From positions 206,866 through 270,865 of IMG/VR virus record IMGVR_UViG_3300034050_000451: a stretch of 64,000 bases of DNA, one strand, 5' to 3'. Each line of letters starts with the position of its first letter. Position 1 is the first letter of the stretch. The position numbers and the translations under genes are program-made. This document shows, piece after piece, positions 1 through 64,000 of this stretch. The notes below the pieces were generated by a model. It saw nothing but the letters and a program-made list of their open reading frames with translations, had not been told where the DNA came from and searched no databases.

Positions 1-322
1 ATGAAAACGTTTGTTTTAAATTTTCTATATTATCAGAAAATGTAGCTGCTGGTGCTAAGTGACCCTTATCATATACATTTGTACGATAATCATTAGCATC
101 TGATGTATGTACATCCTTTTCAGTATAAAAATCCATAGAACCTCTATTCACATTTGTAGCTCTATTAGTTGATTCATATGTTAACCAAAGTGGTTGTTCG
201 AATACCTCTGAATATAGTACTTCAAATATTGGGGTTTTTACCTTAACTTCATGTCGGTGAGAATCACCTGTAAATGAAAATAATATTAAAATAAATGGGA
301 TAAATAAACTTAATCTTTTCAT
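1..322 (-). CDS. DNA/RNA non-specific endonuclease (NucA/EndA-like), truncated by the window edge
   Basis: Not in ORF track; hand translation MKRLSLFIPFILILFSF...YRTNVYDKGHLAPAATFS shows a signal-peptide-like N-terminus and the D(R/K)GH active-site motif. Confidence 0.8.
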   Translation of the reverse strand, partial: MKRLSLFIPFILILFSFTGDSHRHEVKVKTPIFEVLYSEVFEQPLWLTYESTNRATNVNRGSMDFYTEKDVHTSDANDYRTNVYDKGHLAPAATFSDNIENLKQTFS

Positions 323-325
323 TTC

Positions 326-1183
326 TTATTTTGCTAGTTTCTTTTCATTATATGAATCTACGAATTTCTCCATCAACTCAGCCGGTATTGGTTCGTTAGC
401 CAATTTCTCAGCAATCATCTGAGCGAATTTCTCCATATATACATCTTCATTCTCTTCTTCATCTCCAGCAAATATTGCCGCTTTACCTACTCCTTTTAAA
501 ATCGTTTCACCTACTACGTGAGGAATAAACTCCATAGCAACGTGTTGACCGAATGCAGCAGCTCCGTGTGCTAATCCACCGGTTGCAGCTCCAAATAGAG
601 CAGTTGTTACAACTTTAATAGCTACTGCTTTTAAAGCCTTCTTTTGGTGGTCATTCATCTCTTCACCTTTAAATAGTGATTTAACTGCACCACCTGCAGT
701 TTTGAATTCTTCTACTTCACCTTTAGCGCCCTTTTTAACAGCTTCCCAAGCTCCTTTAGCTTTATCTGAAATTGCGTGTCCCCAACTTCTTCTTTCCTTA
801 GAACCTCCTTTATGTGAATCAGATTTAAAGAATTCTTTTTCTTCTTTGGCCCATCCTTTGATTTTATCACTAATTCTACCAACTGCTTCCTTAGCCTTAG
901 CAGCCAATCCCTTTTCGTAATCGGTTTTCTCAGCCGGTTCCTTTGTAGGTTCTTCGGCCGCTTTTGGAGTTTCTCCTCCAGCTTTCTTATCAGCTGGTTT
1001 ATCAAATATATTTACTTTAGGTTTAGGAGGTGCACCAGCATCTCCCTTTTCAGGTTCTTCATAATCGCCGGATTTAATTGCAGCATCTCTGGTTTCTCTT
1101 GAACCAAAGTTTACTACCTTACCCGTTTTTGTTGATTTTGCTACGAAGCTTTCTTCGTTCAACAAGTCCATTAATTTTATCAT
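326..1183 (-). CDS. Putative virion internal protein with MIKL leader; Lys/Ala/Glu-rich with a C-terminal hydrophobic segment
   Basis: Starts MIKLMDLLNE; N-terminal module is paralogous to 21668..22648. Confidence 0.5.
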   Translation of the reverse strand: MIKLMDLLNEESFVAKSTKTGKVVNFGSRETRDAAIKSGDYEEPEKGDAGAPPKPKVNIFDKPADKKAGGETPKAAEEPTKEPAEKTDYEKGLAAKAKEAVGRISDKIKGWAKEEKEFFKSDSHKGGSKERRSWGHAISDKAKGAWEAVKKGAKGEVEEFKTAGGAVKSLFKGEEMNDHQKKALKAVAIKVVTTALFGAATGGLAHGAAAFGQHVAMEFIPHVVGETILKGVGKAAIFAGDEEENEDVYMEKFAQMIAEKLANEPIPAELMEKFVDSYNEKKLAK

Positions 1184-1932
1184 TTCTTAATCAGATTAGA
1201 TTTTTTTAATATTCTAGCAGTTGCTACCCATTTTTTTCCAATTGGATTATAAAGTGGTTTTCTTAAGAACGCATCTACTGCTTGTTGTACTGGTCTATTT
1301 ACCGGTTTGTAAACGGTATTATCTACAATTACAAAGTTACCACTAAACATACCTTGGAATGCTCCTAAGTTATTTTGACAATCTTTCCAAATTTTGGTTA
1401 CCAACTCATCCGATAGAACTCTATCTCGGTTTTTATTTCTTTCCAATGCTACTTCCAATGATGTATTTACAAACACCATTGAACAATCATATCCTAATGA
1501 TTCAGCATGTTCCATTTTCTTTTTAATCTTAGATACCTCATCTCCGGTTCCATCGATAATCATACCCAATCTACCAGCTTCATAAAAAGCTCTTTGTTTA
1601 TCGGTAATCGCTTTTGCTTTTCCTCTAATTGAATTATCTCCCTTAGTGATTAAATCCCAAAGTTCCGGGTCATTCTTTTCAATGTTACCCAACTCCTTCA
1701 TATCAATACCATTATCTTTAAGACCCTTCTCAAATGCAGTATCAGAATTTACTAATTTCAATCCACCAGCAGATACCGATGAAAATGCAGATTTACCCAC
1801 TCCAAATATCTCTTTAGCAGTAAATGATTTCCCACTTCCAGGTCCTCCTGCCATAAATACACATTTTAAGATTCCCGGGTCATCAACACCCTCACTTAGA
1901 ATCCCTTTAATTATTTCCTTTAAACTTATCAT
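1180..1932 (-). CDS. P-loop kinase (zeta-toxin/AAA_33-like) with MISL leader
   Basis: GGPGSGKS Walker A, IIDGTG, RNKNRDR lid-like motif. Confidence 0.7.
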   Translation of the reverse strand: MISLKEIIKGILSEGVDDPGILKCVFMAGGPGSGKSFTAKEIFGVGKSAFSSVSAGGLKLVNSDTAFEKGLKDNGIDMKELGNIEKNDPELWDLITKGDNSIRGKAKAITDKQRAFYEAGRLGMIIDGTGDEVSKIKKKMEHAESLGYDCSMVFVNTSLEVALERNKNRDRVLSDELVTKIWKDCQNNLGAFQGMFSGNFVIVDNTVYKPVNRPVQQAVDAFLRKPLYNPIGKKWVATARILKKSNLIKK

Positions 1933-2345
1933 TATCTTATTTTATTTAAATTCTTTACTATTGAGGTTACTTCACTATTATCAAAATTATGTTCCGATGA
2001 TATTTGTGACCGGTTTATGGTTTTCCATATCGGAGTTCCATTTATAGTGATATCGGATAGTATATCGTTTTTACTTCTACATCCGTTATAATCACAATAC
2101 TTCCCACCATACAAAACACAAACGTGAACCATCGCTTTCGTTTCCGGTTCTATTATAGCTACATACTTACCTCTATTTCCTAAATACTTATTCAGACCAT
2201 CAGCAAATGTATAACATCCTCCACTCATATACCAATCTGTCCAATTGGTATCTTTTCTATATTGTTCTAATGTATCATCTAAATCCGATACACTTATCAC
2301 AACCTCATTTAGTACTTCATAGATAATTTCTTTTAAACTTATCAT
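1932..2345 (-). CDS. Small papain/transglutaminase-like Cys-His-Asp protein with MISL leader
   Basis: GGCYTFA...VHVCV...YCDYNG triad spacing. Confidence 0.45.
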   Translation of the reverse strand: MISLKEIIYEVLNEVVISVSDLDDTLEQYRKDTNWTDWYMSGGCYTFADGLNKYLGNRGKYVAIIEPETKAMVHVCVLYGGKYCDYNGCRSKNDILSDITINGTPIWKTINRSQISSEHNFDNSEVTSIVKNLNKIR

Positions 2346-2346
2346 A

Positions 2347-3117
2347 TTAATACTTTTTAATTTGCTTATAATCTAATATAGATATTGGTTTTACAATTAT
2401 TTCGTTCCAAAGTGAGGTTTTGTTCTCAGTACAATTCACTAAATCCGTACATAGATTATTCTCATTATCCGGGTATGAAAAACGGAATAAGTTAGCTGCC
2501 CGATTTCCTCTATCAGTTGCAAATGATTTTACATCTGATTTAAATGCGGCTACTAACTCTCCTCTTATCTTTACCAATATATTACTCTCCGGTCTAAAGA
2601 ACTCCTTTGCTTGGGTAGTAAACGTTGATATAGAAAAACTATACCCACTTCGGATACTATCTGCAAGGTTTCTGAATCCCTCCTCAGATGTCCAATGGTA
2701 CGTTACCACCTCAGAACCTACGTTACCATAAGTATCCTTAGTAAACGATTTATCCAATAGAATATAAGGTTCAATTGCTCCTCTACTATTAAAGAACGCA
2801 ATCCTATCATTGTTTATGTTCTTTATATAATCCCCAAACTCATCTCTGATTCCCCATATCCTATGGTTTACAAAATCTTCAATAAAGTCTAAAACGTTTT
2901 TCTTGGTCAAATCCCCATACAAATCGGTTTCAACCCATAGTTGATATCCAAAATAAGTATCTATAAGTTCCATCATCTTCGGGTCCGTAGGTAAAACCCC
3001 ACCCCTAGTATCGGAACCACCCTTTTGTAGGTCTAAAAAACGCTTAGAGATACGTTCCCACTCTCCAATAGTGTGGAACGAATCCTCCGGTTTTTGATAT
3101 CCTCTTACTTTGTACAT
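2347..3117 (-). CDS. Hypothetical protein, possible ADP-ribosyltransferase-like fold
   Basis: YHWT...ISTFT...WNEIIV pattern; class II motif upstream. Confidence 0.3.
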   Translation of the reverse strand: MYKVRGYQKPEDSFHTIGEWERISKRFLDLQKGGSDTRGGVLPTDPKMMELIDTYFGYQLWVETDLYGDLTKKNVLDFIEDFVNHRIWGIRDEFGDYIKNINNDRIAFFNSRGAIEPYILLDKSFTKDTYGNVGSEVVTYHWTSEEGFRNLADSIRSGYSFSISTFTTQAKEFFRPESNILVKIRGELVAAFKSDVKSFATDRGNRAANLFRFSYPDNENNLCTDLVNCTENKTSLWNEIIVKPISILDYKQIKKY

Positions 3118-3245
3118 AGACTCGAAATTGGGTTGTTACTTAACTCCCCTATAAATATGGATAATTTCCATTTTTGGTTGCTTCCCATATCCCTTCCCCA
3201 GCTTCTAATGTAAGAGATACTAACCTCTTCCAAAACCTTTTTAGT

Positions 3246-3455
3246 TTATCCCTCATATGGTATCTCCATCTGCCTATCTACTAAAGTTCGTTCGGTTTCA
3301 CCACTTTGACGGGAGTATATCGTTTTTCCCTTATCCGGGGATTCAAAGATTTTCTCCCCAGTTGTGGATTCTCTCCAATACGCTCTACGGATAACATTTC
3401 CCAACTCAGCATCGTTTGGGTATTTGTTGATTAACTCTATAATTTTATTGTCCAT
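3246..3455 (-). CDS. Small hypothetical phage protein
   Basis: ORF in co-directional run; PNDAELG and IFESPDKGKTIYSR motifs resemble conserved small phage proteins. Confidence 0.55.
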   Translation of the reverse strand: MDNKIIELINKYPNDAELGNVIRRAYWRESTTGEKIFESPDKGKTIYSRQSGETERTLVDRQMEIPYEG

Positions 3456-3656
3456 CCTTTTAAAAAATTTATTCTTAAGTAATACAATGTACTACATATC
3501 CCCTTATCCTTAAACTCCTTATACGTCTTTAACTTCTCATCGGTTTGAAGTAAATCCCTTTCCCATTTTGGTTGTATTCCCAAGCGGCTTTGTATTTCGT
3601 ATATAAATCTTTCTAATCTACTACGTTGTGGATTCGGATGTGCGGAGTTATTCATA
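3437..3656 (-). CDS. Small hypothetical protein (likely start MNNSAH)
   Basis: ORF track 3437..3724; the upstream extension is AT-rich and contains a promoter-like TATATTTG. Confidence 0.4.
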
Positions 3657-3733
3657 TAGTAATAAGTGTAAGGATAGCTAAATGTAATATTCAAATATAA
3701 GTATAAATATAACAAAACTATCAAAAAAATTAA

Positions 3734-3790
3734 GGTTGCGACTCACCCCCCACCGAATCGATGAAAAGGAGGTATCCCCTTAATCCCAAT
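3734..3790 (-). other. GC-rich structured intergenic element containing an anti-SD-like sequence GGATACCTCCTTTT
   Basis: ACCTCC/GGGGGT and CATCG/CGGTG stems; locally GC-rich in AT-rich DNA. Confidence 0.4.
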
Positions 3791-3904
3791 AACTAAATTT
3801 CATCTACACCATCTACATGCGTATCTCCATACTCATCATCGGTGTGGGGTTCGTTATTCCACTCTTCATTAAAATACTTAAAAGTTGGATATTTGATTTC
3901 CATC

Positions 3905-4099
3905 TTAAAATATATTAATTACAATTTTTGCTATTTGATTTTGTGATACCCGAATGGGTACTATTGTATCCCCTGTTATAGGGTTGATTAGAAGTCTACC
4001 ATCGTTCAACATTTTGTTTTGGGCCGCTGTAAGTGATTCCAATATCTTTTTAGTGATAAGTGGGTCTTGTACTTCTGCCTCTGATAGTAAACCAAACAT
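3905..4099 (-). CDS. Hypothetical protein
   Basis: ORF track, co-directional. Confidence 0.45.
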   Translation of the reverse strand: MFGLLSEAEVQDPLITKKILESLTAAQNKMLNDGRLLINPITGDTIVPIRVSQNQIAKIVINIF

Positions 4100-4110
4100 A
4101 ATCTATTCTC

Positions 4111-4386
4111 CTAATAAGATAATTTAACCCCTACAATGCATTCTACCAATCCTTCGTACTTTGAATCAATTGGTGTGATTGATGTTATAATCCATTTTGA
4201 TTTTTGAAAATTAAGTACTCCTCCTACCGATAATACCGGTCCACCTTCAAAGTCAAACATTACCGTTTCACCGGAATCATTTGTTGATGTTCTTTGAAAT
4301 TGAGATTCCCCAGTAATCCTAAGTCTATTGGTATCTAATTTTTCGATAACTCTCTCTAATCCGTATCTGCTTTTAATCATTTCCAT
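4111..4386 (-). CDS. Hypothetical protein
   Basis: ORF track; ATACTTAT motif 4 nt upstream of ATG. Confidence 0.6.
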   Translation of the reverse strand: MEMIKSRYGLERVIEKLDTNRLRITGESQFQRTSTNDSGETVMFDFEGGPVLSVGGVLNFQKSKWIITSITPIDSKYEGLVECIVGVKLSY

Positions 4387-4570
4387 ATCAATAAGTATTA
4401 TAGTTGATATTCTTTTAGTTTTTCATTATAAATAGTATCCAAAGATTCAATTAAATCCTTGTCATCATACATATTACTAAAATTATTTATTAATTTTTTC
4501 ACACTTCCATTTGCCATTGCAGCGTATTGTGCAGTTTTAATTGTATTTAGTACTTTAAAGTATGCTTCTT

Positions 4571-5032
4571 TCATATGATTCCTCTAATTTGTAATTCTGA
4601 TTTAGTGTAACCAAGCTTACATTGTTTTTTATACCACCAATATAAATCTTCAGTAGTACCCTTACCCCGCTTTCTTTCCATAGCCTTCTCCCATAAATCC
4701 TTTTCGAATTCTTCGGCTAATGCTCTTTGTAATTCTCGCAATCGTTTATTCTCATCAGTATTACCTACTTCATCTAACTTAAGAGCTTTTACTCTTTTAA
4801 TTCTACCAGCATACAATGCCTCCATCTCTAATTGAGCTGGGTCTGAAATAAGTGCATTCTTTTTAGTCAATTCATAAGCTTCAATCGCAAGTTCTCTATT
4901 ATACTTTGCCTCATCAAAATAAGGTGAAACTTCAAAATCACCATTTTGAATCCTTCGGAGTAATGGAGCTGATTTTGGTAGTGGCTTCTTTCTAAGTTTA
5001 GATGTGTACCAACGGAATTTATTATATGCCAT
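4571..5032 (-). CDS. Conserved hypothetical phage protein
   Basis: 153-aa ORF, FRWY...RIQNGDF. Confidence 0.6.
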   Translation of the reverse strand: MAYNKFRWYTSKLRKKPLPKSAPLLRRIQNGDFEVSPYFDEAKYNRELAIEAYELTKKNALISDPAQLEMEALYAGRIKRVKALKLDEVGNTDENKRLRELQRALAEEFEKDLWEKAMERKRGKGTTEDLYWWYKKQCKLGYTKSELQIRGII

Positions 5033-5033
5033 A

Positions 5034-5339
5034 TTACAATTTTTGGATTTGTTCTAATATATCAGTAACTTCTGTTTCTGATAAATACCCAATAACATCA
5101 TCTGTAATTGGAGTATCATATGTCAAATCACCATCAGTACCTAATACTGCTAATTCATATTTTCCCCTATCACCACCATAGGTATATGGGGTCTTAACTA
5201 CACTAGCACCATATCCATTTTCAAATATGATACGACTCATCACACCTCCCATTCCGGCAGTATGTGGTTTAAATTCTAAATCTTTGAATGTTTTCATCTT
5301 TATCTTTTTTACGAATGCTTGTATATTATAGTAATTCAT
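5034..5339 (-). CDS. Conserved small phage protein (start may be MKTFKDL)
   Basis: FENGYGASVV...YGG...YELAVL...DVIGYL motif typical of a widespread phage family. Confidence 0.65.
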   Translation of the reverse strand: MNYYNIQAFVKKIKMKTFKDLEFKPHTAGMGGVMSRIIFENGYGASVVKTPYTYGGDRGKYELAVLGTDGDLTYDTPITDDVIGYLSETEVTDILEQIQKL

Positions 5340-5343
5340 ATTT

Positions 5344-5375
5344 CAAATATACAAAAAATAATTCAAATAACCTAA
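5344..5375 (-). promoter_or_regulatory. Class I (Bacteroidota primary-sigma-type) promoter
   Basis: TATATTTG (-7 element) on minus strand with TTAG about 20 nt upstream. Confidence 0.55.
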
Positions 5376-5504
5376 TTTCTTTCCAAAATCTTTTTTAATT
5401 GTGATTCTTTCAATAGTTTCTTTGGTTCTTGTTTTTTGGATTTGTCCTCTTCCAATGGAATTCGATAGTTCTTTACTAACTTTTCCATCCAATCTTTGGT
5501 GTCT

Positions 5505-6599
5505 TTACTCATACTCATTTCTATTTATTTTTATAACATAAGGAAATCGGGGAATTCCATCCGGTGTTAGGTTAAAGTACTTAACAGTTGCTTCTTTACC
5601 TATCAAGGAATCTTTGTTTTCTAAAATCTCAGCTGTTTCAGCAAATGTCCCCTTTACATTTGATTTGAATCGCTTTCCATCTTTGGTATTAAATACCATA
5701 TATCCACAAGTGCCGGTTCGGTTACCCTCACCTTCACATATATCTAAAATCGTATATTCCTCATCTACAAAGGATTTATGCTTCAAAAGGTACTTACTTC
5801 GTTTATTCTCATAAAGTCCACCAGTACGAAGCATTTGCCCCTCATAACCCTGCTCAACATATTTACCATACAAATCCATAACACCAGCCTCATCCCTAAC
5901 AGGGTGGGTTGTTACAAACTCACAAGTAGATGGTAACTTAACACCATACAATGCTTTGAATCTTTCAACAAATTCACCACCATGTGATGGGAAATCATAG
6001 ATATGGTATTTGATTACTTTTTTACATTCCTCTAAATCAGATGGAGTTGGCTTTGTTTTTTTCACCAACGATACAATCTTATTGAAATCATTAGCGAACT
6101 TATCAGCGTACAATTCTCCATCAAATATTAGATTTGGATTCTCATCAAACAAATATTTCATTGATTCAAAAATGTGAGGTGCTGATACAATTGGTTTACC
6201 ATTCCTACTAAACATACCATCTTTGGTAAGGATACATCGGATACCATCTAATTTTGGTTGAGAGAATATTGGGTATTCAATTTTATCTTTGTAATCTTCC
6301 CACTTGGCCGCCAACATAGGTTCAAAGTATTGTTTAGTATCAATGTTATTAATACTTTCAAAATAACCACTCTCTAACTTTTTAGTTCTCTTAGCTATTG
6401 CTTCTTTAAGAGCTTGTTCGTTATCAGTAGTACCATTTGCTTTACCTTCATTTTTACCATACACAACTGTCCATGTGTTTGTGGTAATTACTCCACCACA
6501 TTGTCCACTATGAGTTCTGTATTTATTATCGGATACTTCAATTGTCCACTCTTGAGTTGCACCTGTCTTAGTTTTTTTGTAAATCGTTTCTAATTTCAT
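5505..6599 (-). CDS. ATP-dependent DNA ligase
   Basis: PMLA, SQPKLDGIRC (motif I), FDGELY, EGQMLR, LLKHK, PRFP. Confidence 0.95.
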   Translation of the reverse strand: MKLETIYKKTKTGATQEWTIEVSDNKYRTHSGQCGGVITTNTWTVVYGKNEGKANGTTDNEQALKEAIAKRTKKLESGYFESINNIDTKQYFEPMLAAKWEDYKDKIEYPIFSQPKLDGIRCILTKDGMFSRNGKPIVSAPHIFESMKYLFDENPNLIFDGELYADKFANDFNKIVSLVKKTKPTPSDLEECKKVIKYHIYDFPSHGGEFVERFKALYGVKLPSTCEFVTTHPVRDEAGVMDLYGKYVEQGYEGQMLRTGGLYENKRSKYLLKHKSFVDEEYTILDICEGEGNRTGTCGYMVFNTKDGKRFKSNVKGTFAETAEILENKDSLIGKEATVKYFNLTPDGIPRFPYVIKINRNEYE

Positions 6600-6931
6600 C
6601 GTAATATGAATTTTAATACATTGTATTTTATTTTGTGGAATTTATTGAATGTTCGAGGTGACCATACTTTGTGGTCTTGCAACTCATCCAATTGCTTTGC
6701 TAAAGTATTCCTTAAAAAGAACAAATCACCCTCCCATCTAAATCTAAATCGGTTTGTGTAATTTGGTAAGAAACATAAAAATTTAAATAAATAATAAGAA
6801 TGCAATCCCTTTGTTATTTTCAGAATTTCAACACCCCATTGTTCATAAGGTCCGTTGATGTATATATTAAGTAATTTTATATTTAAATTGAACTTTCGCA
6901 TTTTCCAATCTATTGTTTGGAGTATTTTCAT
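6596..6931 (-). CDS. Hypothetical protein
   Basis: ORF track, overlaps ligase start. Confidence 0.5.
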   Translation of the reverse strand: MKILQTIDWKMRKFNLNIKLLNIYINGPYEQWGVEILKITKGLHSYYLFKFLCFLPNYTNRFRFRWEGDLFFLRNTLAKQLDELQDHKVWSPRTFNKFHKIKYNVLKFILR

Positions 6932-6955
6932 AGTTAATCTTTTTTTTTGAATTTA

Positions 6956-6985
6956 GAGATTCAGGGGGGTATTACCCCCCATCTC
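6956..6985. other. Strong GC hairpin GAGAT-(TCA)-GGGGGGT-ATT-ACCCCCC-ATCTC downstream of the MoxR gene
   Basis: Inverted repeat seen directly; no U-tract follows on the minus strand. Confidence 0.6.
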
Positions 6986-7003
6986 ATTTATAATTGATTA
7001 ACC

Positions 7004-8212
7004 TTAGAACATTGGGATTTCATCTACTAACTCTTCTTTTTGTTCGGTAAAAAGAGCTTCTGCTGATGTATCTTTAACATATTTTTGAACCAGTTGTTTC
7101 ACATAAGTTCTTTCAGAATCTACACCACCATCATTAGAGAAGAATGGGAAGATTGAAATTTCAGCTGATTCGAATAAATCGAATCCATCATAAATTAATC
7201 CAGCCATTTCAACACTAGCTCTCGTCGATACCATAGCGGTAACTTTACCAGAATCACTCATCGATTGAGTTCGAGTGTGGTGAGCGATTTCAGCGATTGC
7301 TTTCAAATCATAATCATTAACCTCAGGGAACATAAACTTTAACAATCCAAATTCCTGCTCATCATTTAGAACATCCATTTCGATAGTTACGAAACGGTCT
7401 AAGATAGCCCTATCGATTACCCTAGTCGAAGTATATTCAGAACCTATGTTAGCGGTAGCGATAAAGGTAACACCTTCAGCCACTTTAACAATTGGTGAAC
7501 CTTCAGCCTCATCCAAACGTAAGTAACGTTGTCCACCATCTAAAACGGTCATCAAAATGTTCCAAGCATCAGGGTGAGCTCTACTCAACTCATCTAATAG
7601 AATCACAGCGTTTGGAGTTTTAATTGCTTTAACGAATGCCGATTCAGCGAAGAAAGTTCCTTTGTTTTTATCAAAGTGAGTATTACCAATCAAAGTAGCA
7701 CGAGGGTCTTGCGTTGCTCCTAAGTTGAAGTAGAAATCAGGTCGGTCAAGTGCTTTAACCAATGCTTTAGCTGCCATTGTTTTACCACAACCAGCAGGTC
7801 CAGTCATCATAATGTTTTTAGCTCTAACAGCTGAACGAACTAAGTATTTCCACTTTAGAGGTGTCATCACCAATTCAATTGGTTTCAAATCAATTGAACT
7901 ATTGTGAATGAAATCTTTGATTGCGTTATGGTCACCTTTATCTTCAAATTGAACACCACCATTATCGGTATTCATTGGGGAAACTAAGTTATTATAAACT
8001 TCCATTCCCACTTTTCGGAAAACCTTCTTACCATTCTTTTGAACGAATGCCTGAAGAGCCAATCCCTGCTCAAATGCATCTTTACGAGTACCGGTTCCGA
8101 TACCCATTGTACCAACTTTTTGACCTTTAGTGTCAATTAACTTAAATGAGTTACCAAAAGCTTCTACTTTGTAAACCTCATTTCCTACGAATCCAATTTT
8201 TAAATCTTTCAT
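7004..8212 (-). CDS. MoxR/CbbQ/CobS-like AAA+ ATPase
   Basis: GPAGCGKT Walker A, LLDELSR Walker B, ATAN, DRAILDRF. Confidence 0.9.
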   Translation of the reverse strand: MKDLKIGFVGNEVYKVEAFGNSFKLIDTKGQKVGTMGIGTGTRKDAFEQGLALQAFVQKNGKKVFRKVGMEVYNNLVSPMNTDNGGVQFEDKGDHNAIKDFIHNSSIDLKPIELVMTPLKWKYLVRSAVRAKNIMMTGPAGCGKTMAAKALVKALDRPDFYFNLGATQDPRATLIGNTHFDKNKGTFFAESAFVKAIKTPNAVILLDELSRAHPDAWNILMTVLDGGQRYLRLDEAEGSPIVKVAEGVTFIATANIGSEYTSTRVIDRAILDRFVTIEMDVLNDEQEFGLLKFMFPEVNDYDLKAIAEIAHHTRTQSMSDSGKVTAMVSTRASVEMAGLIYDGFDLFESAEISIFPFFSNDGGVDSERTYVKQLVQKYVKDTSAEALFTEQKEELVDEIPMF

Positions 8213-8223
8213 TTTTATTTATT

Positions 8224-8291
8224 TTAGGGTTTTAATTAATTACTCTCTCAATTACCTGTCTAATATACGAACAATTTCTGATATAAACAAG
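8224..8291 (-). repeat. Early promoter/leader cassette type A, copy 1
   Basis: 8235-8271 identical (37 nt) to 11022-11058; includes TATATTAG -7 element and AAAACCCTAAAA leader. Confidence 0.85.
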
Positions 8292-8317
8292 CTTTTTGCC
8301 AATTATTTTTGCTTTTT

Positions 8318-8542
8318 TTAATAATAAAATCGACTATAATAACCTAATGTACCAGTATCCGAATCTGCGTTGTCTATAAACCCAAATCCTTTGTAATTAT
8401 TGGTATTGAATAGGATTCTTTCAATGGTGGTGGCAATGCCAGCCTTAAATGCCACTGTAGCGAACTCATCGGTTCGTTTTAGTTGTTCATTAGCCCAATC
8501 CAACATAGTACTAACTTCAATCGTTTTTTTACTTTTAGCCAT
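8318..8542 (-). CDS. Small early hypothetical protein
   Basis: ORF track, own promoter cassette. Confidence 0.6.
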   Translation of the reverse strand: MAKSKKTIEVSTMLDWANEQLKRTDEFATVAFKAGIATTIERILFNTNNYKGFGFIDNADSDTGTLGYYSRFYY

Positions 8543-8544
8543 AA

Positions 8545-8622
8545 TTTAGGGGTTTTTTAAGTGATTTAATCTATCTATCAATCTTATACTCAAATATACA
8601 AAAAAGACTTGAGATAAACAAG
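8545..8622 (-). repeat. Early promoter/leader cassette type B, copy 1
   Basis: 8580-8599 identical (20 nt) to 10813-10832; TATATTTG plus AAAACCCCTAAA leader. Confidence 0.75.
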
Positions 8623-8664
8623 CCTTTTTCTAATTATTTTCAATAAAGTTATTAACAATTTGAA

Positions 8665-10782
8665 TTATTTTGTTAAGAACAACTCATTTATTGTTTTAGT
8701 TATTTGAGCCACATTTGTTACATCGATTTTCTTAGCTCCCTTACCATACATCTTCTTAAATCCTCGAGATGGTTCGGTTGTATTTGACCACTCATCTACA
8801 AAGTAAGAAAGAGTTTTAATTCCCATTCCTTCGATTTGTTTAACCATTTTACGAGTGTGTTCGAATGCCGGTTCACCACTATATCGGAAAGAACCACCTT
8901 CAAAGTAAGGTTCACCATCTGAGATGTTTAGGAAGTAAGAATCCATATCGTTATTAGAACCTAAGAAATTCTTCATAATTGCCTCAAAACATAATCCCTC
9001 AGGAGTAGTACCACCAGCTCTAAGTGCCGGAAACATTTGTTTTACCTTTGAGAACTTATCAATACGAGAATCGTAAGCCATAACCACATATGGTGAATTA
9101 CCATGTGTAGTTCTGAATGAAACCTGAATTGATAGGTTTTGAATCATATCAACTGCTTTACAAAGTGCAACCACATTGGTTAAGGTATTAACCCATTTAG
9201 AACCACCCATTGAACCACTAGCATCAATTGAGATATGTAGGTTAGCTTTTTTGTAAGAATCGGTTTCCATATATTGGAACACATTTTCATTACCAAATCC
9301 TAATGATGAAATCATTCGTTTATCAATACTACCATTCTTTTGGCGATTGAACACCGTAGAACGGTCCTCACCTCTAACCTGAAGTTTCTTTCCTAATATA
9401 GTTCCAATTCGAATTCCATTTTGAACTTCAGTCTCATAATGCATTTTAATCAATCCAGTCTCTTCAGGTTTGTACCAATTGTTATCAGTCATTGGGAACA
9501 TTTGATTTTCAAATAATGATTTGGTAAGTTTCTTAACTACTATACAAGTTGTACCCTTTCGAGAGTTACCCCAACCATCATTAACACCAGCACCAACTGA
9601 AGTAATTTCTGAACCACTTTCCTCAATTGCGTTAACATTATTTGCTTCAGTTCGAGTGATAGATTTTTTACGAATTTCACCTCTCATAAACTCTTTCTGC
9701 TTTTGAATTTTCTTTTTAAGGAGGTTTTTTTGGTTATCACTAAGAGTTAATTTATTTGATTCCTTACCACCTTCAGTTGATTCAGTTGCTTCACCACGCT
9801 CAACACCTTCAGGCATTTCAATTTCCATAGAAGAACCACCAGTTGGTTTACTATCCATATCACCCGTCATTGGAGATGAACCATCCAATGAATCCATTAA
9901 ATCATCAAATTCAGAATCACTCATTTCACGTGATTCATTTGAACTACCATTACCATTTCCATTTTGATTTTGATTTTCTTCAGAATCACCCTGTCCACCA
10001 GTACCCTCACCTTCACCATCAGATAATGATGGTAAGTTATTTAGAATAATTTGAAAAACTTCCATAGCCACATTAAATGTATCTAAGGTAGATTTCAATC
10101 GGTTAATAGTACCTAAACCAATTGTTTTATAGATTTCGGTGAAACCCGGTAAAGCGTTAAGGTTTGTATTTTTGTTGTGAATGTTAATGATTCGGAACAT
10201 ATAAGAATCAATTGTTGATTCAGTATATTCATCTGAAGTTAATCCCTTATCAATTAATGGGTCATTAAAGTATTTATCGTACATTGAACGATAGTAATCT
10301 CTATAACCCGGAGCGGAGGTAAAAACGTAGTAATCAATTCTACGGTCCTCAACCACATTCCAAATATCTTTGATAGTTGAAATTGGATTAGTAATACCTT
10401 TTTTGATTGCCCCATCTTTAATATGAGATGGAACCAAATTGTAAATATCACCTAATGTTTTAAAATCTGAAAGTTTAATGTGAGAACCTTCGTGCAATGC
10501 TAATCCAACAGCCACATCAAAATCCTTAGGGTCTACGATTTGTGAACCAATTACCACAGTCTTACCATCGGTATAGGAATCACCACGTGTACTAAATTTA
10601 ACAGGAATTGAATCGTTGGTAACGATATTAACGAAGTTGGAGATAGCTCGTTTAGAAGCGGCTAATTTGTAAAGGTCATGTGATTTACGTTCCACATCAT
10701 TCATTTGATTAACAATGATGTCATCATCTTCCCAGTCCTTTAACCAATAAGAAGAATTTCCGTACTTTTTAAATTTACTCAT
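8665..10782 (-). CDS. HExxH metallopeptidase-like domain + acidic linker + VWA domain (CobT-like partner of MoxR)
   Basis: ALHEGSH, NVVEDRRID; DASGSMG MIDAS, GGTTPEG, ISDGEP. Confidence 0.88.
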   Translation of the reverse strand: MSKFKKYGNSSYWLKDWEDDDIIVNQMNDVERKSHDLYKLAASKRAISNFVNIVTNDSIPVKFSTRGDSYTDGKTVVIGSQIVDPKDFDVAVGLALHEGSHIKLSDFKTLGDIYNLVPSHIKDGAIKKGITNPISTIKDIWNVVEDRRIDYYVFTSAPGYRDYYRSMYDKYFNDPLIDKGLTSDEYTESTIDSYMFRIINIHNKNTNLNALPGFTEIYKTIGLGTINRLKSTLDTFNVAMEVFQIILNNLPSLSDGEGEGTGGQGDSEENQNQNGNGNGSSNESREMSDSEFDDLMDSLDGSSPMTGDMDSKPTGGSSMEIEMPEGVERGEATESTEGGKESNKLTLSDNQKNLLKKKIQKQKEFMRGEIRKKSITRTEANNVNAIEESGSEITSVGAGVNDGWGNSRKGTTCIVVKKLTKSLFENQMFPMTDNNWYKPEETGLIKMHYETEVQNGIRIGTILGKKLQVRGEDRSTVFNRQKNGSIDKRMISSLGFGNENVFQYMETDSYKKANLHISIDASGSMGGSKWVNTLTNVVALCKAVDMIQNLSIQVSFRTTHGNSPYVVMAYDSRIDKFSKVKQMFPALRAGGTTPEGLCFEAIMKNFLGSNNDMDSYFLNISDGEPYFEGGSFRYSGEPAFEHTRKMVKQIEGMGIKTLSYFVDEWSNTTEPSRGFKKMYGKGAKKIDVTNVAQITKTINELFLTK

Positions 10783-10785
10783 ATT

Positions 10786-10855
10786 TTTAGGGTTTTAATT
10801 AATTTATCTCTTAATCTTATACTCAAATATACGACAAATACCTGAGATATCCAAA
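10786..10855 (-). repeat. Early promoter/leader cassette type B, copy 2
   Basis: TTTG-N20-TATATTTG, AAAACCCTAAAA leader. Confidence 0.75.
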
Positions 10856-10866
10856 TAAAATTGAAG

Positions 10867-11007
10867 TTATTTTTGATAAAATTTATCAATCTCTAATTTG
10901 GCTTGTTTTAGTGTCTTTTTAGCTTTGGTTTTTTTACCACTAAAAAGTAGTTCCATCGACTCGATTAACAATCGTCTGTGGGTTGGAAGGGTGTTTTTTG
11001 GTTTCAT
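10867..11007 (-). CDS. Small basic early protein (46 aa)
   Basis: Hand translation MKPKNTLPTHRRLLIESMELLFSGKKTKAKK...; preceded by cassette A copy 2. Confidence 0.55.
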   Translation of the reverse strand: MKPKNTLPTHRRLLIESMELLFSGKKTKAKKTLKQAKLEIDKFYQK

Positions 11008-11010
11008 ATA

Positions 11011-11078
11011 TTAGGGGTTTGATTAATTACTCTCTCAATTACCTGTCTAATATACGAATAATATTTGATATAAACAAG
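11011..11078 (-). repeat. Early promoter/leader cassette type A, copy 2
   Basis: 37-nt identity to 8235-8271 plus shared TGATATAAACAAG. Confidence 0.85.
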
Positions 11079-11105
11079 GGTTTTCTTAAAAATCTTACGA
11101 TTTTC

Positions 11106-11264
11106 TTAAAAATCTTCCTCAAATGTAGATGGAAAATCTGAATCTAAGTCTGCTAATAGAAATAATAACTCTTTTCTAGCATCCTCTACCTGTTTCCACT
11201 CTTCATATGATATTGCCTCCTCTAAACCATCAATAATATCTTGAATTCTTTCACTTATATCCAT
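11106..11264 (-). CDS. Small acidic protein (52 aa)
   Basis: Hand translation MDISERIQDIIDGLEEAISYEEWKQVEDARKELL...EEDF. Confidence 0.55.
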   Translation of the reverse strand: MDISERIQDIIDGLEEAISYEEWKQVEDARKELLFLLADLDSDFPSTFEEDF

Positions 11265-11311
11265 AATAATGTTTTTATTTATATGGGTTTAAATATAAGA
11301 TATTTGAAAAA

Positions 11312-11998
11312 TTAGTGATTTGCAACTTTTGAGTAGATATATGGACCTGTTTTTGGCCCCCATATTTGAGTTCCAGAATCATCCCAACCCCTCTCCCAAC
11401 TAATAACTTCGTGTTGGTATATTACAAACTCAGTTGTAGTGTAGGTTGCTCCCTTAAATGAGCCTTTACAATCCGATTCATTGGTACTACCTCTAAATGC
11501 CCCTAAGTTATCTTTGTATATCTTTATATCACACCCCACTTTATATGGTAGGTCATAGATGGCAAGTGCCTTTAGTTTGTTGGTATCAACTTTAAATGTT
11601 ATATCATCTAAATTAAACTTACCAGACGCAACTTTGGTATCAGTTAGTACATTCCAAAAATCAACTTCATTTGGTATTGAGAATATGTTTAAACCAATGT
11701 AATAATCATCAATTTGGTATATTGCGTATATACGTTGTCTATATGGATAGTACTTACCCTCAATTAGTTCACCTTGCTGAGTATAGATTAGAGTCGCTTC
11801 ATCATGTGTATCATACTCTACAGTCCTTACTAATACATCACCTCTGGTGGTATCAATGGTTGAATGGTATTTAGTTGAAAACCTACCTGTAATTGAATGT
11901 ATGTACTTATCAAAATCAAGTGAGTCCAATTTGGTTTGAGAATATCCAAATATTGGTAGTAATACTACGGAAATGGTTATAAAAATAAACTTTTTCAT
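11312..11998 (-). CDS. CpcT/CpeT-family (T-type bilin lyase-like) protein with signal peptide
   Basis: TGRFS, PYRQRIY, GC, FRGST..C.GSFKGATY, ISWERGWD..G.QIWG...GPY. Confidence 0.8.
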   Translation of the reverse strand: MKKFIFITISVVLLPIFGYSQTKLDSLDFDKYIHSITGRFSTKYHSTIDTTRGDVLVRTVEYDTHDEATLIYTQQGELIEGKYYPYRQRIYAIYQIDDYYIGLNIFSIPNEVDFWNVLTDTKVASGKFNLDDITFKVDTNKLKALAIYDLPYKVGCDIKIYKDNLGAFRGSTNESDCKGSFKGATYTTTEFVIYQHEVISWERGWDDSGTQIWGPKTGPYIYSKVANH

Positions 11999-13488
11999 AT
12001 TTTGAATTTTTCTTTAATATTTGCTTTGTAGAATAAATCTTTTTGTGGTTCCAGTTCCATAAAATCCGATTGTAAAATCTCTTCATTTATATCAACACCA
12101 TTACAATATACTTCATCCTCAGTTCCTCTGGATGTTCTTGTGATTGTTATGTTATTAACCATAAATCTAATTGGAACGTTTATTTTGTTCATATGAATAT
12201 GCAACATATGCTCATGTGGAACCAAATAATACCCTTCAGTTAAATAATTCATTATGAAAAAATAGCACGTTGAATAATAATCCATCATCTTTGGTGAACC
12301 ATATGCAAATAGGTCCGATATACCCTCCGATTTATCGTGATTATTTAACCTAACCCTACCATGTGGTAAATTTAACATATCATTAATGGATATATCTAAA
12401 TTATCATCAAAATAAGTATCAGTTCTAGCTCTTATTACAATATCATAATCAATACCCAAATCCTTTGTTAATAAATTTGCTCTCCAAATTTTGTACCACA
12501 TACTCATTGTACCAAAGTTCACACAGGAATCTCTTAAAAAATACAATAATGAAGTTGGTGGTTCAATACCAATTCTTAGAATAGATAAGGTAGATTCATT
12601 AAATGAATTATAATTTTCAACCTCCACCTTCTTAACATTGTATATCCTATGAAAGTTTTCAATAGTATCACCACATTCAGTATTATAAGTGTCCCAGAAT
12701 GAACCATATACATCAATGTCATACTTCTTAATCAATTCACCCCAATACTCCTTAGTTCTATCTAAATCTCTTATTTCACCAGAGAAACACAATGCTATCT
12801 TTGGCTTATGTAAACTGTTAGTTTGTTTTTTTGTGTTCATTTCTGATTTATTAAATGAATATCCGAAATAATCCAAGTCAGATTTCCATAATTTTGTTAA
12901 TCTCTCAATTTGGTCATCTCTATATGTTATAACGTTATCAACCTTTGGTTGTGTGAATTCAAGCGATATTGGTAAATTTATTGTTTCTGAGAATTTAGCT
13001 AAATCCTCATTAATATATTCACTCCTTATTATAATACTATTATCATCAAATAACCAATTACCATTGATATCCTTTAATTGTGAAAACATTGAGTTACGAA
13101 ATGCGGGTGCATGAAATACAATAGATTTATTTAGATAGATATCCACAAATTTTTGGAAATCATCAACTGAATTTATATCAGCTAGATTATAATGAGTCTT
13201 TAGATTAGCCCAGTTTTCTTTATAATAATCTACCAAAATATTAAATGGATTTCTAATAGTTGTAATAAATACATCATTTGGACTTAACTTAAATGTAGCT
13301 ACATCTCTAAATATATTAGGTGTTTGTTGTGGGTAATCCCAATCTTGCCAACCTTTTATTTTAGTAGGATAGTTCCAACTATGTCCTGCTGAATGTATTT
13401 TGTATTCATTGGCTCTTTTGCCATGAAATAAATTTTCAAATAACCCAAAATCGGATGCTGGTATTTTTATGTAAACGTAATTTATCAT
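11995..13488 (-). CDS. Fusion: degenerate sulfotransferase-like N-domain + putative glycosyltransferase C-domain
   Basis: YIKIP / TIRNPF motifs; KIALCFSGEIR...YDIVIRARTD...SDLFAYG. Confidence 0.6.
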   Translation of the reverse strand: MINYVYIKIPASDFGLFENLFHGKRANEYKIHSAGHSWNYPTKIKGWQDWDYPQQTPNIFRDVATFKLSPNDVFITTIRNPFNILVDYYKENWANLKTHYNLADINSVDDFQKFVDIYLNKSIVFHAPAFRNSMFSQLKDINGNWLFDDNSIIIRSEYINEDLAKFSETINLPISLEFTQPKVDNVITYRDDQIERLTKLWKSDLDYFGYSFNKSEMNTKKQTNSLHKPKIALCFSGEIRDLDRTKEYWGELIKKYDIDVYGSFWDTYNTECGDTIENFHRIYNVKKVEVENYNSFNESTLSILRIGIEPPTSLLYFLRDSCVNFGTMSMWYKIWRANLLTKDLGIDYDIVIRARTDTYFDDNLDISINDMLNLPHGRVRLNNHDKSEGISDLFAYGSPKMMDYYSTCYFFIMNYLTEGYYLVPHEHMLHIHMNKINVPIRFMVNNITITRTSRGTEDEVYCNGVDINEEILQSDFMELEPQKDLFYKANIKEKFKI

Positions 13489-13805
13489 AGTAAATATTTA
13501 TCACCCTCTACACAAGGGAATTTAATAACTGTTGTTGTTGTATTATCTAAAACTTTAAAATCAGTAGATTCACCGGGTTCGATTGTAATTACATCACCCT
13601 TTGTATAAACAGTACCATTCATACGAACCAATCCTTGTGTTATAATTGTTATTTCAGTTGCAACTTTGTGATAATGGGCTACTTCATAATCCCCTGTTTT
13701 ATATTCCTTAACAGCTACCTCAAAATCGTTCGTTTTGAAAAGAGATGGGTTGAAGTTTCCAACTACCCATCCTTTAAAAAAATCATTTAATTTATCTACT
13801 TTCAT
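13485..13805 (-). CDS. Cupin-fold protein of polysaccharide loci
   Basis: GWVVGNF, HYHKVATEIT, GDVITIEPGE. Confidence 0.75.
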   Translation of the reverse strand: MKVDKLNDFFKGWVVGNFNPSLFKTNDFEVAVKEYKTGDYEVAHYHKVATEITIITQGLVRMNGTVYTKGDVITIEPGESTDFKVLDNTTTTVIKFPCVEGDKYLL

Positions 13806-14191
13806 TATAAATAATCTTGCATTAATAAGTTAGCAACTATATAGTTTGTAGATGCCATTGGAATTGAATCCAAATTAGAAATATCAAACCAAGTTACATC
13901 AATATGTTCTTTTGCTTTTGCTCCACTACCATCATTATCATCTTTGGTAAGTTCTACATTATAGAACCAAACATCATATGGATGTTCTTGTACGCTGGTA
14001 TAAAATTCACCAACTTTAACAATTGCATCTAATTCCTCTATCCACTCCCTTTCAAGAGCTTGTTTATCAATTTCACCAACTTCCACCTTTCCACCAGGAA
14101 ATTCCCAATGCCCATCAGGTTTCAATCCTAATAACACATATGGTGTGTTATCAATATACTTAATACAAATCCCCGCTACTACTTTTTTCAT
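13805..14191 (-). CDS. NUDIX hydrolase
   Basis: WEFPGGKVEVGE...ALEREWIEEL Nudix box. Confidence 0.9.
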   Translation of the reverse strand: MKKVVAGICIKYIDNTPYVLLGLKPDGHWEFPGGKVEVGEIDKQALEREWIEELDAIVKVGEFYTSVQEHPYDVWFYNVELTKDDNDGSGAKAKEHIDVTWFDISNLDSIPMASTNYIVANLLMQDYL

Positions 14192-14630
14192 CTTTGTAAT
14201 TTTTTATATAATCCGAACAAACTCCTTTACATTCTGAAATATCATCATTATGAATTTCAGGCATTACTGCAATACTATTTTTAACAGGTTGTTTTCCTGG
14301 ATACACCCACATATAACCATGTGATGTTAATGTCATTGTATCTTCTTCATGCCAAAAGTAATTGAATCCACCAATCATATTAAACCACTCTATTGCTTCT
14401 ACATTTTTACAATGTATCCACAACTTAGAATGTCTTTCGTTTAACCAGTGTTGTGAGATTCCATATTGTGGTTCATCATGTCCTAATAAAAGAACACCTT
14501 CTATCATCCACACATCAATTTCAACATCATATCCAGCATTAAGTGCTTCATCTATATAATCAGGTCTATTTTCAACATCCGTTAATTTACCTTCTAAATT
14601 TCCCCTATGTGATATTAGTATCATTTCCAT
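14160..14630 (-). CDS. GDPD/PLC-like phosphodiesterase
   Basis: ISHRGN, EN, VEIDVW, LGHD, WIHCKN, GVCSD. Confidence 0.8.
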   Translation of the reverse strand: MEMILISHRGNLEGKLTDVENRPDYIDEALNAGYDVEIDVWMIEGVLLLGHDEPQYGISQHWLNERHSKLWIHCKNVEAIEWFNMIGGFNYFWHEEDTMTLTSHGYMWVYPGKQPVKNSIAVMPEIHNDDISECKGVCSDYIKNYKDEKSSSGDLY

Positions 14631-15370
14631 TTGTTATAAGGCAATATTTCATCAAATAATTCATTTATATTTTCTATACTTTCATTATTATGTGGTGAAA
14701 AATCACTATACCAATGCGTTTTAAATATATTTGCAATTACTTTATATGGTTTTAATTTATCCAATTTTAATATATCAAAATTTTCAAACATTATTTCTGC
14801 TGGGGTTTCATTTACCAAATCAGTTTTATACTTAGCCATTAAAAATGAACGAGTTAGATGGATTTCAGGTTCCCAATATTTATGTTTAACCCCATCCTTT
14901 ACATGAAATATCAATTCATTATCAAATGCATACTTAGCTGCACTATACATAAATTTAAGAGATTCGATTGTACCACCAATGATGTGGTCTGATATATGAT
15001 ATTTGAAATGTAATGGGTGTCTAAAAAATATAGGTGCTGACCATATCTTTGATGGGTTACTTTTTATAGATTCACTAATGGTATTTATATTTGAAAAATA
15101 CTCATCTCCTCTAAATTTTATTACATATTTAGTTTTAACATTACTAAGTCCATTTAACGTAGATATGAATTGATAGTTCATATTCTGGTCACCTGATTTT
15201 TCAGGTAAATGAGATTGAACTATTGTTAAATTATTAGGAAAATAAGAAAGGTCTAATTGATGATTAGACCAAGTTGAAATTACAATTGGATATTGAGGAT
15301 AGGCCTCAACATAGAAATTATAGGTTTCTTGGGTAATTTTACCCTGAATTAAAATTGTAACATCTTCCAT
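14621..15370 (-). CDS. WavE-like polysaccharide synthesis protein
   Basis: TILIQG, ISTW, Q..STLNGL, KFRGD, HISDH. Confidence 0.7.
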   Translation of the reverse strand: MEDVTILIQGKITQETYNFYVEAYPQYPIVISTWSNHQLDLSYFPNNLTIVQSHLPEKSGDQNMNYQFISTLNGLSNVKTKYVIKFRGDEYFSNINTISESIKSNPSKIWSAPIFFRHPLHFKYHISDHIIGGTIESLKFMYSAAKYAFDNELIFHVKDGVKHKYWEPEIHLTRSFLMAKYKTDLVNETPAEIMFENFDILKLDKLKPYKVIANIFKTHWYSDFSPHNNESIENINELFDEILPYNKWK

Positions 15371-15551
15371 TAAACAAGTATAACCTAATGATTAGTAATC
15401 ATCTGAGAATCTATCCTTACGATACTTCTCTTTTCTTTTATATTCAGTTTTTTTCTTATTTGCGAGTTTCTTTTTCATTCCATCAAACTCATTATCCCAA
15501 TGGTTTGAAGAAAGTGAATTATTCTGCTTCATAATAAACTAATACTTAAAT

Positions 15552-15833
15552 TTATTTTTGTGAATCAAATTTATTGACTTGTGAATCAATCAACTTAGCT
15601 AAAGTGTTTTGCAACTTTTCTAATTTTTGGATTTCATTAAAATAGTATGAACTATCTTTATGTACCAATTGATTAATTTTATCTTCAATTCTATCCAAAT
15701 CCTTTTGGCAATTTACTTTAGCCAATTTTAGTTCATATTTCAATTCATTAGTTTGATACATCATTCTAATGATTACAAAAATCCCTAATATGAATATAAT
15801 TGCGATTATACTAAAAATCAATAAATAATCCAT
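15552..15833 (-). CDS. Membrane-anchored coiled-coil protein
   Basis: N-terminal hydrophobic helix. Confidence 0.55.
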   Translation of the reverse strand: MDYLLIFSIIAIIFILGIFVIIRMMYQTNELKYELKLAKVNCQKDLDRIEDKINQLVHKDSSYYFNEIQKLEKLQNTLAKLIDSQVNKFDSQK

Positions 15834-16133
15834 TTATTTTTTTGTAGATGGTTTTCTTTTTCCTTTAGAAGTTCCTTTAACTGCATCAATTACATCTTTA
15901 GATTCTTTAGCAACTTTCTTAACCGCTGCAACAACTTCTTTAGATTCTTTAGCAATATTATTAGCTCTAACCTTAACTTGCTTAGTTACTTCTTTAACTT
16001 TAGCTGCTGTATCTTCAATTGAGTCTGGAATTAAATCTCCATCCTTATCTTCTATTTTACCTGTCTTTTGTAAATAGATTACGATACCAATAGCTACAGC
16101 TAATACTCCAATAATAATTAAAATTGTGTTCAT
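15834..16133 (-). CDS. Membrane-anchored Lys-rich protein
   Basis: N-terminal TM, DKDGDLIPD motif, AKESK repeats; class II motif upstream. Confidence 0.6.
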   Translation of the reverse strand: MNTILIIIGVLAVAIGIVIYLQKTGKIEDKDGDLIPDSIEDTAAKVKEVTKQVKVRANNIAKESKEVVAAVKKVAKESKDVIDAVKGTSKGKRKPSTKK

Positions 16134-16313
16134 TCTTTTTTTTTTTAAATTAATTTACTTTGATATAAATATTATCAAAATTAGATAAACATATGAAAAT
16201 CATCATCAACTGAATCCGAAACCATATCTTTGTTTATTACATGTAGTTTCTTATCTGATAAGATGGTTACAAATGTTATTGCTAATCCTAATAATAATCT
16301 TTTAAAATAGGTT

Positions 16314-16577
16314 CTAATACTCTCCATACAATGAATACTTTTTATCGGGTTGTGGTTCTATTACTTTTTGTTCTTTTTCAATCACGTAAGTGAAACCATC
16401 CTTAGCATCCATGTAAAATTGTGTATTGCCTCTTTTCTGATAAACATACTCTAATAAATCGGTCAACGATTCAAGTATGACTGAAGTGTTGTCTAAGGGA
16501 GTCCACCTGTCTCCAGGTGCTACTCTCTTAGCAACTTTTATTTTCACCTCTTCGGTAATAACTTCAGGTTCTTTCAT
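16314..16577 (-). CDS. Hypothetical protein
   Basis: ORF track. Confidence 0.55.
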   Translation of the reverse strand: MKEPEVITEEVKIKVAKRVAPGDRWTPLDNTSVILESLTDLLEYVYQKRGNTQFYMDAKDGFTYVIEKEQKVIEPQPDKKYSLYGEY

Positions 16578-16789
16578 TATTCAATAACTCTGATAATTCT
16601 GCTTTCTCTTGCTCCACTTACTTTGTAGTCTACAACCACACCCGCATCCATAAAGTCTTTTACAACTCTTGCTTCAGCTTCTGTTACCGATTGTGCATCT
16701 ACTAAATAAATTTCTTTGTTCTTCTTGTCTTTACCATTCTTAAGAGTGGCAACTACAACTTCTACTGTAACTTCAAAATACTTGTTCAT
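16577..16789 (-). CDS. DUF4494-like protein (Bacteroidota family)
   Basis: YFEV...GKDKK.KE.YLVDAQSVTEAEARV. Confidence 0.75.
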   Translation of the reverse strand: MNKYFEVTVEVVVATLKNGKDKKNKEIYLVDAQSVTEAEARVVKDFMDAGVVVDYKVSGARESRIIRVIE

Positions 16790-16871
16790 AATTTGTGTTT
16801 TATATTTATATATATTGTTTATTTATGTAAAGATACGAAAAAAATCTGAATTTACCAAACTTTTTTTAAAA

Positions 16872-17444
16872 TTAATATTCGTACTCCGCTTTTGGACCTG
16901 TAAGGTTCCCATTTATAAGGAATGAGCAATTAAAACATAGCATTCTAAGGTTCTCATATTTGTGGTTGCATCTATCTCCATCAATAAAATCTAATACTAA
17001 TGGAACCTTGAAATCGGTTACCCGTTTTTCTTCAAATCCACAACTATTACATTTTTCTAACATATATCCATTATTCAATAATCTCTTTTTGAATTTATGT
17101 ATTGGGTAATTGGGATACATACCAGCTAAGATATCATCCAATGCATGGGTACTACCCTTATCAGATGAACCTTTGGTTATACCAAGTCCAAATGGATTCT
17201 TCAAATCTTCAAAGATACCATAATCTCTTGCGTATTTCTTATATGTATTGTATGATACTCCCAACATTCTAGCAGCTTCCATAGCGGAACGTGCTTTTTG
17301 TTGTACATCTCTAATTTCAGATTCCATTAGAGGTTTTGCACCTAACCCACGTTTAGTTCGTTGTTTGGGTGCTTTCGATAAATCTTTGGTTGGGTCAAAG
17401 TTTGGGAACATTGGTTCCTCATTTGTAACATCTTCCATTTTCAT
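16872..17444 (-). CDS. HTH + degenerate HNH/zinc-finger protein
   Basis: SAMEAARMLGVSYNTYKKYA; CNSC...LDFIDGD..N...NLRMLCFNCS. Confidence 0.7.
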   Translation of the reverse strand: MKMEDVTNEEPMFPNFDPTKDLSKAPKQRTKRGLGAKPLMESEIRDVQQKARSAMEAARMLGVSYNTYKKYARDYGIFEDLKNPFGLGITKGSSDKGSTHALDDILAGMYPNYPIHKFKKRLLNNGYMLEKCNSCGFEEKRVTDFKVPLVLDFIDGDRCNHKYENLRMLCFNCSFLINGNLTGPKAEYEY

Positions 17445-17496
17445 ATACTATTTTAAGTTTCTACTATATGTATATAAATATAGGTTATTTGATTTT

Positions 17497-17967
17497 TTAT
17501 AATTTATGATTATCTATTAGATAATTAACTATACTCCCAAATGAAAGTTCAAAATTATTTCGGAATGTATCAACTGATATGAAGTTTTCGGTTGGTGCAC
17601 CATATGTGGAATAATCCAATGGTTGCTTTGAATTGTGAACATAAAATTCAGAAAAGTTAGTCAAACCTATTCTACGTTTAAACTCCTCTCTAACCTCTTT
17701 ATATGGTGATATATCAGATACTACTACATCACAACCCGTTGTGTGTAGGTATTGGGCAATCATTTGTAAATGTCTTATGTGTTTGATTGTACCAGAATCA
17801 GTATAATCTGTATTATTTGTAATCTTTCTTAACTCTTCACTATCTAAGTAAAATACATCCCTTCTCCAATTTCTTTTTTCAGATTGGAGAAGTGTGTGAA
17901 GTCTTTTTCCCAATTCTCTACTATTACTAGCTTCACCAGTAAACCAATAGATTCTACCTTTTGACAT
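17497..17967 (-). CDS. Adenylylsulfate-kinase (CysC)-like protein with degenerate P-loop
   Basis: IYWFTG, LDSEELR, VVVS.ISPY...R, EFYV, Y.AP; GxxGxGKS is missing. Confidence 0.6.
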   Translation of the reverse strand: MSKGRIYWFTGEASNSRELGKRLHTLLQSEKRNWRRDVFYLDSEELRKITNNTDYTDSGTIKHIRHLQMIAQYLHTTGCDVVVSDISPYKEVREEFKRRIGLTNFSEFYVHNSKQPLDYSTYGAPTENFISVDTFRNNFELSFGSIVNYLIDNHKL

Positions 17968-18007
17968 AACTTTTATTTATTTTACAAATATACGAAATTA
18001 ATTTGGA

Positions 18008-20518
18008 TTATACAAAATTATTTTTTACCGAAGTTACATAAACATCAGTAGAATTGAATTTTGTAAGTGTTATAATATCAATACTACCAACCAAAGATGC
18101 GGTGTAGAATGAACCAAATGGTTGTCTTACGTTTGAACTAAATGATGCAGTAGATTGATTAGCAGTTGTAATTAATACCGTTGCAGTTTGACCGAATGAT
18201 ATATTACTAGCTGATATGTGTGTTATAGCATTTCCGTCTAAATTTATTTCAAATAAATTACCTATACTAAAATCTAAAGATGCCGTAAATCCATTTACTG
18301 ATATGGCTGTTATTTCATTAATAACAGGGTTATTAAATGTAGATGTACCAGCAAAGGTAGCTGCTCCTTGAAAGTCACTAATACCAGTTACAGTTAAATC
18401 GGTAGTTTGAACTTCACCATTTACAGTTTGATTACCATAGAATGTATTTGTAGAACCAGTCTTAGCAAATAAATTATATCCATCTACTTGTAATGATGAT
18501 GATACCAAATTATTTGGTTTTGATGTTATACTATTCCACGTAGGTGCCGATGCGTTATTTGTTATAGTAATTGCGTTCTCTAAACTTTGAGATATTAAAA
18601 TACCATCTCCAGGTGCGAATGTTGGTGTATTTTGAATAAAATCATAATCAATTTGTGCAGATGCGGTTAATACTACATTTGATAAATTAACAATTCTACT
18701 TGCTAATGATGATGATGTTAACCCAAATCCACCACTTGAACCCGTCCAATTATTTAATCCTGCTAAACTTCCGTTACTCACAAATCCTAAATTGGATATT
18801 TGTGTTGATGATGATACTATACCATTAGTTAATAATGAACTACTAATCGATGATACTAATGATGAAAATTGAGTTAATGTAGGTGATAGTACCTCAATAA
18901 TAACCCAAGGACTACTATATCCAGAGGAGCCAGATGTAATAAAAACATTATTAGAACCAGTATAGAATACTGGTTTGTTATATATTAGTTGGTAATCTAT
19001 TTGAGATGATGAACTAACCGAACCAGATGGTAATCCGAATGAACCAGATACTAATGTTAATCCATTTAGTACATTTTGAACTCTAGCATCAGTATAATAT
19101 TTATAATTTACATTTTCAGCAACATAGGATGTATCAAATCCACCAGTGTTAGAATTTGTTAATGTAATTTGTGCGGATGATGATATAAACCCATTACCAA
19201 TCAAAGATGATGTTGTTGCAAATCCTAAATTAGTTATTTGAGTTGAACCACTAATAACTCCGCTTGGTAATCTATTAACTATGTATGTTGAATTAACATC
19301 TGTTGATGTAAGGAATCCAAATCCATTTAATTGTGCGGATGATGATACCAATCCATTTGGAAATTGAACAAAATCATTAAATGCTGAACCAACCCCAGTA
19401 AATGTTAATCTATTATTACCAAATGTAACATTTGAAATATAATCAGAACCACCACCAGCTCCAAACCTAGAATCTAACGATGCTGAAAATTGTGAAAATG
19501 TTATTGTTCTGGTTTTATCTACATATACCGATGATAATAATAAATTAGAATCAATAGGGTCAGTAGCTATTATAGATTGTGATATTATATGGAAATTTGG
19601 CCCAGTTGCTAATGAACTTGTAGTTACAAATCCTAAACCAACTATTTGTTGAGAACCAGAAACAGTCCCCTGAGGAATTGTTGTACCACCAGATGCGCTT
19701 ATAAACCCAAAATCACTTATTTGTTGTGATGATGATATTAGACCAAATGAACTACTTAAAAAACCTAAATTAGTTATTTGTTGTGATGATGATACAATAG
19801 ATGCTGCTTTTAATGATGAAGTATATGCTTCAATACTATTAACCTCACCTCTAATAGAACCAGTAAATGAATTAATAGAACCAGTAGTTAAATTAATAGA
19901 ACCAGTAGTTGAATTAATTGAATTAATAGATGAATTTGCTGATGATGTGAATGAATTTAATGCAGATATATTCGTAGCTGTACCTGATATAGTAACAGTT
20001 ATATCACCATTAGTGTTATCAGCAATTGTTGCGCCTGGAAATGTAATAGTATCAACACTACTAATAGGTATTCCTGAACCATTACCAACAGTTAATGAAG
20101 ATGGTACAGTTACAGTCACATCACCACTACCAGCATTGAAAACAGTTGCATTATTAAATGTAATTTTATCAACAGCAGTTACGTTTGTACTTCCATCAGA
20201 AACAATCAATGAAGTAGATGAACCAGATAATACATTAAGTACGTTTAATCTATCAGTTACCCTAGCATCGGTATAATATTTATAAGATGCGTTCTCAGAG
20301 ATATTAGCAGTTGTTAATCCACTAATGGTGGAGTTAACCGCTGATATTTGCGATGCTAATTCAGCATCCGTTGCTAAATCCGAACTAACGTATGCTTTTA
20401 TAGATGATGCCTGTGCATATAACGTTGTCCCACCATCCACAACTGGTATCTTAGTTGTACCAACTATGGAACCTGATACTAACTGACTTAAATCTGATAT
20501 TTTTATACTTGCTGCCAT
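18008..20518 (-). CDS. Ser/Thr-rich repeat virion protein (tail-fibre-like)
   Basis: IKISDL N-terminus, about 10 SS(S/G)xQI repeats, two YKYYTDARV repeats. Confidence 0.6.
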   Translation of the reverse strand: MAASIKISDLSQLVSGSIVGTTKIPVVDGGTTLYAQASSIKAYVSSDLATDAELASQISAVNSTISGLTTANISENASYKYYTDARVTDRLNVLNVLSGSSTSLIVSDGSTNVTAVDKITFNNATVFNAGSGDVTVTVPSSLTVGNGSGIPISSVDTITFPGATIADNTNGDITVTISGTATNISALNSFTSSANSSINSINSTTGSINLTTGSINSFTGSIRGEVNSIEAYTSSLKAASIVSSSQQITNLGFLSSSFGLISSSQQISDFGFISASGGTTIPQGTVSGSQQIVGLGFVTTSSLATGPNFHIISQSIIATDPIDSNLLLSSVYVDKTRTITFSQFSASLDSRFGAGGGSDYISNVTFGNNRLTFTGVGSAFNDFVQFPNGLVSSSAQLNGFGFLTSTDVNSTYIVNRLPSGVISGSTQITNLGFATTSSLIGNGFISSSAQITLTNSNTGGFDTSYVAENVNYKYYTDARVQNVLNGLTLVSGSFGLPSGSVSSSSQIDYQLIYNKPVFYTGSNNVFITSGSSGYSSPWVIIEVLSPTLTQFSSLVSSISSSLLTNGIVSSSTQISNLGFVSNGSLAGLNNWTGSSGGFGLTSSSLASRIVNLSNVVLTASAQIDYDFIQNTPTFAPGDGILISQSLENAITITNNASAPTWNSITSKPNNLVSSSLQVDGYNLFAKTGSTNTFYGNQTVNGEVQTTDLTVTGISDFQGAATFAGTSTFNNPVINEITAISVNGFTASLDFSIGNLFEINLDGNAITHISASNISFGQTATVLITTANQSTASFSSNVRQPFGSFYTASLVGSIDIITLTKFNSTDVYVTSVKNNFV

Positions 20519-20521
20519 ATC

Positions 20522-20531
20522 TATAAATATT
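20522..20531 (-). promoter_or_regulatory. Class II motif ATATTTAT (putative late promoter), 4 nt before ATG
   Basis: Same motif recurs near 3151, 4391, 16164, 17473, 24960, 26485, 26831, 41803, 62955. Confidence 0.55.
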
Positions 20532-20545
20532 CTCTTTTTGAGATA

Positions 20546-20812
20546 TTACTTTTTATTTTTAACTTTCTTTTCCGGAACCTTTATTGTTGTATCTCCATTG
20601 GATATTTTATCCAATATAGTTAATAATTCTTGCCTACGAATAGCATCTTTCATTTGCTTTCTCCTTTTAGTAGTTGGTTTAGTAAATTCCTTCCTATCTC
20701 TCAACTCCAAAAGATGACCTGATTCAAATGTTTTGTTTTTGAATATCTTAAGAGCTTTATTTATATCACCATTTTTAACATAAACTGTAACCAAAGATTT
20801 TTCTTTACTCAT
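20546..20812 (-). CDS. rpsU: Phage-encoded ribosomal protein bS21
   Basis: V.VKNGDINKALKIFK...LELRDRKEFTKPTTKRR. Confidence 0.85.
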   Translation of the reverse strand: MSKEKSLVTVYVKNGDINKALKIFKNKTFESGHLLELRDRKEFTKPTTKRRKQMKDAIRRQELLTILDKISNGDTTIKVPEKKVKNKK

Positions 20813-20816
20813 TATA

Positions 20817-21671
20817 TCAATTAATATAATTAGTTAATTCAAAGTTTCCACTAGCCATACCATATACTGAAATATGTAGTGCCTTTCTTTGGGGTTTACC
20901 ATTTCTCAATAATCCAACAGTAAATGAATTAGTCTTACCAATAGATGGTCTTGAACGAGAATACTTACCTCCCATTGCTATTTGTGTTTGCCAATCATTC
21001 TCATCAATTTCATACCCTTTTTTCATAGCGTATGCTTTAGCAGCTGATGCCGCATCGGTAAATGATTTGAAATAAGTTTCGTTTGATTCTGACATCAAAT
21101 CAGTTAATTTTATCATCGTATTTTCGGTTTTTCTATTTTGTGTTATTTTAGCAGATACAAACATTACAACTGCAATTATAAAAAATATAAAAAATGCGTA
21201 CATTCCCAACTTAGCCCATAAAGAACCTTCAGCTGCTTGTGCACCATATACATCTTCCATTATTTTCATTACCTCAGGTTCTGCTAATCTTTGGATTTCA
21301 GAATAATACCATTGTGAAAATGATGCTGTTGCGTATTGAGTCCAACTACCAGCAGTTAATACAGCTGATATAATTGCTCCCAATGCTGATTTACTTCCTA
21401 CATTAACTGAAAATTTATTAATTGTACTTCGTAAATCCTCATTCATTCCAGTTTGCTTTGAAAAAACCGATTGAGCTTTATTCATTGCTGCCTTTGTATC
21501 CGGTTTATCTTTACTAATTTTATCTAAGTTAAGATGCTTTACCGCATTTCCAGCTTTCTTATCAGCTATCCTTATTGCTAAATTCCTAATCTTAGAAATA
21601 GCATCACCCAACCCCTCATTTAAGTTGGGTTGGGTGTTTTTATTTTCAGTTAACTGATTTAATTTTATCAT
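20817..21671 (-). CDS. Two-module leader-bearing protein (membrane module + soluble module with a second internal MIKL leader)
   Basis: MIKLNQLTE at start; MIKLTDLMSE internally (ATG 21116). Confidence 0.6.
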   Translation of the reverse strand: MIKLNQLTENKNTQPNLNEGLGDAISKIRNLAIRIADKKAGNAVKHLNLDKISKDKPDTKAAMNKAQSVFSKQTGMNEDLRSTINKFSVNVGSKSALGAIISAVLTAGSWTQYATASFSQWYYSEIQRLAEPEVMKIMEDVYGAQAAEGSLWAKLGMYAFFIFFIIAVVMFVSAKITQNRKTENTMIKLTDLMSESNETYFKSFTDAASAAKAYAMKKGYEIDENDWQTQIAMGGKYSRSRPSIGKTNSFTVGLLRNGKPQRKALHISVYGMASGNFELTNYIN

Positions 21672-22648
21672 TTCATTAAGTTCTTAAGTGAAGTTCTATT
21701 AACTTTACCTTCTTTAATTACTGATTGTATCTTATCTGCTAATTTATGAAATCCGTTCATTCTTAATTCAAATGCAATTCCATCAATTGCGGTATCTCCA
21801 CTCCATCCGGCTGCTTGTGATGCGGCTACCCCCAAATCTTGTGCATCATCATCAGGTGAACTATATACTGAATCATATTTAGCTCTGATTACATCCATCT
21901 TTTCTCTGAACTTAGGGTCTGATGGGTTGGGGTAATCTGGCTTCTCTGCTAATTCAGGTTTCCCTTCTAATGCTGCTACTAACTCTCTTGCTTCACTATG
22001 GAAGTTTGAATCAGTAAGTGCCGCAACTGCTGCTTGAGCCATTTTCTTTTGATACTCAGTTTTATCCATCTTATCAGATGAAATTCCCATCTTTTGAGCT
22101 ATCTTTCTAACTTCTTTATTTACCGTTGGGTCACCTTTTCTTGGTGCTTTTGGTTCAGCTGCTTTTGGTTCATCACTATCAGGTGCAAATGGATTCCATA
22201 AACCTCTACTATCTACCTCTTTTTGAGTAGATGGTGCAACTTTAGCATCTTTTTGATGTGGATACTTTGTTGGGTTATATGGTTCTAATTCAGATGTATT
22301 TACATTACCATCTGCATCGGTTTTTGTTTCACCTCTTTCATCTGCCATTCTTACAATACCAACTGATTTAGTTCTCGTATTATAAACAACTTTATCAACA
22401 GCTAAACTAGCAGGAGTTGCTTTGGGTGTATCCGATTTTGGTTCATCTTTAGATGGTGTATTAAAGATATTCACACCAGACTTAGCATCACCACCCTTTG
22501 ATGTTTTTGCAGTTGGGTCCTCATGTGAACCAGCCTTAATAGCTTTATCATAAGAATCTTTTGATTTGAAGTGTACTAACTTTCCACTTTCCTTACTCTT
22601 AGCAGTGAAATCACTAGCCTCATTTATCAATTGTTTTAATTGTATCAT
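21668..22648 (-). CDS. Putative virion internal protein with MIQL leader
   Basis: MIQLKQLINE; paralog module of 326..1183. Confidence 0.55.
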   Translation of the reverse strand: MIQLKQLINEASDFTAKSKESGKLVHFKSKDSYDKAIKAGSHEDPTAKTSKGGDAKSGVNIFNTPSKDEPKSDTPKATPASLAVDKVVYNTRTKSVGIVRMADERGETKTDADGNVNTSELEPYNPTKYPHQKDAKVAPSTQKEVDSRGLWNPFAPDSDEPKAAEPKAPRKGDPTVNKEVRKIAQKMGISSDKMDKTEYQKKMAQAAVAALTDSNFHSEARELVAALEGKPELAEKPDYPNPSDPKFREKMDVIRAKYDSVYSSPDDDAQDLGVAASQAAGWSGDTAIDGIAFELRMNGFHKLADKIQSVIKEGKVNRTSLKNLMK

Positions 22649-22663
22649 AATTATATTTTGTTA

Positions 22664-22939
22664 TTAAAATCCTATACTAACTCGTTTACCCAAATCTTCT
22701 TCAACCCAACGAACTTTTGCTGCTATTAATTTTTTCATAGTATCTACATCAAATCGATATGCACCATGATAATTTTGTAATTTTATAGCAACTACAAAAC
22801 CATGTATACCATCCCAAATCATTTCGGCCTTTCCACCGATTATTGATTCGAATGCTTTAATTTGCTTTTGTTGAATTGGAGTTAATTCACTTAATTCAAC
22901 AACAGATGCTTCGTTTATTAATTTACTTAATCGTATCAT
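22664..22939 (-). CDS. Putative virion internal protein (start MIRLSKLINE)
   Basis: Leader motif identifies ATG at 22939 rather than 22999. Confidence 0.55.
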   Translation of the reverse strand: MIRLSKLINEASVVELSELTPIQQKQIKAFESIIGGKAEMIWDGIHGFVVAIKLQNYHGAYRFDVDTMKKLIAAKVRWVEEDLGKRVSIGF

Positions 22940-22940
22940 A

Positions 22941-23465
22941 TTATTTTGAAAATTTTGTATATTTGAAATTACTATCGGTAAATCTTCTATCCACCCCATG
23001 TTTCTTATAAAACATATTTAATGTACTCACCAAATCTCTTACAAATGATGTATATCTTTCTTTAGATTCTGGTGTTACTACATTAACTATATCTCTTGGA
23101 ATTAAATCAGTTGCCACATTTTGTATTGACATTTGAACTAACTCATCTATACTTTCAGTAACTCCACTTAGTTTTAAAAATTCAGTTGGATTATATTTTA
23201 CATTTTCATAATCAAACTTTTTCATCATTTTAGCAGCTATCTCTTTTCTATTTTCGGTATCACTTACCATAGAAACAATTTCAGCTACACCAACTACCAT
23301 TTCTCTATCATTATCAGGTTGAGTTACTACTTCTTCCTCTTCTCTGATTTGTTGTGGAGTTTTGAATGGTGGAATATCTTTAAATGTATAAACTTTTCCA
23401 AGCTCAACTTTCATACCCTTCCATTCTATTTCCGATAATATGGTTTTTAATTTAGATGAGCTCAT
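22941..23465 (-). CDS. Putative virion internal protein
   Basis: SKLKTILSE leader-like start; internal IREE, VTE sites. Confidence 0.5.
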   Translation of the reverse strand: MSSSKLKTILSEIEWKGMKVELGKVYTFKDIPPFKTPQQIREEEEVVTQPDNDREMVVGVAEIVSMVSDTENRKEIAAKMMKKFDYENVKYNPTEFLKLSGVTESIDELVQMSIQNVATDLIPRDIVNVVTPESKERYTSFVRDLVSTLNMFYKKHGVDRRFTDSNFKYTKFSK

Positions 23466-24652
23466 TACTTTAATAATTTAAATGCCATTGATTGCATACC
23501 CATTAATCCAGTACTTACGAATTTATCTTTGTTTGATTGTTGCTTAAGTGCATCATATACTTTAGTTATTGCTGATGCTGAGTACAAATCAACTCTTACT
23601 TTTTTACCACTCTTTGGGTCTACTAAAACTTTATTTGAACTAGTCTTAACTATATCCTTTAATTGGGTTATAATAGTTGGTTCGGTGTTTTCTGTTAACT
23701 TAGAACCACCACACCCACAACCACAACCACATCCGGCTCCTTCATTTACAGAACTACCACCAATCAATTCATTATATGAACTCATATCGATTGTACCCTT
23801 TTCCTTTGTAAGCTTAATAGCTCTTTCAGCAAAATCATGCAAATCCATATCAGTTTTAGCATCTTCTCTTGCAAATTCCAATGTTCTAATAAACAATGGT
23901 ATATCCATAGTGATTGTATCAATTACATCACCTACTTCAGTTAACCCTTGCTCTTTGTTTTTCATATCAGCGAATGCTTGAGCTTCAGGTTGTGTTTCAA
24001 ATCCCTTTACTCTAATATCACCTTCCCATACAGCCCATTTTTCAATTGGGTCTTTACAAGGTTTTACAACGTATTTATCGGATGGGTCTCCGCTATGGTC
24101 TTCGTTATTTATTTTCTTACCAGCTTTAACTGCATCTTTATGTGCATCAGAATTACCATGTGCAGGTTTCTCACCTCTCGCTCTTTTAGCTCGGATGTTT
24201 GCCCAAAGACCAGGTTTTTCTTCGTTTATTGATTCAAATTTCAATCCAAATCCAGTAGCCTCATCTCTTAACTCATCCCAATCACGACCACCATTACTTC
24301 TAATATAATCAACTGCACCTTTAAAATTAGAAAATCCTAATTTCTTTAGTATTTTGTTATTACGATACAACGCTCTTAAAAAATCTCTAACACCAGCTGA
24401 TGATAAAGAAATTTCATTAATCATTTCTTCAACAGTTTGAGGAAGTGCATCTGCCACTCTTTCCAATTCATCAGATTCAGTACCTTCACTAACTGATTTA
24501 TAGGTATCTTCCAACCATTTCATCGCATCTCTATTTTTAGGGAAGTCTTTGAATTCTTTGTAAAATTCCTTAACGAATTCTTTAAATGATGATGCCTCTT
24601 TAGCCATCAAATCTACATCACTCATCGAACCCTCTTTTATTGATTTTTTCAT
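23465..24652 (-). CDS. Multi-module putative internal head polyprotein with CGCGCGCG motif
   Basis: Short modules separated by IKE, VSE, INE, INE, LTE, VNE, LTE. Confidence 0.5.
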   Translation of the reverse strand: MKKSIKEGSMSDVDLMAKEASSFKEFVKEFYKEFKDFPKNRDAMKWLEDTYKSVSEGTESDELERVADALPQTVEEMINEISLSSAGVRDFLRALYRNNKILKKLGFSNFKGAVDYIRSNGGRDWDELRDEATGFGLKFESINEEKPGLWANIRAKRARGEKPAHGNSDAHKDAVKAGKKINNEDHSGDPSDKYVVKPCKDPIEKWAVWEGDIRVKGFETQPEAQAFADMKNKEQGLTEVGDVIDTITMDIPLFIRTLEFAREDAKTDMDLHDFAERAIKLTKEKGTIDMSSYNELIGGSSVNEGAGCGCGCGCGGSKLTENTEPTIITQLKDIVKTSSNKVLVDPKSGKKVRVDLYSASAITKVYDALKQQSNKDKFVSTGLMGMQSMAFKLLK

Positions 24653-24658
24653 AATCTT

Positions 24659-24940
24659 CTATAATTTCTTTAATAAGCTGTACATATCTATTTTAAACCC
24701 ATATCCAGCACCTTTATAATCAAAATCAATATCAATTGGTAATTTTAATTTTGATTCCAAATAACTTTGTAATGCCTTTGGAATAACTAATGCTTCATTT
24801 GAATCAGATATTATATTTTGTAAAACATCCAAATCTTTTGAAGTTTTTGCAATACAAGCAATCCCACCATCTTTAATGTTGGGATGTACACCAAATTCAG
24901 CTGAATATGTATTACCTTTTAGTTTAAAGTTTAATTTCAT
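24659..24940 (-). CDS. Hypothetical protein
   Basis: ORF track; class II motif at 24960. Confidence 0.6.
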   Translation of the reverse strand: MKLNFKLKGNTYSAEFGVHPNIKDGGIACIAKTSKDLDVLQNIISDSNEALVIPKALQSYLESKLKLPIDIDFDYKGAGYGFKIDMYSLLKKL

Positions 24941-24974
24941 AGTTGTACTTTGTTATTCTTATAAATATATCTTT

Positions 24975-25505
24975 TTAATGTTTTATATGTTGTACTCTCC
25001 ATCTAACATCCTTACCTCTTAACATTGCTTTGGTTGCCTCTACATTCTTTTCAGAATCATCCGCAAAGTAAACATCATCATAACCTTCGTTATCGATTTT
25101 ATCTTCTATCCAATCTGCTTTATCTTTCGGGTTGTTAGATGCTAATGCAACTACAAATATTTTATTAGAATTAATACCAATATCCTTTAGATATTGTTTA
25201 ATAGGTTGATATGCTGCTCTTGCAGTTAGGATGTAAACACCATCTCCACCACTACTACCCATTACTCTACGAAGTACATTCGTAATCTTTTTTATTTCTT
25301 GAGGATTCTGAACTTTTTGAAAATCAGAAAAATCAAATTCATCACCAGGTTTTTCATTATAAACAGCGTATTGACCTGGAGTTAATTTTGATTTTTTTCC
25401 ATTAGAATGCGTTATGTATATAAATGATGTTGTTTTTACTAATGTATCATCAAAATCAAATATTCTTAACTTCTTAGATTCCACTAATAAACTCCTTGCT
25501 ATCAT
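24975..25505 (-). CDS. HAD-superfamily phosphatase (likely start MIARSLLVE)
   Basis: FDFDDTL, ILTAR, K, FADDSEKN; promoter at 25531 supports the shorter start. Confidence 0.8.
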   Translation of the reverse strand: MIARSLLVESKKLRIFDFDDTLVKTTSFIYITHSNGKKSKLTPGQYAVYNEKPGDEFDFSDFQKVQNPQEIKKITNVLRRVMGSSGGDGVYILTARAAYQPIKQYLKDIGINSNKIFVVALASNNPKDKADWIEDKIDNEGYDDVYFADDSEKNVEATKAMLRGKDVRWRVQHIKH

Positions 25506-25566
25506 ATTTTCTTGTTTGATTGTTAACATACAAATATACAATTTTTTTCTGATATATCCTAATAAA

Positions 25567-25884
25567 TTAGGAGCTTTGTTTCAGAAATTGAGTATTTAAT
25601 TCTAACAATTTTTTATTTTCCATTTCAAGATATTGAACTTTAATAGTTAATTCTGCCAAATCTCTAGTAAGATTTAGTATCTTATCCCTAAGTTCATCTT
25701 TTTCTTGACTACTTCTTTCTAACAATTGTTCCAATCTATCAATTCTCTTAGAGCAATCATGTTTAATAAATTCATCTTCCTTTTCCTGTCTTTCGGCTTT
25801 TTTCTCATAAAACCTCCAAGCTCCAGCTGAACCTAATACTGTTATTAGTGTTATTATTACTGCGTAAATTGATTCTGATTGCAT
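25567..25884 (-). CDS. TM-anchored coiled-coil protein (possible lysis component)
   Basis: N-terminal TM then heptad repeats. Confidence 0.5.
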   Translation of the reverse strand: MQSESIYAVIITLITVLGSAGAWRFYEKKAERQEKEDEFIKHDCSKRIDRLEQLLERSSQEKDELRDKILNLTRDLAELTIKVQYLEMENKKLLELNTQFLKQSS

Positions 25885-25896
25885 TGTTAGTTATTT

Positions 25897-26457
25897 TTAA
25901 TTATTTTTTTCTAATTCTGACCTTAAGTAGTGTTTAGCCGCAATCATATCTTCTTTAGCATTAACTATCTTAGCTTGCCACCAATGTGGAAAATCAACTT
26001 CTTCACCAGTACTATCAAACTGAGCCAACATCTCACCTAATTCTTCAGCATATCTTTCGATAATACTTAAATCAGCTCTTAACATACCCGGTTCATCATC
26101 CTGATGACCTAAATCCGTATCTTCGGAAACTACCAATTCATCATCTTTACCTAAATCCTTTATGTATCTTTCCTCCATATCATACAAATCGATAAGATTT
26201 TTGTGTAGTGCATTTATTTTTTTGGTGATGTCTAAAATTGGTTTAACCAATGTATTTCTTTTATTTACATCCGTTTCACTATTAACTTTAGCAGCATATG
26301 CTCCACCAAATTTTTGTTTTCTTTCTGCAGTTAATTTTTCTATTTGTTTCTTAACTGCTTCAATTTTTAGAAATAATTTAGGAATACCCTCACTCATTAA
26401 TTTTGATGCGGTTCTTTTCCCATAATTCTCTACAATGTATTTTTCAACTGATTTCAT
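25897..26457 (-). CDS. Putative virion internal protein
   Basis: YIVE / LMSE / VVSE sites; DLGHQDDEPGM...PHWWQAKI module. Confidence 0.5.
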   Translation of the reverse strand: MKSVEKYIVENYGKRTASKLMSEGIPKLFLKIEAVKKQIEKLTAERKQKFGGAYAAKVNSETDVNKRNTLVKPILDITKKINALHKNLIDLYDMEERYIKDLGKDDELVVSEDTDLGHQDDEPGMLRADLSIIERYAEELGEMLAQFDSTGEEVDFPHWWQAKIVNAKEDMIAAKHYLRSELEKNN

Positions 26458-26515
26458 ACTTTAATCCTTTTTATATCATTTACAATAAATATAAAGATAT
26501 TTTTATTTAACAATA

Positions 26516-26539
26516 AAAGCCCCCCAATTGGGAGGCTTT
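26516..26539 (-). terminator. Rho-independent terminator
   Basis: AAAGCCTCCCAATTGGGGGGCTTTT on minus strand after 26546..26779. Confidence 0.75.
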
Positions 26540-26545
26540 ATGTTA

Positions 26546-26779
26546 TTACTCTTCTCTCTTTCCAGCAAACTTTTGTAATCCATCGATTCCAAATGAACCC
26601 AACGTAATTATTACGAATGAATTATAAATGAATTCTTGAACCATTAAGTCTTTTCCTAAAAATCCAGTTACGATATCAGCTAATGCGAATATTACCATTA
26701 CTGCGAATGATGCAAATCCTACTACATTTTTTTCGTTAATTTCGTTACTGTCTTTAAACATGTCTTTGATAAATCCCAT
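26546..26779 (-). CDS. Small two-TM membrane protein (holin-like)
   Basis: Two hydrophobic helices, charged C-terminus. Confidence 0.5.
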   Translation of the reverse strand: MGFIKDMFKDSNEINEKNVVGFASFAVMVIFALADIVTGFLGKDLMVQEFIYNSFVIITLGSFGIDGLQKFAGKREE

Positions 26780-26850
26780 AATTTTGTTTCTTAATTAGAT
26801 TTAATGTAACCAATTCTGAAACGTATTTGGTATAAATATCAAATTAATGA

Positions 26851-27735
26851 TTAAGTGATACTTTTTTGTTTTAATCTTTCTACAAATGCCACCAATTCAT
26901 CTCTACCAATTGCTTCTGCGTTTTTGTAAAATTCAGATTTTTTGTCAATAGTTTTAATTTTACCATCAAATGATGGAACTCTATTTATATAATCTTCTGT
27001 AATGTATAATCCATCTAAAACGTATTGATTCACTACATAACCAGCTTCTAATGCTATTCTACCAGCTGTCATACCATAAGTATCTTCGGGTCCATAACCA
27101 CCAAATGATTCAGGTATTCCAACAAACTGCCAAAATGATTTAGAATATAGAGTATGCATACCACATCCAAATTTAATATATGGTAACTTCTTAAGTTGCA
27201 TATTAGTTGGAGTTTGTGTAAATGCACCTAACATAGTTTCTTCACTAAATGCTTCGGCATTTTTCATTGAATCACTTACTAAACCATCCCAACTCATATC
27301 CCACCACTTTGGAATTGATGGTGAAAGTATATACATACCCTCCAATCTTTCTGCTGCTTGTAATTGGTATATTAACTGATGTTCATGCATCACAATATCC
27401 GTATCACAAAATATAAATTGGTCAAAGTAATCAATTTTAATAGATTCTCTCTTTTGTTGAGTTGTACCCCACATAGATTCATCTAATATAATTTGATTTA
27501 TATTTTTCAATTCTTTATATTGAAACTGAGCATTGAAGATATTCATAAAGTAATCTTGCTTTAACTCACTATTTTCCCAATCCGTAAGTTTTGGGTTTAA
27601 ATTCAAAGTTGCTTTTATAGTAACATCATATTCTCTACAATACGATAATGCTTTTCTATATTGTTCCATAAACCTTTGAAACATTTCTATTTCAGATGGC
27701 ATTATATGGATACATACTAATGTCTTTTTTTTCAT
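26851..27735 (-). CDS. GT-A glycosyltransferase
   Basis: FCDTD DxD, FGGYGPED. Confidence 0.7.
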   Translation of the reverse strand: MKKKTLVCIHIMPSEIEMFQRFMEQYRKALSYCREYDVTIKATLNLNPKLTDWENSELKQDYFMNIFNAQFQYKELKNINQIILDESMWGTTQQKRESIKIDYFDQFIFCDTDIVMHEHQLIYQLQAAERLEGMYILSPSIPKWWDMSWDGLVSDSMKNAEAFSEETMLGAFTQTPTNMQLKKLPYIKFGCGMHTLYSKSFWQFVGIPESFGGYGPEDTYGMTAGRIALEAGYVVNQYVLDGLYITEDYINRVPSFDGKIKTIDKKSEFYKNAEAIGRDELVAFVERLKQKSIT

Positions 27736-28973
27736 TAAAATACGTTTTTAAAGTGAGGTTTAATCATGTCAATTGTATTTAAAGATAAAATACTTATTTC
27801 AAATATATCCCAATTGAATGTACCCAATTGCCCAGTTTGTTCAATAATAAATGGTAATTTTTTAATAAATTCAGTAAAATGTTGATTAGTTAATTTACTA
27901 GCATCAAATTTAATGTGTACATTATTTTTAACATCATTACCAATTGAATGAACTTTATCGGATATTATATATTCCGATTTAGAATCTTCATTCATAATAT
28001 ATGAGTTAAATTCACAATCTACATAGATATCATCACACCAGGGTTCTAATATTGAAAGTAGTTGTGGTCTACAATTTTCAATTATAAATGATGTTGAATA
28101 TCTTTTAGGAACTATTGGCATCATATTATCATCATGTAAAACATCAGTATGCCACTTTCTCCACCACTCTCTAAATTTGGTTGCTCTTAGTTGTAAATAT
28201 TCTTCAGAGTCTTTTGGTTTGAACCATATTGTACCATCTGGTAGTGGTATCTCTTTTTCTATTTCGATACCATCTTTAAATCTACTACCTCTACAAGTCA
28301 TATGATATACAAATGCATCTCTACTCTGAATTAATTGGTACCCATTCAAATGGAACCTATTAAATATATCAGAATCTTCCAACTCCATAGGTGCAAATAA
28401 TTTATCATGCCCACCAATAGATACAAAATCTTCTTTATATAACATCCAAGGTGCAAAGATACCATTAGTAACTTTACCCTCATTTAGATACTCAGCTTCA
28501 TATACAAATTTTAAGAAATTGGATTTGGCATCAGTAAACTCATCCACATCCATTCCAAAATTCTTAACATATTTTTCAGGACCAGGTGGATGCAATGGTG
28601 GTTCGATTCTAGTGGCTGAAACTACACTCATTGGTTTAAGGTGTTTCAACATATTCCCAACATAGTTTGGTGTTACAATCATATCTGAATGTAATATTGT
28701 TACGATTGGTGTTCTAGCTAATTGAATACCTATATCGTATAAAACAGTATGCCCAACTCTATCTTTTCCACCATTTCTATAAGTTAAAATATGATTCTTA
28801 TCCGAACCATATTTTTCAATCCATTCCCAACTATCATCAGTTGATGCATCATCCATTATCACAATATCATGCCCATCACCATAATGTTCTTCAATTGATG
28901 AAACGGCTTGTTGTAAAAATCTTAAATTATTCCTACAAGGTATAATAAAGGTAACTCTTTGATAATTTGTCAT
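27735..28973 (-). CDS. GT2 glycosyltransferase
   Basis: IIPCRN, DDASTD, HSDM, GGHD, EDSD, FVYH. Confidence 0.9.
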   Translation of the reverse strand: MTNYQRVTFIIPCRNNLRFLQQAVSSIEEHYGDGHDIVIMDDASTDDSWEWIEKYGSDKNHILTYRNGGKDRVGHTVLYDIGIQLARTPIVTILHSDMIVTPNYVGNMLKHLKPMSVVSATRIEPPLHPPGPEKYVKNFGMDVDEFTDAKSNFLKFVYEAEYLNEGKVTNGIFAPWMLYKEDFVSIGGHDKLFAPMELEDSDIFNRFHLNGYQLIQSRDAFVYHMTCRGSRFKDGIEIEKEIPLPDGTIWFKPKDSEEYLQLRATKFREWWRKWHTDVLHDDNMMPIVPKRYSTSFIIENCRPQLLSILEPWCDDIYVDCEFNSYIMNEDSKSEYIISDKVHSIGNDVKNNVHIKFDASKLTNQHFTEFIKKLPFIIEQTGQLGTFNWDIFEISILSLNTIDMIKPHFKNVF

Positions 28974-28983
28974 TATTATTTTT

Positions 28984-29811
28984 TTATTTATCTATATATC
29001 CAGCATTATCCGAATGTACTATTAATTTTATATTATCATACTTTTTATGGTTTACACCATTTACAGACCAATACGATTGAAATTCATTACTAACAATATC
29101 CTTTTGTTCTTGTGTTAATCTAAAATCCTCAACTGCTGAAATTTCGGATTTAAATGGTAATTCAATATGTTTGATTTTAAAATTTTTAAAACAAACTAAC
29201 CATATTATATAAACCAAATAATCAAATGCATAATATTCTGATTGTAATGTATTTAAATTTTCAGATGATTTATACCAATCATAGAAATCTATAAACAATT
29301 CTTTTTTATAAACAGGTATTTCACTAAACCACCAATATAGAGAATAATTTTTAGTTTGATTTATTAATATTTCATTAGTATCCAATCCCATATATCCTGC
29401 TGCTAACTTTATTATATTACCTCCAATTTCAGATTCGTTAGCCTTTACATAATCATATGATGCAATATTTTCATATATGGTATCTAAGTTACAATTTTTA
29501 ACAAATTCAGATTCACAATCATATACACCAACATAATCATAATCGTTAATTATAGATTGTAATGCAAACATTTTTTTAACATTAACAATACTTTTTTTAT
29601 CTCTCAATGATTCATCCAATATTAATGGTTTATAATTATCCATATATTTGTATTCGGATTTCCAATTAAAATCAAACATTTCATTTTCATTTGTAAAAAT
29701 AAAATATAAGTCATGTGGTTTCTCTACATATTTTATATAGGATTCCAATAAATTAAATGCATGATGAAATTTAGGATTATGAGTTGTTATTATAGTAGCT
29801 GTTTTAATCAT
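28984..29811 (-). CDS. Putative glycosyltransferase / glycan-modifying protein
   Basis: Context; KK.FAL, VYDCE DxE-like motif. Confidence 0.45.
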   Translation of the reverse strand: MIKTATIITTHNPKFHHAFNLLESYIKYVEKPHDLYFIFTNENEMFDFNWKSEYKYMDNYKPLILDESLRDKKSIVNVKKMFALQSIINDYDYVGVYDCESEFVKNCNLDTIYENIASYDYVKANESEIGGNIIKLAAGYMGLDTNEILINQTKNYSLYWWFSEIPVYKKELFIDFYDWYKSSENLNTLQSEYYAFDYLVYIIWLVCFKNFKIKHIELPFKSEISAVEDFRLTQEQKDIVSNEFQSYWSVNGVNHKKYDNIKLIVHSDNAGYIDK

Positions 29812-31171
29812 TTTTATAATTTTCTAAATAATATTTTAAATCCTCAGGGGTTCCCAATCCCCACATTTTAGGTACATCGAATGTTCTAACCTTTAATCCA
29901 GCTTTAATTGCGTTGTTATAAACAGGACAAACATAGAATTCTCCATTCACTCTAATATCTTGCTCAATCATCTCTTCAGCGTATTTCACAAAATCCGAAC
30001 CATGTTTCCAATAATAAAAACCAATTGTTGCCAAATCAGATATTGGGTTTTTCTCTTGTACTTCGGTTACAAATCCATCATCATCTAACTTAGCAAAACT
30101 CCATTTTGGGTGAGTTGCTTTAAATGTTGGTATTCCACCATCACAATCGTTCTCATTCATTTTGTAAAAGAATTCGTTTGAATCCCATTCTACAAATTGG
30201 TCTGAATTTGCAAAGAAAAGTGGTGCCTCTGAATCAATAAATTCTTTAGCCAATAATGCCGTACAAGCAGCTCCTTCGGTTAATGTATCTACTTCTACTA
30301 CTTTACAACCAGGTGTAATTAAATTTAGTAAGGTATCTAAGTTATATTGCTCTCTATGTGCTTTCTGAACTACATATATGTAATTTGCATCTATGTTCAA
30401 ATTTTCTACCACAACTTGAATCATTGGTTTACCCTCTACATCAATTAGTGGTTTTGGGAATGTATAACCAGCAGTTTGGAATCTACTTCCAGCACCAGCC
30501 ATTGGAATTAATACATTCAACTTTTTATCTACCCATTTAGGTGTTGTTTCTATTTTACCCATTTGTATTTCAGTTAATTTTTTAAATATGTTCGTATAGG
30601 TTACTTCTTGTGGATTTCTAACTCTCAAAATATGAGATTTGGAACGAGATGCCGCAAGTAACCCATAAGGTGAATCCTCTACAATTAGAGTTTCTTCTGG
30701 TAAACAACTCATCATTGAAATTGCTTTCCAATACATCTCAGGGTGTGGTTTAGAATTCTTAACATCTTCATTTGAGATAATTAAATCCATAAACTCCATT
30801 ATTCCCAATTTTGAAAGTACAGTCAAAACTGTCTTTCTGATTGAATTAGAACAAACTGCTAATTTGTATCCATCTTCAGAAAGTGCATTCATTACCGATT
30901 GTAGAGTTTGATTTGGTTTCAACTCTTTTAACATCTGTAATGTGTACTTTTGTTTTTTATCCCATACTTGTTTATGTAATTCAGTTGGTAATCCCTTTTG
31001 TTCACTCAACATATTCAACTTTTGGTTTGTTTTCAAACCATCATAAGTTGAAAGGTGTTCAGCCCAACTTATTTCATATTCAGGTCCTAATGCATTATTT
31101 AGTGCATCAAAGTGGATATTCTTAGCTTCTACTAAAACTCCATCTAAATCAAATACTATTAATTTTATCAT
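29804..31171 (-). CDS. HAD phosphatase + sugar-nucleotidyltransferase fusion
   Basis: FDLDGVL, KPHP, EDSPYG; PMAGAGSRF...PKPLI, GLGTPED. Confidence 0.9.
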   Translation of the reverse strand: MIKLIVFDLDGVLVEAKNIHFDALNNALGPEYEISWAEHLSTYDGLKTNQKLNMLSEQKGLPTELHKQVWDKKQKYTLQMLKELKPNQTLQSVMNALSEDGYKLAVCSNSIRKTVLTVLSKLGIMEFMDLIISNEDVKNSKPHPEMYWKAISMMSCLPEETLIVEDSPYGLLAASRSKSHILRVRNPQEVTYTNIFKKLTEIQMGKIETTPKWVDKKLNVLIPMAGAGSRFQTAGYTFPKPLIDVEGKPMIQVVVENLNIDANYIYVVQKAHREQYNLDTLLNLITPGCKVVEVDTLTEGAACTALLAKEFIDSEAPLFFANSDQFVEWDSNEFFYKMNENDCDGGIPTFKATHPKWSFAKLDDDGFVTEVQEKNPISDLATIGFYYWKHGSDFVKYAEEMIEQDIRVNGEFYVCPVYNNAIKAGLKVRTFDVPKMWGLGTPEDLKYYLENYKND

Positions 31172-31866
31172 ACTATTCCTCTTTCAAATGGCATTACACC
31201 ATATTCATTAAACATTTTATCCAATTCTTTTTGGTATTCACTCATATTCCATTTTCCTTTATTAATAGCAGTTGCTATATAAGGGAAAACAATACTATCA
31301 TAGTGATACATACCTCTTTTTTTCTCACTACCAACTCGTATCATAAAATCCCGACCATATGAAATAATAGCTTCTTCAAATTGCCAAATATTTAACGAAC
31401 CAATAGTATTAACTAAATTTTGAAATATTTCCTTTTTAACTAGTGTTGGTTGGATTGAAAACTTTGCGTATTGATTGGTAACTAATGTACTATCTATGGT
31501 TGATGGAAGAAATGAATCACCTGCTAATATCATTTTAATACTCTCAACTACTCCACTTTTAACATAACCATAATACTTTTCTAATAATTCAAAATTAGGT
31601 GTATCGAATAATATCATATCCTCATGCAAAAACATAATAACATCTTCCTCAATTTGTGGAAGTATTTGTCTCCAGCGCTCTGTATATGATTTTGAATCAT
31701 CATATACCAATTGGATATAATCCGATGGTATTTGCGTATCTATTTGATTAACAGCCACATACACTTTATAACCATTGATATATTTTTTGAATTGTCCAAA
31801 AAACATTGGCCATACATCCTTCATATCGGTGTGAGTGTACACTACTATTGGTAATTCTATTCCCAT
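31168..31866 (-). CDS. Putative glycosyltransferase
   Basis: LHED motif, IWQFE, AI.KGKW; glycan island. Confidence 0.55.
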   Translation of the reverse strand: MGIELPIVVYTHTDMKDVWPMFFGQFKKYINGYKVYVAVNQIDTQIPSDYIQLVYDDSKSYTERWRQILPQIEEDVIMFLHEDMILFDTPNFELLEKYYGYVKSGVVESIKMILAGDSFLPSTIDSTLVTNQYAKFSIQPTLVKKEIFQNLVNTIGSLNIWQFEEAIISYGRDFMIRVGSEKKRGMYHYDSIVFPYIATAINKGKWNMSEYQKELDKMFNEYGVMPFERGIV

Positions 31867-32582
31867 ATTGTTTGTAAATTTATTCTATTTTCCCAAAGTC
31901 CATTTTGTATCATCCACCATTTATAAAATGCTATGGAATTTGAAAGGTCACCAGGGTTTCCTTCTATCTGAGCTGCAAATGTGTGAAATGGACTTCTAAA
32001 TTCCATTTGCTCCTCTAATGAATTATATAATGATGTAAATGGTTTCATAGTTTCCATTGTACCATAAAACCACATATCCGCTGGTCCCATTTTGAAATGA
32101 TTCCAATCTGCCATATATATTTTATCAGATTCGATTTCAGTTTGAAAATTAATACATTGAACTGGGTATGGGTTACCTCTACCTGGTCCAGATGTATCTC
32201 TATTTATTCTACCCAAATCAAAACGAGCTTTAATAATGATATCATATTCTGAATTAGTTATATATGGTAACTTCATTGATTCAGTTACACTATAAAGATG
32301 GGATAATACACTTTGAGGTGAACGTGGTGTTCCACTCAAATTATTTAAACCTCTACCATTTACCAATTCATTAAAATCTTTTGGGGCTTCAAATATGGCT
32401 GACGTTGGATTATATAACTTAGTGATTTCACTCTCTTTTTCAATATCCCAACTATGGATAAACACATCAGTATCAGTAATATCTAAAATGTGTTTTTTAA
32501 TATGGTTGTATCCATCATAACCATTGGAACTACCATCAGTTGTTGAATCAAATAAACCATGTAAACATAGTGCTATTTTCAT
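31857..32582 (-). CDS. Putative glycosyltransferase (same family as C-domain of 11995..13488)
   Basis: KIALCLHG, DVFIHSWD, YDIIIKARFD, DMWFYG. Confidence 0.65.
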   Translation of the reverse strand: MKIALCLHGLFDSTTDGSSNGYDGYNHIKKHILDITDTDVFIHSWDIEKESEITKLYNPTSAIFEAPKDFNELVNGRGLNNLSGTPRSPQSVLSHLYSVTESMKLPYITNSEYDIIIKARFDLGRINRDTSGPGRGNPYPVQCINFQTEIESDKIYMADWNHFKMGPADMWFYGTMETMKPFTSLYNSLEEQMEFRSPFHTFAAQIEGNPGDLSNSIAFYKWWMIQNGLWENRINLQTIWE

Positions 32583-32583
32583 A

Positions 32584-33249
32584 CTATTTTCTTTTCCACA
32601 TTTTTATAAAATGAGAACTAACACCATCACCAACAGAATATATTTCAGTATGAGTATTACCAATCCATCCAAATAATTTTGATTGATTTTCTTTACCAAT
32701 AAAATTATGGAATTCTCCAGTTATGTAATTTACTTTTGATAAATCCTTTTGGTACAATACATCCACTTCAGCACCTTCTATATCAATTTTCAACAAACCA
32801 ATAGTACCAACCATTTCTAAAATGGTTTCTAAACTAATAGTTTCAACCTCTTCATATTCATCACCCCTAAATCCATGTTTGTTATGTTCATTTACAAAAC
32901 CTGTTATTGAAAAGTTTCCAGAATTAGTATCATCATCATTGTTACCCATATATTTTTTTAACTTTACAATTTCACCATCTTTAGATGATACTGCTTTGTG
33001 TAAAATTTGATGAGAATGTCTACTTTTATATTGTTCAACATTATATGAGGCTGCATCAATTGCTAAGATATTATGAAAGCGATAATTCCATGCTTCACTA
33101 AAACCACCAACATTACATCCCATATCAACGAGTTTTTCCGATGCATCTATGTCAACTAAATGAATTGGATATTCATCCCTACATTCTTTTGTTATTTGAT
33201 TAAACCAATTTGATGGTTGATTTTTACTAATTAATTTTTCTACTTTCAT
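32584..33249 (-). CDS. FkbM-family methyltransferase
   Basis: DMGCNVG, LKIDIEGAE, GEFH. Confidence 0.85.
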   Translation of the reverse strand: MKVEKLISKNQPSNWFNQITKECRDEYPIHLVDIDASEKLVDMGCNVGGFSEAWNYRFHNILAIDAASYNVEQYKSRHSHQILHKAVSSKDGEIVKLKKYMGNNDDDTNSGNFSITGFVNEHNKHGFRGDEYEEVETISLETILEMVGTIGLLKIDIEGAEVDVLYQKDLSKVNYITGEFHNFIGKENQSKLFGWIGNTHTEIYSVGDGVSSHFIKMWKRK

Positions 33250-33875
33250 TATTCTATAACTTTATTGCTTTTGAAAACAGTAAATTCGGTTAAATCTCTA
33301 TAACCATTATCTTCACCTAAATCACTCATATGTTCTGGATAGTTTTGAAACATAGCCAAACCTTGAGCTGCTTGTTGTGGAGTCATATACATATTCCAAC
33401 CATGGAATGTAATATCATCCTCTTTGTAATATTTTTCACTTCTACCTTCATAACGAGCTTTTTTAAACCAATCAGCCGCATCAGCATTATCGGTTAGAAT
33501 CATACCACCTTTCCAAATTGGAAGTAACTTTTTAATGTGGAATGATAACCCCATATAAGTTCCGGGTATGTACATACCGCTTGTTAATCGTTTTGCGGCA
33601 TCGTAGATAGGATATGGTTTGAATTGGTATAAACCCTTCCAATGGTTTGTTTCTGCTCTCTTATCGAAGATAACTGTACCACCAGCATGTATAATCGATT
33701 GAGGTACTGATAGATACGTTTTTGATGGGATTGTAACTTCCTTCACCTCATTGTATTTACAAATAAGGAATAATGCGTTTGTACAACTATCAATTGAGAT
33801 AGCGTAAGGAGCGCCGGTATAATTAGCGATTTCCTCTTCAAACATTCTTACAATTTTGTATGGATTGTGTAACAT
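33249..33875 (-). CDS. DegT/DnrJ-family sugar aminotransferase (short form)
   Basis: FEE, SCTNAL, DAA, SFHIKK, GGMILT. Confidence 0.8.
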   Translation of the reverse strand: MLHNPYKIVRMFEEEIANYTGAPYAISIDSCTNALFLICKYNEVKEVTIPSKTYLSVPQSIIHAGGTVIFDKRAETNHWKGLYQFKPYPIYDAAKRLTSGMYIPGTYMGLSFHIKKLLPIWKGGMILTDNADAADWFKKARYEGRSEKYYKEDDITFHGWNMYMTPQQAAQGLAMFQNYPEHMSDLGEDNGYRDLTEFTVFKSNKVIE

Positions 33876-33878
33876 AAT

Positions 33879-34304
33879 TTAATCTTTAGTTAATATATAA
33901 TATTTTTTTGTAAATCCACAAGCTTCGAATAATTTCATACTTGCTTCATTATCTATTTTTACTTTTGCAAATGCGGTAGGCCATGTAACCATACATTGGT
34001 TTATCATAAACTTACCAACTCCCAAACCTTGAAAATCAGGATGTGTACATACTCTGATATCATCTTCAATAACACCAACGTATCCAGCAGGTTTACCATT
34101 AACCAATGCTATACGATAAAACTGAGAATGTGTTTTCATATATGAATTCTGCATTTCTTCAGTAATATGAGTTGATTTGATAAATCCACTCAATACTCTT
34201 TTATCATTTCTAAGAACTCTTACAAATTCCCAATATCCGCTTGTACATTCTACTAATTCCATATGCAAATCTTTTGAATATCTTGTGTGTTTTGGTAATT
34301 CCAA
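33879..34304 (-). CDS. GNAT N-acetyltransferase (PseH-like)
   Basis: LRND, HPDFQGLGVG, N.AS.KLFEACGF. Confidence 0.85.
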   Translation of the reverse strand: MELPKHTRYSKDLHMELVECTSGYWEFVRVLRNDKRVLSGFIKSTHITEEMQNSYMKTHSQFYRIALVNGKPAGYVGVIEDDIRVCTHPDFQGLGVGKFMINQCMVTWPTAFAKVKIDNEASMKLFEACGFTKKYYILTKD

Positions 34305-35029
34305 AATGATTGTAAATACCCTCTATGAGTTGGCATATCCATCATTGGTGTTAAACAAGTCCCAATATCAACATAAGTGTTATCAGGGTAATCTCTAAAC
34401 AACTCCACAATTGCCAAATTGGTAAAAGTAGAAGCCGAAAAAAGGAATATGTGGTTTTTAACATTATTTGTTCTAATCCACTCTTTAATATTTTCAATTT
34501 TTCCATAATCATTAATCATTGCGTTATAACCCACTCTAAAGTCTTTCACAAAAAATGGTAATCTATTTAAGTTAGCATCCTCATGTCCAATAAACACACA
34601 ATCTCTACTATAAAAAATTGGTAGAATATGTGTTATGAATATAGGATAGTTTCCGTTTACCCAAAGATTAGCCCAAGTTAGTGATTCATCATCACCACCA
34701 GCTAAATCAACCTGCCAATCAAATGCTTCCTTACCTACACAACAACTACAACTAATTCCTTTGTAATAATTGTGTTGTTTGTATTGAAGTGATTCAACTA
34801 ACTTCTGTTGATAAAATGAATGTTCTTTTGGGTCAAAGTGTTTGAAATCAGGTGACTGATAAACACCACCTTGCTTTTCATTTCCAATCTGAATTAGCCC
34901 ATTATCTAATACTAATTCTTTATTTTGTAAGATATACATTTCACCATCTGAATAACGTGAAAATGCGAAGTTTTCTTTATTATCCAATTTGGATTTAAAT
35001 TTAAAAAAGTGTTCTCTAAAATTTTTCAT
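34253..35029 (-). CDS. GT-D-fold (DUF1792-like) protein
   Basis: FSRYSDGE, LFSAS, DIG. Confidence 0.55.
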   Translation of the reverse strand: MKNFREHFFKFKSKLDNKENFAFSRYSDGEMYILQNKELVLDNGLIQIGNEKQGGVYQSPDFKHFDPKEHSFYQQKLVESLQYKQHNYYKGISCSCCVGKEAFDWQVDLAGGDDESLTWANLWVNGNYPIFITHILPIFYSRDCVFIGHEDANLNRLPFFVKDFRVGYNAMINDYGKIENIKEWIRTNNVKNHIFLFSASTFTNLAIVELFRDYPDNTYVDIGTCLTPMMDMPTHRGYLQSFWNYQNTQDIQKICIWN

Positions 35030-36017
35030 CTCTTAATATATTTAAAACTTTAATAGCAGTATCACCATCACCATATGGACAATTTTCACTAATATACGGA
35101 TTATTATTAACTTTTCCAAATAATTTTTTTAAATCATTTGGATTTTTACATAAATGTAAATGACCTGTATATAATCCTTCAGGTCTTTCGGTTGTAGTTC
35201 TACATACAATTACTTGCTTATTAAAAAATGAGCCCTCTTCTTGTAATCCACCACTATCCGAAATAATGAATCTACATTTCTTAATATGTAAAATCATATC
35301 AGTATGTTCCATTGGTTCAACCACATTAACACTGGTTAATAGATGTTTCCATTTTTGAACATTTGGATTTGGATGAATTGGTAAAATAAATTCCAAATCA
35401 GGATTAGCTATTGCTAAATCATTAAGTTCTGTAAACCACTTATCCATCCAATAATGATTTTCTCTACGATGTAAAGTAATCAGTACAAAGTTTTCATAAG
35501 TTGGGTCACCAAAATCTACCAAATTATCCAATACAGAGTTTCCAACTACATGAATTTTACCATGTACTTTTTCTTTTATTAGATTATTAGCCGATAATTG
35601 AGTTGGTGCAAGATTCACATCTGCTATTCTTGCTATCATTTGTCTATATCCCTCTTCAGGGTATGGGTGTTGTAAATCACCACTTCTTAACCCAGCTTCC
35701 AAATAGTAAATCTTTAACTGTCTATTGAATGCTGCTAATGCACAGCCAAATGCTGAACCAGTATCACCTTGAACTAATACTGAACTGAATTCCCCATTAG
35801 GGAATTGTAACATACAATCTGATATAATTGAATCCAATCTATTATCAGAATTGTTTATATTAATTTTATAATCTACTTTAACATTTTGAAGTAAATCAGG
35901 GTGTTGACCTGTAAATAGAAGTTTATATTCACTTCTATCCATAATCTTAATCAATGGTTTAATTTTTAACCATTCGGGTCTTGTCCCAAAACAGAGTAAT
36001 ATTGTATTATTTTTCAT
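35016..36017 (-). CDS. wecB: UDP-N-acetylglucosamine 2-epimerase
   Basis: GTRPE, TGQH, QGDT, EAGLRS, PEE, TLHRREN, DSGGLQEE, PYGDG. Confidence 0.95.
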   Translation of the reverse strand: MKNNTILLCFGTRPEWLKIKPLIKIMDRSEYKLLFTGQHPDLLQNVKVDYKININNSDNRLDSIISDCMLQFPNGEFSSVLVQGDTGSAFGCALAAFNRQLKIYYLEAGLRSGDLQHPYPEEGYRQMIARIADVNLAPTQLSANNLIKEKVHGKIHVVGNSVLDNLVDFGDPTYENFVLITLHRRENHYWMDKWFTELNDLAIANPDLEFILPIHPNPNVQKWKHLLTSVNVVEPMEHTDMILHIKKCRFIISDSGGLQEEGSFFNKQVIVCRTTTERPEGLYTGHLHLCKNPNDLKKLFGKVNNNPYISENCPYGDGDTAIKVLNILRDEKF

Positions 36018-36777
36018 TTACTAATTTCCAACCTTTAATTCTTTGTTCGTGAAAATATTGATTCATTAATTGTTTAAATGGTGTACCTTCTACACTAGCT
36101 TGGTTTGATTCCCATAGTGAGTTAGCATCACCACCATATTCAGCTCCTTTGATACTCCCCCATAGGGATTTATCATCTTTAGGATGTGGCGGTACAAATG
36201 TAGGTATTCCTGCATACTTTTGTAACATATACGAAAAGTGCATATCTTCACCACAGGTATTGTATTTTGGGTCAGGTAATTCTCTCACCATATGAGATAA
36301 CCATTCTTTCTTAAAGAACCAACTATGTCCAACTAAATCAACTTGTACAGTTCTTTCATTGTTACCTAATTCCGGCCATCCGAATCTTAAGTAGTGTTCG
36401 TAATAAGATGAATGTTCCGCTGGTAATGGGTTTGGATAAAGTAATCCAACTGAACCCAATAAACCTTCATGTGTTTTCATAGTTTCCATACAATTTTCTA
36501 ACCATCTTTCGCCAGGGATTGTATCATCATCAAATACACAAACATAAGGATTTCTAGCGTTCATTGCGAAGTAGAATCTTGCCCATACACCAAAGTTGTA
36601 ATTACAATATGCAACTGGAATTTCCGTTCCAATATCATAATTCAACAAATCGTTATCACCTGGATTATTATACCATAAAAGAATCTCATCCGGCTTTACC
36701 GTTTGATTCCTTAGAGCTTCTAATTGTTCGTTGAGGTTTTCGCCTCTCTTATAACCATTTAATATAACTGTTATCAT
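36007..36777 (-). CDS. GT-A glycosyltransferase
   Basis: YKR, FDDD, GEDMHFS. Confidence 0.75.
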   Translation of the reverse strand: MITVILNGYKRGENLNEQLEALRNQTVKPDEILLWYNNPGDNDLLNYDIGTEIPVAYCNYNFGVWARFYFAMNARNPYVCVFDDDTIPGERWLENCMETMKTHEGLLGSVGLLYPNPLPAEHSSYYEHYLRFGWPELGNNERTVQVDLVGHSWFFKKEWLSHMVRELPDPKYNTCGEDMHFSYMLQKYAGIPTFVPPHPKDDKSLWGSIKGAEYGGDANSLWESNQASVEGTPFKQLMNQYFHEQRIKGWKLVNEK

Positions 36778-37751
36778 ATTTTATTCATCATTTGTTTTAA
36801 CCAAACTTCTTTTGTATAGTAAGTTTGGTAATTATCTTTTGCTTCTTCACTTTTCTTTTTGTAGAAAATGGGGTCTTTTAACATCTCAACCATTAACATA
36901 GCTGATTCAATATCAGATACATCTACTGATAAGTTTGGATGTAGCAATCGTTGTGTATCTAACTTTTCATTACCAATTACAGGTATCCCAAAATATGCAC
37001 AATTAAGTGAGAATGTACCAGCTGCTACCGTTGGCATTAGATGTACACCATATTTGAATTTAGATACTTCTACCATCCAATCGTTCCAATTCATTCTTGG
37101 GAAGTGGGATAGGTTACCAATACCACCTTCATTTACTCTTTTTGAGTGAGATTCTTGTCCCCATATTGGTAATCCAAATTCAGATGCTACCATATAAGAT
37201 TCAAACCCACCATACCATCGGGAGAAGTTACCACCAATCAGTACTTTATCCTCAGTAATAGGTTGAATATCTTTGATGAAATCCTCTATCATAAGTGAAT
37301 GAATTATCTCTACCTTTTTATTCCAGAATAATCCTCTATAATATTGAGAATCTGATAGATTGTGTGCAAATATACCATCAGTAAGTGATAAAAAGTTATA
37401 GAACTGAATTTGGTCTATAACTTCATAATCATTCCACCACCAATGTGGTCCTTCTTGAATGTAATATACTTTAGTATTACTTTCTTTTAAAGTTGGTATT
37501 ATTGGTTGTTGTAAATATTTAGATACTGGATTTACTCCATTTACTAATGTACTACCTTCAGAATTTAAATAGGTTTTTCCTTTTGGAAATATGATAAATA
37601 CAACATCATAGTTTTTAACCGAATCATAAGTTTCTAATGGATAGTGAACCGCATTAAGAGCGTTCATCCAAGCAAACTCAGTTCTCATATTATTATGAGT
37701 TGGTGGGATAGTTCCACTAAATCCCATTTCAGTTAAAAATGCTATTCTCAT
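36774..37751 (-). CDS. GT-B-like glycosyltransferase
   Basis: GTFSLNCAYFGIPVIG C-terminal motif. Confidence 0.6.
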   Translation of the reverse strand: MRIAFLTEMGFSGTIPPTHNNMRTEFAWMNALNAVHYPLETYDSVKNYDVVFIIFPKGKTYLNSEGSTLVNGVNPVSKYLQQPIIPTLKESNTKVYYIQEGPHWWWNDYEVIDQIQFYNFLSLTDGIFAHNLSDSQYYRGLFWNKKVEIIHSLMIEDFIKDIQPITEDKVLIGGNFSRWYGGFESYMVASEFGLPIWGQESHSKRVNEGGIGNLSHFPRMNWNDWMVEVSKFKYGVHLMPTVAAGTFSLNCAYFGIPVIGNEKLDTQRLLHPNLSVDVSDIESAMLMVEMLKDPIFYKKKSEEAKDNYQTYYTKEVWLKQMMNKI

Positions 37752-38377
37752 ATAGTATCGTACAATTCGTTTTGTTTTTCTTGTCTTTCTATTCCTTTAG
37801 GGTGATAGATAGCGTATTCCTCTTGCAATGGTAGGATAGTTAATGTATTATAACCTTTGATTCTTTCATGTACTTTACCATCCCACTCAATCTCCGATGT
37901 TCTTCGGTAAATTCTAGTTTGTAAATCAGGCCAGTTAATCCAACCATTTGGATTTAATTGCCATCCCCATTTTTTAATATGTTCATCGGTTAATCCTTCA
38001 ACGGTATTAACTCTTGGTACAAAGAATAAATCAATATCTAAGTTAGCTTCGATTAAATCGTGCATATTTTCAATCAAAAATTCCGATGGGATTTCATCTG
38101 CATCCAATTGGAAAATAAAGATACCATTTGCATGATTCTTTAAGTTGTTTTTAAAACTTGCAAAATCCTTATTAAGTGGAAAACTTATTATGTTTATGTT
38201 TTGATGTAATTCACCTATAATTCTTAGATAGTTTACCACATCTTCAGTAGCCCCATCTGAATCATATTGAATCAAAATCTCATCCTCTTTTTGAATTCTC
38301 GGATGTATGAAATTGATTAATTTTGTAATCTCTTCAATTTCATTACAAACTGTAACTGCATATGTTATATTAACCAT
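37748..38377 (-). CDS. GT2 glycosyltransferase
   Basis: VCNE, DFA..KN, LDADE, VHE, HPK. Confidence 0.85.
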   Translation of the reverse strand: MVNITYAVTVCNEIEEITKLINFIHPRIQKEDEILIQYDSDGATEDVVNYLRIIGELHQNINIISFPLNKDFASFKNNLKNHANGIFIFQLDADEIPSEFLIENMHDLIEANLDIDLFFVPRVNTVEGLTDEHIKKWGWQLNPNGWINWPDLQTRIYRRTSEIEWDGKVHERIKGYNTLTILPLQEEYAIYHPKGIERQEKQNELYDTI

Positions 38378-38855
38378 AATATTCTTCTAATACATTTTTC
38401 TTAAAAAATACTTCACTCATATATTGAATCCCATCTTTGTTATATGTACGATATGGATTTTCAATCTTTTTTAATTCAATACCAGTTTTAACGTAACTAT
38501 TATAGATACGTTCTCCACCTCTATCATATACAGTTGCTATATCATATAATCCAACATTTGTAGTTTTTTGTTCATTTAAAACTTTATTAGCTTTATCTTC
38601 CAATTTCTTAAACCATTTGAAAAAATCTTCCGGTTTAATTGATGATAATTTAATTGCTGAGAACTTTTGTTCATATATTCCCGTTACGAATATAATAGTT
38701 GAATCGGCTCCACTTAGGGATTCCTTATTACCATCCGCATATTTGTAAGTAGATATACGATATACCCCATACGGCTGTACAGCCGAACGGGATACACGTT
38801 TTTCTTCTAATATTAGTGGTTTATACTTTATTGCCTGATTTGGAGTAGTTGCCAT
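38370..38855 (-). CDS. Hypothetical protein
   Basis: ORF track. Confidence 0.6.
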   Translation of the reverse strand: MATTPNQAIKYKPLILEEKRVSRSAVQPYGVYRISTYKYADGNKESLSGADSTIIFVTGIYEQKFSAIKLSSIKPEDFFKWFKKLEDKANKVLNEQKTTNVGLYDIATVYDRGGERIYNSYVKTGIELKKIENPYRTYNKDGIQYMSEVFFKKNVLEEYYG

Positions 38856-40150
38856 TATACTTTATTTAGTTTAGGTAATTCCATTTTGTTTTTGTTTAAA
38901 TTTGGTAGGTTGAATGGTTTTACCTGCGGTATTCCCTTTTCATATCTTTCCATCATTTGTTTAAAAACTTCATGCATTTTTTCTAATGTAAAATTCTTTA
39001 ATGTGTTGGATTTTAATCCAGCCGATTGTTTTAAATGTACATCGTAATCATTAAATACCTTATATAATTTGTTGGCCGCATCTGAGTAGTTTACACTAAA
39101 CCATTGTGCATTTGCTAATATAAATGTATCAACTGCGGATTCATCAATATTTGTTAATGAACCCTCTAAAAATATAGTGTGTTCTTTTGGTAAGAAATCC
39201 ATTTGTCCGCTCCACCCAGAAACAACAATTGGTTTACCGGTCATAGTGAATTCAGCTAATGGTCTACCATATCCTTCACCTTTAGTAAATGAAACCATTG
39301 CTTTAACTTTTGGATGATGGTATAATGATGCCATTTCATCATCAGTTAAATCACCATGTAAAAGATATACTTTAGGTGCATCCTTACCAAATGGTTTTAA
39401 TATATTATCAATCTTATCTCTTGTAGCTTCTCTATCCATTACTGAAAATCCAGCATGTGAGGTTTTCATAATAAGACCAGGTCTTTTATCTTTAGGTAGA
39501 TATTTGAATACTGTAGCGAATGTTTTAATAACCATACCTACATCTTTCCTATCTTGCCCTAAATTTCCCTTTAACCAATGCCCAACAAATAAGAAATTAA
39601 AATCAGTTTCTAATTTATCTAACTCAGTTAATGAGTTGACCGGGTTTGAGTAAATTTCAGTATTTACACCTTCGAACAAAACTTCAACTGGTTTACTAAT
39701 TCTGAACTCATTTACTATCTGCCCCGTTTGATTATTTTTTTCTTGATATGCAGTACCTAACATCAAATTCTTTGTGAATTGAGATGGTACTATAACCATA
39801 TCCATTTTATTTGAACCATCAATAAATTCCTTTGGTAAAATAGTAGTTTCTACACCAGCAGTAATACCAATGTTAAAATTACCCTTTGCTTCAAATTCAT
39901 TAGCAACGGACATCTGCATAAAGATATCCGGCTTTCGGTTCAATTCGGTAATTACATTTGCAAATACCTTTTTACCAAATTCAGTTGTTTGGTCAACTTG
40001 ATTTTGTGGAGTATTTCCCCATCTGGTTGGTACAACTTTAACATCGTACTTATCCATTTCAAATAAGCTTCGTAAGATATCTCTCGCATGGTCACCATAA
40101 CCACTTCGAGTGAATACTGGAGCTTGATATACTAATAATGGTTTATTCAT
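38855..40150 (-). CDS. GT4-like glycosyltransferase
   Basis: SGYG, RKDVG, KGEGYGRPLAE. Confidence 0.85.
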   Translation of the reverse strand: MNKPLLVYQAPVFTRSGYGDHARDILRSLFEMDKYDVKVVPTRWGNTPQNQVDQTTEFGKKVFANVITELNRKPDIFMQMSVANEFEAKGNFNIGITAGVETTILPKEFIDGSNKMDMVIVPSQFTKNLMLGTAYQEKNNQTGQIVNEFRISKPVEVLFEGVNTEIYSNPVNSLTELDKLETDFNFLFVGHWLKGNLGQDRKDVGMVIKTFATVFKYLPKDKRPGLIMKTSHAGFSVMDREATRDKIDNILKPFGKDAPKVYLLHGDLTDDEMASLYHHPKVKAMVSFTKGEGYGRPLAEFTMTGKPIVVSGWSGQMDFLPKEHTIFLEGSLTNIDESAVDTFILANAQWFSVNYSDAANKLYKVFNDYDVHLKQSAGLKSNTLKNFTLEKMHEVFKQMMERYEKGIPQVKPFNLPNLNKNKMELPKLNKV

Positions 40151-40167
40151 AACTTTTTATTTTCTTC

Positions 40168-41559
40168 TTAATTCAATTTAAATAGTTCGTATGATTTACG
40201 AGGTTTCCAATTTTCAAAGGTTCCTTCCATTCCATCAACTAATGTTTTACACATATTTTCTGAACTTAATCCTATTTCACCAATGAAAGCTTCTCTTCCC
40301 TTTAATCCATTCTCTAAAAGAGTTTCTTTTGGTGTATTGTACATATCCATCATTGCTTTAGCAACATCATAGATATCAACTTTATCATCCCAAATATATG
40401 GTGTTGGAACTGAACCTGTTAATGATTGTGCTCTACTCCATACAGGTCTAACCCAAGGTCCTGGTTCTAATTTATCTTCCCAATCTCTCCAATTGTGAAG
40501 TGAACCAATTTTGATATAATCTTCCGAATTAACCAATTTTCCACTATCTTTATACCTAAAACCACATTGGTCTTGCAAACCACCAGTTACGTTTACGATA
40601 ATTGGGGTACCAGCCATTATAGATTCAGCGGTTGTTAATCCAAATCCCTCATTACCAGCGATATTGATTGTTACATCAGCCATATTGTATAGGTAATTTA
40701 ATTCATTTGTAGTTCTACGTTTATCTGAAAATATAACGTTACAATTTGGTGCTAATGTACTATAAACCGTTGGTAAATCGGTACCATTTTCATCGATAGG
40801 TTGTGTGTGCATCACTAAGCAAACTTTAGATGCTTTTTCTTCACCCAATTCCTCACAAAATTGTTTAAATGCCATAATAACATCAGATGGTTGTTTTCTA
40901 CGAATATTTCGGTTTGACCAAAAGAATACAAAATCATATTCTTTACCACCTAATATCTCAGAACGAAATTCGGCTGGTACTTCTGTTGGGAAATATTCTT
41001 TTGAATTAATACCATGTGGTACATAGGATACCTGCCAATCTGAATGAGGTTTCCAAGTTGGCTTGTCCGTTAATGCGGTTAAACGGGATACGATACCATA
41101 GGTTTGACGAGAAATGCATCCAATCCAATCACAACTTTCGTAATAGTTACGATTATATAATGGGTCTGGTAAATCATCCCAAATAGCGTAAAACATAATT
41201 GGAACATTTTGTCTAATCTCATGCTCCATCTCATATAACCAAATCCAATATCTCGGGTCGGTAAAGTGTAATATAGCATCAGGTTGTTCAGCGTTGATTA
41301 ATTGTCTAACCAATCCAGCATCACCATATCCAGTCCAAGGTAGTATTTTAACACTAGCATCTGCTACACCAGTTTGAGCGGCAACATCAACAGATACATC
41401 CAATACTTTACCTTGCTCAGGGTGATTAATTGCGGCTCCTACTTGGAACCAATCGTACTTGTCAACAGTACCCATTACTAATGCTTTGCTCATAGTGGCA
41501 ATACCACTTGCCATTCGCAAATCATCAGAAAGCAATAAAATCTTTTTCTTTTTATTCAT
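40168..41559 (-). CDS. GT4-like glycosyltransferase
   Basis: PHG, NRNIRRK, NEGFGL..AES, TGGLQDQ. Confidence 0.88.
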   Translation of the reverse strand: MNKKKKILLLSDDLRMASGIATMSKALVMGTVDKYDWFQVGAAINHPEQGKVLDVSVDVAAQTGVADASVKILPWTGYGDAGLVRQLINAEQPDAILHFTDPRYWIWLYEMEHEIRQNVPIMFYAIWDDLPDPLYNRNYYESCDWIGCISRQTYGIVSRLTALTDKPTWKPHSDWQVSYVPHGINSKEYFPTEVPAEFRSEILGGKEYDFVFFWSNRNIRRKQPSDVIMAFKQFCEELGEEKASKVCLVMHTQPIDENGTDLPTVYSTLAPNCNVIFSDKRRTTNELNYLYNMADVTINIAGNEGFGLTTAESIMAGTPIIVNVTGGLQDQCGFRYKDSGKLVNSEDYIKIGSLHNWRDWEDKLEPGPWVRPVWSRAQSLTGSVPTPYIWDDKVDIYDVAKAMMDMYNTPKETLLENGLKGREAFIGEIGLSSENMCKTLVDGMEGTFENWKPRKSYELFKLN

Positions 41560-41582
41560 AACTTATTGAAATAACTTTTTTT

Positions 41583-41780
41583 TTAAAATTGAGAACCAGA
41601 GATTTGTAATTTCAGATATTCGTTCATTTCGTTTCTGAATTTTTCATCTGTAACATATCTCTCTACAGTTCTATTTACTAATTTTTGTAAGGTAACATCC
41701 GATTCAAAAGATACACTTTTAAAATTCGAATATACTCCCTTTAGAATCTTAACAGTTGTTAATTTTGTTTGGGTTTCCAT
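41583..41780 (-). CDS. Ribbon-helix-helix-like small DNA-binding protein
   Basis: LTTVKI beta strand followed by two helices (TLQKLVNR). Confidence 0.5.
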   Translation of the reverse strand: METQTKLTTVKILKGVYSNFKSVSFESDVTLQKLVNRTVERYVTDEKFRNEMNEYLKLQISGSQF

Positions 41781-41829
41781 ATTGTTTATATTAATTTATA
41801 TATATAAGTATATGGATATTTATTTTTCG

Positions 41830-42696
41830 TTAAGAAATCCCATCACATAAACCTCGTTGGCCGAATTCACAAAATTTACAATTCTTTTTTCGTTCTCCGG
41901 GGTTTTTTGGATATGGAACATCTCTAAATTTACCCTCATCATCAAATACACTATTCACAAATTCCATAAACTCACCATATACTTTATTTACAGTTGGTTT
42001 TCCAGATGCAGGAATGTGTTTTGACATATATGGAATTGGAAATGGAGCCTCTTCAGGCATTTTCCTTCTCATAATCTGATACTCTACTTTGATTTTATCC
42101 AAAGGAATATTAAATAATTCAGAATAATATTTTTTATAGATTATAATCTGAGCGTTCTTTAACTTATCAGCTTTTTGGTACTTATTCCATCCCATTGTTG
42201 ATGTTTTTAAATCAATGATGATAATTTCACCAGTTGATAAATCTCTCATTACAATATCGATAAATCCAATAAGATATACACCTTCTTTAATAGGTGCATT
42301 AAGTGGAATTTCAATTCCAACTAATTCAAACCCAGTTTTAGTGTAGAACTTATCTAATTTCTTTTTGAACCACTCAAGGATTCTTCTACCATCACCATAG
42401 AACTCTTCTAACTCCAATTGGGTACATATTACACCCGAACTAAGTTTTTCAGTTTCTTTGATATATTCTTTACGCATCCATTCTAATAATAACTTATCAG
42501 TATCAATTAGTTCCGCTTGCTTTTTAGAAACCCCATACATAACCGAAAGGAAATGTTGGATTGTTTCGTGCATTGCGGTTCCAAAGAGTGTATGAATATT
42601 GGCAGAACTTTCACCCAACTTATCGATGTATCTCAACTTATATTGTTGAGGACATGAACTCCATGTTGAGAATTGTGAAAAACTTACTTTTGCCAT
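41830..42696 (-). CDS. PD-(D/E)XK (RecB/Cas4-like) exonuclease
   Basis: SFSQ, CP, GTAMH, GFID, DLKT, Q...Y, CKFC..C. Confidence 0.85.
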   Translation of the reverse strand: MAKVSFSQFSTWSSCPQQYKLRYIDKLGESSANIHTLFGTAMHETIQHFLSVMYGVSKKQAELIDTDKLLLEWMRKEYIKETEKLSSGVICTQLELEEFYGDGRRILEWFKKKLDKFYTKTGFELVGIEIPLNAPIKEGVYLIGFIDIVMRDLSTGEIIIIDLKTSTMGWNKYQKADKLKNAQIIIYKKYYSELFNIPLDKIKVEYQIMRRKMPEEAPFPIPYMSKHIPASGKPTVNKVYGEFMEFVNSVFDDEGKFRDVPYPKNPGERKKNCKFCEFGQRGLCDGIS

Positions 42697-42760
42697 AACT
42701 TTAATTTTATATTACAAATATACAAAAAAAGTTTGGATTTTCCAAACTTTAATTGATTTA

Positions 42761-43210
42761 TTATACGTTTATTTTTAGTTTTTTTATCACTTTTGGGTCT
42801 GTCCCATAGTTTTCAGCCAACTCAATAATTTTTTGTTTACCAGTGTGAGATGCATATAATATCTTTAGATAATCTTCTGCTTCTATCTTTGATACTTCAT
42901 AGTTTTTAGCTACCAAATCTATTAACCATCCCTCATACTTATCAGCACCCTTTGGTTTGATGTATTTCATAAAATGTCTACCCTTTGGGAGTAAATCAAT
43001 TAAAGCCAAATACATTGCTTTAGGTGGTACTTCCTGAAGATATGGTTGAACACTAGCGATAGTTTCTACCCACTCATATTTCATAGATAGAAAACGGAGT
43101 ACCATATAGTTTGACCAGGTCTTACGGTCACTCTCATCCAATGTATCCCAATACTTAGGGTTTTGAACATTGGTTATTTGTGTAATATGGTCAAAAAGGG
43201 TAGCTGCCAT
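42761..43210 (-). CDS. Clamp-loader small subunit (T4 gp62-like)
   Basis: LFD.I..I, YMVLRFLSM, KYIK; synteny with gp44. Confidence 0.7.
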   Translation of the reverse strand: MAATLFDHITQITNVQNPKYWDTLDESDRKTWSNYMVLRFLSMKYEWVETIASVQPYLQEVPPKAMYLALIDLLPKGRHFMKYIKPKGADKYEGWLIDLVAKNYEVSKIEAEDYLKILYASHTGKQKIIELAENYGTDPKVIKKLKINV

Positions 43211-43524
43211 TACTTAGTTTGTTCGTTTGTATTTTGCTTATCTAATTGTTCTAATACTCTCAATTCAGGTGGCATCAATTCCTCACATACTTCACCACAA
43301 TTACCACAAATAAAGATATCAATTGGGATAACTACATCTTGTGGTGTTCCAGTTAGTAACTTTGATATTTTTCTAAACTTACCACCAGTTACAAATGTAT
43401 CGTATCCACATTTTTCACATAAGATTGGTTTAGATTTACCTATATCTATTTTTGGTCCACCAGCTTGCGCTTCAGCTGATGGTTTTTGTGGTTTCCCACT
43501 ATTCATTCCTAATACTTTCGCCAT
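43210..43524 (-). CDS. Zinc-ribbon protein
   Basis: CEKCG...CGNCG. Confidence 0.7.
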   Translation of the reverse strand: MAKVLGMNSGKPQKPSAEAQAGGPKIDIGKSKPILCEKCGYDTFVTGGKFRKISKLLTGTPQDVVIPIDIFICGNCGEVCEELMPPELRVLEQLDKQNTNEQTK

Positions 43525-44471
43525 TATACTAAATTTAAAATTTCAATTAAACACGCTGCCATTGGGATTTCCTTATCAATTGAATTGAAATGGTTACTTT
43601 GCCCTTGTGATAATGCAATAATAACATTTGCTGTGTTAGATGGAGCGTATTCATCTACCTTATCATATAATAATGTAAACAATTCAGTAAAGTCAGTAAC
43701 TCTACTATCAATAATTGTTTGCCTCATATTCATATACTTATTTCTCTTATCATCTTTTGATTTAAGAATATCCAAAACTTTCATTTTGTAATCGTTTTCC
43801 AATAGATTTTTTGTATCTACTTTCAACTCACCTTTTACTGAATTTAATTGACAGGTATTGATAATCTTACGAATATCAGGATACCCAGCATCAATAATTG
43901 GTACCAAATCTTTAACTTCGAATTTTACTCCTTCATTGTTAAGGATTTTACTAACCTGTACTGCAACATCTTTTTTAGTTGGAGGTACAATTTGGAAAGT
44001 TTGGCAACGAGATTGAATCGGGTCAATTACCTTCTCAACATAATTACAAGTCAAAATGAATCTACAATGTCCACTAAACGTTTCCATTAAGTTACGAAGA
44101 ATTGCCTGTGCATTTTGAGTCATATAATCAAACTCATCCAAAATTACAATCTTCCATTTCTTAAAACCCTGTGATGATGCAAAGTTGGTAACTTTATTAC
44201 GAACTGTCTCCACATTGTTTTCAGATGATGCGTTTATAATCATATAATCACATTCAATTGATTTTACAATCAATTTTGCTAATGTAGTTTTACCCGTACC
44301 AGCTCTACCATACAATAAAAGATGTGGTACATCACCAGTTTCTAAATAACCCGCTACCTTTGCTTTAAGGTGTTCGTTACCTACATAATCATCTAATCGA
44401 GTAGGTCTATATGATTCAACCCACAATGAATTATCTACTTTTTCTTCTATACTTTGTTCGAAAAATGCCAT
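43524..44471 (-). CDS. Clamp-loader ATPase subunit (gp44/RFC-like)
   Basis: LWVESYRP, GRAGTGKT, LDEFD, SRC. Confidence 0.95.
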   Translation of the reverse strand: MAFFEQSIEEKVDNSLWVESYRPTRLDDYVGNEHLKAKVAGYLETGDVPHLLLYGRAGTGKTTLAKLIVKSIECDYMIINASSENNVETVRNKVTNFASSQGFKKWKIVILDEFDYMTQNAQAILRNLMETFSGHCRFILTCNYVEKVIDPIQSRCQTFQIVPPTKKDVAVQVSKILNNEGVKFEVKDLVPIIDAGYPDIRKIINTCQLNSVKGELKVDTKNLLENDYKMKVLDILKSKDDKRNKYMNMRQTIIDSRVTDFTELFTLLYDKVDEYAPSNTANVIIALSQGQSNHFNSIDKEIPMAACLIEILNLV

Positions 44472-44487
44472 TTTGTTTTTTTATTTA

Positions 44488-45708
44488 TTATCTACCTACT
44501 TCACTCAATCTCTGAGCCTTAAAATCTTCCCATTCTACACCAATACCATCTATGTAATATAAATGTTCCGGTTTTAATCTACCTTCATCATGCAACTTAG
44601 AATATCTCTTAATTGCCTGTCTTTTCCACCACTTATTAATGTAATCATATCCTTCAGCGAACTTTGGTTTCATTACCAATTCAGATTCTTCAATTTCTGA
44701 ACGTAGGAACTCAGGTCCATTTTCATAAATCATAGCGAGATATACACCTCGTTTAAACCCATGATGATATTCATTTGCTTTAATGTTACATTCTTTGAAT
44801 ATCTGTCCCAAAATCTTTTGTTTAATACCACTTACAGGTCCACTAGCTCCTTCACCAGTACCCATATTAGCCCCATTACGGATTCGTTCGTTTGTGATAG
44901 CAGTTTGATACCACTCTGCACGATTTTCCTTAATCCATTGATGCCAAGGGTCATAGAATTTATCATCCGGCTTTAAACTAATTTTACCAGCTGATTCACC
45001 TAATGTTTTAAAGTGAGGAATTCCATTGTATTGTGAATGTATTCCATAAAGGGAAGTTGTACCAACTGCTATTAGAGTTTGTCCGTACTTCTTTTTCCAA
45101 AATTCCCTAACTTCCGGAACCGTAGTCATCATTGCGGTTAACTTACCCCCTAAGAAGTTGTAACCAAGTGGCTGAGTACATACAATAGATGATGCAATAG
45201 TTGTATAGTTAAGTTTACCTTTAGCAAATTTATCTTCCTTAGTCCAACCAATGTAGTTATCTCTAACACCCATTGCGGTTACATCGGATGCTAATGAAAC
45301 TAATCCTAACAATTTACCACTATTCCTATCTTTTATAAATATCTTCACATTTCGACCAGGATTTGCTGTCCAACTCATTGTGTGAATCATTTTACGAACA
45401 TAAGTCCATTTGGTAGATTGTACTGCATCATCTTCAACAATCTCAACATAAGGGTCTAACTCTTCGATTTCTCTAATAGTTAGTTCCTTATTATTGATAT
45501 CAGTTGGTTTCCATTGAGTATCATATAGAGATGCCATTTGGGATTTATCCCTAAACATAGATTCCTCCTGCAACTCTACCCATTTTTTGTATAAGGTTTG
45601 TTCTTCTACACTCATTGTCATAAGGTAGTTCATATTTTCGATGAGTTTTTGTTTCTCATCTTCAAATACAAATATTGGTTTTTGCGGTTCGGTATCCCAA
45701 AAGCTCAT
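44488..45708 (-). CDS. DUF4338 (DruA-like) protein
   Basis: PGRN, LGGKL.A, TTSLYG..SQYN, G.S.G, H...RGVY. Confidence 0.7.
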   Translation of the reverse strand: MSFWDTEPQKPIFVFEDEKQKLIENMNYLMTMSVEEQTLYKKWVELQEESMFRDKSQMASLYDTQWKPTDINNKELTIREIEELDPYVEIVEDDAVQSTKWTYVRKMIHTMSWTANPGRNVKIFIKDRNSGKLLGLVSLASDVTAMGVRDNYIGWTKEDKFAKGKLNYTTIASSIVCTQPLGYNFLGGKLTAMMTTVPEVREFWKKKYGQTLIAVGTTSLYGIHSQYNGIPHFKTLGESAGKISLKPDDKFYDPWHQWIKENRAEWYQTAITNERIRNGANMGTGEGASGPVSGIKQKILGQIFKECNIKANEYHHGFKRGVYLAMIYENGPEFLRSEIEESELVMKPKFAEGYDYINKWWKRQAIKRYSKLHDEGRLKPEHLYYIDGIGVEWEDFKAQRLSEVGR

Positions 45709-45728
45709 ATGCTACTTTTTAGTTGTTA

Positions 45729-46424
45729 TTATTTAATCTCTACTAAGTAATAATTTGATACATAGTCACCATCGGTAAATGATAACGTTGCCAATCCCTG
45801 TGATGAGATTTGTAATGATGAGGTTGTTGAACCTCTATTAGCCATTAAGATAGCTTTTAGGTATTTTGCTGAGAATGCAATTGCATCCACATTACCTTCA
45901 CATTTACAATCTACACCAATTGAGATTCGGTTAGAGTTTATTGATGAGTATCCTAAGATAATTTCACCTTTACCATCTTTACAAGTGAATGTAAATGTAT
46001 CAGCGTCAGCTAATGCTCCTTTAGATTTGATGAATTTATTAATAAACTCATTATCTAATGTAATATTTACATTGAATGGTGGAAGTGCTTTCAAGTCAGG
46101 TACCGATGGGATAACTGATGGTGCTGCCAACATATACTGAACTTTTGTTCCTTTATCAGAGAACTTCAATGCCCCAGTAACTTCCTCAACAGTGATACCA
46201 TTATCTAATACACTTAACAAACCTCTTAATTGAGATGTGGTGTAAATACCGAACTCACCATTTGGGAATTCCGATTCTACTACACTTACATCACCTAATA
46301 AGGTTTTGTCATCTGAAATCATTCTAACTGATACGCTTGTATCATCTGATTTTAACATTACTGATTCTACTTCACCACCAAGGTTGTAACGATTGATGAA
46401 GCCATCTAATTTTAATTTTTCCAT
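45729..46424 (-). CDS. Sliding clamp (gp45-like)
   Basis: FGIY...L...LS, size and position between clamp loader and polymerase. Confidence 0.8.
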   Translation of the reverse strand: MEKLKLDGFINRYNLGGEVESVMLKSDDTSVSVRMISDDKTLLGDVSVVESEFPNGEFGIYTTSQLRGLLSVLDNGITVEEVTGALKFSDKGTKVQYMLAAPSVIPSVPDLKALPPFNVNITLDNEFINKFIKSKGALADADTFTFTCKDGKGEIILGYSSINSNRISIGVDCKCEGNVDAIAFSAKYLKAILMANRGSTTSSLQISSQGLATLSFTDGDYVSNYYLVEIK

Positions 46425-46488
46425 AATTTAATTTTAAGTTTTACTTTTTTGTTATACAAATATACGAATTATTTTCCACATTTCCAAA

Positions 46489-49005
46489 TTAAAATGCAAA
46501 AAACTTTTCTGCTGTTTTGGTTGAGGATAAAACCTCTCCCCAATTTAATGCTCCATAGAAATCTTCCAATTTCTTAAGGAGTTCCCTTTCAAAGATTTTA
46601 TCATAATCAATGTAGGTAGTTACTAAGTCCATAATTTCTTTTGGGTCACTATAACCATTTAATCCAACTGCATCTAATCCAAATGGGTTTTGTTTAAGAT
46701 ATACCCATTTAATTTTATCACCATCTTTTAATGGTGCAAATTGATTTTCTAAACCAAAATGAATTAATAGTTGATTATATGCAATAGATGCTTTAACGTG
46801 TGCTGGGCAACCTGATGGGAATTGAAACATTGCCGTTTGTTGTTTCTTCTTTGGCATGTACTTTGTTAAGTTTTTAACTGCTCCGGCTTTAGCAATCTTA
46901 ACAACATCCATATTAACCAATTCTTTTTTGAAATTATAAACTTTATCAGTTATTTGGGTTTCCGTATCACCTCTAAGAATTTCAATTAATATTTCTCCCA
47001 TAAACTTACGGAAAGCCGCTGGGTATGATGACCTAACCACATCTAATCCCTTTACATCCAATCTATCACAAGGTACACCATTATCGGAAATAATCCATTG
47101 TGCGTATCTCTTTTTAGCAATCCAAATACCAGCTTTTGATACGAATTCCTTTTTAATTTCAAATCTATGCTTATCAATGTTGAATACCCTTTTACCTAAG
47201 ATATCATAGAAGTCATTTAGGTAATTCTGCATCTCACCAGCTATATCATTTACATAACCAGCAATTACATCCTGCTCATCATTTTTCCAATTTGGAATTC
47301 GATGGTCTAAAAGAGGAACTGCGGAGAAAAATACCGAATCAGTATCAATATATATATTACTGTCAGCATCAGGAGTGCCAAGCTCCTTATTGTATTTGAT
47401 GTTAGCCATATCAGCTGTGCTTTTAATAACTGTCTGTCCCGTAGTGGTAACAGCGGTAGCATTATCAACATCATAGAACCTAAAGGCAGGAAGACCAAGC
47501 ACCCCATATAAAGAGTTAAGTAAAATTTTCTGAACCAGCTGGCGTTTTTTATAGAATGCGTACTTTTCTTTATCTCCCTCATCACCATATTTTTTTTCTA
47601 ATTTTCTAAATTCAACCCTTTGAGAGAACCATAAGTCCAATATATCAGGAATACAACCCGGTGTATCCGTTCTATACATAACACCATTTGATGCTACGGA
47701 ATATTTACTTTTCTCTAATAGAATTTTTAGATTTTCTTTTGTTATGTAATTATCACCAACTTTATACTCATTAACTTCACCTTTTAAGTATTTTTGTGCA
47801 TCCCAATCTTCCAACTTACCAACTTTGGTTTCTGGTGAGATATTGATACTCATAATGATTGATGGATATAGGGAAGTTAAATCCAAATCATAAATCCAAT
47901 CATATTTTCCAACAATAGGTGCTTTAACATATGCTCCAATGAATTTCTCTTCATTATTTTCCTTAAGAGCTTCCATTCTCTCTCTTCTATCAGCAGGTTT
48001 GTTAGGTGCTACAATGTTCTTTCTTTTAAGATAACATAATAATGCTCCTTCCAAATACTTTGATGAATATACGAAATCTTCATATGGAACGTGTCCTGCG
48101 TGGCAGATACCTCTAGCGGTATCTATGAATTGTAGTTTCTTATCAAAATCAACAACTAACTCAACATCGACTAAGTTATACTCAATAAACTTTTCAATAT
48201 CATCTCTGAATAAGATATCTAAGTTTCCTTCATATTCAATCTTACCCCTACCCAATTCTCTTTGAGCAATGGTATCTAATCTATATGAATCTAATTCTGA
48301 ATATGTGAAGTTTTTATAAAGTGAAAGGTAATCCAAATAAGATACACCTGCCATAAAATACCTTTTACGATATGGTGACCAAAAACACTGTCCAATTGGT
48401 GATAATCTATTTGCATGTCTTTCACCCAATAAACGTTTGATACGATTATATAACATTGGTGTATCGAAATAATCAATATTCCAACCAGTTACAATAGATG
48501 GATTTATATACTCATACAATTCCAAATATTTCATTAACATATCTTCTTCATGTGTAAACGGAATAACGATAGCTTTATCAGTTTTACGCTCTACCATTTG
48601 ACCTTTTTTATCCATTACTAATACCCAATATTGGTTAGTAGCAGAATCATGCAGTGCAATTGATGTTAATTCATTCTCTGCTTTTTCTGGGTCAGGTAAT
48701 CCACTCTCCATCTCACACTCAATATCATATGTAAGTGTAACGTGTCCTTCAGATGGAATATCCGAATTGGTGTACATATCTACTAAAACTCTCGTAGTTT
48801 CAGGTACATCTGATTCAAATAGTGTAGGGTCATCTCCTTTGAATTTATAAATCTTAGTCACCTTATCTCCATATAGAGTGGTGTACTCACCATTTACTGC
48901 TTTTTCATAAGCATATCGGGTATATGGAAAACTCCTATACCCTTGAGTATCATCCCACAAATGGACTAAGTTCTTTTCTCTTTGATAATATATGTTTGAA
49001 TACAA
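46489..49005 (-). CDS. Family B DNA polymerase (TTG start)
   Basis: DIE, GWN..FD exo motifs; DLTSLYPS, KILLNSLYG, YIDTDS, KKRY. Confidence 0.97.
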   Translation of the reverse strand: MYSNIYYQREKNLVHLWDDTQGYRSFPYTRYAYEKAVNGEYTTLYGDKVTKIYKFKGDDPTLFESDVPETTRVLVDMYTNSDIPSEGHVTLTYDIECEMESGLPDPEKAENELTSIALHDSATNQYWVLVMDKKGQMVERKTDKAIVIPFTHEEDMLMKYLELYEYINPSIVTGWNIDYFDTPMLYNRIKRLLGERHANRLSPIGQCFWSPYRKRYFMAGVSYLDYLSLYKNFTYSELDSYRLDTIAQRELGRGKIEYEGNLDILFRDDIEKFIEYNLVDVELVVDFDKKLQFIDTARGICHAGHVPYEDFVYSSKYLEGALLCYLKRKNIVAPNKPADRRERMEALKENNEEKFIGAYVKAPIVGKYDWIYDLDLTSLYPSIIMSINISPETKVGKLEDWDAQKYLKGEVNEYKVGDNYITKENLKILLEKSKYSVASNGVMYRTDTPGCIPDILDLWFSQRVEFRKLEKKYGDEGDKEKYAFYKKRQLVQKILLNSLYGVLGLPAFRFYDVDNATAVTTTGQTVIKSTADMANIKYNKELGTPDADSNIYIDTDSVFFSAVPLLDHRIPNWKNDEQDVIAGYVNDIAGEMQNYLNDFYDILGKRVFNIDKHRFEIKKEFVSKAGIWIAKKRYAQWIISDNGVPCDRLDVKGLDVVRSSYPAAFRKFMGEILIEILRGDTETQITDKVYNFKKELVNMDVVKIAKAGAVKNLTKYMPKKKQQTAMFQFPSGCPAHVKASIAYNQLLIHFGLENQFAPLKDGDKIKWVYLKQNPFGLDAVGLNGYSDPKEIMDLVTTYIDYDKIFERELLKKLEDFYGALNWGEVLSSTKTAEKFFAF

Positions 49006-49047
49006 ATTTCTTTTATTTAATTGTTCTACAAATATACGATAATTTTT

Positions 49048-50169
49048 TTACTTATCAAAAGTATTTCTCGCATTATTTACGAAGTTTTCTTCGATTTTCC
49101 AACTTTTAAGTTGAGATTCCCATAATAGTGATTGAGCAATGTGAGTTATATCAGGTCTTTCAATTTCACCATCTAATAATTTAACAACCATTTCTTTAAA
49201 TTCTTTTTTTCCATTGTAAAGAAGTGGGTATTCGTTACCAACCATTTCAGGGTAACAAAAATCATTAGGTAGTAAATAAGGTACACCTCTACTTAACCCA
49301 TCAGTTGCACTCATACTCCATGCTGAATAACCTTGAAACGTTCCTACACCAAAATGAGCTTCTGCTAATTGATTCATATAAACATTCCTATCAGCATGTC
49401 CAATATATTTGGTATATGGTTTATTCATATTGTTTAAGGAAGTCCAAACTTCAAAATCTTGTCTTTCTTTCCATAGGTTATCCATAGTTTCAAAAAACCA
49501 ATCTGAACCTGTATATACACCTTCTCTATGATTAAACACAATAGTTTTTGGTTTATATGTTTGAGTTGGTGTTGCTGAATCGCATCCTAAATACCAAGGT
49601 TGAATAATCTCTTCTAACTTATCAGTAATATGCGATTTAAATGTTTCTTTTGCTCTTTTAATAACCAAATCTTTAACCCATTGTGAGTTTACACCACAAA
49701 CCTTCATTTGTAACATGCCTTTCACATTTCTCCAAAATGAATTATCATCTCTAGCACCATTATCTTTAATTTCCCACCAATGACAATAACCAATAATAGG
49801 TTGTGTTTTATTGTAAATACGAGTAATTTTAAACTCATTAGTCCATTCAGGTAAATGTGACCAAATTAGATTAAATTCACCATTATATTTTTCAATAATT
49901 CGGTTGAAGAAATTATTGGGATAATCTACTCTCATTTTTGGTGGAAAACAATCCAATCCATCCATTTTAACCAACTTAACATTGGGATATTCAAATTGAT
50001 TGATTATACCAGGGTGGTTATTTAAATCTGGGTATGGGAGAATCCATTCCCATTCTTTTCCTATTTCGGTGTTGTCTAAAAATGACTTAAACACCAATAG
50101 GAACGAATCCCTATTGATGTCTTTTGCCATACCAAAATTTGTGTAATTAGGTATTACTAATACTCTCAT
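49048..50169 (-). CDS. GT-B glycosyltransferase adjacent to polymerase (candidate DNA glycosyltransferase)
   Basis: YCHWWE, FNHR, WSMSATDG...GVP, YPEMV. Confidence 0.65.
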   Translation of the reverse strand: MRVLVIPNYTNFGMAKDINRDSFLLVFKSFLDNTEIGKEWEWILPYPDLNNHPGIINQFEYPNVKLVKMDGLDCFPPKMRVDYPNNFFNRIIEKYNGEFNLIWSHLPEWTNEFKITRIYNKTQPIIGYCHWWEIKDNGARDDNSFWRNVKGMLQMKVCGVNSQWVKDLVIKRAKETFKSHITDKLEEIIQPWYLGCDSATPTQTYKPKTIVFNHREGVYTGSDWFFETMDNLWKERQDFEVWTSLNNMNKPYTKYIGHADRNVYMNQLAEAHFGVGTFQGYSAWSMSATDGLSRGVPYLLPNDFCYPEMVGNEYPLLYNGKKEFKEMVVKLLDGEIERPDITHIAQSLLWESQLKSWKIEENFVNNARNTFDK

Positions 50170-50174
50170 CCATT

Positions 50175-51698
50175 TTATTTTAAAATTGCTTTATTTGATT
50201 TTCTGATATTTGATGTTTTATTTCTGATTACTAAATTTTGTATAGTAGTTTCATTACCACTTGCTCTAGCATCAATATGGTCACCTTCCATAATTGAATT
50301 AGTACCCATTAGTTGCTCAAATGTGAACTCATTCCCATCAGCATCAATCCAATCATTTTGAATTGCTGCGTTTAATTTTTGTTTTTTAGTATAGTTTGTA
50401 GTATCAATTAAAGTAATAACACCACTAGCGAAAAGTTTATCATAACTTTTATAAAACTTTTCCATAATCATAGTAGAACGAATTTGTATATCATCCGTTT
50501 TCTTAGCTCCACATTTTCTTTTAAATGATTCGGCGTTTGTTGATTTCTTACCAGTAATAGGATGTACATAATCTTTTCCAGTTGCCGGGTCTATAAGGAA
50601 TTCATCTTCCTTTCTCAAAGTTGCTTCAGTTTTTGCAAACCAATCGATAAACTTTTTATAACTATTAATTTTTATCTCCTTATCTTTATTATTCATTGGG
50701 TGAGATGGAGTATTCAATACCGTCATTAATATAAATAAGTTATCTAAGAATGTTCTTTCAAATTTAACATCTCCGGCTGAATTTGCTAATTCTATCGATT
50801 TACTGATTAATGATTTAGTATCATTCATTCTCTTTTTACTATGTTTTGGTAATCCTTCAATTGAAGCCATAGTATCTAACATAGAATTCTTTGGCCAACT
50901 ATATATGTTACCCTCCAATACGTTGTAATAATATGCAAACCATTCAGCTATTATAAGTGCATCACCCTTTTTCAAAAGAGAGTAATCGCTTGATAGATTC
51001 TTTGTATTATTAAACATTGCTGTTAATAATGGGTTATTATTCATAAATGAATGTAGGAATCTATTGAATTGAGATGGTATGATAATTCTTCGTTCATTAT
51101 CATTCCAAGGTTCTCCGATATTGGTATAGATTGTAATATCAACCATATCCTGCAAAGTTGCTTTTTCAACTAATACAATTGTAATTGGTAAATCCAATAC
51201 TTGCTTTTGAGTAAGTTCCGGCATATCTTTGAAATATATACCTTTCATTTCAAATGGTATTGTATTACCATCTTTACTTTCGATTAAATCAATTACTGAT
51301 TCTGTAATTGTAAATTTGGAATTTAAATAGTCAGAATAACATTCCACTCTATGTTGACCATCTATATTTAGATAACGATATCCTAACTTTGTTAGGTTTT
51401 GTAAGTAATCAATTGTTTCTTTAACAGATTCATATCTGTCATCTCCTTCAGAATATTGAGATATCAATGATTCACAATAGTCTAAACATCCATCAATACT
51501 TACTAATACAATTGTGTAGATATTTGAGTGTCCAATTAAACACGCTTTCATATGTTTTGCTGATGTTGTATCCTCCCACTTATCAAGCAATCTTTGTAAT
51601 TGATGCTTATCCACATAAATATAAGGGGACATTTCTCTTAGTTTGTTTAGAGTTCCACCAGAAAGAACTTTTGCGCTAATTGATTTTTTAATAGCCAT
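50175..51698 (-). CDS. DUF262 (ParB-like) + C-terminal HNH protein, GmrSD/SspE-like architecture
   Basis: LQR...W, IDGQHR, TNIGEPW; EGDHI...G..T..NL...N..KS. Confidence 0.7.
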   Translation of the reverse strand: MAIKKSISAKVLSGGTLNKLREMSPYIYVDKHQLQRLLDKWEDTTSAKHMKACLIGHSNIYTIVLVSIDGCLDYCESLISQYSEGDDRYESVKETIDYLQNLTKLGYRYLNIDGQHRVECYSDYLNSKFTITESVIDLIESKDGNTIPFEMKGIYFKDMPELTQKQVLDLPITIVLVEKATLQDMVDITIYTNIGEPWNDNERRIIIPSQFNRFLHSFMNNNPLLTAMFNNTKNLSSDYSLLKKGDALIIAEWFAYYYNVLEGNIYSWPKNSMLDTMASIEGLPKHSKKRMNDTKSLISKSIELANSAGDVKFERTFLDNLFILMTVLNTPSHPMNNKDKEIKINSYKKFIDWFAKTEATLRKEDEFLIDPATGKDYVHPITGKKSTNAESFKRKCGAKKTDDIQIRSTMIMEKFYKSYDKLFASGVITLIDTTNYTKKQKLNAAIQNDWIDADGNEFTFEQLMGTNSIMEGDHIDARASGNETTIQNLVIRNKTSNIRKSNKAILK

Positions 51699-51716
51699 AA
51701 TAATTTAATTTTTTTT

Positions 51717-51788
51717 GGTATCGTTGTTGTGGTGATACCTTTACCACATTGTTTATTTTGAACTCATATAAGGGTGAGTTCTTACCCT
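51717..51788 (-). promoter_or_regulatory. Two tandem H-type RNA pseudoknots in the 5' UTR of the DUF262-HNH gene
   Basis: AGGGT-AA-GAACTC-ACCCT-TATAT-GAGTTC and TGTGGT-AAA-GGTATC-ACCACA-ACAAC-GATACC; all pairs Watson-Crick. Confidence 0.75.
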
Positions 51789-51800
51789 ATCTTTATAACA

Positions 51801-51832
51801 CTAAGATACGAATTATAATTCATATAGCAAAA
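51801..51832 (-). promoter_or_regulatory. Class I promoter driving the pseudoknot leader
   Basis: TTTG-N19-TATCTTAG. Confidence 0.6.
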
Positions 51833-51880
51833 TGTTTTTTAATTATTTTATAACTAATTGATTATCAATAAGTTAGTATT

Positions 51881-52684
51881 TTACCAAAAATTGATGTCAT
51901 TACTCTCTTCTGGTGCGTATGTAGTGTGATGTACTACTTCGGTATTATAATCGTTTAAATCCTTTGGATATGGCTGTATTGGATGTTTTAATCTACCCAT
52001 CAAGTCCTTTCTCTCCTTCTTATTTTGGGGTAATATTTGAATATACCTATGTTTTGGTGGTTCTTCTCTTCTCCAAAACTCCTTATATCCATCCTTTCCA
52101 ATTTCCTTTCTAAGATGCTCCAAATTACCACTTCCCCAGTTATTATAAACTGTCCTACTATGAATCCAATCGAATGGGTCATTAATTAATGAAATTCCCC
52201 AATTTGGCATCAATGCAATATCAGTATTTAATCCCTGATAAATCCAATTGGTAGCTTTGTATATCCCACCAACGTGTCCTTGTCCATTATTAGCGTATGA
52301 TAGTAATACTTTAATATTAGTATCATTTTCTCTAATCCATTGGAATGTTTTACCTAATGCACAACTTTCAATATTTGAACCATATCCATCATCAACATAC
52401 AAACGGGTAAGTTCTAAGATGTTATCTTTTGTTAACCCATCACATACCGATGTTGGTGCTTTGGCTCCAACAGGGAACCCATAAACTGCTACTCCAACTA
52501 ATTTGTTATCTGAAAACCCAACTGATGTTTCATCTTCTCTATAATAGATACCCAATGCGTATCTACATGCTGTCCAAGCATGAGTGTAGTGTTTTTTAAC
52601 AATCATATCTTTAGCGATAGATTTAGCAATAGGAGCTACACTTACTCTACTGGCATCAACATAATGTTTACCTTCTTCTTTCAT
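51881..52684 (-). CDS. Mom-like GNAT DNA-modification protein, copy 1
   Basis: HY, LVGVAVYG, LELTRL, IES, SYA...GHVGGIYKATNWIYQG, KHRY. Confidence 0.8.
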   Translation of the reverse strand: MKEEGKHYVDASRVSVAPIAKSIAKDMIVKKHYTHAWTACRYALGIYYREDETSVGFSDNKLVGVAVYGFPVGAKAPTSVCDGLTKDNILELTRLYVDDGYGSNIESCALGKTFQWIRENDTNIKVLLSYANNGQGHVGGIYKATNWIYQGLNTDIALMPNWGISLINDPFDWIHSRTVYNNWGSGNLEHLRKEIGKDGYKEFWRREEPPKHRYIQILPQNKKERKDLMGRLKHPIQPYPKDLNDYNTEVVHHTTYAPEESNDINFW

Positions 52685-52685
52685 T

Positions 52686-52838
52686 TTACTTTACCCACTC
52701 ATTAAATGCGTTTTCAAATGCGGTTACCTTATCCACTCCTTCAGATTGATATTGTTTTGCAGTTTCTATTACTTCAAAACGTAAACCAAATGCGGATGCC
52801 TCCATTAAGATTTCTTCAATTTGCTCCTCTGCTGTCAT
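52686..52838 (-). CDS. Small acidic protein (50 aa)
   Basis: Hand translation MTAEEQIEEILMEASAFGLRFEV...NEWVK. Confidence 0.55.
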   Translation of the reverse strand: MTAEEQIEEILMEASAFGLRFEVIETAKQYQSEGVDKVTAFENAFNEWVK

Positions 52839-52840
52839 AA

Positions 52841-53044
52841 CTAATTTAATTTGATTGTTGTATTAATATAATGCTCTCTTACTTTGTTTAACCACACCTT
52901 ATCTTTTGGGTGGTAATGACCTGAACGTAATGTGAAATCAACTAATTGTTGATGTGGATAATCTCCACCAATAGTCTTTATAAGTTTCAAAAGTTCCCTT
53001 AACTCATTTGTTAGTGGAAAAAACTTTATAGGTTTCCTAGCCAT
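52841..53044 (-). CDS. Small hypothetical protein
   Basis: ORF track; promoter at 53062. Confidence 0.55.
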   Translation of the reverse strand: MARKPIKFFPLTNELRELLKLIKTIGGDYPHQQLVDFTLRSGHYHPKDKVWLNKVREHYINTTIKLN

Positions 53045-53074
53045 ATATTTAATTTATAAAACAAATATACGAAA

Positions 53075-53842
53075 TTAATTTGATATTTCCAAATTAATCG
53101 GTTCCATTTTTGTAATTTGTTCTATAAATTCCTCATTTTCCTTTGGATATGGGAATAATGGGTGCTTTATGGTTTTCATAAGTTTCCTACGTTCGCCACC
53201 TTTTGAGAGAATATACACATATCTATGTTTTCTTGGGTTCTTTCGTATCCAAAACGTAGATGATGCTATCTTTTGGATTTCAGTTGGATTGTTAGTTCCA
53301 AATTTGACATAAGATGTTCGTTGGTGGTGCCAATCACCATCTTCTTCCCATCGAAAATCCCAACTATCGTTAAATCTTAGTTTGTTACCCTGATACAACC
53401 AATTTGTGGCTTGATATATAGTACCACAATGTCCTTCTTTCGGGTCTGAATATGATATTAGTGCTTTAATGTTTGGTACATTTTCTCTTAACCAATCAAA
53501 TGTTTGAGATAGGAACCAACTTTCAATATTAGAACCATAACCATCAAATACAAATAATCGAGTTAATTCTAATACCTCATCCCGTTCTAATAGGGGTGTA
53601 ATTGATTGCCCAGCACTTCTACCTATTGGGTCACCATAACAAGCAACTCCAATTAATTTATCTTCTACATTACTAAAGAATGTATGCTCTTCTACTTCAG
53701 AGGTAAATAAACCAATAGCATAGGATACTTTAGTCCACAAACCACTATAATGATTGTTTACTATAATATCCTTTGCTACCGATTTGGTTATTAATCTAAT
53801 TGATAGCTTTGAAGTATCGCAATATTGTTTGTTTTCTTTCAT
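53075..53842 (-). CDS. Mom-like GNAT DNA-modification protein, copy 2
   Basis: HYS, LIGVACYG, LELTRL, IES, SYSD..EGHCGTIYQATNWLYQG, KHRY. Confidence 0.8.
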   Translation of the reverse strand: MKENKQYCDTSKLSIRLITKSVAKDIIVNNHYSGLWTKVSYAIGLFTSEVEEHTFFSNVEDKLIGVACYGDPIGRSAGQSITPLLERDEVLELTRLFVFDGYGSNIESWFLSQTFDWLRENVPNIKALISYSDPKEGHCGTIYQATNWLYQGNKLRFNDSWDFRWEEDGDWHHQRTSYVKFGTNNPTEIQKIASSTFWIRKNPRKHRYVYILSKGGERRKLMKTIKHPLFPYPKENEEFIEQITKMEPINLEISN

Positions 53843-54042
53843 AAACTACCAGTCCAAAATTCATTTAAGTGTGTCCATGTCTCATTTCTCACAATTCTTA
53901 GAATATTGGCTGAGGAACATTTGTTGTTTTGAGCAATTACTCTAACATTTCGGTGTCCCATTTTCCATAACCTTCTTATTTGTATAACCTGCTCATCTGT
54001 CAATTTTGATGACGGGTGAGACTGACCTCTTAGTATTGGCAT
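53839..54042 (-). CDS. Stand-alone HTH resembling the C-terminal DNA-binding domain of phage HNH endonucleases
   Basis: RG..HP.SKLTDEQV..IR...I..I.RN.TW.HL. Confidence 0.6.
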   Translation of the reverse strand: MPILRGQSHPSSKLTDEQVIQIRRLWKMGHRNVRVIAQNNKCSSANILRIVRNETWTHLNEFWTGSL

Positions 54043-54051
54043 TTTTTTATA

Positions 54052-54315
54052 TTAATTTTTCCATTCATTAATTGCGTTTGTATATGCCATTTCAGATTGA
54101 ACTCCAGAAAATCGTTGTACTTCTTTTCCGTTTTTTTCAATAACCACTAATGGAATACTACGAACTGAGTATTGAGATGCTGCCTCAAAATCTTTATCAA
54201 CATCAATATCTCTAAAAGTAACATCACTATGTTGTTCTTTTAATCGTTCAATCGTTGGTGTTAACATTTTACACGGTCCACACCAAGTTCCATAAAATTT
54301 CTTTACTTCTAACAT
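54052..54315 (-). CDS. trxA: Thioredoxin
   Basis: WCGPCK, VRSIP. Confidence 0.93.
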   Translation of the reverse strand: MLEVKKFYGTWCGPCKMLTPTIERLKEQHSDVTFRDIDVDKDFEAASQYSVRSIPLVVIEKNGKEVQRFSGVQSEMAYTNAINEWKN

Positions 54316-54340
54316 CTTCTTTTTGTTTTAATTGTTTATT

Positions 54341-56122
54341 CTATCCATCACAACTCAAGCAATCAATATCCATTGCTCTATCAGCAATATCACCTCTGAG
54401 TACTGATTCAGTTCTCATATAATAAAGTGTTTTAACACCTTGCTTCCATGCTTCCATACTTACAGTATGTATCCATTTTGGTGTTGCGGTAGATGGGAAT
54501 GCCAAATTTAATGAAACCGCTTGGTCAATATACTGCTGTCTAATTCCAGCTTGTCTAACCAATTCTAATTGATTTATTTCTTTGAATGTTTTAAATACAT
54601 CCTTAATATTAAATGATTTTTCGTAATCTAATTCAGATATATCTTCTTTCTTTAATACTTTACCATTTAAGAATCTCCATTCATTCAATTCATTAATATC
54701 CTGAATTGAACCTCCATCTGCCATAATTTTATCCCAAATTTCTTTTGTATTGATTCCTATTTTTTTAAAAACCCTTTCCAATTCACCATTCTTACGAATA
54801 AAAGTTCCTTTAGCAGTTTGTTCCGTAAATACGTTAGCTGCCCAAGGTTCAATACCAGCAGATACATCACCACTCAATTTAGAGTTTGATACCGTTGGTG
54901 CAATTGCTCTTAAGTGTGTATTTCTAAACCCACTATCTCTACACCATAAAGGTTCACCCAATTCAACTGCCATATCTCTACTTGCTCTTTCAGATTCAAT
55001 CTTTAATTGAGAGAAAATCTTACGAGTTTCAAATTGTGCAATCATTCCTTCAAATGGAATACCCCTTTGTTGTAAATAAGTGTGCCATCCTAATACACCT
55101 AATCCCAATGCTCTACCTTTTTCAGCAGAACGAACTGAGTTTTCAAATCCTTTTAAGTTTTTAGCTTTTTGGATAAATTCTGAAAGAACTCCATCTAAAA
55201 ACCAAGTTGCGGTATATACTAAATCAGTATCTTTCCACTCATCGTACTTAGCTAAGTTTAAAGATGATAAACAACATACAAATGAATGTGATTCATCAGT
55301 ATGAAGAGCGATTTCAGAACATATGTTTGTCATATGAACTTTCAATCCATTAACTTTGTACATCTCTGGGTTTTGTTTATTAACATTACCCTTAAACATA
55401 ATATAAGGTTCTCCAGTTGCTTTACGTTTCTGAAGTAATTTACCCCATTTTCTACGAGCTTCTTCATCTCCGTTTTCCAACTTTCTCATAAACTTATCAC
55501 CTACTACTGCACATTGGTGTAGGTTAAGTGATTGGCGATTTACATCACCTTTTGGTTCTCTAATCTCTAACCAATCTTCAAAATCTTTATGGTCAATGTT
55601 TAGGTTAACAGATGCTGCTCCCCTACGAACTGAACCCTGATTTGTGGCAAGTATGGTTGAATCATAGATTTTTGTAAATGGAATTACACCATCAGATGTT
55701 CCATTTCCAGTAATTTGTGCTCCAGCTGGTCTAATTTGATTAATACCAATTCCAACCCCACCACCATGTTTTGCTAATAACATTAGTTCTAAATTCTTAG
55801 TACCAATATCAAATATTGAATCAGCTACATCAATTCCGAAACAAGATATAGGTAAACCCCTATCAGTTCCAGTGTTTGATAAAACAGGTGTAGCCAAGTT
55901 TAACCAACCTTTCCAAATGTAATCAAAAAACTTTGATGCCAATTGTGGTTTGTTTAATCGTTGTGCTACTTTAGTAGAAACTCTCCAATATGCATCTTTT
56001 GGTTTCTCTCCAGCTAGCAAATACCCTTTACTAATAGTTTTTACATAGATTTCGGTATTTCCCCATTCTGGAAAATCTACTCCCAATTCCCAACCTAAAT
56101 CTTCTCCGTAATTTTTAGCCAT
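54341..56122 (-). CDS. nrdA: Class I ribonucleotide reductase alpha subunit (no ATP cone)
   Basis: ATP, ISCF, GGGVG, TNICSEI, APTVS, KTLYY, C-terminal CLSC. Confidence 0.95.
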   Translation of the reverse strand: MAKNYGEDLGWELGVDFPEWGNTEIYVKTISKGYLLAGEKPKDAYWRVSTKVAQRLNKPQLASKFFDYIWKGWLNLATPVLSNTGTDRGLPISCFGIDVADSIFDIGTKNLELMLLAKHGGGVGIGINQIRPAGAQITGNGTSDGVIPFTKIYDSTILATNQGSVRRGAASVNLNIDHKDFEDWLEIREPKGDVNRQSLNLHQCAVVGDKFMRKLENGDEEARRKWGKLLQKRKATGEPYIMFKGNVNKQNPEMYKVNGLKVHMTNICSEIALHTDESHSFVCCLSSLNLAKYDEWKDTDLVYTATWFLDGVLSEFIQKAKNLKGFENSVRSAEKGRALGLGVLGWHTYLQQRGIPFEGMIAQFETRKIFSQLKIESERASRDMAVELGEPLWCRDSGFRNTHLRAIAPTVSNSKLSGDVSAGIEPWAANVFTEQTAKGTFIRKNGELERVFKKIGINTKEIWDKIMADGGSIQDINELNEWRFLNGKVLKKEDISELDYEKSFNIKDVFKTFKEINQLELVRQAGIRQQYIDQAVSLNLAFPSTATPKWIHTVSMEAWKQGVKTLYYMRTESVLRGDIADRAMDIDCLSCDG

Positions 56123-56123
56123 T

Positions 56124-56432
56124 TTAATTCTCTTCTTTTATGAAAACACCATTAACAGTATTTCCTTTTCTATTCTTAATTTCATTCCAAGCATGCTCTA
56201 AACATTCAGCTGGTTCTAATCCCAACTGATATGCTAATATGATTAATGTTACAAATGTATCACCAATCCCATCTTGGATTTCTTCTGTTTTTTTGTTCTT
56301 TGCGATTGCTCCAGCGGTTTCACCCAACTCTTCCATCACTTTCATCAATTGTTTGGGTGCGTTTTCTGCTTTTAGGATATCCTTAGCATCAGCCCATCCT
56401 TTTACGTTTTGTATTAATTCATCAAAATTCAT
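56124..56432 (-). CDS. MazG-like nucleotide pyrophosphohydrolase
   Basis: K..EELGE, D.IGD, AWNEIKNRKG. Confidence 0.85.
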   Translation of the reverse strand: MNFDELIQNVKGWADAKDILKAENAPKQLMKVMEELGETAGAIAKNKKTEEIQDGIGDTFVTLIILAYQLGLEPAECLEHAWNEIKNRKGNTVNGVFIKEEN

Positions 56433-56842
56433 AATATTGTGCTATCTAAATCGTAGGTTCCGAATAATTCTTCACCTGCTTTAATGTGTGTAATTGCTAT
56501 TTTATTTTGAGTGTTGAAGTTAGCCCTTTCAACACCTAATGTGTTTGTATATGCCAATGGATTTACTAAATTAAAATATCCATCATTATATAATTTAAAC
56601 CATACAAAGGGGTATTCACCCCTTTTATTTTCGTATGATTTAAGTATTATGCGTTTAACATATATTGGTAGTTGTTCAAATTCTAAATGGGTTATTGTAT
56701 ATGTTCCAGTTTCCCCATCCCATCTTTCAAATAATGATTCACCGGCTTTGATATCTCTAAGAGCAAATGTACCAATTCCATGTATTGGGCTTGGTGCAAT
56801 ATCAGTTTTGATGCAATTATTTAAATATGTGAATGTACTCAT
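56429..56842 (-). CDS. SET-domain protein
   Basis: SPIHGIGTFALRDIKAGE ... IKAGEELFGTY; NHS motif appears as YTNT. Confidence 0.8.
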   Translation of the reverse strand: MSTFTYLNNCIKTDIAPSPIHGIGTFALRDIKAGESLFERWDGETGTYTITHLEFEQLPIYVKRIILKSYENKRGEYPFVWFKLYNDGYFNLVNPLAYTNTLGVERANFNTQNKIAITHIKAGEELFGTYDLDSTIL

Positions 56843-56846
56843 ACTA

Positions 56847-56878
56847 CAAATATACGAAATTTATTTGATTAAACCTAA
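56847..56878 (-). promoter_or_regulatory. Class I promoter, 4 nt upstream of the SET ATG (likely leaderless mRNA)
   Basis: CGTATATTTG-TAGT-ATG. Confidence 0.6.
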
Positions 56879-56884
56879 TGTTTA

Positions 56885-57880
56885 TTAAAATAAATCTCCC
56901 CAATCTTCCCCTTCATTAGCCTTTGAATAATCAGTAGGTCTAATAGCGAAGAAATCAGTATGTGTAGTACCACCAGTTAAGTGATAGAACCATTCTAAAT
57001 TATCAGCTTTCTTAGAGTTGAATTCGAAAATACCATCATAACCTAATTCTCTAAGTTTGGTATTTGTTCTCGCTTTAATAAATTCTTTCAAATCTGATGA
57101 TTTTAGATTTTCTAAATCACCATTTTCAAACATCTTATCAATAAAATGAGATTCTAATTCTACGATTAGTTTAGCTGCTTCTTCGATTGATTCTTTACTA
57201 GCTTCCTTTAATTCAGGAAACTCTTCACACATATGATTGAACAATTGACAACCCATCTTAGAATGTAAGGATTCATCCCTTACAGACCATTTCATTTGTT
57301 GTCCTATACCTTTCAATAGATTTCTCATTTGGAACGAATATAGAACCGCAAATGATGAATAGAGCGATACTCCTTCAGCGAATGCTGAAAAGATTGCCAA
57401 ACTTCTTGCTACTTCCTGTCTTGCTATCGGATTTGTTTCCAAATCGTTATGTGTCCAATCAGCTGTAGTAGAAGTTAAGAGTTGGAATTTCTCAGCAACT
57501 GCAGGTTCGTGCAAAAATGCTGAGAAATCATCTAACCCTAATGTTTCATTTAGATATGAATATGCGGTTGCATGAATTGTTTCTTGTGAACCAAACATCA
57601 TAGCCATCTGCTTAATTTCATGCTTTGGAAACCATTTGGTTACCATCGTAGTCCAATAATCAGATACAGCACATTCAGTTTGAGCAAAACCCAATAGAAT
57701 GTTACCAACCAAATGTTTTTCATCAGATGTAAGATTTTCATTCCAATCTTTAACATCACCCTGCATTGAGATTTCAGTATGTAACCAAAATGCCTGAGCT
57801 TGTTTTAACCAGCCTTCTTCATAATACACTGGAAATTCAAATGGTTTGTAGGGTATTCTTTCAGTAAATAATTTGCTCAT
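56885..57880 (-). CDS. nrdB: Ribonucleotide reductase beta subunit
   Basis: FW...E, ETIH..AY, EGV, RDESLH, DFF..R.TDY. Confidence 0.95.
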   Translation of the reverse strand: MSKLFTERIPYKPFEFPVYYEEGWLKQAQAFWLHTEISMQGDVKDWNENLTSDEKHLVGNILLGFAQTECAVSDYWTTMVTKWFPKHEIKQMAMMFGSQETIHATAYSYLNETLGLDDFSAFLHEPAVAEKFQLLTSTTADWTHNDLETNPIARQEVARSLAIFSAFAEGVSLYSSFAVLYSFQMRNLLKGIGQQMKWSVRDESLHSKMGCQLFNHMCEEFPELKEASKESIEEAAKLIVELESHFIDKMFENGDLENLKSSDLKEFIKARTNTKLRELGYDGIFEFNSKKADNLEWFYHLTGGTTHTDFFAIRPTDYSKANEGEDWGDLF

Positions 57881-57893
57881 AGTTTTAACTCTA

Positions 57894-58064
57894 TTATTTA
57901 GTTTCCTCTATGGATACTTTTCTATAATCAGTTACCAATTTTTTAATCTCACCAATAGCTTTTCTAGCTCTTGATTTAGCAGCTTTGGTTGTACCATTGT
58001 GCTCTTTTTCAAATTGAGTGTATAACTCTTTAATTTGTTCGAAAATTTCTTGCGAATTTGCCAT
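57894..58064 (-). CDS. Histone H1-like (Hc1-family) nucleoid protein (start MANSQE)
   Basis: KAAKSRARKAIGEIKKLVTDYRKVS matches the Bacteroidota Hc1-type KAA.RARK pattern. Confidence 0.75.
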   Translation of the reverse strand: MANSQEIFEQIKELYTQFEKEHNGTTKAAKSRARKAIGEIKKLVTDYRKVSIEETK

Positions 58065-58219
58065 AATCTTTATTTTGTTTTTAATTGTTAAGTCCAACCA
58101 TTTTTTCAGTTGGGTGATTATAACTATTGTATATATTGAAAAAGAATTCAATTTACAAAGTTAATTTTTTTATTTTTTTGTTTGGTATTTTTACATACCA
58201 CATATTGATTGATTGAGTA

Positions 58220-59578
58220 TTATCCAAAGTTATCTACATATTTTTTATGTAATAATTTCTTCTCCATAATCGCCCCATCATTACTTTCTTTTGATGTAAT
58301 AATTCCATCAGATGATGATGCTTCAAATACTTCAATTGAACCAATATTAGTATCCATTTTAGATGGGAATGTTAATCCATCCGGTCCGAATCTATTCTTC
58401 ATCACGTGAAATCTAGCGGTGTTGTTTAATTTATCTTTAGATTTTCTACTGATACTCATAATGAAATCTGCGTTCATAACTTTAGCGTATGAATCAGCCA
58501 CTTTATCAGCTTCAATAACTTCACTATCAATTGCCGAACGATTGGTTTGAGATGCTGTCCAAACGGGTATTCCTAACATACCACCCATTCCTCTTAGTTC
58601 AATATAAACACCACCTTGCTCACCATAAGTTGATTCTGATTTGTTTGTAGTAGAGAGTAGTAAATCAGCGTAATCAATAATAACTAAATCCGGTTTATTA
58701 CCCGCAGCAGTCATCTTTTCAATGTGAGATTCGATGTTTCTAGCTGATATACCCTTTGGTGGAAAATACTTAATGAGTAATCTACCTTTTAGTTTTTTAA
58801 TCTTTTGAAGTACATCCTCTTTTCTATTTTTTAAATCCCCAGATGGGATTTGTGTGAATACAGTATCATATCGCTGTCCTACATAATGTTCGGATAATTC
58901 TAATGAATAATGTACTACATTCATTCCAGCTTTCACAGCAGCCGCTCCAAGTGCACATAGTACCCAAGTTTTACCAACTCCTGATGGTGCAACTATTACT
59001 CCCAATTCACCGGGTCCTAATCCACCATCCATTAACCCATTAATACAATCCCAAGAAGTTGGTACAGTTGTTCTATTTAAATCTTCACTACGTTCTTCAA
59101 AATCTAAAACGTAATCTAAACCCAAATCAGTATCAACTCCAACTTTCATTGCTTTATCTACTAAATCTTTAATTCTATCATAAGAACCAGCTTTTAATAA
59201 ATCAACGGATTGTACAATTGCTTCTTTAAGATTCTGATTGATGCAAAAGTTAGAAAATTCTTTTTTTACATAATCCAAGTCATTATCACCTAATTGGGTA
59301 AATGCCAATTTAAGTTGTTCAACAATTCGTTTCTGCATTCCAGAATCTTCCATTTTTGAAATTTCAACTTTAAACACATCTAATGATGGTGTACGTTTGA
59401 AATCATCATAATATTCCATTATCTCCTCAACAATCCATTTGTTTGCTTCGGATTCAAAAAACTTAGGATGTATAACCTCTCTGAGCGTATCTAATAAACG
59501 AACATCAGCAATCAAACAAGATAAAACTTTTGTTTGAAATGATTGTCCGTATTTAGATAGTGTGTCTGTATTTTGCAT
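58220..59578 (-). CDS. Replicative DnaB-like helicase (gp41-like)
   Basis: APSGVGKT, SLE, IDYADL, TASQTNR, KNRFG. Confidence 0.93.
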   Translation of the reverse strand: MQNTDTLSKYGQSFQTKVLSCLIADVRLLDTLREVIHPKFFESEANKWIVEEIMEYYDDFKRTPSLDVFKVEISKMEDSGMQKRIVEQLKLAFTQLGDNDLDYVKKEFSNFCINQNLKEAIVQSVDLLKAGSYDRIKDLVDKAMKVGVDTDLGLDYVLDFEERSEDLNRTTVPTSWDCINGLMDGGLGPGELGVIVAPSGVGKTWVLCALGAAAVKAGMNVVHYSLELSEHYVGQRYDTVFTQIPSGDLKNRKEDVLQKIKKLKGRLLIKYFPPKGISARNIESHIEKMTAAGNKPDLVIIDYADLLLSTTNKSESTYGEQGGVYIELRGMGGMLGIPVWTASQTNRSAIDSEVIEADKVADSYAKVMNADFIMSISRKSKDKLNNTARFHVMKNRFGPDGLTFPSKMDTNIGSIEVFEASSSDGIITSKESNDGAIMEKKLLHKKYVDNFG

Positions 59579-59633
59579 GTATATAACCTATTTGTTTCCA
59601 CAAAGATATAAAAAATTTGTGATAAAACCTAAT

Positions 59634-60680
59634 TTATTTTATAATAATGTTGTGGAATGTCGATTGTAACCAATCATTAATGTCTCTCCAATTTTGTAAA
59701 ACCTTATATTTGTTACCAACTTTAAGGAATTCTAATTTATTGAATGCAACATCATCTTCTCTGAATCTATCAATTATCTTAAGCTTTTGATTTGTTGGTA
59801 TATGTGGTTCTTTCAACTCCATTAATCGCTTATTCATAAGGAGTTGTTCCCTTGCTTCTAAAATATCATTATAAAGTTTGATTTTACCCAATTTACCTTC
59901 ACACATTTGAAACAATTCATCATGCGTAATAAGTCTATCTTCAGATAGTTCAGGAAATCGTTTAAGAAGTGTTTTGATACCACATCCTTTAATACCCGGA
60001 ATGTTATCGGACTTATCCCCATCTAATGTACGATATAATAGGAGATTTTCAGGCCAAATTTCAAATTCATCAAATACAACTTGTCTATTATATAGTTTCT
60101 TTTTAGTTGGTGAAAATACACTAACTTTATCAGAAACTAATTGTAGGAAATCTTTATCAGTTGAAACAATTACAACTTCACCATCATACTCATTTTGAGT
60201 ATATTGGGTTAAATATGCAATAGTATCATCTGCTTCAATTCCATCGTAAATCATTGTTTGAACTGGTAGATAATCCAACATATCATTCAGCCATACAAAT
60301 TGTTGCCTCATTGATAATCGTTCATCCTCTTCACTCATCATCTCACCATAGGTGCGATTAACTCTAAATCTATTCTTCTCTCTACCAGCTTTATATCCTT
60401 CGTGGATTTTCTTTCTGGATTCAGAACCATTCTTACCATCAAAAGTTACAATAACTCTCGTTGGGTTGAATTCTCTGATTTGATATCCAATTGATTTTAA
60501 TGAACCAATAACTCCACCCGTATGGTCACCATCCTCATTCATTGTAGGATTAGTTGTCCAGCTACGGATGAAGGTATTAAGTCCATCAATGATAAGAACT
60601 CTACTGTTTCTCTCTCTTAGGTGGTTTGTTTTGTGTTCCTCACTCACTTTATTGAGGATATCTTTATAGAGTTCTTTCAT
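59634..60680 (-). CDS. 5'-3' exonuclease / RNase H (T4 rnh-like)
   Basis: IDGLN, FDG, YKAGR, EADD, STDKD, GDKSDNIPG. Confidence 0.93.
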   Translation of the reverse strand: MKELYKDILNKVSEEHKTNHLRERNSRVLIIDGLNTFIRSWTTNPTMNEDGDHTGGVIGSLKSIGYQIREFNPTRVIVTFDGKNGSESRKKIHEGYKAGREKNRFRVNRTYGEMMSEEDERLSMRQQFVWLNDMLDYLPVQTMIYDGIEADDTIAYLTQYTQNEYDGEVVIVSTDKDFLQLVSDKVSVFSPTKKKLYNRQVVFDEFEIWPENLLLYRTLDGDKSDNIPGIKGCGIKTLLKRFPELSEDRLITHDELFQMCEGKLGKIKLYNDILEAREQLLMNKRLMELKEPHIPTNQKLKIIDRFREDDVAFNKLEFLKVGNKYKVLQNWRDINDWLQSTFHNIIIK

Positions 60681-60898
60681 TAGTTAGTTTTATCAGAGTT
60701 AAAATAAGTTTCTATTGCTTTCAATCTATCATCTGCATCTACCAACATTTGAAGAGCTTCTTCAGCGTTGTTATAGAAATCATTTGTAGAATGGTCACCA
60801 ATTCCAGCTGGATTCTTTTCTAATAATTCTAATGTAAGTAGTGCTTTTGCTCTATCGGCTTGTGCACTTGTTTTTAACATTTCTTTCAATCTACTCAT
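60680..60898 (-). CDS. Conserved small T4-like phage protein
   Basis: NPAGIGDH motif. Confidence 0.6.
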   Translation of the reverse strand: MSRLKEMLKTSAQADRAKALLTLELLEKNPAGIGDHSTNDFYNNAEEALQMLVDADDRLKAIETYFNSDKTN

Positions 60899-60915
60899 AA
60901 CATATTTTTTATAAT

Positions 60916-62037
60916 TTAATCCCCGATTACCTCAGAATCTACTACCAAATTATCGGTATCCATTGAATCCTTTTTATATTGTAAGATTGTTGCTTCACAA
61001 ATTCCTTTGTAAATTTGTTCTCTAATAGAGTCATTATCTTGTAATAATTTTGGGAAATCTTTAGATTGATATTTGATAATTTCACCAGTATCAATATCGG
61101 TGTACTCATACCAAGCACCAGTTTGTTTTACCAAACCATGCTCTTTCATTTGCGCCAACCATGCTCCATAGTTATCGATTCCTCTATCAAAGAAGATATC
61201 GAAATCAGCGGAACGTAATGGTGGACCCATACGATTTTTAACAACCTGACAACGTACTTTGATACCTACGATTCTATCGTTACCATTTTCCTTTGCCTTA
61301 ATGGTTCCCATACTCTTTAATCTTAAACGAACCGATGCGTGGAAAGCGATTGCTTTACCACCAGAAGTTGTCCAAGGGTCAGAGAATGGCATAGCGTTCA
61401 TCTTCTGTCTTAATTGATTTGTGAAAACCAATGTGATTTTCTGTCTACCAATTAAGTTTGTGATTTTACGCATTGCCTTTGAGATAATAATTGCTTTATC
61501 GGTTGCGTATCCATCTTTACCATAATCTGCTTCCATCTCCTTTTCAGTTGATGCTGCTGCTACTGAATCCACTACGATTGTTACGAGTTTATCTTTCGAT
61601 GCTACTCGCACTTTCTCAATAATGATTTCGGTGTATTCGAAACATTGTTCTACTGTCTCAGCCGCTACATATAGTAATTTAGATACATCTACTCCAATTG
61701 CCTGTAAGAACTCTCTACTGACCGCATTTTCGGTATCTATTAGAACCGCAACACCACCTTGCTTTTGTGTTTCAGCAAGGAGGTGAGCAGATACTAATGA
61801 TTTTCCAGATTGTTCAAGTCCAGTAATTTCGGTGATTCTACCAATAGGTAATCCACCATAAGGTCGATTAGAAATGGCAACATCTAGCATTGATGCTCCA
61901 GTTGATACCCACCCACTCACGTCGGTTGGGGAATCTCCGGCATCCAAAAAGAATGCTACTCTTTGGTCTTTGGATTGTTTGTTTAGGGAATCAGCAAGAA
62001 CACTTGCTAAATCCACCTCTTTCGATGTTTTTGCCAT
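60916..62037 (-). CDS. recA: RecA/UvsX recombinase
   Basis: STG, GLP.GRITE, GLEQSGKS, DSVAA, NQLR, SGG.A..F.AS, KNR..PP. Confidence 0.95.
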   Translation of the reverse strand: MAKTSKEVDLASVLADSLNKQSKDQRVAFFLDAGDSPTDVSGWVSTGASMLDVAISNRPYGGLPIGRITEITGLEQSGKSLVSAHLLAETQKQGGVAVLIDTENAVSREFLQAIGVDVSKLLYVAAETVEQCFEYTEIIIEKVRVASKDKLVTIVVDSVAAASTEKEMEADYGKDGYATDKAIIISKAMRKITNLIGRQKITLVFTNQLRQKMNAMPFSDPWTTSGGKAIAFHASVRLRLKSMGTIKAKENGNDRIVGIKVRCQVVKNRMGPPLRSADFDIFFDRGIDNYGAWLAQMKEHGLVKQTGAWYEYTDIDTGEIIKYQSKDFPKLLQDNDSIREQIYKGICEATILQYKKDSMDTDNLVVDSEVIGD

Positions 62038-62052
62038 ATAACTTTTTAGTTT

Positions 62053-62886
62053 TTAGTTGTTGAATAAGTCATCAAATGCTGATGCTACATCATCCATTTT
62101 CTTACGTTCCTCAACTGCTGGTGTAGCGGCGAATGCTTCATTTTTAATTGGAGCTGCTGCTGGTGCCGATTGTGGAGCCGGAGCCGGTGTTGATAATGTT
62201 GATTGTGAAGTTGATTCAGAACCTTCATCACCAGTTGGATTCAACCACCCTTCTAATACACCTTTTAATTCAGCGTAAGAAAGTTCCTGATAGATATCAG
62301 TAATGTTAGTTTGACCTTCCATTGCTGCTTTCAATTTTTCAGAATCTTCCAAAATAGGAGTTTGAGTTGGTTTAACTCTAATTGTAGTTACAGGATAAGA
62401 AGTTCCTGCATCTTCAGCTGATACATAATCAATAGTGATATCTCTACCAGTTGTTGGGTCGGTAATATCTCCATAATCTGGGTCAGCGATGTAACCTAAG
62501 ATTTCCTGATAAACCGTCTTACCAAATCCCCAAAATTTAACTCCTTCGTTTTCTTCACCTCTTACAATAACAGGTACGAATGTTCTCAACTTCGGTTCCA
62601 TTTTCTTAGCAGCTTTCCAATCTTCCTTATCACCCATTCGTTTAAGTTTGTCAGCAAACTCAACAATTGGGTCAGGTCTTCCGAAAGACATCGGAGATAG
62701 ATAAGATTTGTTGTTAATGTTGTAGTGGAAATAAAGTTCGATAAAAGGATTTTCTTTGTTGAACTTGTAAGGTACGATTCTCACTTGAGTCTTACCATTT
62801 GCTGGTTTCCAAAGATTGTTTTTTGTACTTCCAGTGTTTTGTAGTTTGTTTAGTCTACCTCTAATTGCATCTAAATTAATAGCCAT
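62053..62886 (-). CDS. Single-stranded DNA-binding protein (gp32-like)
   Basis: WKP..G, RIVP, FHY, WGFGK, DITD...GRD; acidic tail AFDDLFNN. Confidence 0.85.
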   Translation of the reverse strand: MAINLDAIRGRLNKLQNTGSTKNNLWKPANGKTQVRIVPYKFNKENPFIELYFHYNINNKSYLSPMSFGRPDPIVEFADKLKRMGDKEDWKAAKKMEPKLRTFVPVIVRGEENEGVKFWGFGKTVYQEILGYIADPDYGDITDPTTGRDITIDYVSAEDAGTSYPVTTIRVKPTQTPILEDSEKLKAAMEGQTNITDIYQELSYAELKGVLEGWLNPTGDEGSESTSQSTLSTPAPAPQSAPAAAPIKNEAFAATPAVEERKKMDDVASAFDDLFNN

Positions 62887-63005
62887 TGTTTTTTGTTTTA
62901 AAAGTTTATAATTAAGTTTTAATGGTTTTATTATGGTGTCTTTCCTACACCTTATATAAATATCAAAAAACCAAGTTTTAAGATGGTCTTATCCATTTAT
63001 TTATA

Positions 63006-63037
63006 CAAATATACGAATAAAATCTGATACTTCCAAA
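63006..63037 (-). promoter_or_regulatory. Class I promoter of SSB (a class II motif also lies at about 62955)
   Basis: TTTG-N20-TATATTTG; same motif at 16828, 17985, 25531, 42715, 46457, 49029, 53062, 59601, 63464. Confidence 0.7.
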
Positions 63038-63051
63038 TTTTATCCGTAATA

Positions 63052-63441
63052 TTATTTTTTAGTACGATGGTTTGTCAATGCGTTGATTATATTAACCAAT
63101 CGTTCAATTTCTTTATCTTTATTACTGATGATATCCATCAATGTAGGTTCAATTGAATTGAGTGCTTCTATCTTTGCTTCCACTCTTGCCAACTCAATAC
63201 CTCTTATTTCTTTAGTTGAATGAAATTCATGTTCATATTCTCCCAATTGTCTATGACATTGAATTTCCAATTCTGCAACTTCTTTTAATCTTTTGATTTT
63301 ATGAGTTTCAATATCATTATCTACTTGATTAAATTTTTCTCTACGATACAATTCAATTTCTCTATTGATTATATTCTTTTCAATTTCCAAATCTCTCAAT
63401 TCCTGAGCTTTGGTATTATTTGATTTATTTCTTCCAAACAT
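63052..63441 (-). CDS. Coiled-coil hypothetical protein
   Basis: ORF track; promoter at 63464. Confidence 0.6.
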   Translation of the reverse strand: MFGRNKSNNTKAQELRDLEIEKNIINREIELYRREKFNQVDNDIETHKIKRLKEVAELEIQCHRQLGEYEHEFHSTKEIRGIELARVEAKIEALNSIEPTLMDIISNKDKEIERLVNIINALTNHRTKK

Positions 63442-63514
63442 AACGTTAGTTTTATTATTTATACAAATATACGAAATTTATCTGAGAATACCAAATGTTT
63501 TCTCAAATACTTTA

Positions 63515-63919
63515 TTAAGTTCTAAAGTGAGCTCCCCCACCATAGTTATATTGTGGTGCATTTGAACTCCATCCTTTGGAATGATTACTAAATGGTTTGG
63601 CTGCTTGTGCGAATCTACCATATGATTGAACTGATTTAGAAGGTCCACCCATTGAATCCCAAGCAGATTCCCATTTCTCAGGCATTACACCATTTTTAAA
63701 TTCTATAACTGGTGTATCTAAATCTTCCAATAATTGGGTTACCTCTTTAATTGGGAATTTGTAAAAGGTATTTACTCTAAGTGTTTTATCCACTTCTATA
63801 AAAAGTATAGAACGAGCTTTAAGTTTACATAACTTTAATCTTTTTGTTTTAGTTGCGGTTCCTTGTGAAACCTTTACATCAAAAATCTGTCCAGCGGGTA
63901 CTCTATCAAAATTTATCAT
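63515..63919 (-). CDS. Hypothetical early protein
   Basis: ORF track; preceded by AAAACCCTAAAA leader and class I promoter. Confidence 0.6.
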   Translation of the reverse strand: MINFDRVPAGQIFDVKVSQGTATKTKRLKLCKLKARSILFIEVDKTLRVNTFYKFPIKEVTQLLEDLDTPVIEFKNGVMPEKWESAWDSMGGPSKSVQSYGRFAQAAKPFSNHSKGWSSNAPQYNYGGGAHFRT

Positions 63920-63921
63920 AT

Positions 63922-63977
63922 CTTTTAGGGTTTTAAGTTATAACTCAAATATACAACAAATATTTGATAATTCCAAA
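63922..63977 (-). promoter_or_regulatory. Early promoter/leader cassette (fifth copy of AAAACCCTAAAA leader)
   Basis: TTTG-N20-TATATTTG ... TTAAAACCCTAAAAGAT ATG. Confidence 0.7.
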
Positions 63978-64000
63978 TAAAAAAGGGAAAACTTTCGCTT

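What the first reader, a model, noticed from the sequence alone, without database searches (positions are those of the whole stretch)
51717..51788. Tandem covarying H-type pseudoknots in the leader of a DUF262-HNH + glycosyltransferase unit
Seen: between the promoter (51801-51832) and the ATG at 51698 the minus-strand RNA reads AGGGU-AA-GAACUC-ACCCU-UAUAU-GAGUUC, an 11-nt A-rich spacer (AAAAUAAACAA), then UGUGGU-AAA-GGUAUC-ACCACA-ACAAC-GAUACC and an A/U tract to the start codon. Both units have the same topology: S1 5-6 bp, L1 2-3 A, S2 6 bp, L2 0 nt, L3 5 nt. Every pair is Watson-Crick and the sequences differ except for a core GGU-AA(A)-G...UC-ACC...GA, so the two copies covary. Established: compact H-type pseudoknots act as the T-even gene 32 translational operator, as preQ1-I/SAM-II riboswitch aptamers, and as tandem ToxI antitoxin repeats of type III TA systems. 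Inference: an undescribed structured-RNA module that either controls a potentially self-toxic nuclease (tandem operator/riboswitch) or is processed at the A-rich spacer into RNA antitoxin/decoy units.
Basis: partly seen in the sequence, partly recalled or inferred. Interest (0 to 1): 0.88.

Follow-up and report, generated by a model that had tools for sequence, protein, structure and literature searches.

The report
Conserved tandem pseudoknots in phage leader
The 5' untranslated leader of a nuclease-plus-glycosyltransferase operon in an uncultured 270-kb lake phage folds into two small RNA pseudoknots that relatives keep through many compensatory mutations; the RNA element is real and absent from Rfam 15 and the papers searched, but its function (probably control of translation) is still only inferred.

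Summary
On the minus strand, 51788-51760 and 51748-51717 are two all-Watson-Crick H-type pseudoknots between a promoter and the ATG at 51698.

- **Chance.** A tandem like this arose in 1 of 100 dinucleotide-shuffled genomes, and in 0 of 100 with comparable G+C.
- **Conservation.** 21 distinct versions sit upstream of homologous genes (51-94% protein identity) in lake and marine viral contigs. 99.1% of stem cells pair, against 26-50% in slid controls. 11 of 22 pairs change on both sides, and all four helices covary. G.U pairs place the structure on the sense-strand RNA.
- **Specificity.** The element occurs once in the 270-kb genome and, in IMG/VR, only in front of this gene family. It has no Rfam match.
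- **Position.** It starts about 8 nt after the predicted start of a Bacteroidota-type promoter. Its second knot always ends 16-20 nt before the AUG.

The function is not shown. I favour a protein-bound translational operator, as in T4 gene 32 (about 0.4). The rivals are a 5' stabiliser or ribosome standby platform, a tandem riboswitch and put-like antitermination. The antitoxin reading is disfavoured, because a 90%-identical homologue lacks the element, the two units are not identical repeats, and the protein is not ToxN-like.

The parts
51801..51831 (-). Promoter of the Bacteroidota sigma-A type: -33 TTTG (51831-51828), 19-nt spacer, -7 box TATCTTAG (51808-51801). The predicted transcription start is about 51796.
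   Evidence: About 35 sites on the minus strand of the genome share the full consensus, and a looser pattern finds 49 on both strands. The -7 box geometry (G at -5) is taken from PMC6847099. The start site is predicted, not measured.
51760..51788 (-). Pseudoknot unit 1. S1 pairs 51788-51784 with 51775-51771 (5 bp). L1 is AA. S2 pairs 51781-51776 with 51765-51760 (6 bp). L2 is 0 nt. L3 is TATAT.
   Evidence: Sequence. Covariation is seen in both helices across 20-21 leaders.
51749..51759 (-). A-rich single-stranded spacer (AAAAUAAACAA). It is 11-15 nt long in relatives.
   Evidence: Its sequence is not conserved beyond being A-rich.
51717..51748 (-). Pseudoknot unit 2. S1 pairs 51748-51743 with 51733-51728 (6 bp here, 5 bp in relatives). 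L1 is AAA. S2 pairs 51739-51734 with 51722-51717 (6 bp). L2 is 0 nt. L3 is ACAAC. This is the best-conserved module: GGU/ACC, UC/GA and the 3' AAC of L3 are invariant.
   Evidence: A pseudoknot with the same GGU/ACC core is also the AUG-proximal module in the variant type D leaders.
51696..51716 (-). Unstructured A/U-rich translation initiation region without a Shine-Dalgarno sequence (51716-51699), followed by the ATG (51698-51696).
   Evidence: The distance from the end of unit 2 to the AUG is 16-20 nt in all 21 elements.
50175..51698 (-). Gene for the 507-aa DUF262 (ParB/GmrSD N-terminal-like, motif NIDGQHR) + C-terminal HNH protein.
   Evidence: The AF2 model (pLDDT 78.8) matches AFDB clusters named 'HNH Cas9-type domain-containing protein' (E 5.5e-16, TM 0.58) and DUF262/GmrSD N-terminal proteins. 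The Pfam HNH hit is only E 0.022. 46 homologues were found, all from metagenomes and none with an informative name.
49048..50169 (-). Gene for the 373-aa GT-B (GT4-like) glycosyltransferase. It starts 5 nt after the stop of the 507-aa gene and is in the same transcription unit.
   Evidence: The AF2 model (pLDDT 79.6) matches MshA (TM 0.71), BshA, PimB' and the phage HY126 glycosyltransferase. Atlas feature neighbours are GT4 families. The next gene, PolB, has its own promoter at about 49031-49058.

Best explanation
The element is a cis-acting structured RNA at the 5' end of the mRNA for the DUF262-HNH protein and the glycosyltransferase. It consists of two compact H-type pseudoknots (S1 5 bp, L1 1-4 nt, S2 6 bp, no L2, L3 5-6 nt). 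Each is about one coaxial helical turn. An A-rich linker separates them, and an unstructured A/U-rich, SD-less initiation region follows.

I propose that it is a translational operator. A protein, probably dimeric or cooperative, would recognise the invariant helical junction (GGU/ACC stacked on UC/GA, plus the AAC at the 3' end of L3) of the AUG-proximal knot. The upstream knot would be a second site. Bound 16-20 nt from the AUG, at the 5' edge of the 30S footprint, the protein would block, or spread along the A-rich RNA to block, ribosome loading on an mRNA that depends on an open leader. This would limit or time synthesis of a nuclease that is potentially dangerous to the phage's own DNA.

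Shown: the structure, its conservation, its position and its gene specificity. Inferred: protein binding, the identity of the binder, and the direction of the effect (repression).
For: Structure:
- 99.1% of 440 stem cells pair, against 26-50% when the partners are slid.
- 11 of 22 pairs change on both sides.
- The covariation score is 0.401 against 0.131 in shuffles, reached by 0 of 500 shuffles.
- Each of the four helices has 2-3 covarying pairs.
- In a structure-based parse, 460 of 462 cells pair in 21 distinct elements.
- G.U cells occur only as read on the gene's sense strand.

Gene specificity:
- Only one locus in the 270-kb genome carries the element.
- 17 of 19 IMG/VR hits to the unit 2 pattern are leaders of this gene family. 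The other two are chance hits in coding DNA.
- There is no true instance in 185,579 species genomes.

Position:
- The predicted transcription start lies 5-11 nt before unit 1.
- Unit 2 ends 16-20 nt before the AUG in every case.
- The spacer is 11-15 nt.
- The leader is about 98 nt, whereas most leaders in this genome are about 20-30 nt and the mean in F. johnsoniae is 33 nt (PMC6847099).

Recognition features:
- Junction pairs and the AAC of L3 are invariant, while L1 varies in length and sequence.
- The number of modules varies. Type D leaders have three hairpins plus one pseudoknot. That suits repeated protein sites better than a ligand pocket.

Precedent: the T4/T2/RB69 gene 32 operator is a 5' H-type pseudoknot followed by an unstructured A+U-rich tract reaching the ribosome binding site (PMC3014915).

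Transcription: metatranscriptome contigs of close relatives cover the gene and the leader up to the inter-unit spacer. X15 and X16 show no depth at 51814-51947; X17 shows a little (2.25).
Against: - No binding protein is identified, and nothing shows that any protein binds.
- The downstream protein is not a known RNA binder.
- p507 variants of 52% and 92% identity sit behind nearly the same leader, so the leader does not co-evolve with that protein.
- The conserved junction and the AAC of L3 could reflect only a minor-groove triplex that stabilises the fold, with no partner.
- The transcription start is predicted, not measured.
- The RNA-seq evidence comes from assembled contigs of relatives at low depth and cannot exclude contaminating DNA.
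- A 90%-identical homologue does without the element when it directly follows another gene. The control is therefore dispensable in another context.
Confidence: 0.4

Rival explanations
1. A factor-independent 5' module. The compact, very stable knots at the extreme 5' end would protect the mRNA from 5'-end-dependent decay. Alternatively, with the A-rich linker, they would form a landing or standby platform for ribosomal protein S1 and the 30S subunit, raising translation of an SD-less mRNA.
For: - Unit 1 starts only 5-11 nt from the predicted 5' end.
- Each knot is followed by A-rich single-stranded tracts.
- A 5' pseudoknot plus a single-stranded region is the S1/30S standby site of the tisB toxin mRNA, and many pseudoknots bind S1 (PMC7708055).
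- The T4 gene 32 leader is also linked to unusual mRNA stability (PMC3014915).
- The element is absent exactly where the gene has no promoter of its own (L037 and the distant homologues).
Against: - A plain hairpin would be enough to stabilise an mRNA.
- Only one of about 35-49 promoter-driven units in the genome carries the element.
- Invariant junction nucleotides and the fixed 16-20 nt distance to the AUG are not needed for protection.
- The initiation region is already unstructured, so there is no obvious need for standby.
Confidence: 0.25
2. A tandem riboswitch. Each about 30-nt knot would be a minimal aptamer, of the size of preQ1-I, SAM-II or guanidine-III, for a small molecule linked to DNA modification (a nucleotide, nucleotide sugar or modified-base precursor). 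Ligand-dependent folding would change access to the initiation region.
For: - H-type pseudoknots of this size are known aptamers, and tandem aptamers exist (own knowledge).
- The neighbouring genes are two Mom-like DNA modification enzymes, a glycosyltransferase, ribonucleotide reductase and thioredoxin.
- The element is strictly gene-specific.
Against: - No Rfam riboswitch model matches, even at E up to 10.
- There is no L2, so S1 and S2 stack directly and no junction pocket remains.
- L1 varies from 1 to 4 nt with no conserved base.
- Almost all invariant positions are base-paired.
- No alternative helix that would serve as an expression platform is conserved. The only candidate, S2b of unit 1 with S2a of unit 2, fails in types A and B.
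- In type D leaders, plain hairpins replace three modules.
Confidence: 0.12
3. A processed, trans-acting RNA partner of the nuclease. This could be a type III antitoxin-like inhibitor or decoy cut out at the A-rich spacer, or a structural RNA cofactor encoded in the 5' UTR, as the omega RNA is for IscB.
For: - The tandem modules have a 41-44 nt period and A-rich linkers, close to ToxI/CptI repeat sizes (own knowledge).
- The HNH domain is Cas9/IscB-like by fold.
- Two metatranscriptome contigs end in or next to the spacer, and one of them runs straight into an Illumina adapter at about 51763.
Against: - The units share only about half their bases and are not repeats.
- There is no terminator between the units and the gene.
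- The protein is not of the ToxN/CptN/TenpN type.
- L037 (90% identity) and 11 loci of homologues at 43% identity or less have no such unit anywhere in the DNA held.
- The leader type follows the genomic background, not the protein variant.
- The contig ends are single, low-depth observations from relatives.
Confidence: 0.05
4. A put-like processive antiterminator. The nascent knots would bind the transcribing RNA polymerase just after initiation and carry it through a downstream pause or termination signal.
For: - The element lies directly after the promoter.
- A conserved 15-bp hairpin followed by a partly U-rich tail lies 47-80 nt into the glycosyltransferase gene (50122-50089). It is kept by compensatory synonymous changes.
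Against: - The hairpin is A/U- and G.U-rich and is not a canonical intrinsic terminator.
- HK022 put RNAs are stem-loops, not pseudoknots (own knowledge).
- The constant distance to the AUG has no role in this model.
Confidence: 0.05
5. The complementarity acts at the DNA level, or on the other strand, and no RNA pseudoknot is involved. It could be interleaved palindromic operator sites for a DNA-binding protein such as a DndB-like DGQHR protein, or plus-strand hairpins that terminate antisense transcription. It could also be chance.
For: - The terminator scan flags both S1 hairpins on the plus strand, each followed by a T-rich run.
- DndB-family DGQHR proteins are reported to bind repeats in their own promoter region (own knowledge).
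Against: - Half-sites change sequence while staying complementary in four separate helices, and these changes do not track the p507 variant.
- The S2 covariation is not explained by plus-strand terminators.
- G.U pairs on the sense strand would be A.C mismatches on the plus strand.
- All genes nearby are on the minus strand.
- Chance is excluded by the shuffles and the covariation.
Confidence: 0.03

Closest known systems
Translational operator of gene 32 (ssDNA-binding protein) of phages T4, T2 and RB69
   Same: - A phage mRNA leader with a 5' classical H-type pseudoknot of two coaxially stacked stems (5-7 bp each, a very short L1 and no inter-stem nucleotides).
- An unstructured A+U-rich tract follows and runs to the initiation codon (PMC3014915).
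- The element is specific to one gene.
   Different: - Here there are two knots in tandem (or three hairpins plus one knot), not one.
- The last knot ends 16-20 nt from the AUG, not about 40 nt.
- The regulated gene encodes a DUF262-HNH protein, not an ssDNA-binding protein.
- The promoter type points to a Bacteroidota host with SD-less initiation.
- There is no sequence similarity, and autoregulation is untested.
5' pseudoknot of the ribosome standby site of the tisB toxin mRNA (E. coli type I toxin-antitoxin system)
   Same: A pseudoknot close to the 5' end of an mRNA for a potentially harmful protein, next to single-stranded RNA. There it is needed for S1 and 30S binding (PMC7708055).
   Different: - In tisB the ribosome binding site is sequestered 100 nt away and the knot enables translation.
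- Here the initiation region is open and lies directly 3' of the second knot.
- There is no antisense RNA partner and no homology.
Small H-type pseudoknot riboswitch aptamers (preQ1-I, SAM-II/SAM-V, guanidine-III)
   Same: Size (29-32 nt per unit), H-type topology, an A-rich L3 able to lie in the minor groove of S1, a location in a 5' leader, and known tandem arrangements (own knowledge).
   Different: - No Rfam model matches.
- There is no L2 and no conserved unpaired pocket nucleotides.
- L1 is variable.
- S2 is a full 6 bp and does not include the ribosome binding site.
Type III toxin-antitoxin RNA antitoxins (ToxI, CptI, TenpI)
   Same: Tandem short pseudoknot-forming modules with A-rich junctions, placed directly upstream of a nuclease gene. 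Some occur in phages (own knowledge).
   Different: - The modules are not identical repeats.
- There is no terminator before the gene.
- The protein is a 507-aa DUF262-HNH protein, not a roughly 170-aa ToxN-fold RNase.
- The element is dispensable in close homologues.

Membership tests
T4-type gene 32 translational operator | An H-type pseudoknot in the 5' leader, followed by an unstructured A+U-rich tract that reaches the start codon | tested here: met
   Both knots covary. The A/U tract at 51716-51699 and the A-rich spacer have no conserved pairing.
T4-type gene 32 translational operator | The regulated gene encodes the single-stranded-DNA-binding protein that binds the operator (autogenous control) | tested here: not met
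   The gene encodes a DUF262 + HNH protein. Binding by any protein cannot be tested here.
Type III toxin-antitoxin (ToxIN/CptIN/TenpIN) | The antitoxin is an array of near-identical direct repeats | tested here: not met
   The two units share only the core GGT..TC-ACC..GA and differ in every genome.
Type III toxin-antitoxin (ToxIN/CptIN/TenpIN) | A rho-independent terminator between the repeats and the toxin gene | tested here: not met
   No hairpin plus U-run lies on the sense strand between 51717 and 51698. The tract there is A-rich.
Type III toxin-antitoxin (ToxIN/CptIN/TenpIN) | The toxin is a ToxN/AbiQ-fold endoribonuclease that processes the repeats | tested here: not met
   The fold search gives DUF262/GmrSD N-terminal and HNH domains. 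PADLOC gives no hit. Processing cannot be tested, and the contig ends are only anecdotal.
preQ1-I riboswitch (RF00522) and other pseudoknot riboswitches in Rfam | A match to the family covariance model | tested here: not met
   There is no hit at the gathering score in the window. No riboswitch family appears even at E up to 10 in three leader types.
preQ1-I riboswitch (RF00522) and other pseudoknot riboswitches in Rfam | Conserved unpaired nucleotides forming a ligand pocket at the helical junction (for example the L2 cytosine of preQ1-I) | tested here: not met
   L2 is 0 nt in all 42 units. L1 is variable. The invariant positions are paired, or are the AAC of L3.
Classical H-type RNA pseudoknot (structural class) | Two interleaved helices, both supported by covariation, with loop lengths that can span the grooves | tested here: met
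   All four helices covary. L1 of 1-4 nt crosses a 6-bp S2, and L3 of 5-6 nt crosses a 5-bp S1. These lengths are sterically feasible by established pseudoknot geometry (own knowledge). No 3D model or probing was done.
GmrSD-like DUF262 + HNH nuclease (identity of the downstream protein) | An N-terminal DUF262/ParB-like domain with a DGQQR-type motif, and a C-terminal HNH motif | tested here: met
   NIDGQHR at residues 111-117 is invariant in 20 homologues. The C terminus carries GDHIDA...N...N. AFDB matches are listed. Pfam is sub-threshold (HNH E 0.022), and nuclease activity is untested.
HK022 put-type antiterminator RNA | Acts on RNA polymerase to suppress downstream terminators | not testable with these tools
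   Only circumstantial: the element is promoter-proximal and a conserved hairpin lies at 50122-50089.

The most novel reading that the evidence does not exclude
The two knots are not just a leader. They would be cut out at the A-rich linker and act in trans as an RNA partner of the DUF262-HNH nuclease. That partner could be an inhibitor that keeps the nuclease silent until the phage DNA is modified (an RNA antitoxin for a DNase, a class not described). It could instead be a small omega-RNA-like cofactor encoded in the 5' UTR of an HNH nuclease gene.
Probability: 0.05. Interest if true: 0.9.

Novelty: new variant of a known kind. Interest (0 to 1): 0.62.

Why it matters
Pseudoknotted leaders that control phage genes are very rare. 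[quoted passage not shown]

This report documents a second, unrelated leader family:
- It has tandem H-type knots and clean covariation in every helix.
- It has a sharply defined position.
- It is associated exclusively with one gene pair, a GmrSD-like DUF262-HNH protein and a glycosyltransferase, inside a DNA-hypermodification module with two Mom-like genes.
- It occurs in uncultured, widespread lake and marine phages whose promoters point to Bacteroidota hosts.

Bacteroidota initiate translation without Shine-Dalgarno pairing, and little is known about RNA-based control in them or in their phages. The element is about 75 nt, small enough for direct biochemical and structural work. It offers a handle on how a phage times a nuclease relative to modification of its own DNA. 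It could also be added to Rfam.

Tried and rejected
- **Rfam.** The whole window was scanned at gathering score and three leader types at E up to 10. Only noise came back: snoRNA, miRNA and sRNA models far below threshold.
- **Sequence annotation of the two proteins.** Pfam, PHROGs, NCBIfam, PADLOC and PDB sequence profiles gave nothing significant. Foldseek against the PDB found only weak HNH-domain hits for p507. AlphaFold DB clusters were needed.
- **GenBank phages.** There was no DNA or protein match for the region or for p507. The tool may hide the window's own record.
- **A loose pseudoknot descriptor** returned hundreds of meaningless hits and was replaced by a core-constrained one.
- **More instances elsewhere.** Three motif patterns were run against IMG/VR and one against 185,579 species genomes. 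Only leaders of the same gene family were real. Hits in L077, L083 and L085-L096 lie in unrelated, mostly G+C-richer sequence, inside a coding region where checked (L083), and lack S1. One perfect single unit in L207 is about what chance predicts.
- **A conserved alternative helix** between S2b of unit 1 and S2a of unit 2 is possible only in type C leaders. Types A and B leave 7-8 of 20 rows unpaired at three positions.
- **uORFs.** AUG-NGG-UAA overlaps the start of unit 2 in the window and many type C leaders, but is absent from type B (reading). Rejected as a conserved feature.
- **Plus-strand terminators** were rejected (see the rival explanations).
- **Nested MFE folding** is uninformative, with z = -1.56, because the algorithm cannot form pseudoknots.
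- **Metatranscriptomes** gave only low-depth contigs of relatives. No start site could be read.
- **Literature searches** for tandem pseudoknots in phage, DUF262 with pseudoknot, and Mom with DUF262 and glycosyltransferase found nothing.
- **No covariance model was built.** Pseudoknots cannot be modelled that way, and the descriptor scans had already answered the question.
Full report
**Where the window lies.** The window is the last 64 kb of a single 270,865-bp contig with 32.8% G+C. DNA runs from lake water hold it completely. This points to an uncultured jumbo phage of fresh water. All genes around the finding are on the minus strand. In order they are:
- ribonucleotide reductase large subunit and thioredoxin;
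- a Mom-like gene (53842-53075), two small ORFs, and a second Mom-like gene (52684-51881);
- a 182-nt intergenic region;
- a 507-aa ORF (51698-50175) and a 373-aa ORF (50169-49048);
- a family B DNA polymerase.

**The observation.**
- Unit 1 (51788-51760): AGGGU-AA-GAACUC-ACCCU-UAUAU-GAGUUC.
- Spacer (51759-51749): AAAAUAAACAA.
- Unit 2 (51748-51717): UGUGGU-AAA-GGUAUC-ACCACA-ACAAC-GAUACC.
- Then 18 A/U residues and the AUG at 51698.

Both units have the order S1a-L1-S2a-S1b-L3-S2b with no nucleotide between S2a and S1b, and every pair is Watson-Crick.

Single interleaved patterns of this size are not rare in such an A+T-rich genome. There are 22 loci on the two strands, against a mean of 9.55 in shuffled genomes, and most are low-complexity. 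A same-strand tandem appeared in only 1 of 100 dinucleotide-preserving shuffles of the whole genome. It appeared in none when each unit needed at least four G-C pairs. With the shared core as a descriptor (GGT, then N4TC directly followed by ACC, then GA), these are the only two perfect units in 270 kb.

**Conservation and covariation.** The 507-aa protein has 46 homologues of 91-42% identity. All come from metagenomes and none has an informative name. None is in the GenBank phage collection. I fetched 56 loci around homologues from IMG/VR and JGI/ENA metagenomes, and five more by exact protein look-up. The 130 nt upstream of each start codon fall into clear classes.
- **Type A** is the window. 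Six loci (L001-L003, L007-L009) have the same leader.
- **Type B** (for example L004, L036, L051, L052, L235) reads AAGGU-C/A-GYAUUC-ACCUU-AAUCC-GAAURY, then a spacer, then NCGGU-AAA-RGUAUC-ACCGN-AUYAAC-GAURCY.
- **Type C** (for example L018, L019, L034, L045) reads AGAGU-U-GAURUC-ACUCU-AUAAC-GAYAUC, then a spacer, then GNGGU-AA(A)-GRURUC-ACCYC-ANNAAC-GAYAYC.

In every case both helices of both units are retained although their sequences differ. On the MAFFT alignment of 20 distinct leaders (A3) with the pseudoknot written in two bracket types, one search gives:
- 99.1% of 440 cells are standard pairs. When the 3' partners are slid by 1-3 columns, 26-50% are.
- 11 of 22 pairs change on both sides.
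- The covariation score is 0.401 against 0.131 +/- 0.015 in column shuffles, reached by 0 of 500 shuffles.
- The four helices have 3, 3, 2 and 3 covarying pairs.

Three of the four unpaired cells are an alignment artefact: the window's S1a is shifted by one column because its L1 is longer. A structure-based parse removes this. It gives 21 distinct tandem elements with 460 of 462 cells paired, and the two mismatches are terminal pairs in L044. Several cells are G.U or U.G as read on the gene's strand. On the other strand they would be A.C mismatches. The structure therefore belongs to the sense transcript, not to duplex DNA or to a plus-strand RNA. I consider the existence of two H-type pseudoknots in this RNA to be as well supported as comparative analysis alone can make it.

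**Anatomy shared by all versions.**
- S1 is 5 bp, with its three junction-proximal pairs G-C, G-C and U-A invariant in unit 2.
- L1 is 1-4 nt and has no conserved base.
- S2 is 6 bp, with the two junction-proximal pairs U-A and C-G invariant in both units.
- L2 is always absent.
- L3 is 5-6 nt. It ends in AAC in 21 of 21 copies of unit 2 and 16 of 21 copies of unit 1.
- The inter-unit spacer is 11-15 nt and A-rich.
- Unit 2 ends 16-20 nt before the AUG.

S1 plus S2 make 11 stacked pairs, about one helical turn. The loop lengths fit the classical geometry, with a short L1 across the deep groove of a 6-bp S2 and a 5-6 nt A-rich L3 along the shallow groove of a 5-bp S1 (established pseudoknot stereochemistry; own knowledge). 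The invariant GGU/ACC together with the AAC of L3 may be a minor-groove triplex. That is inference.

**A fourth class.** Type D has six sequences whose proteins are 57-60% identical to the window's. It has four modules. Three are hairpins with AGAnnn hexaloops, each followed by (U)UAAAUC. The fourth, next to the AUG, is a pseudoknot with the same GGU/ACC core (AAGGU-AAC-NRUGAC-ACCUU-RA-GUCAY). Covarying pairs are seen in hairpins 1 and 3 and in S2 of that knot. The AUG-proximal pseudoknot is thus the constant feature, and the upstream modules vary in number and kind.

**Promoter and transcript.** Upstream of unit 1 nearly all leaders share TTCGTATATTTG. About 35 sites on the minus strand of the genome follow the full consensus TTTGG-N(about 17)-TCGTATATTTGTA. 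A looser pattern matches 49 sites on both strands, 38 of them followed by an ORF of at least 40 codons. This is the -33 TTTG / -7 TAnnTTTG promoter of the Bacteroidota primary sigma factor. Its -7 box has G at -5 (PMC6847099). The host is therefore probably a member of the Bacteroidota, which lack Shine-Dalgarno-led initiation and depend on open, A-rich leaders (same paper). This is an inference from promoter type.

In the window the boxes are TTTG at 51831-51828 and TATCTTAG at 51808-51801. Unit 1 would then begin 8 nt from the 5' end (5-11 nt in relatives), and the leader would be 98 nt. Most promoter-proximal genes of this phage have leaders of about 20-30 nt, and the mean in F. johnsoniae is 33 nt. 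The 16-20 nt after unit 2 thus look like a complete ordinary leader, with the two knots added in front of it. The polymerase gene has its own promoter at about 49031-49058. The knot-led transcription unit is therefore the 507-aa gene plus the 373-aa gene.

Metatranscriptome contigs of 90-97%-identical relatives cover the gene and the leader as far as the spacer (ends at 51753 and 51754). One contig continues 9 nt further and then runs into an Illumina adapter, a fragment end at about 51763 inside S2b of unit 1. Another reaches S1b of unit 2. Two of the three informative runs show no depth at 51814-51947, and X17 shows a little (2.25). This agrees with a start between the promoter and unit 2 and possibly with reverse-transcriptase stops at the knots. 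It is low-depth contig evidence and proves nothing.

**The genes.** Sequence libraries do not name either protein.
- **The 507-aa protein.** It carries an invariant NIDGQHR motif and a C-terminal GDH...N...N motif. Its AlphaFold model (pLDDT 78.8) matches AlphaFold DB clusters named 'HNH Cas9-type domain-containing protein' (E 5.5e-16, TM 0.58 over the full length). It also matches many DUF262/GmrSD N-terminal domain proteins (E 1e-10 to 1e-5).
- **The 373-aa protein.** Its model (pLDDT 79.6) has a GT-B fold closest to the GT4 retaining enzymes MshA (TM 0.71), BshA and PimB', and to a phage glycosyltransferase. Atlas neighbours agree.

**Synteny.** The order Mom-like gene, leader, DUF262-HNH, glycosyltransferase, PolB is conserved in the whole clade, but identities are mosaic. 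L004 is 92% identical in the DUF262-HNH protein but 56% in PolB. L018 is 63% and 88% respectively. Leader type follows the genomic background rather than the protein variant: type B leaders precede proteins of both 92% and 52% identity. Distant homologues (43% identity or less) keep the glycosyltransferase, and sometimes a Mom-like gene, next to them, but directly follow another ORF and have no knots. The same is true of L037, whose protein is 90% identical.

**Specificity.**
- The unit 2 pattern GGTATCACC-N5-AACGATACC has 19 hits in IMG/VR. Seventeen are these leaders. The other two lie in unrelated G+C-rich sequence (inside an ORF in L083) and lack S1.
- The twelve hits in 185,579 species genomes all lack S1 and lie in unrelated sequence.
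- More general patterns that leave S2 free gave 136 matches. Only the known leaders had both stems, plus one perfect single unit in a G+C-rich phage contig (L207:1783-1812, minus strand, 10 nt before an SD and an ORF). About 0.4 such hits are expected by chance.

The element is confined to this gene family in this phage clade.

**What it does.** Nothing here measures function, so the following is inference from anatomy. Five facts constrain it:
- the element is gene-specific;
- the last knot keeps a fixed, short distance to the AUG;
- junction nucleotides are invariant while L1 is free;
- the number of modules varies;
- the element is present only when the gene has its own promoter.

I favour a protein-recognised translational operator (0.4). 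The best precedent is the gene 32 operator of T4, T2 and RB69. It is a 5' H-type pseudoknot that nucleates cooperative protein binding along an unstructured A+U-rich tract covering the ribosome binding site (PMC3014915). A protein held 16-20 nt from the AUG would sit at the 5' edge of the 30S footprint of an mRNA that has no SD to help it. A GmrSD-like nuclease in a DNA-hypermodification module is a gene one would expect to be limited or delayed. Mu's mom, a relative of the upstream genes, is itself under translational control by an RNA-binding protein (own knowledge).

Against this, no binder is known and the leader does not co-evolve with the downstream protein.

The rival readings, ranked:
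- **Factor-independent role, 0.25.** A 5' stabiliser or an S1/30S standby platform, as shown for the tisB 5' pseudoknot (PMC7708055). It explains the 5'-terminal position and the A-rich linkers. It does not explain the specificity or the invariant junction.
- **Tandem riboswitch, 0.12.** It fits the size class and the metabolic neighbourhood. It is weakened by the lack of L2, by variable L1, by the absence of any conserved alternative helix, and by hairpins replacing knots in type D.
- **Processed RNA partner or antitoxin, 0.05.** Disfavoured for the reasons given in the membership table.
- **put-like antiterminator, 0.05.** Its only support is promoter proximity and the conserved hairpin inside the glycosyltransferase gene.
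- **DNA-level or plus-strand explanations, and chance, 0.03 together.** Effectively excluded by the covariation and the G.U pairs.

**Novelty and score.** No Rfam 15 family matches, and three literature searches found nothing comparable. Structured, pseudoknotted leaders are a known kind of regulator. This one is a new family with an unusual tandem architecture, in phages and hosts where RNA-based control is hardly explored. I therefore rate it a new variant of a known kind, with interest 0.62. The structure is solid and experimentally tractable, but the mechanism is open.

Noticed in passing
Genome-wide. In the window, for example at 53072, 46467, 42725, 17995 and 63474 (minus strand; position of the T of TCGTAT): About 35 sites on the minus strand share the promoter consensus TTTGG-N(about 17)-TCGTATATTTGTA, and a looser pattern finds 49 on both strands. 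This is the Bacteroidota -33 TTTG / -7 TAnnTTTG type. It implies that this jumbo phage uses the host's primary sigma factor for many genes and that the host is probably a member of the Bacteroidota.
   Followed up: partly
Window about 11057, 10834 and 8270 (minus strand), and genome positions 192746, 168301, 153914 and 148516 outside the window: A second recurrent leader motif follows the promoter of at least seven other genes...aGATTGAGAGAgtaATTAAt(c)AAACCCCTAAAA...ATG. It may be related to the GAGAGAUAACUC hairpins of the type D leaders. Its function is unknown.
   Followed up: no
Window 50089-50122 (minus strand), 47-80 nt into the glycosyltransferase gene: A 15-bp hairpin (three G.U pairs, 4-nt loop) followed by AAGUCAUUUU. 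It is kept in 10 of 14 relatives, with compensatory synonymous changes in four of them (GAC/GUG to GAU/GUA in L019 and L049; GGG/UCC to GAG/UUC in L023; a shift of G.U and G-C pairs in L034). A shorter hairpin sits at the same place in the 56%-identity group. It could be a processing, pausing or attenuation site.
   Followed up: partly
L024, L025, L046 and L047 at 2368-2500; L233 and L234 at 271-403: The variant (type D) leader of the same gene family has three hairpins with AGAnnn hexaloops, each followed by (U)UAAAUC, and then one pseudoknot next to the AUG. A 2-3 bp loop-tail pairing GA(U)/(A)UC is possible but cannot be tested.
   Followed up: partly
L045:1-97: In this leader both units have the same changed S2 (GAUGUC/GACAUC). 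That is four coordinated substitutions relative to other type C leaders. It suggests gene conversion between the two units, or selection for interchangeable S2 arms.
   Followed up: no
Loci L004-L054 compared with window 46489-53842: The region is strongly mosaic. Identity of the DUF262-HNH protein (51-94%) is uncoupled from that of the flanking Mom-like, glycosyltransferase and PolB genes (for example 92/70/56/56% in L004 against 63/88/84/88% in L018). This indicates frequent recombination within the DNA-modification module.
   Followed up: partly
L207:1783-1812 (minus strand): A perfect single unit with the same core (AGGGU-AA-GCGGUC-ACCCU-UUCAAC-GACCGC) in a 54% G+C viral contig. It follows a run of GGCATGGCA-like repeats and sits 10 nt before GAGGAG and an ORF unrelated to DUF262. 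About 0.4 such hits were expected by chance.
   Followed up: partly
Window about 51763 and 51753-51754: Metatranscriptome contigs of close relatives end in the inter-unit spacer. One runs into an Illumina adapter inside S2b of unit 1, so several reads share that fragment end. This could be a reverse-transcriptase stop at the knot, a processing site or chance.
   Followed up: no
Unit 2 L3 in relatives, for example L019 and L034 (AAUAAC): L3 of unit 2 in many leaders reads AAUAAC. A family B polymerase gene lies two genes downstream. This is probably a coincidence of A-rich sequence, and I mention it only as a candidate binder to test.
   Followed up: no
Window about 62890-63016 (minus strand): Another unusually long leader (about 120 nt) lies after a consensus promoter, before a 277-aa ORF. 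It contains hairpins such as UGGAUAAGACCA and GGUGUAGGAAAGACACC. It is not a pseudoknot by my descriptor.
   Followed up: no
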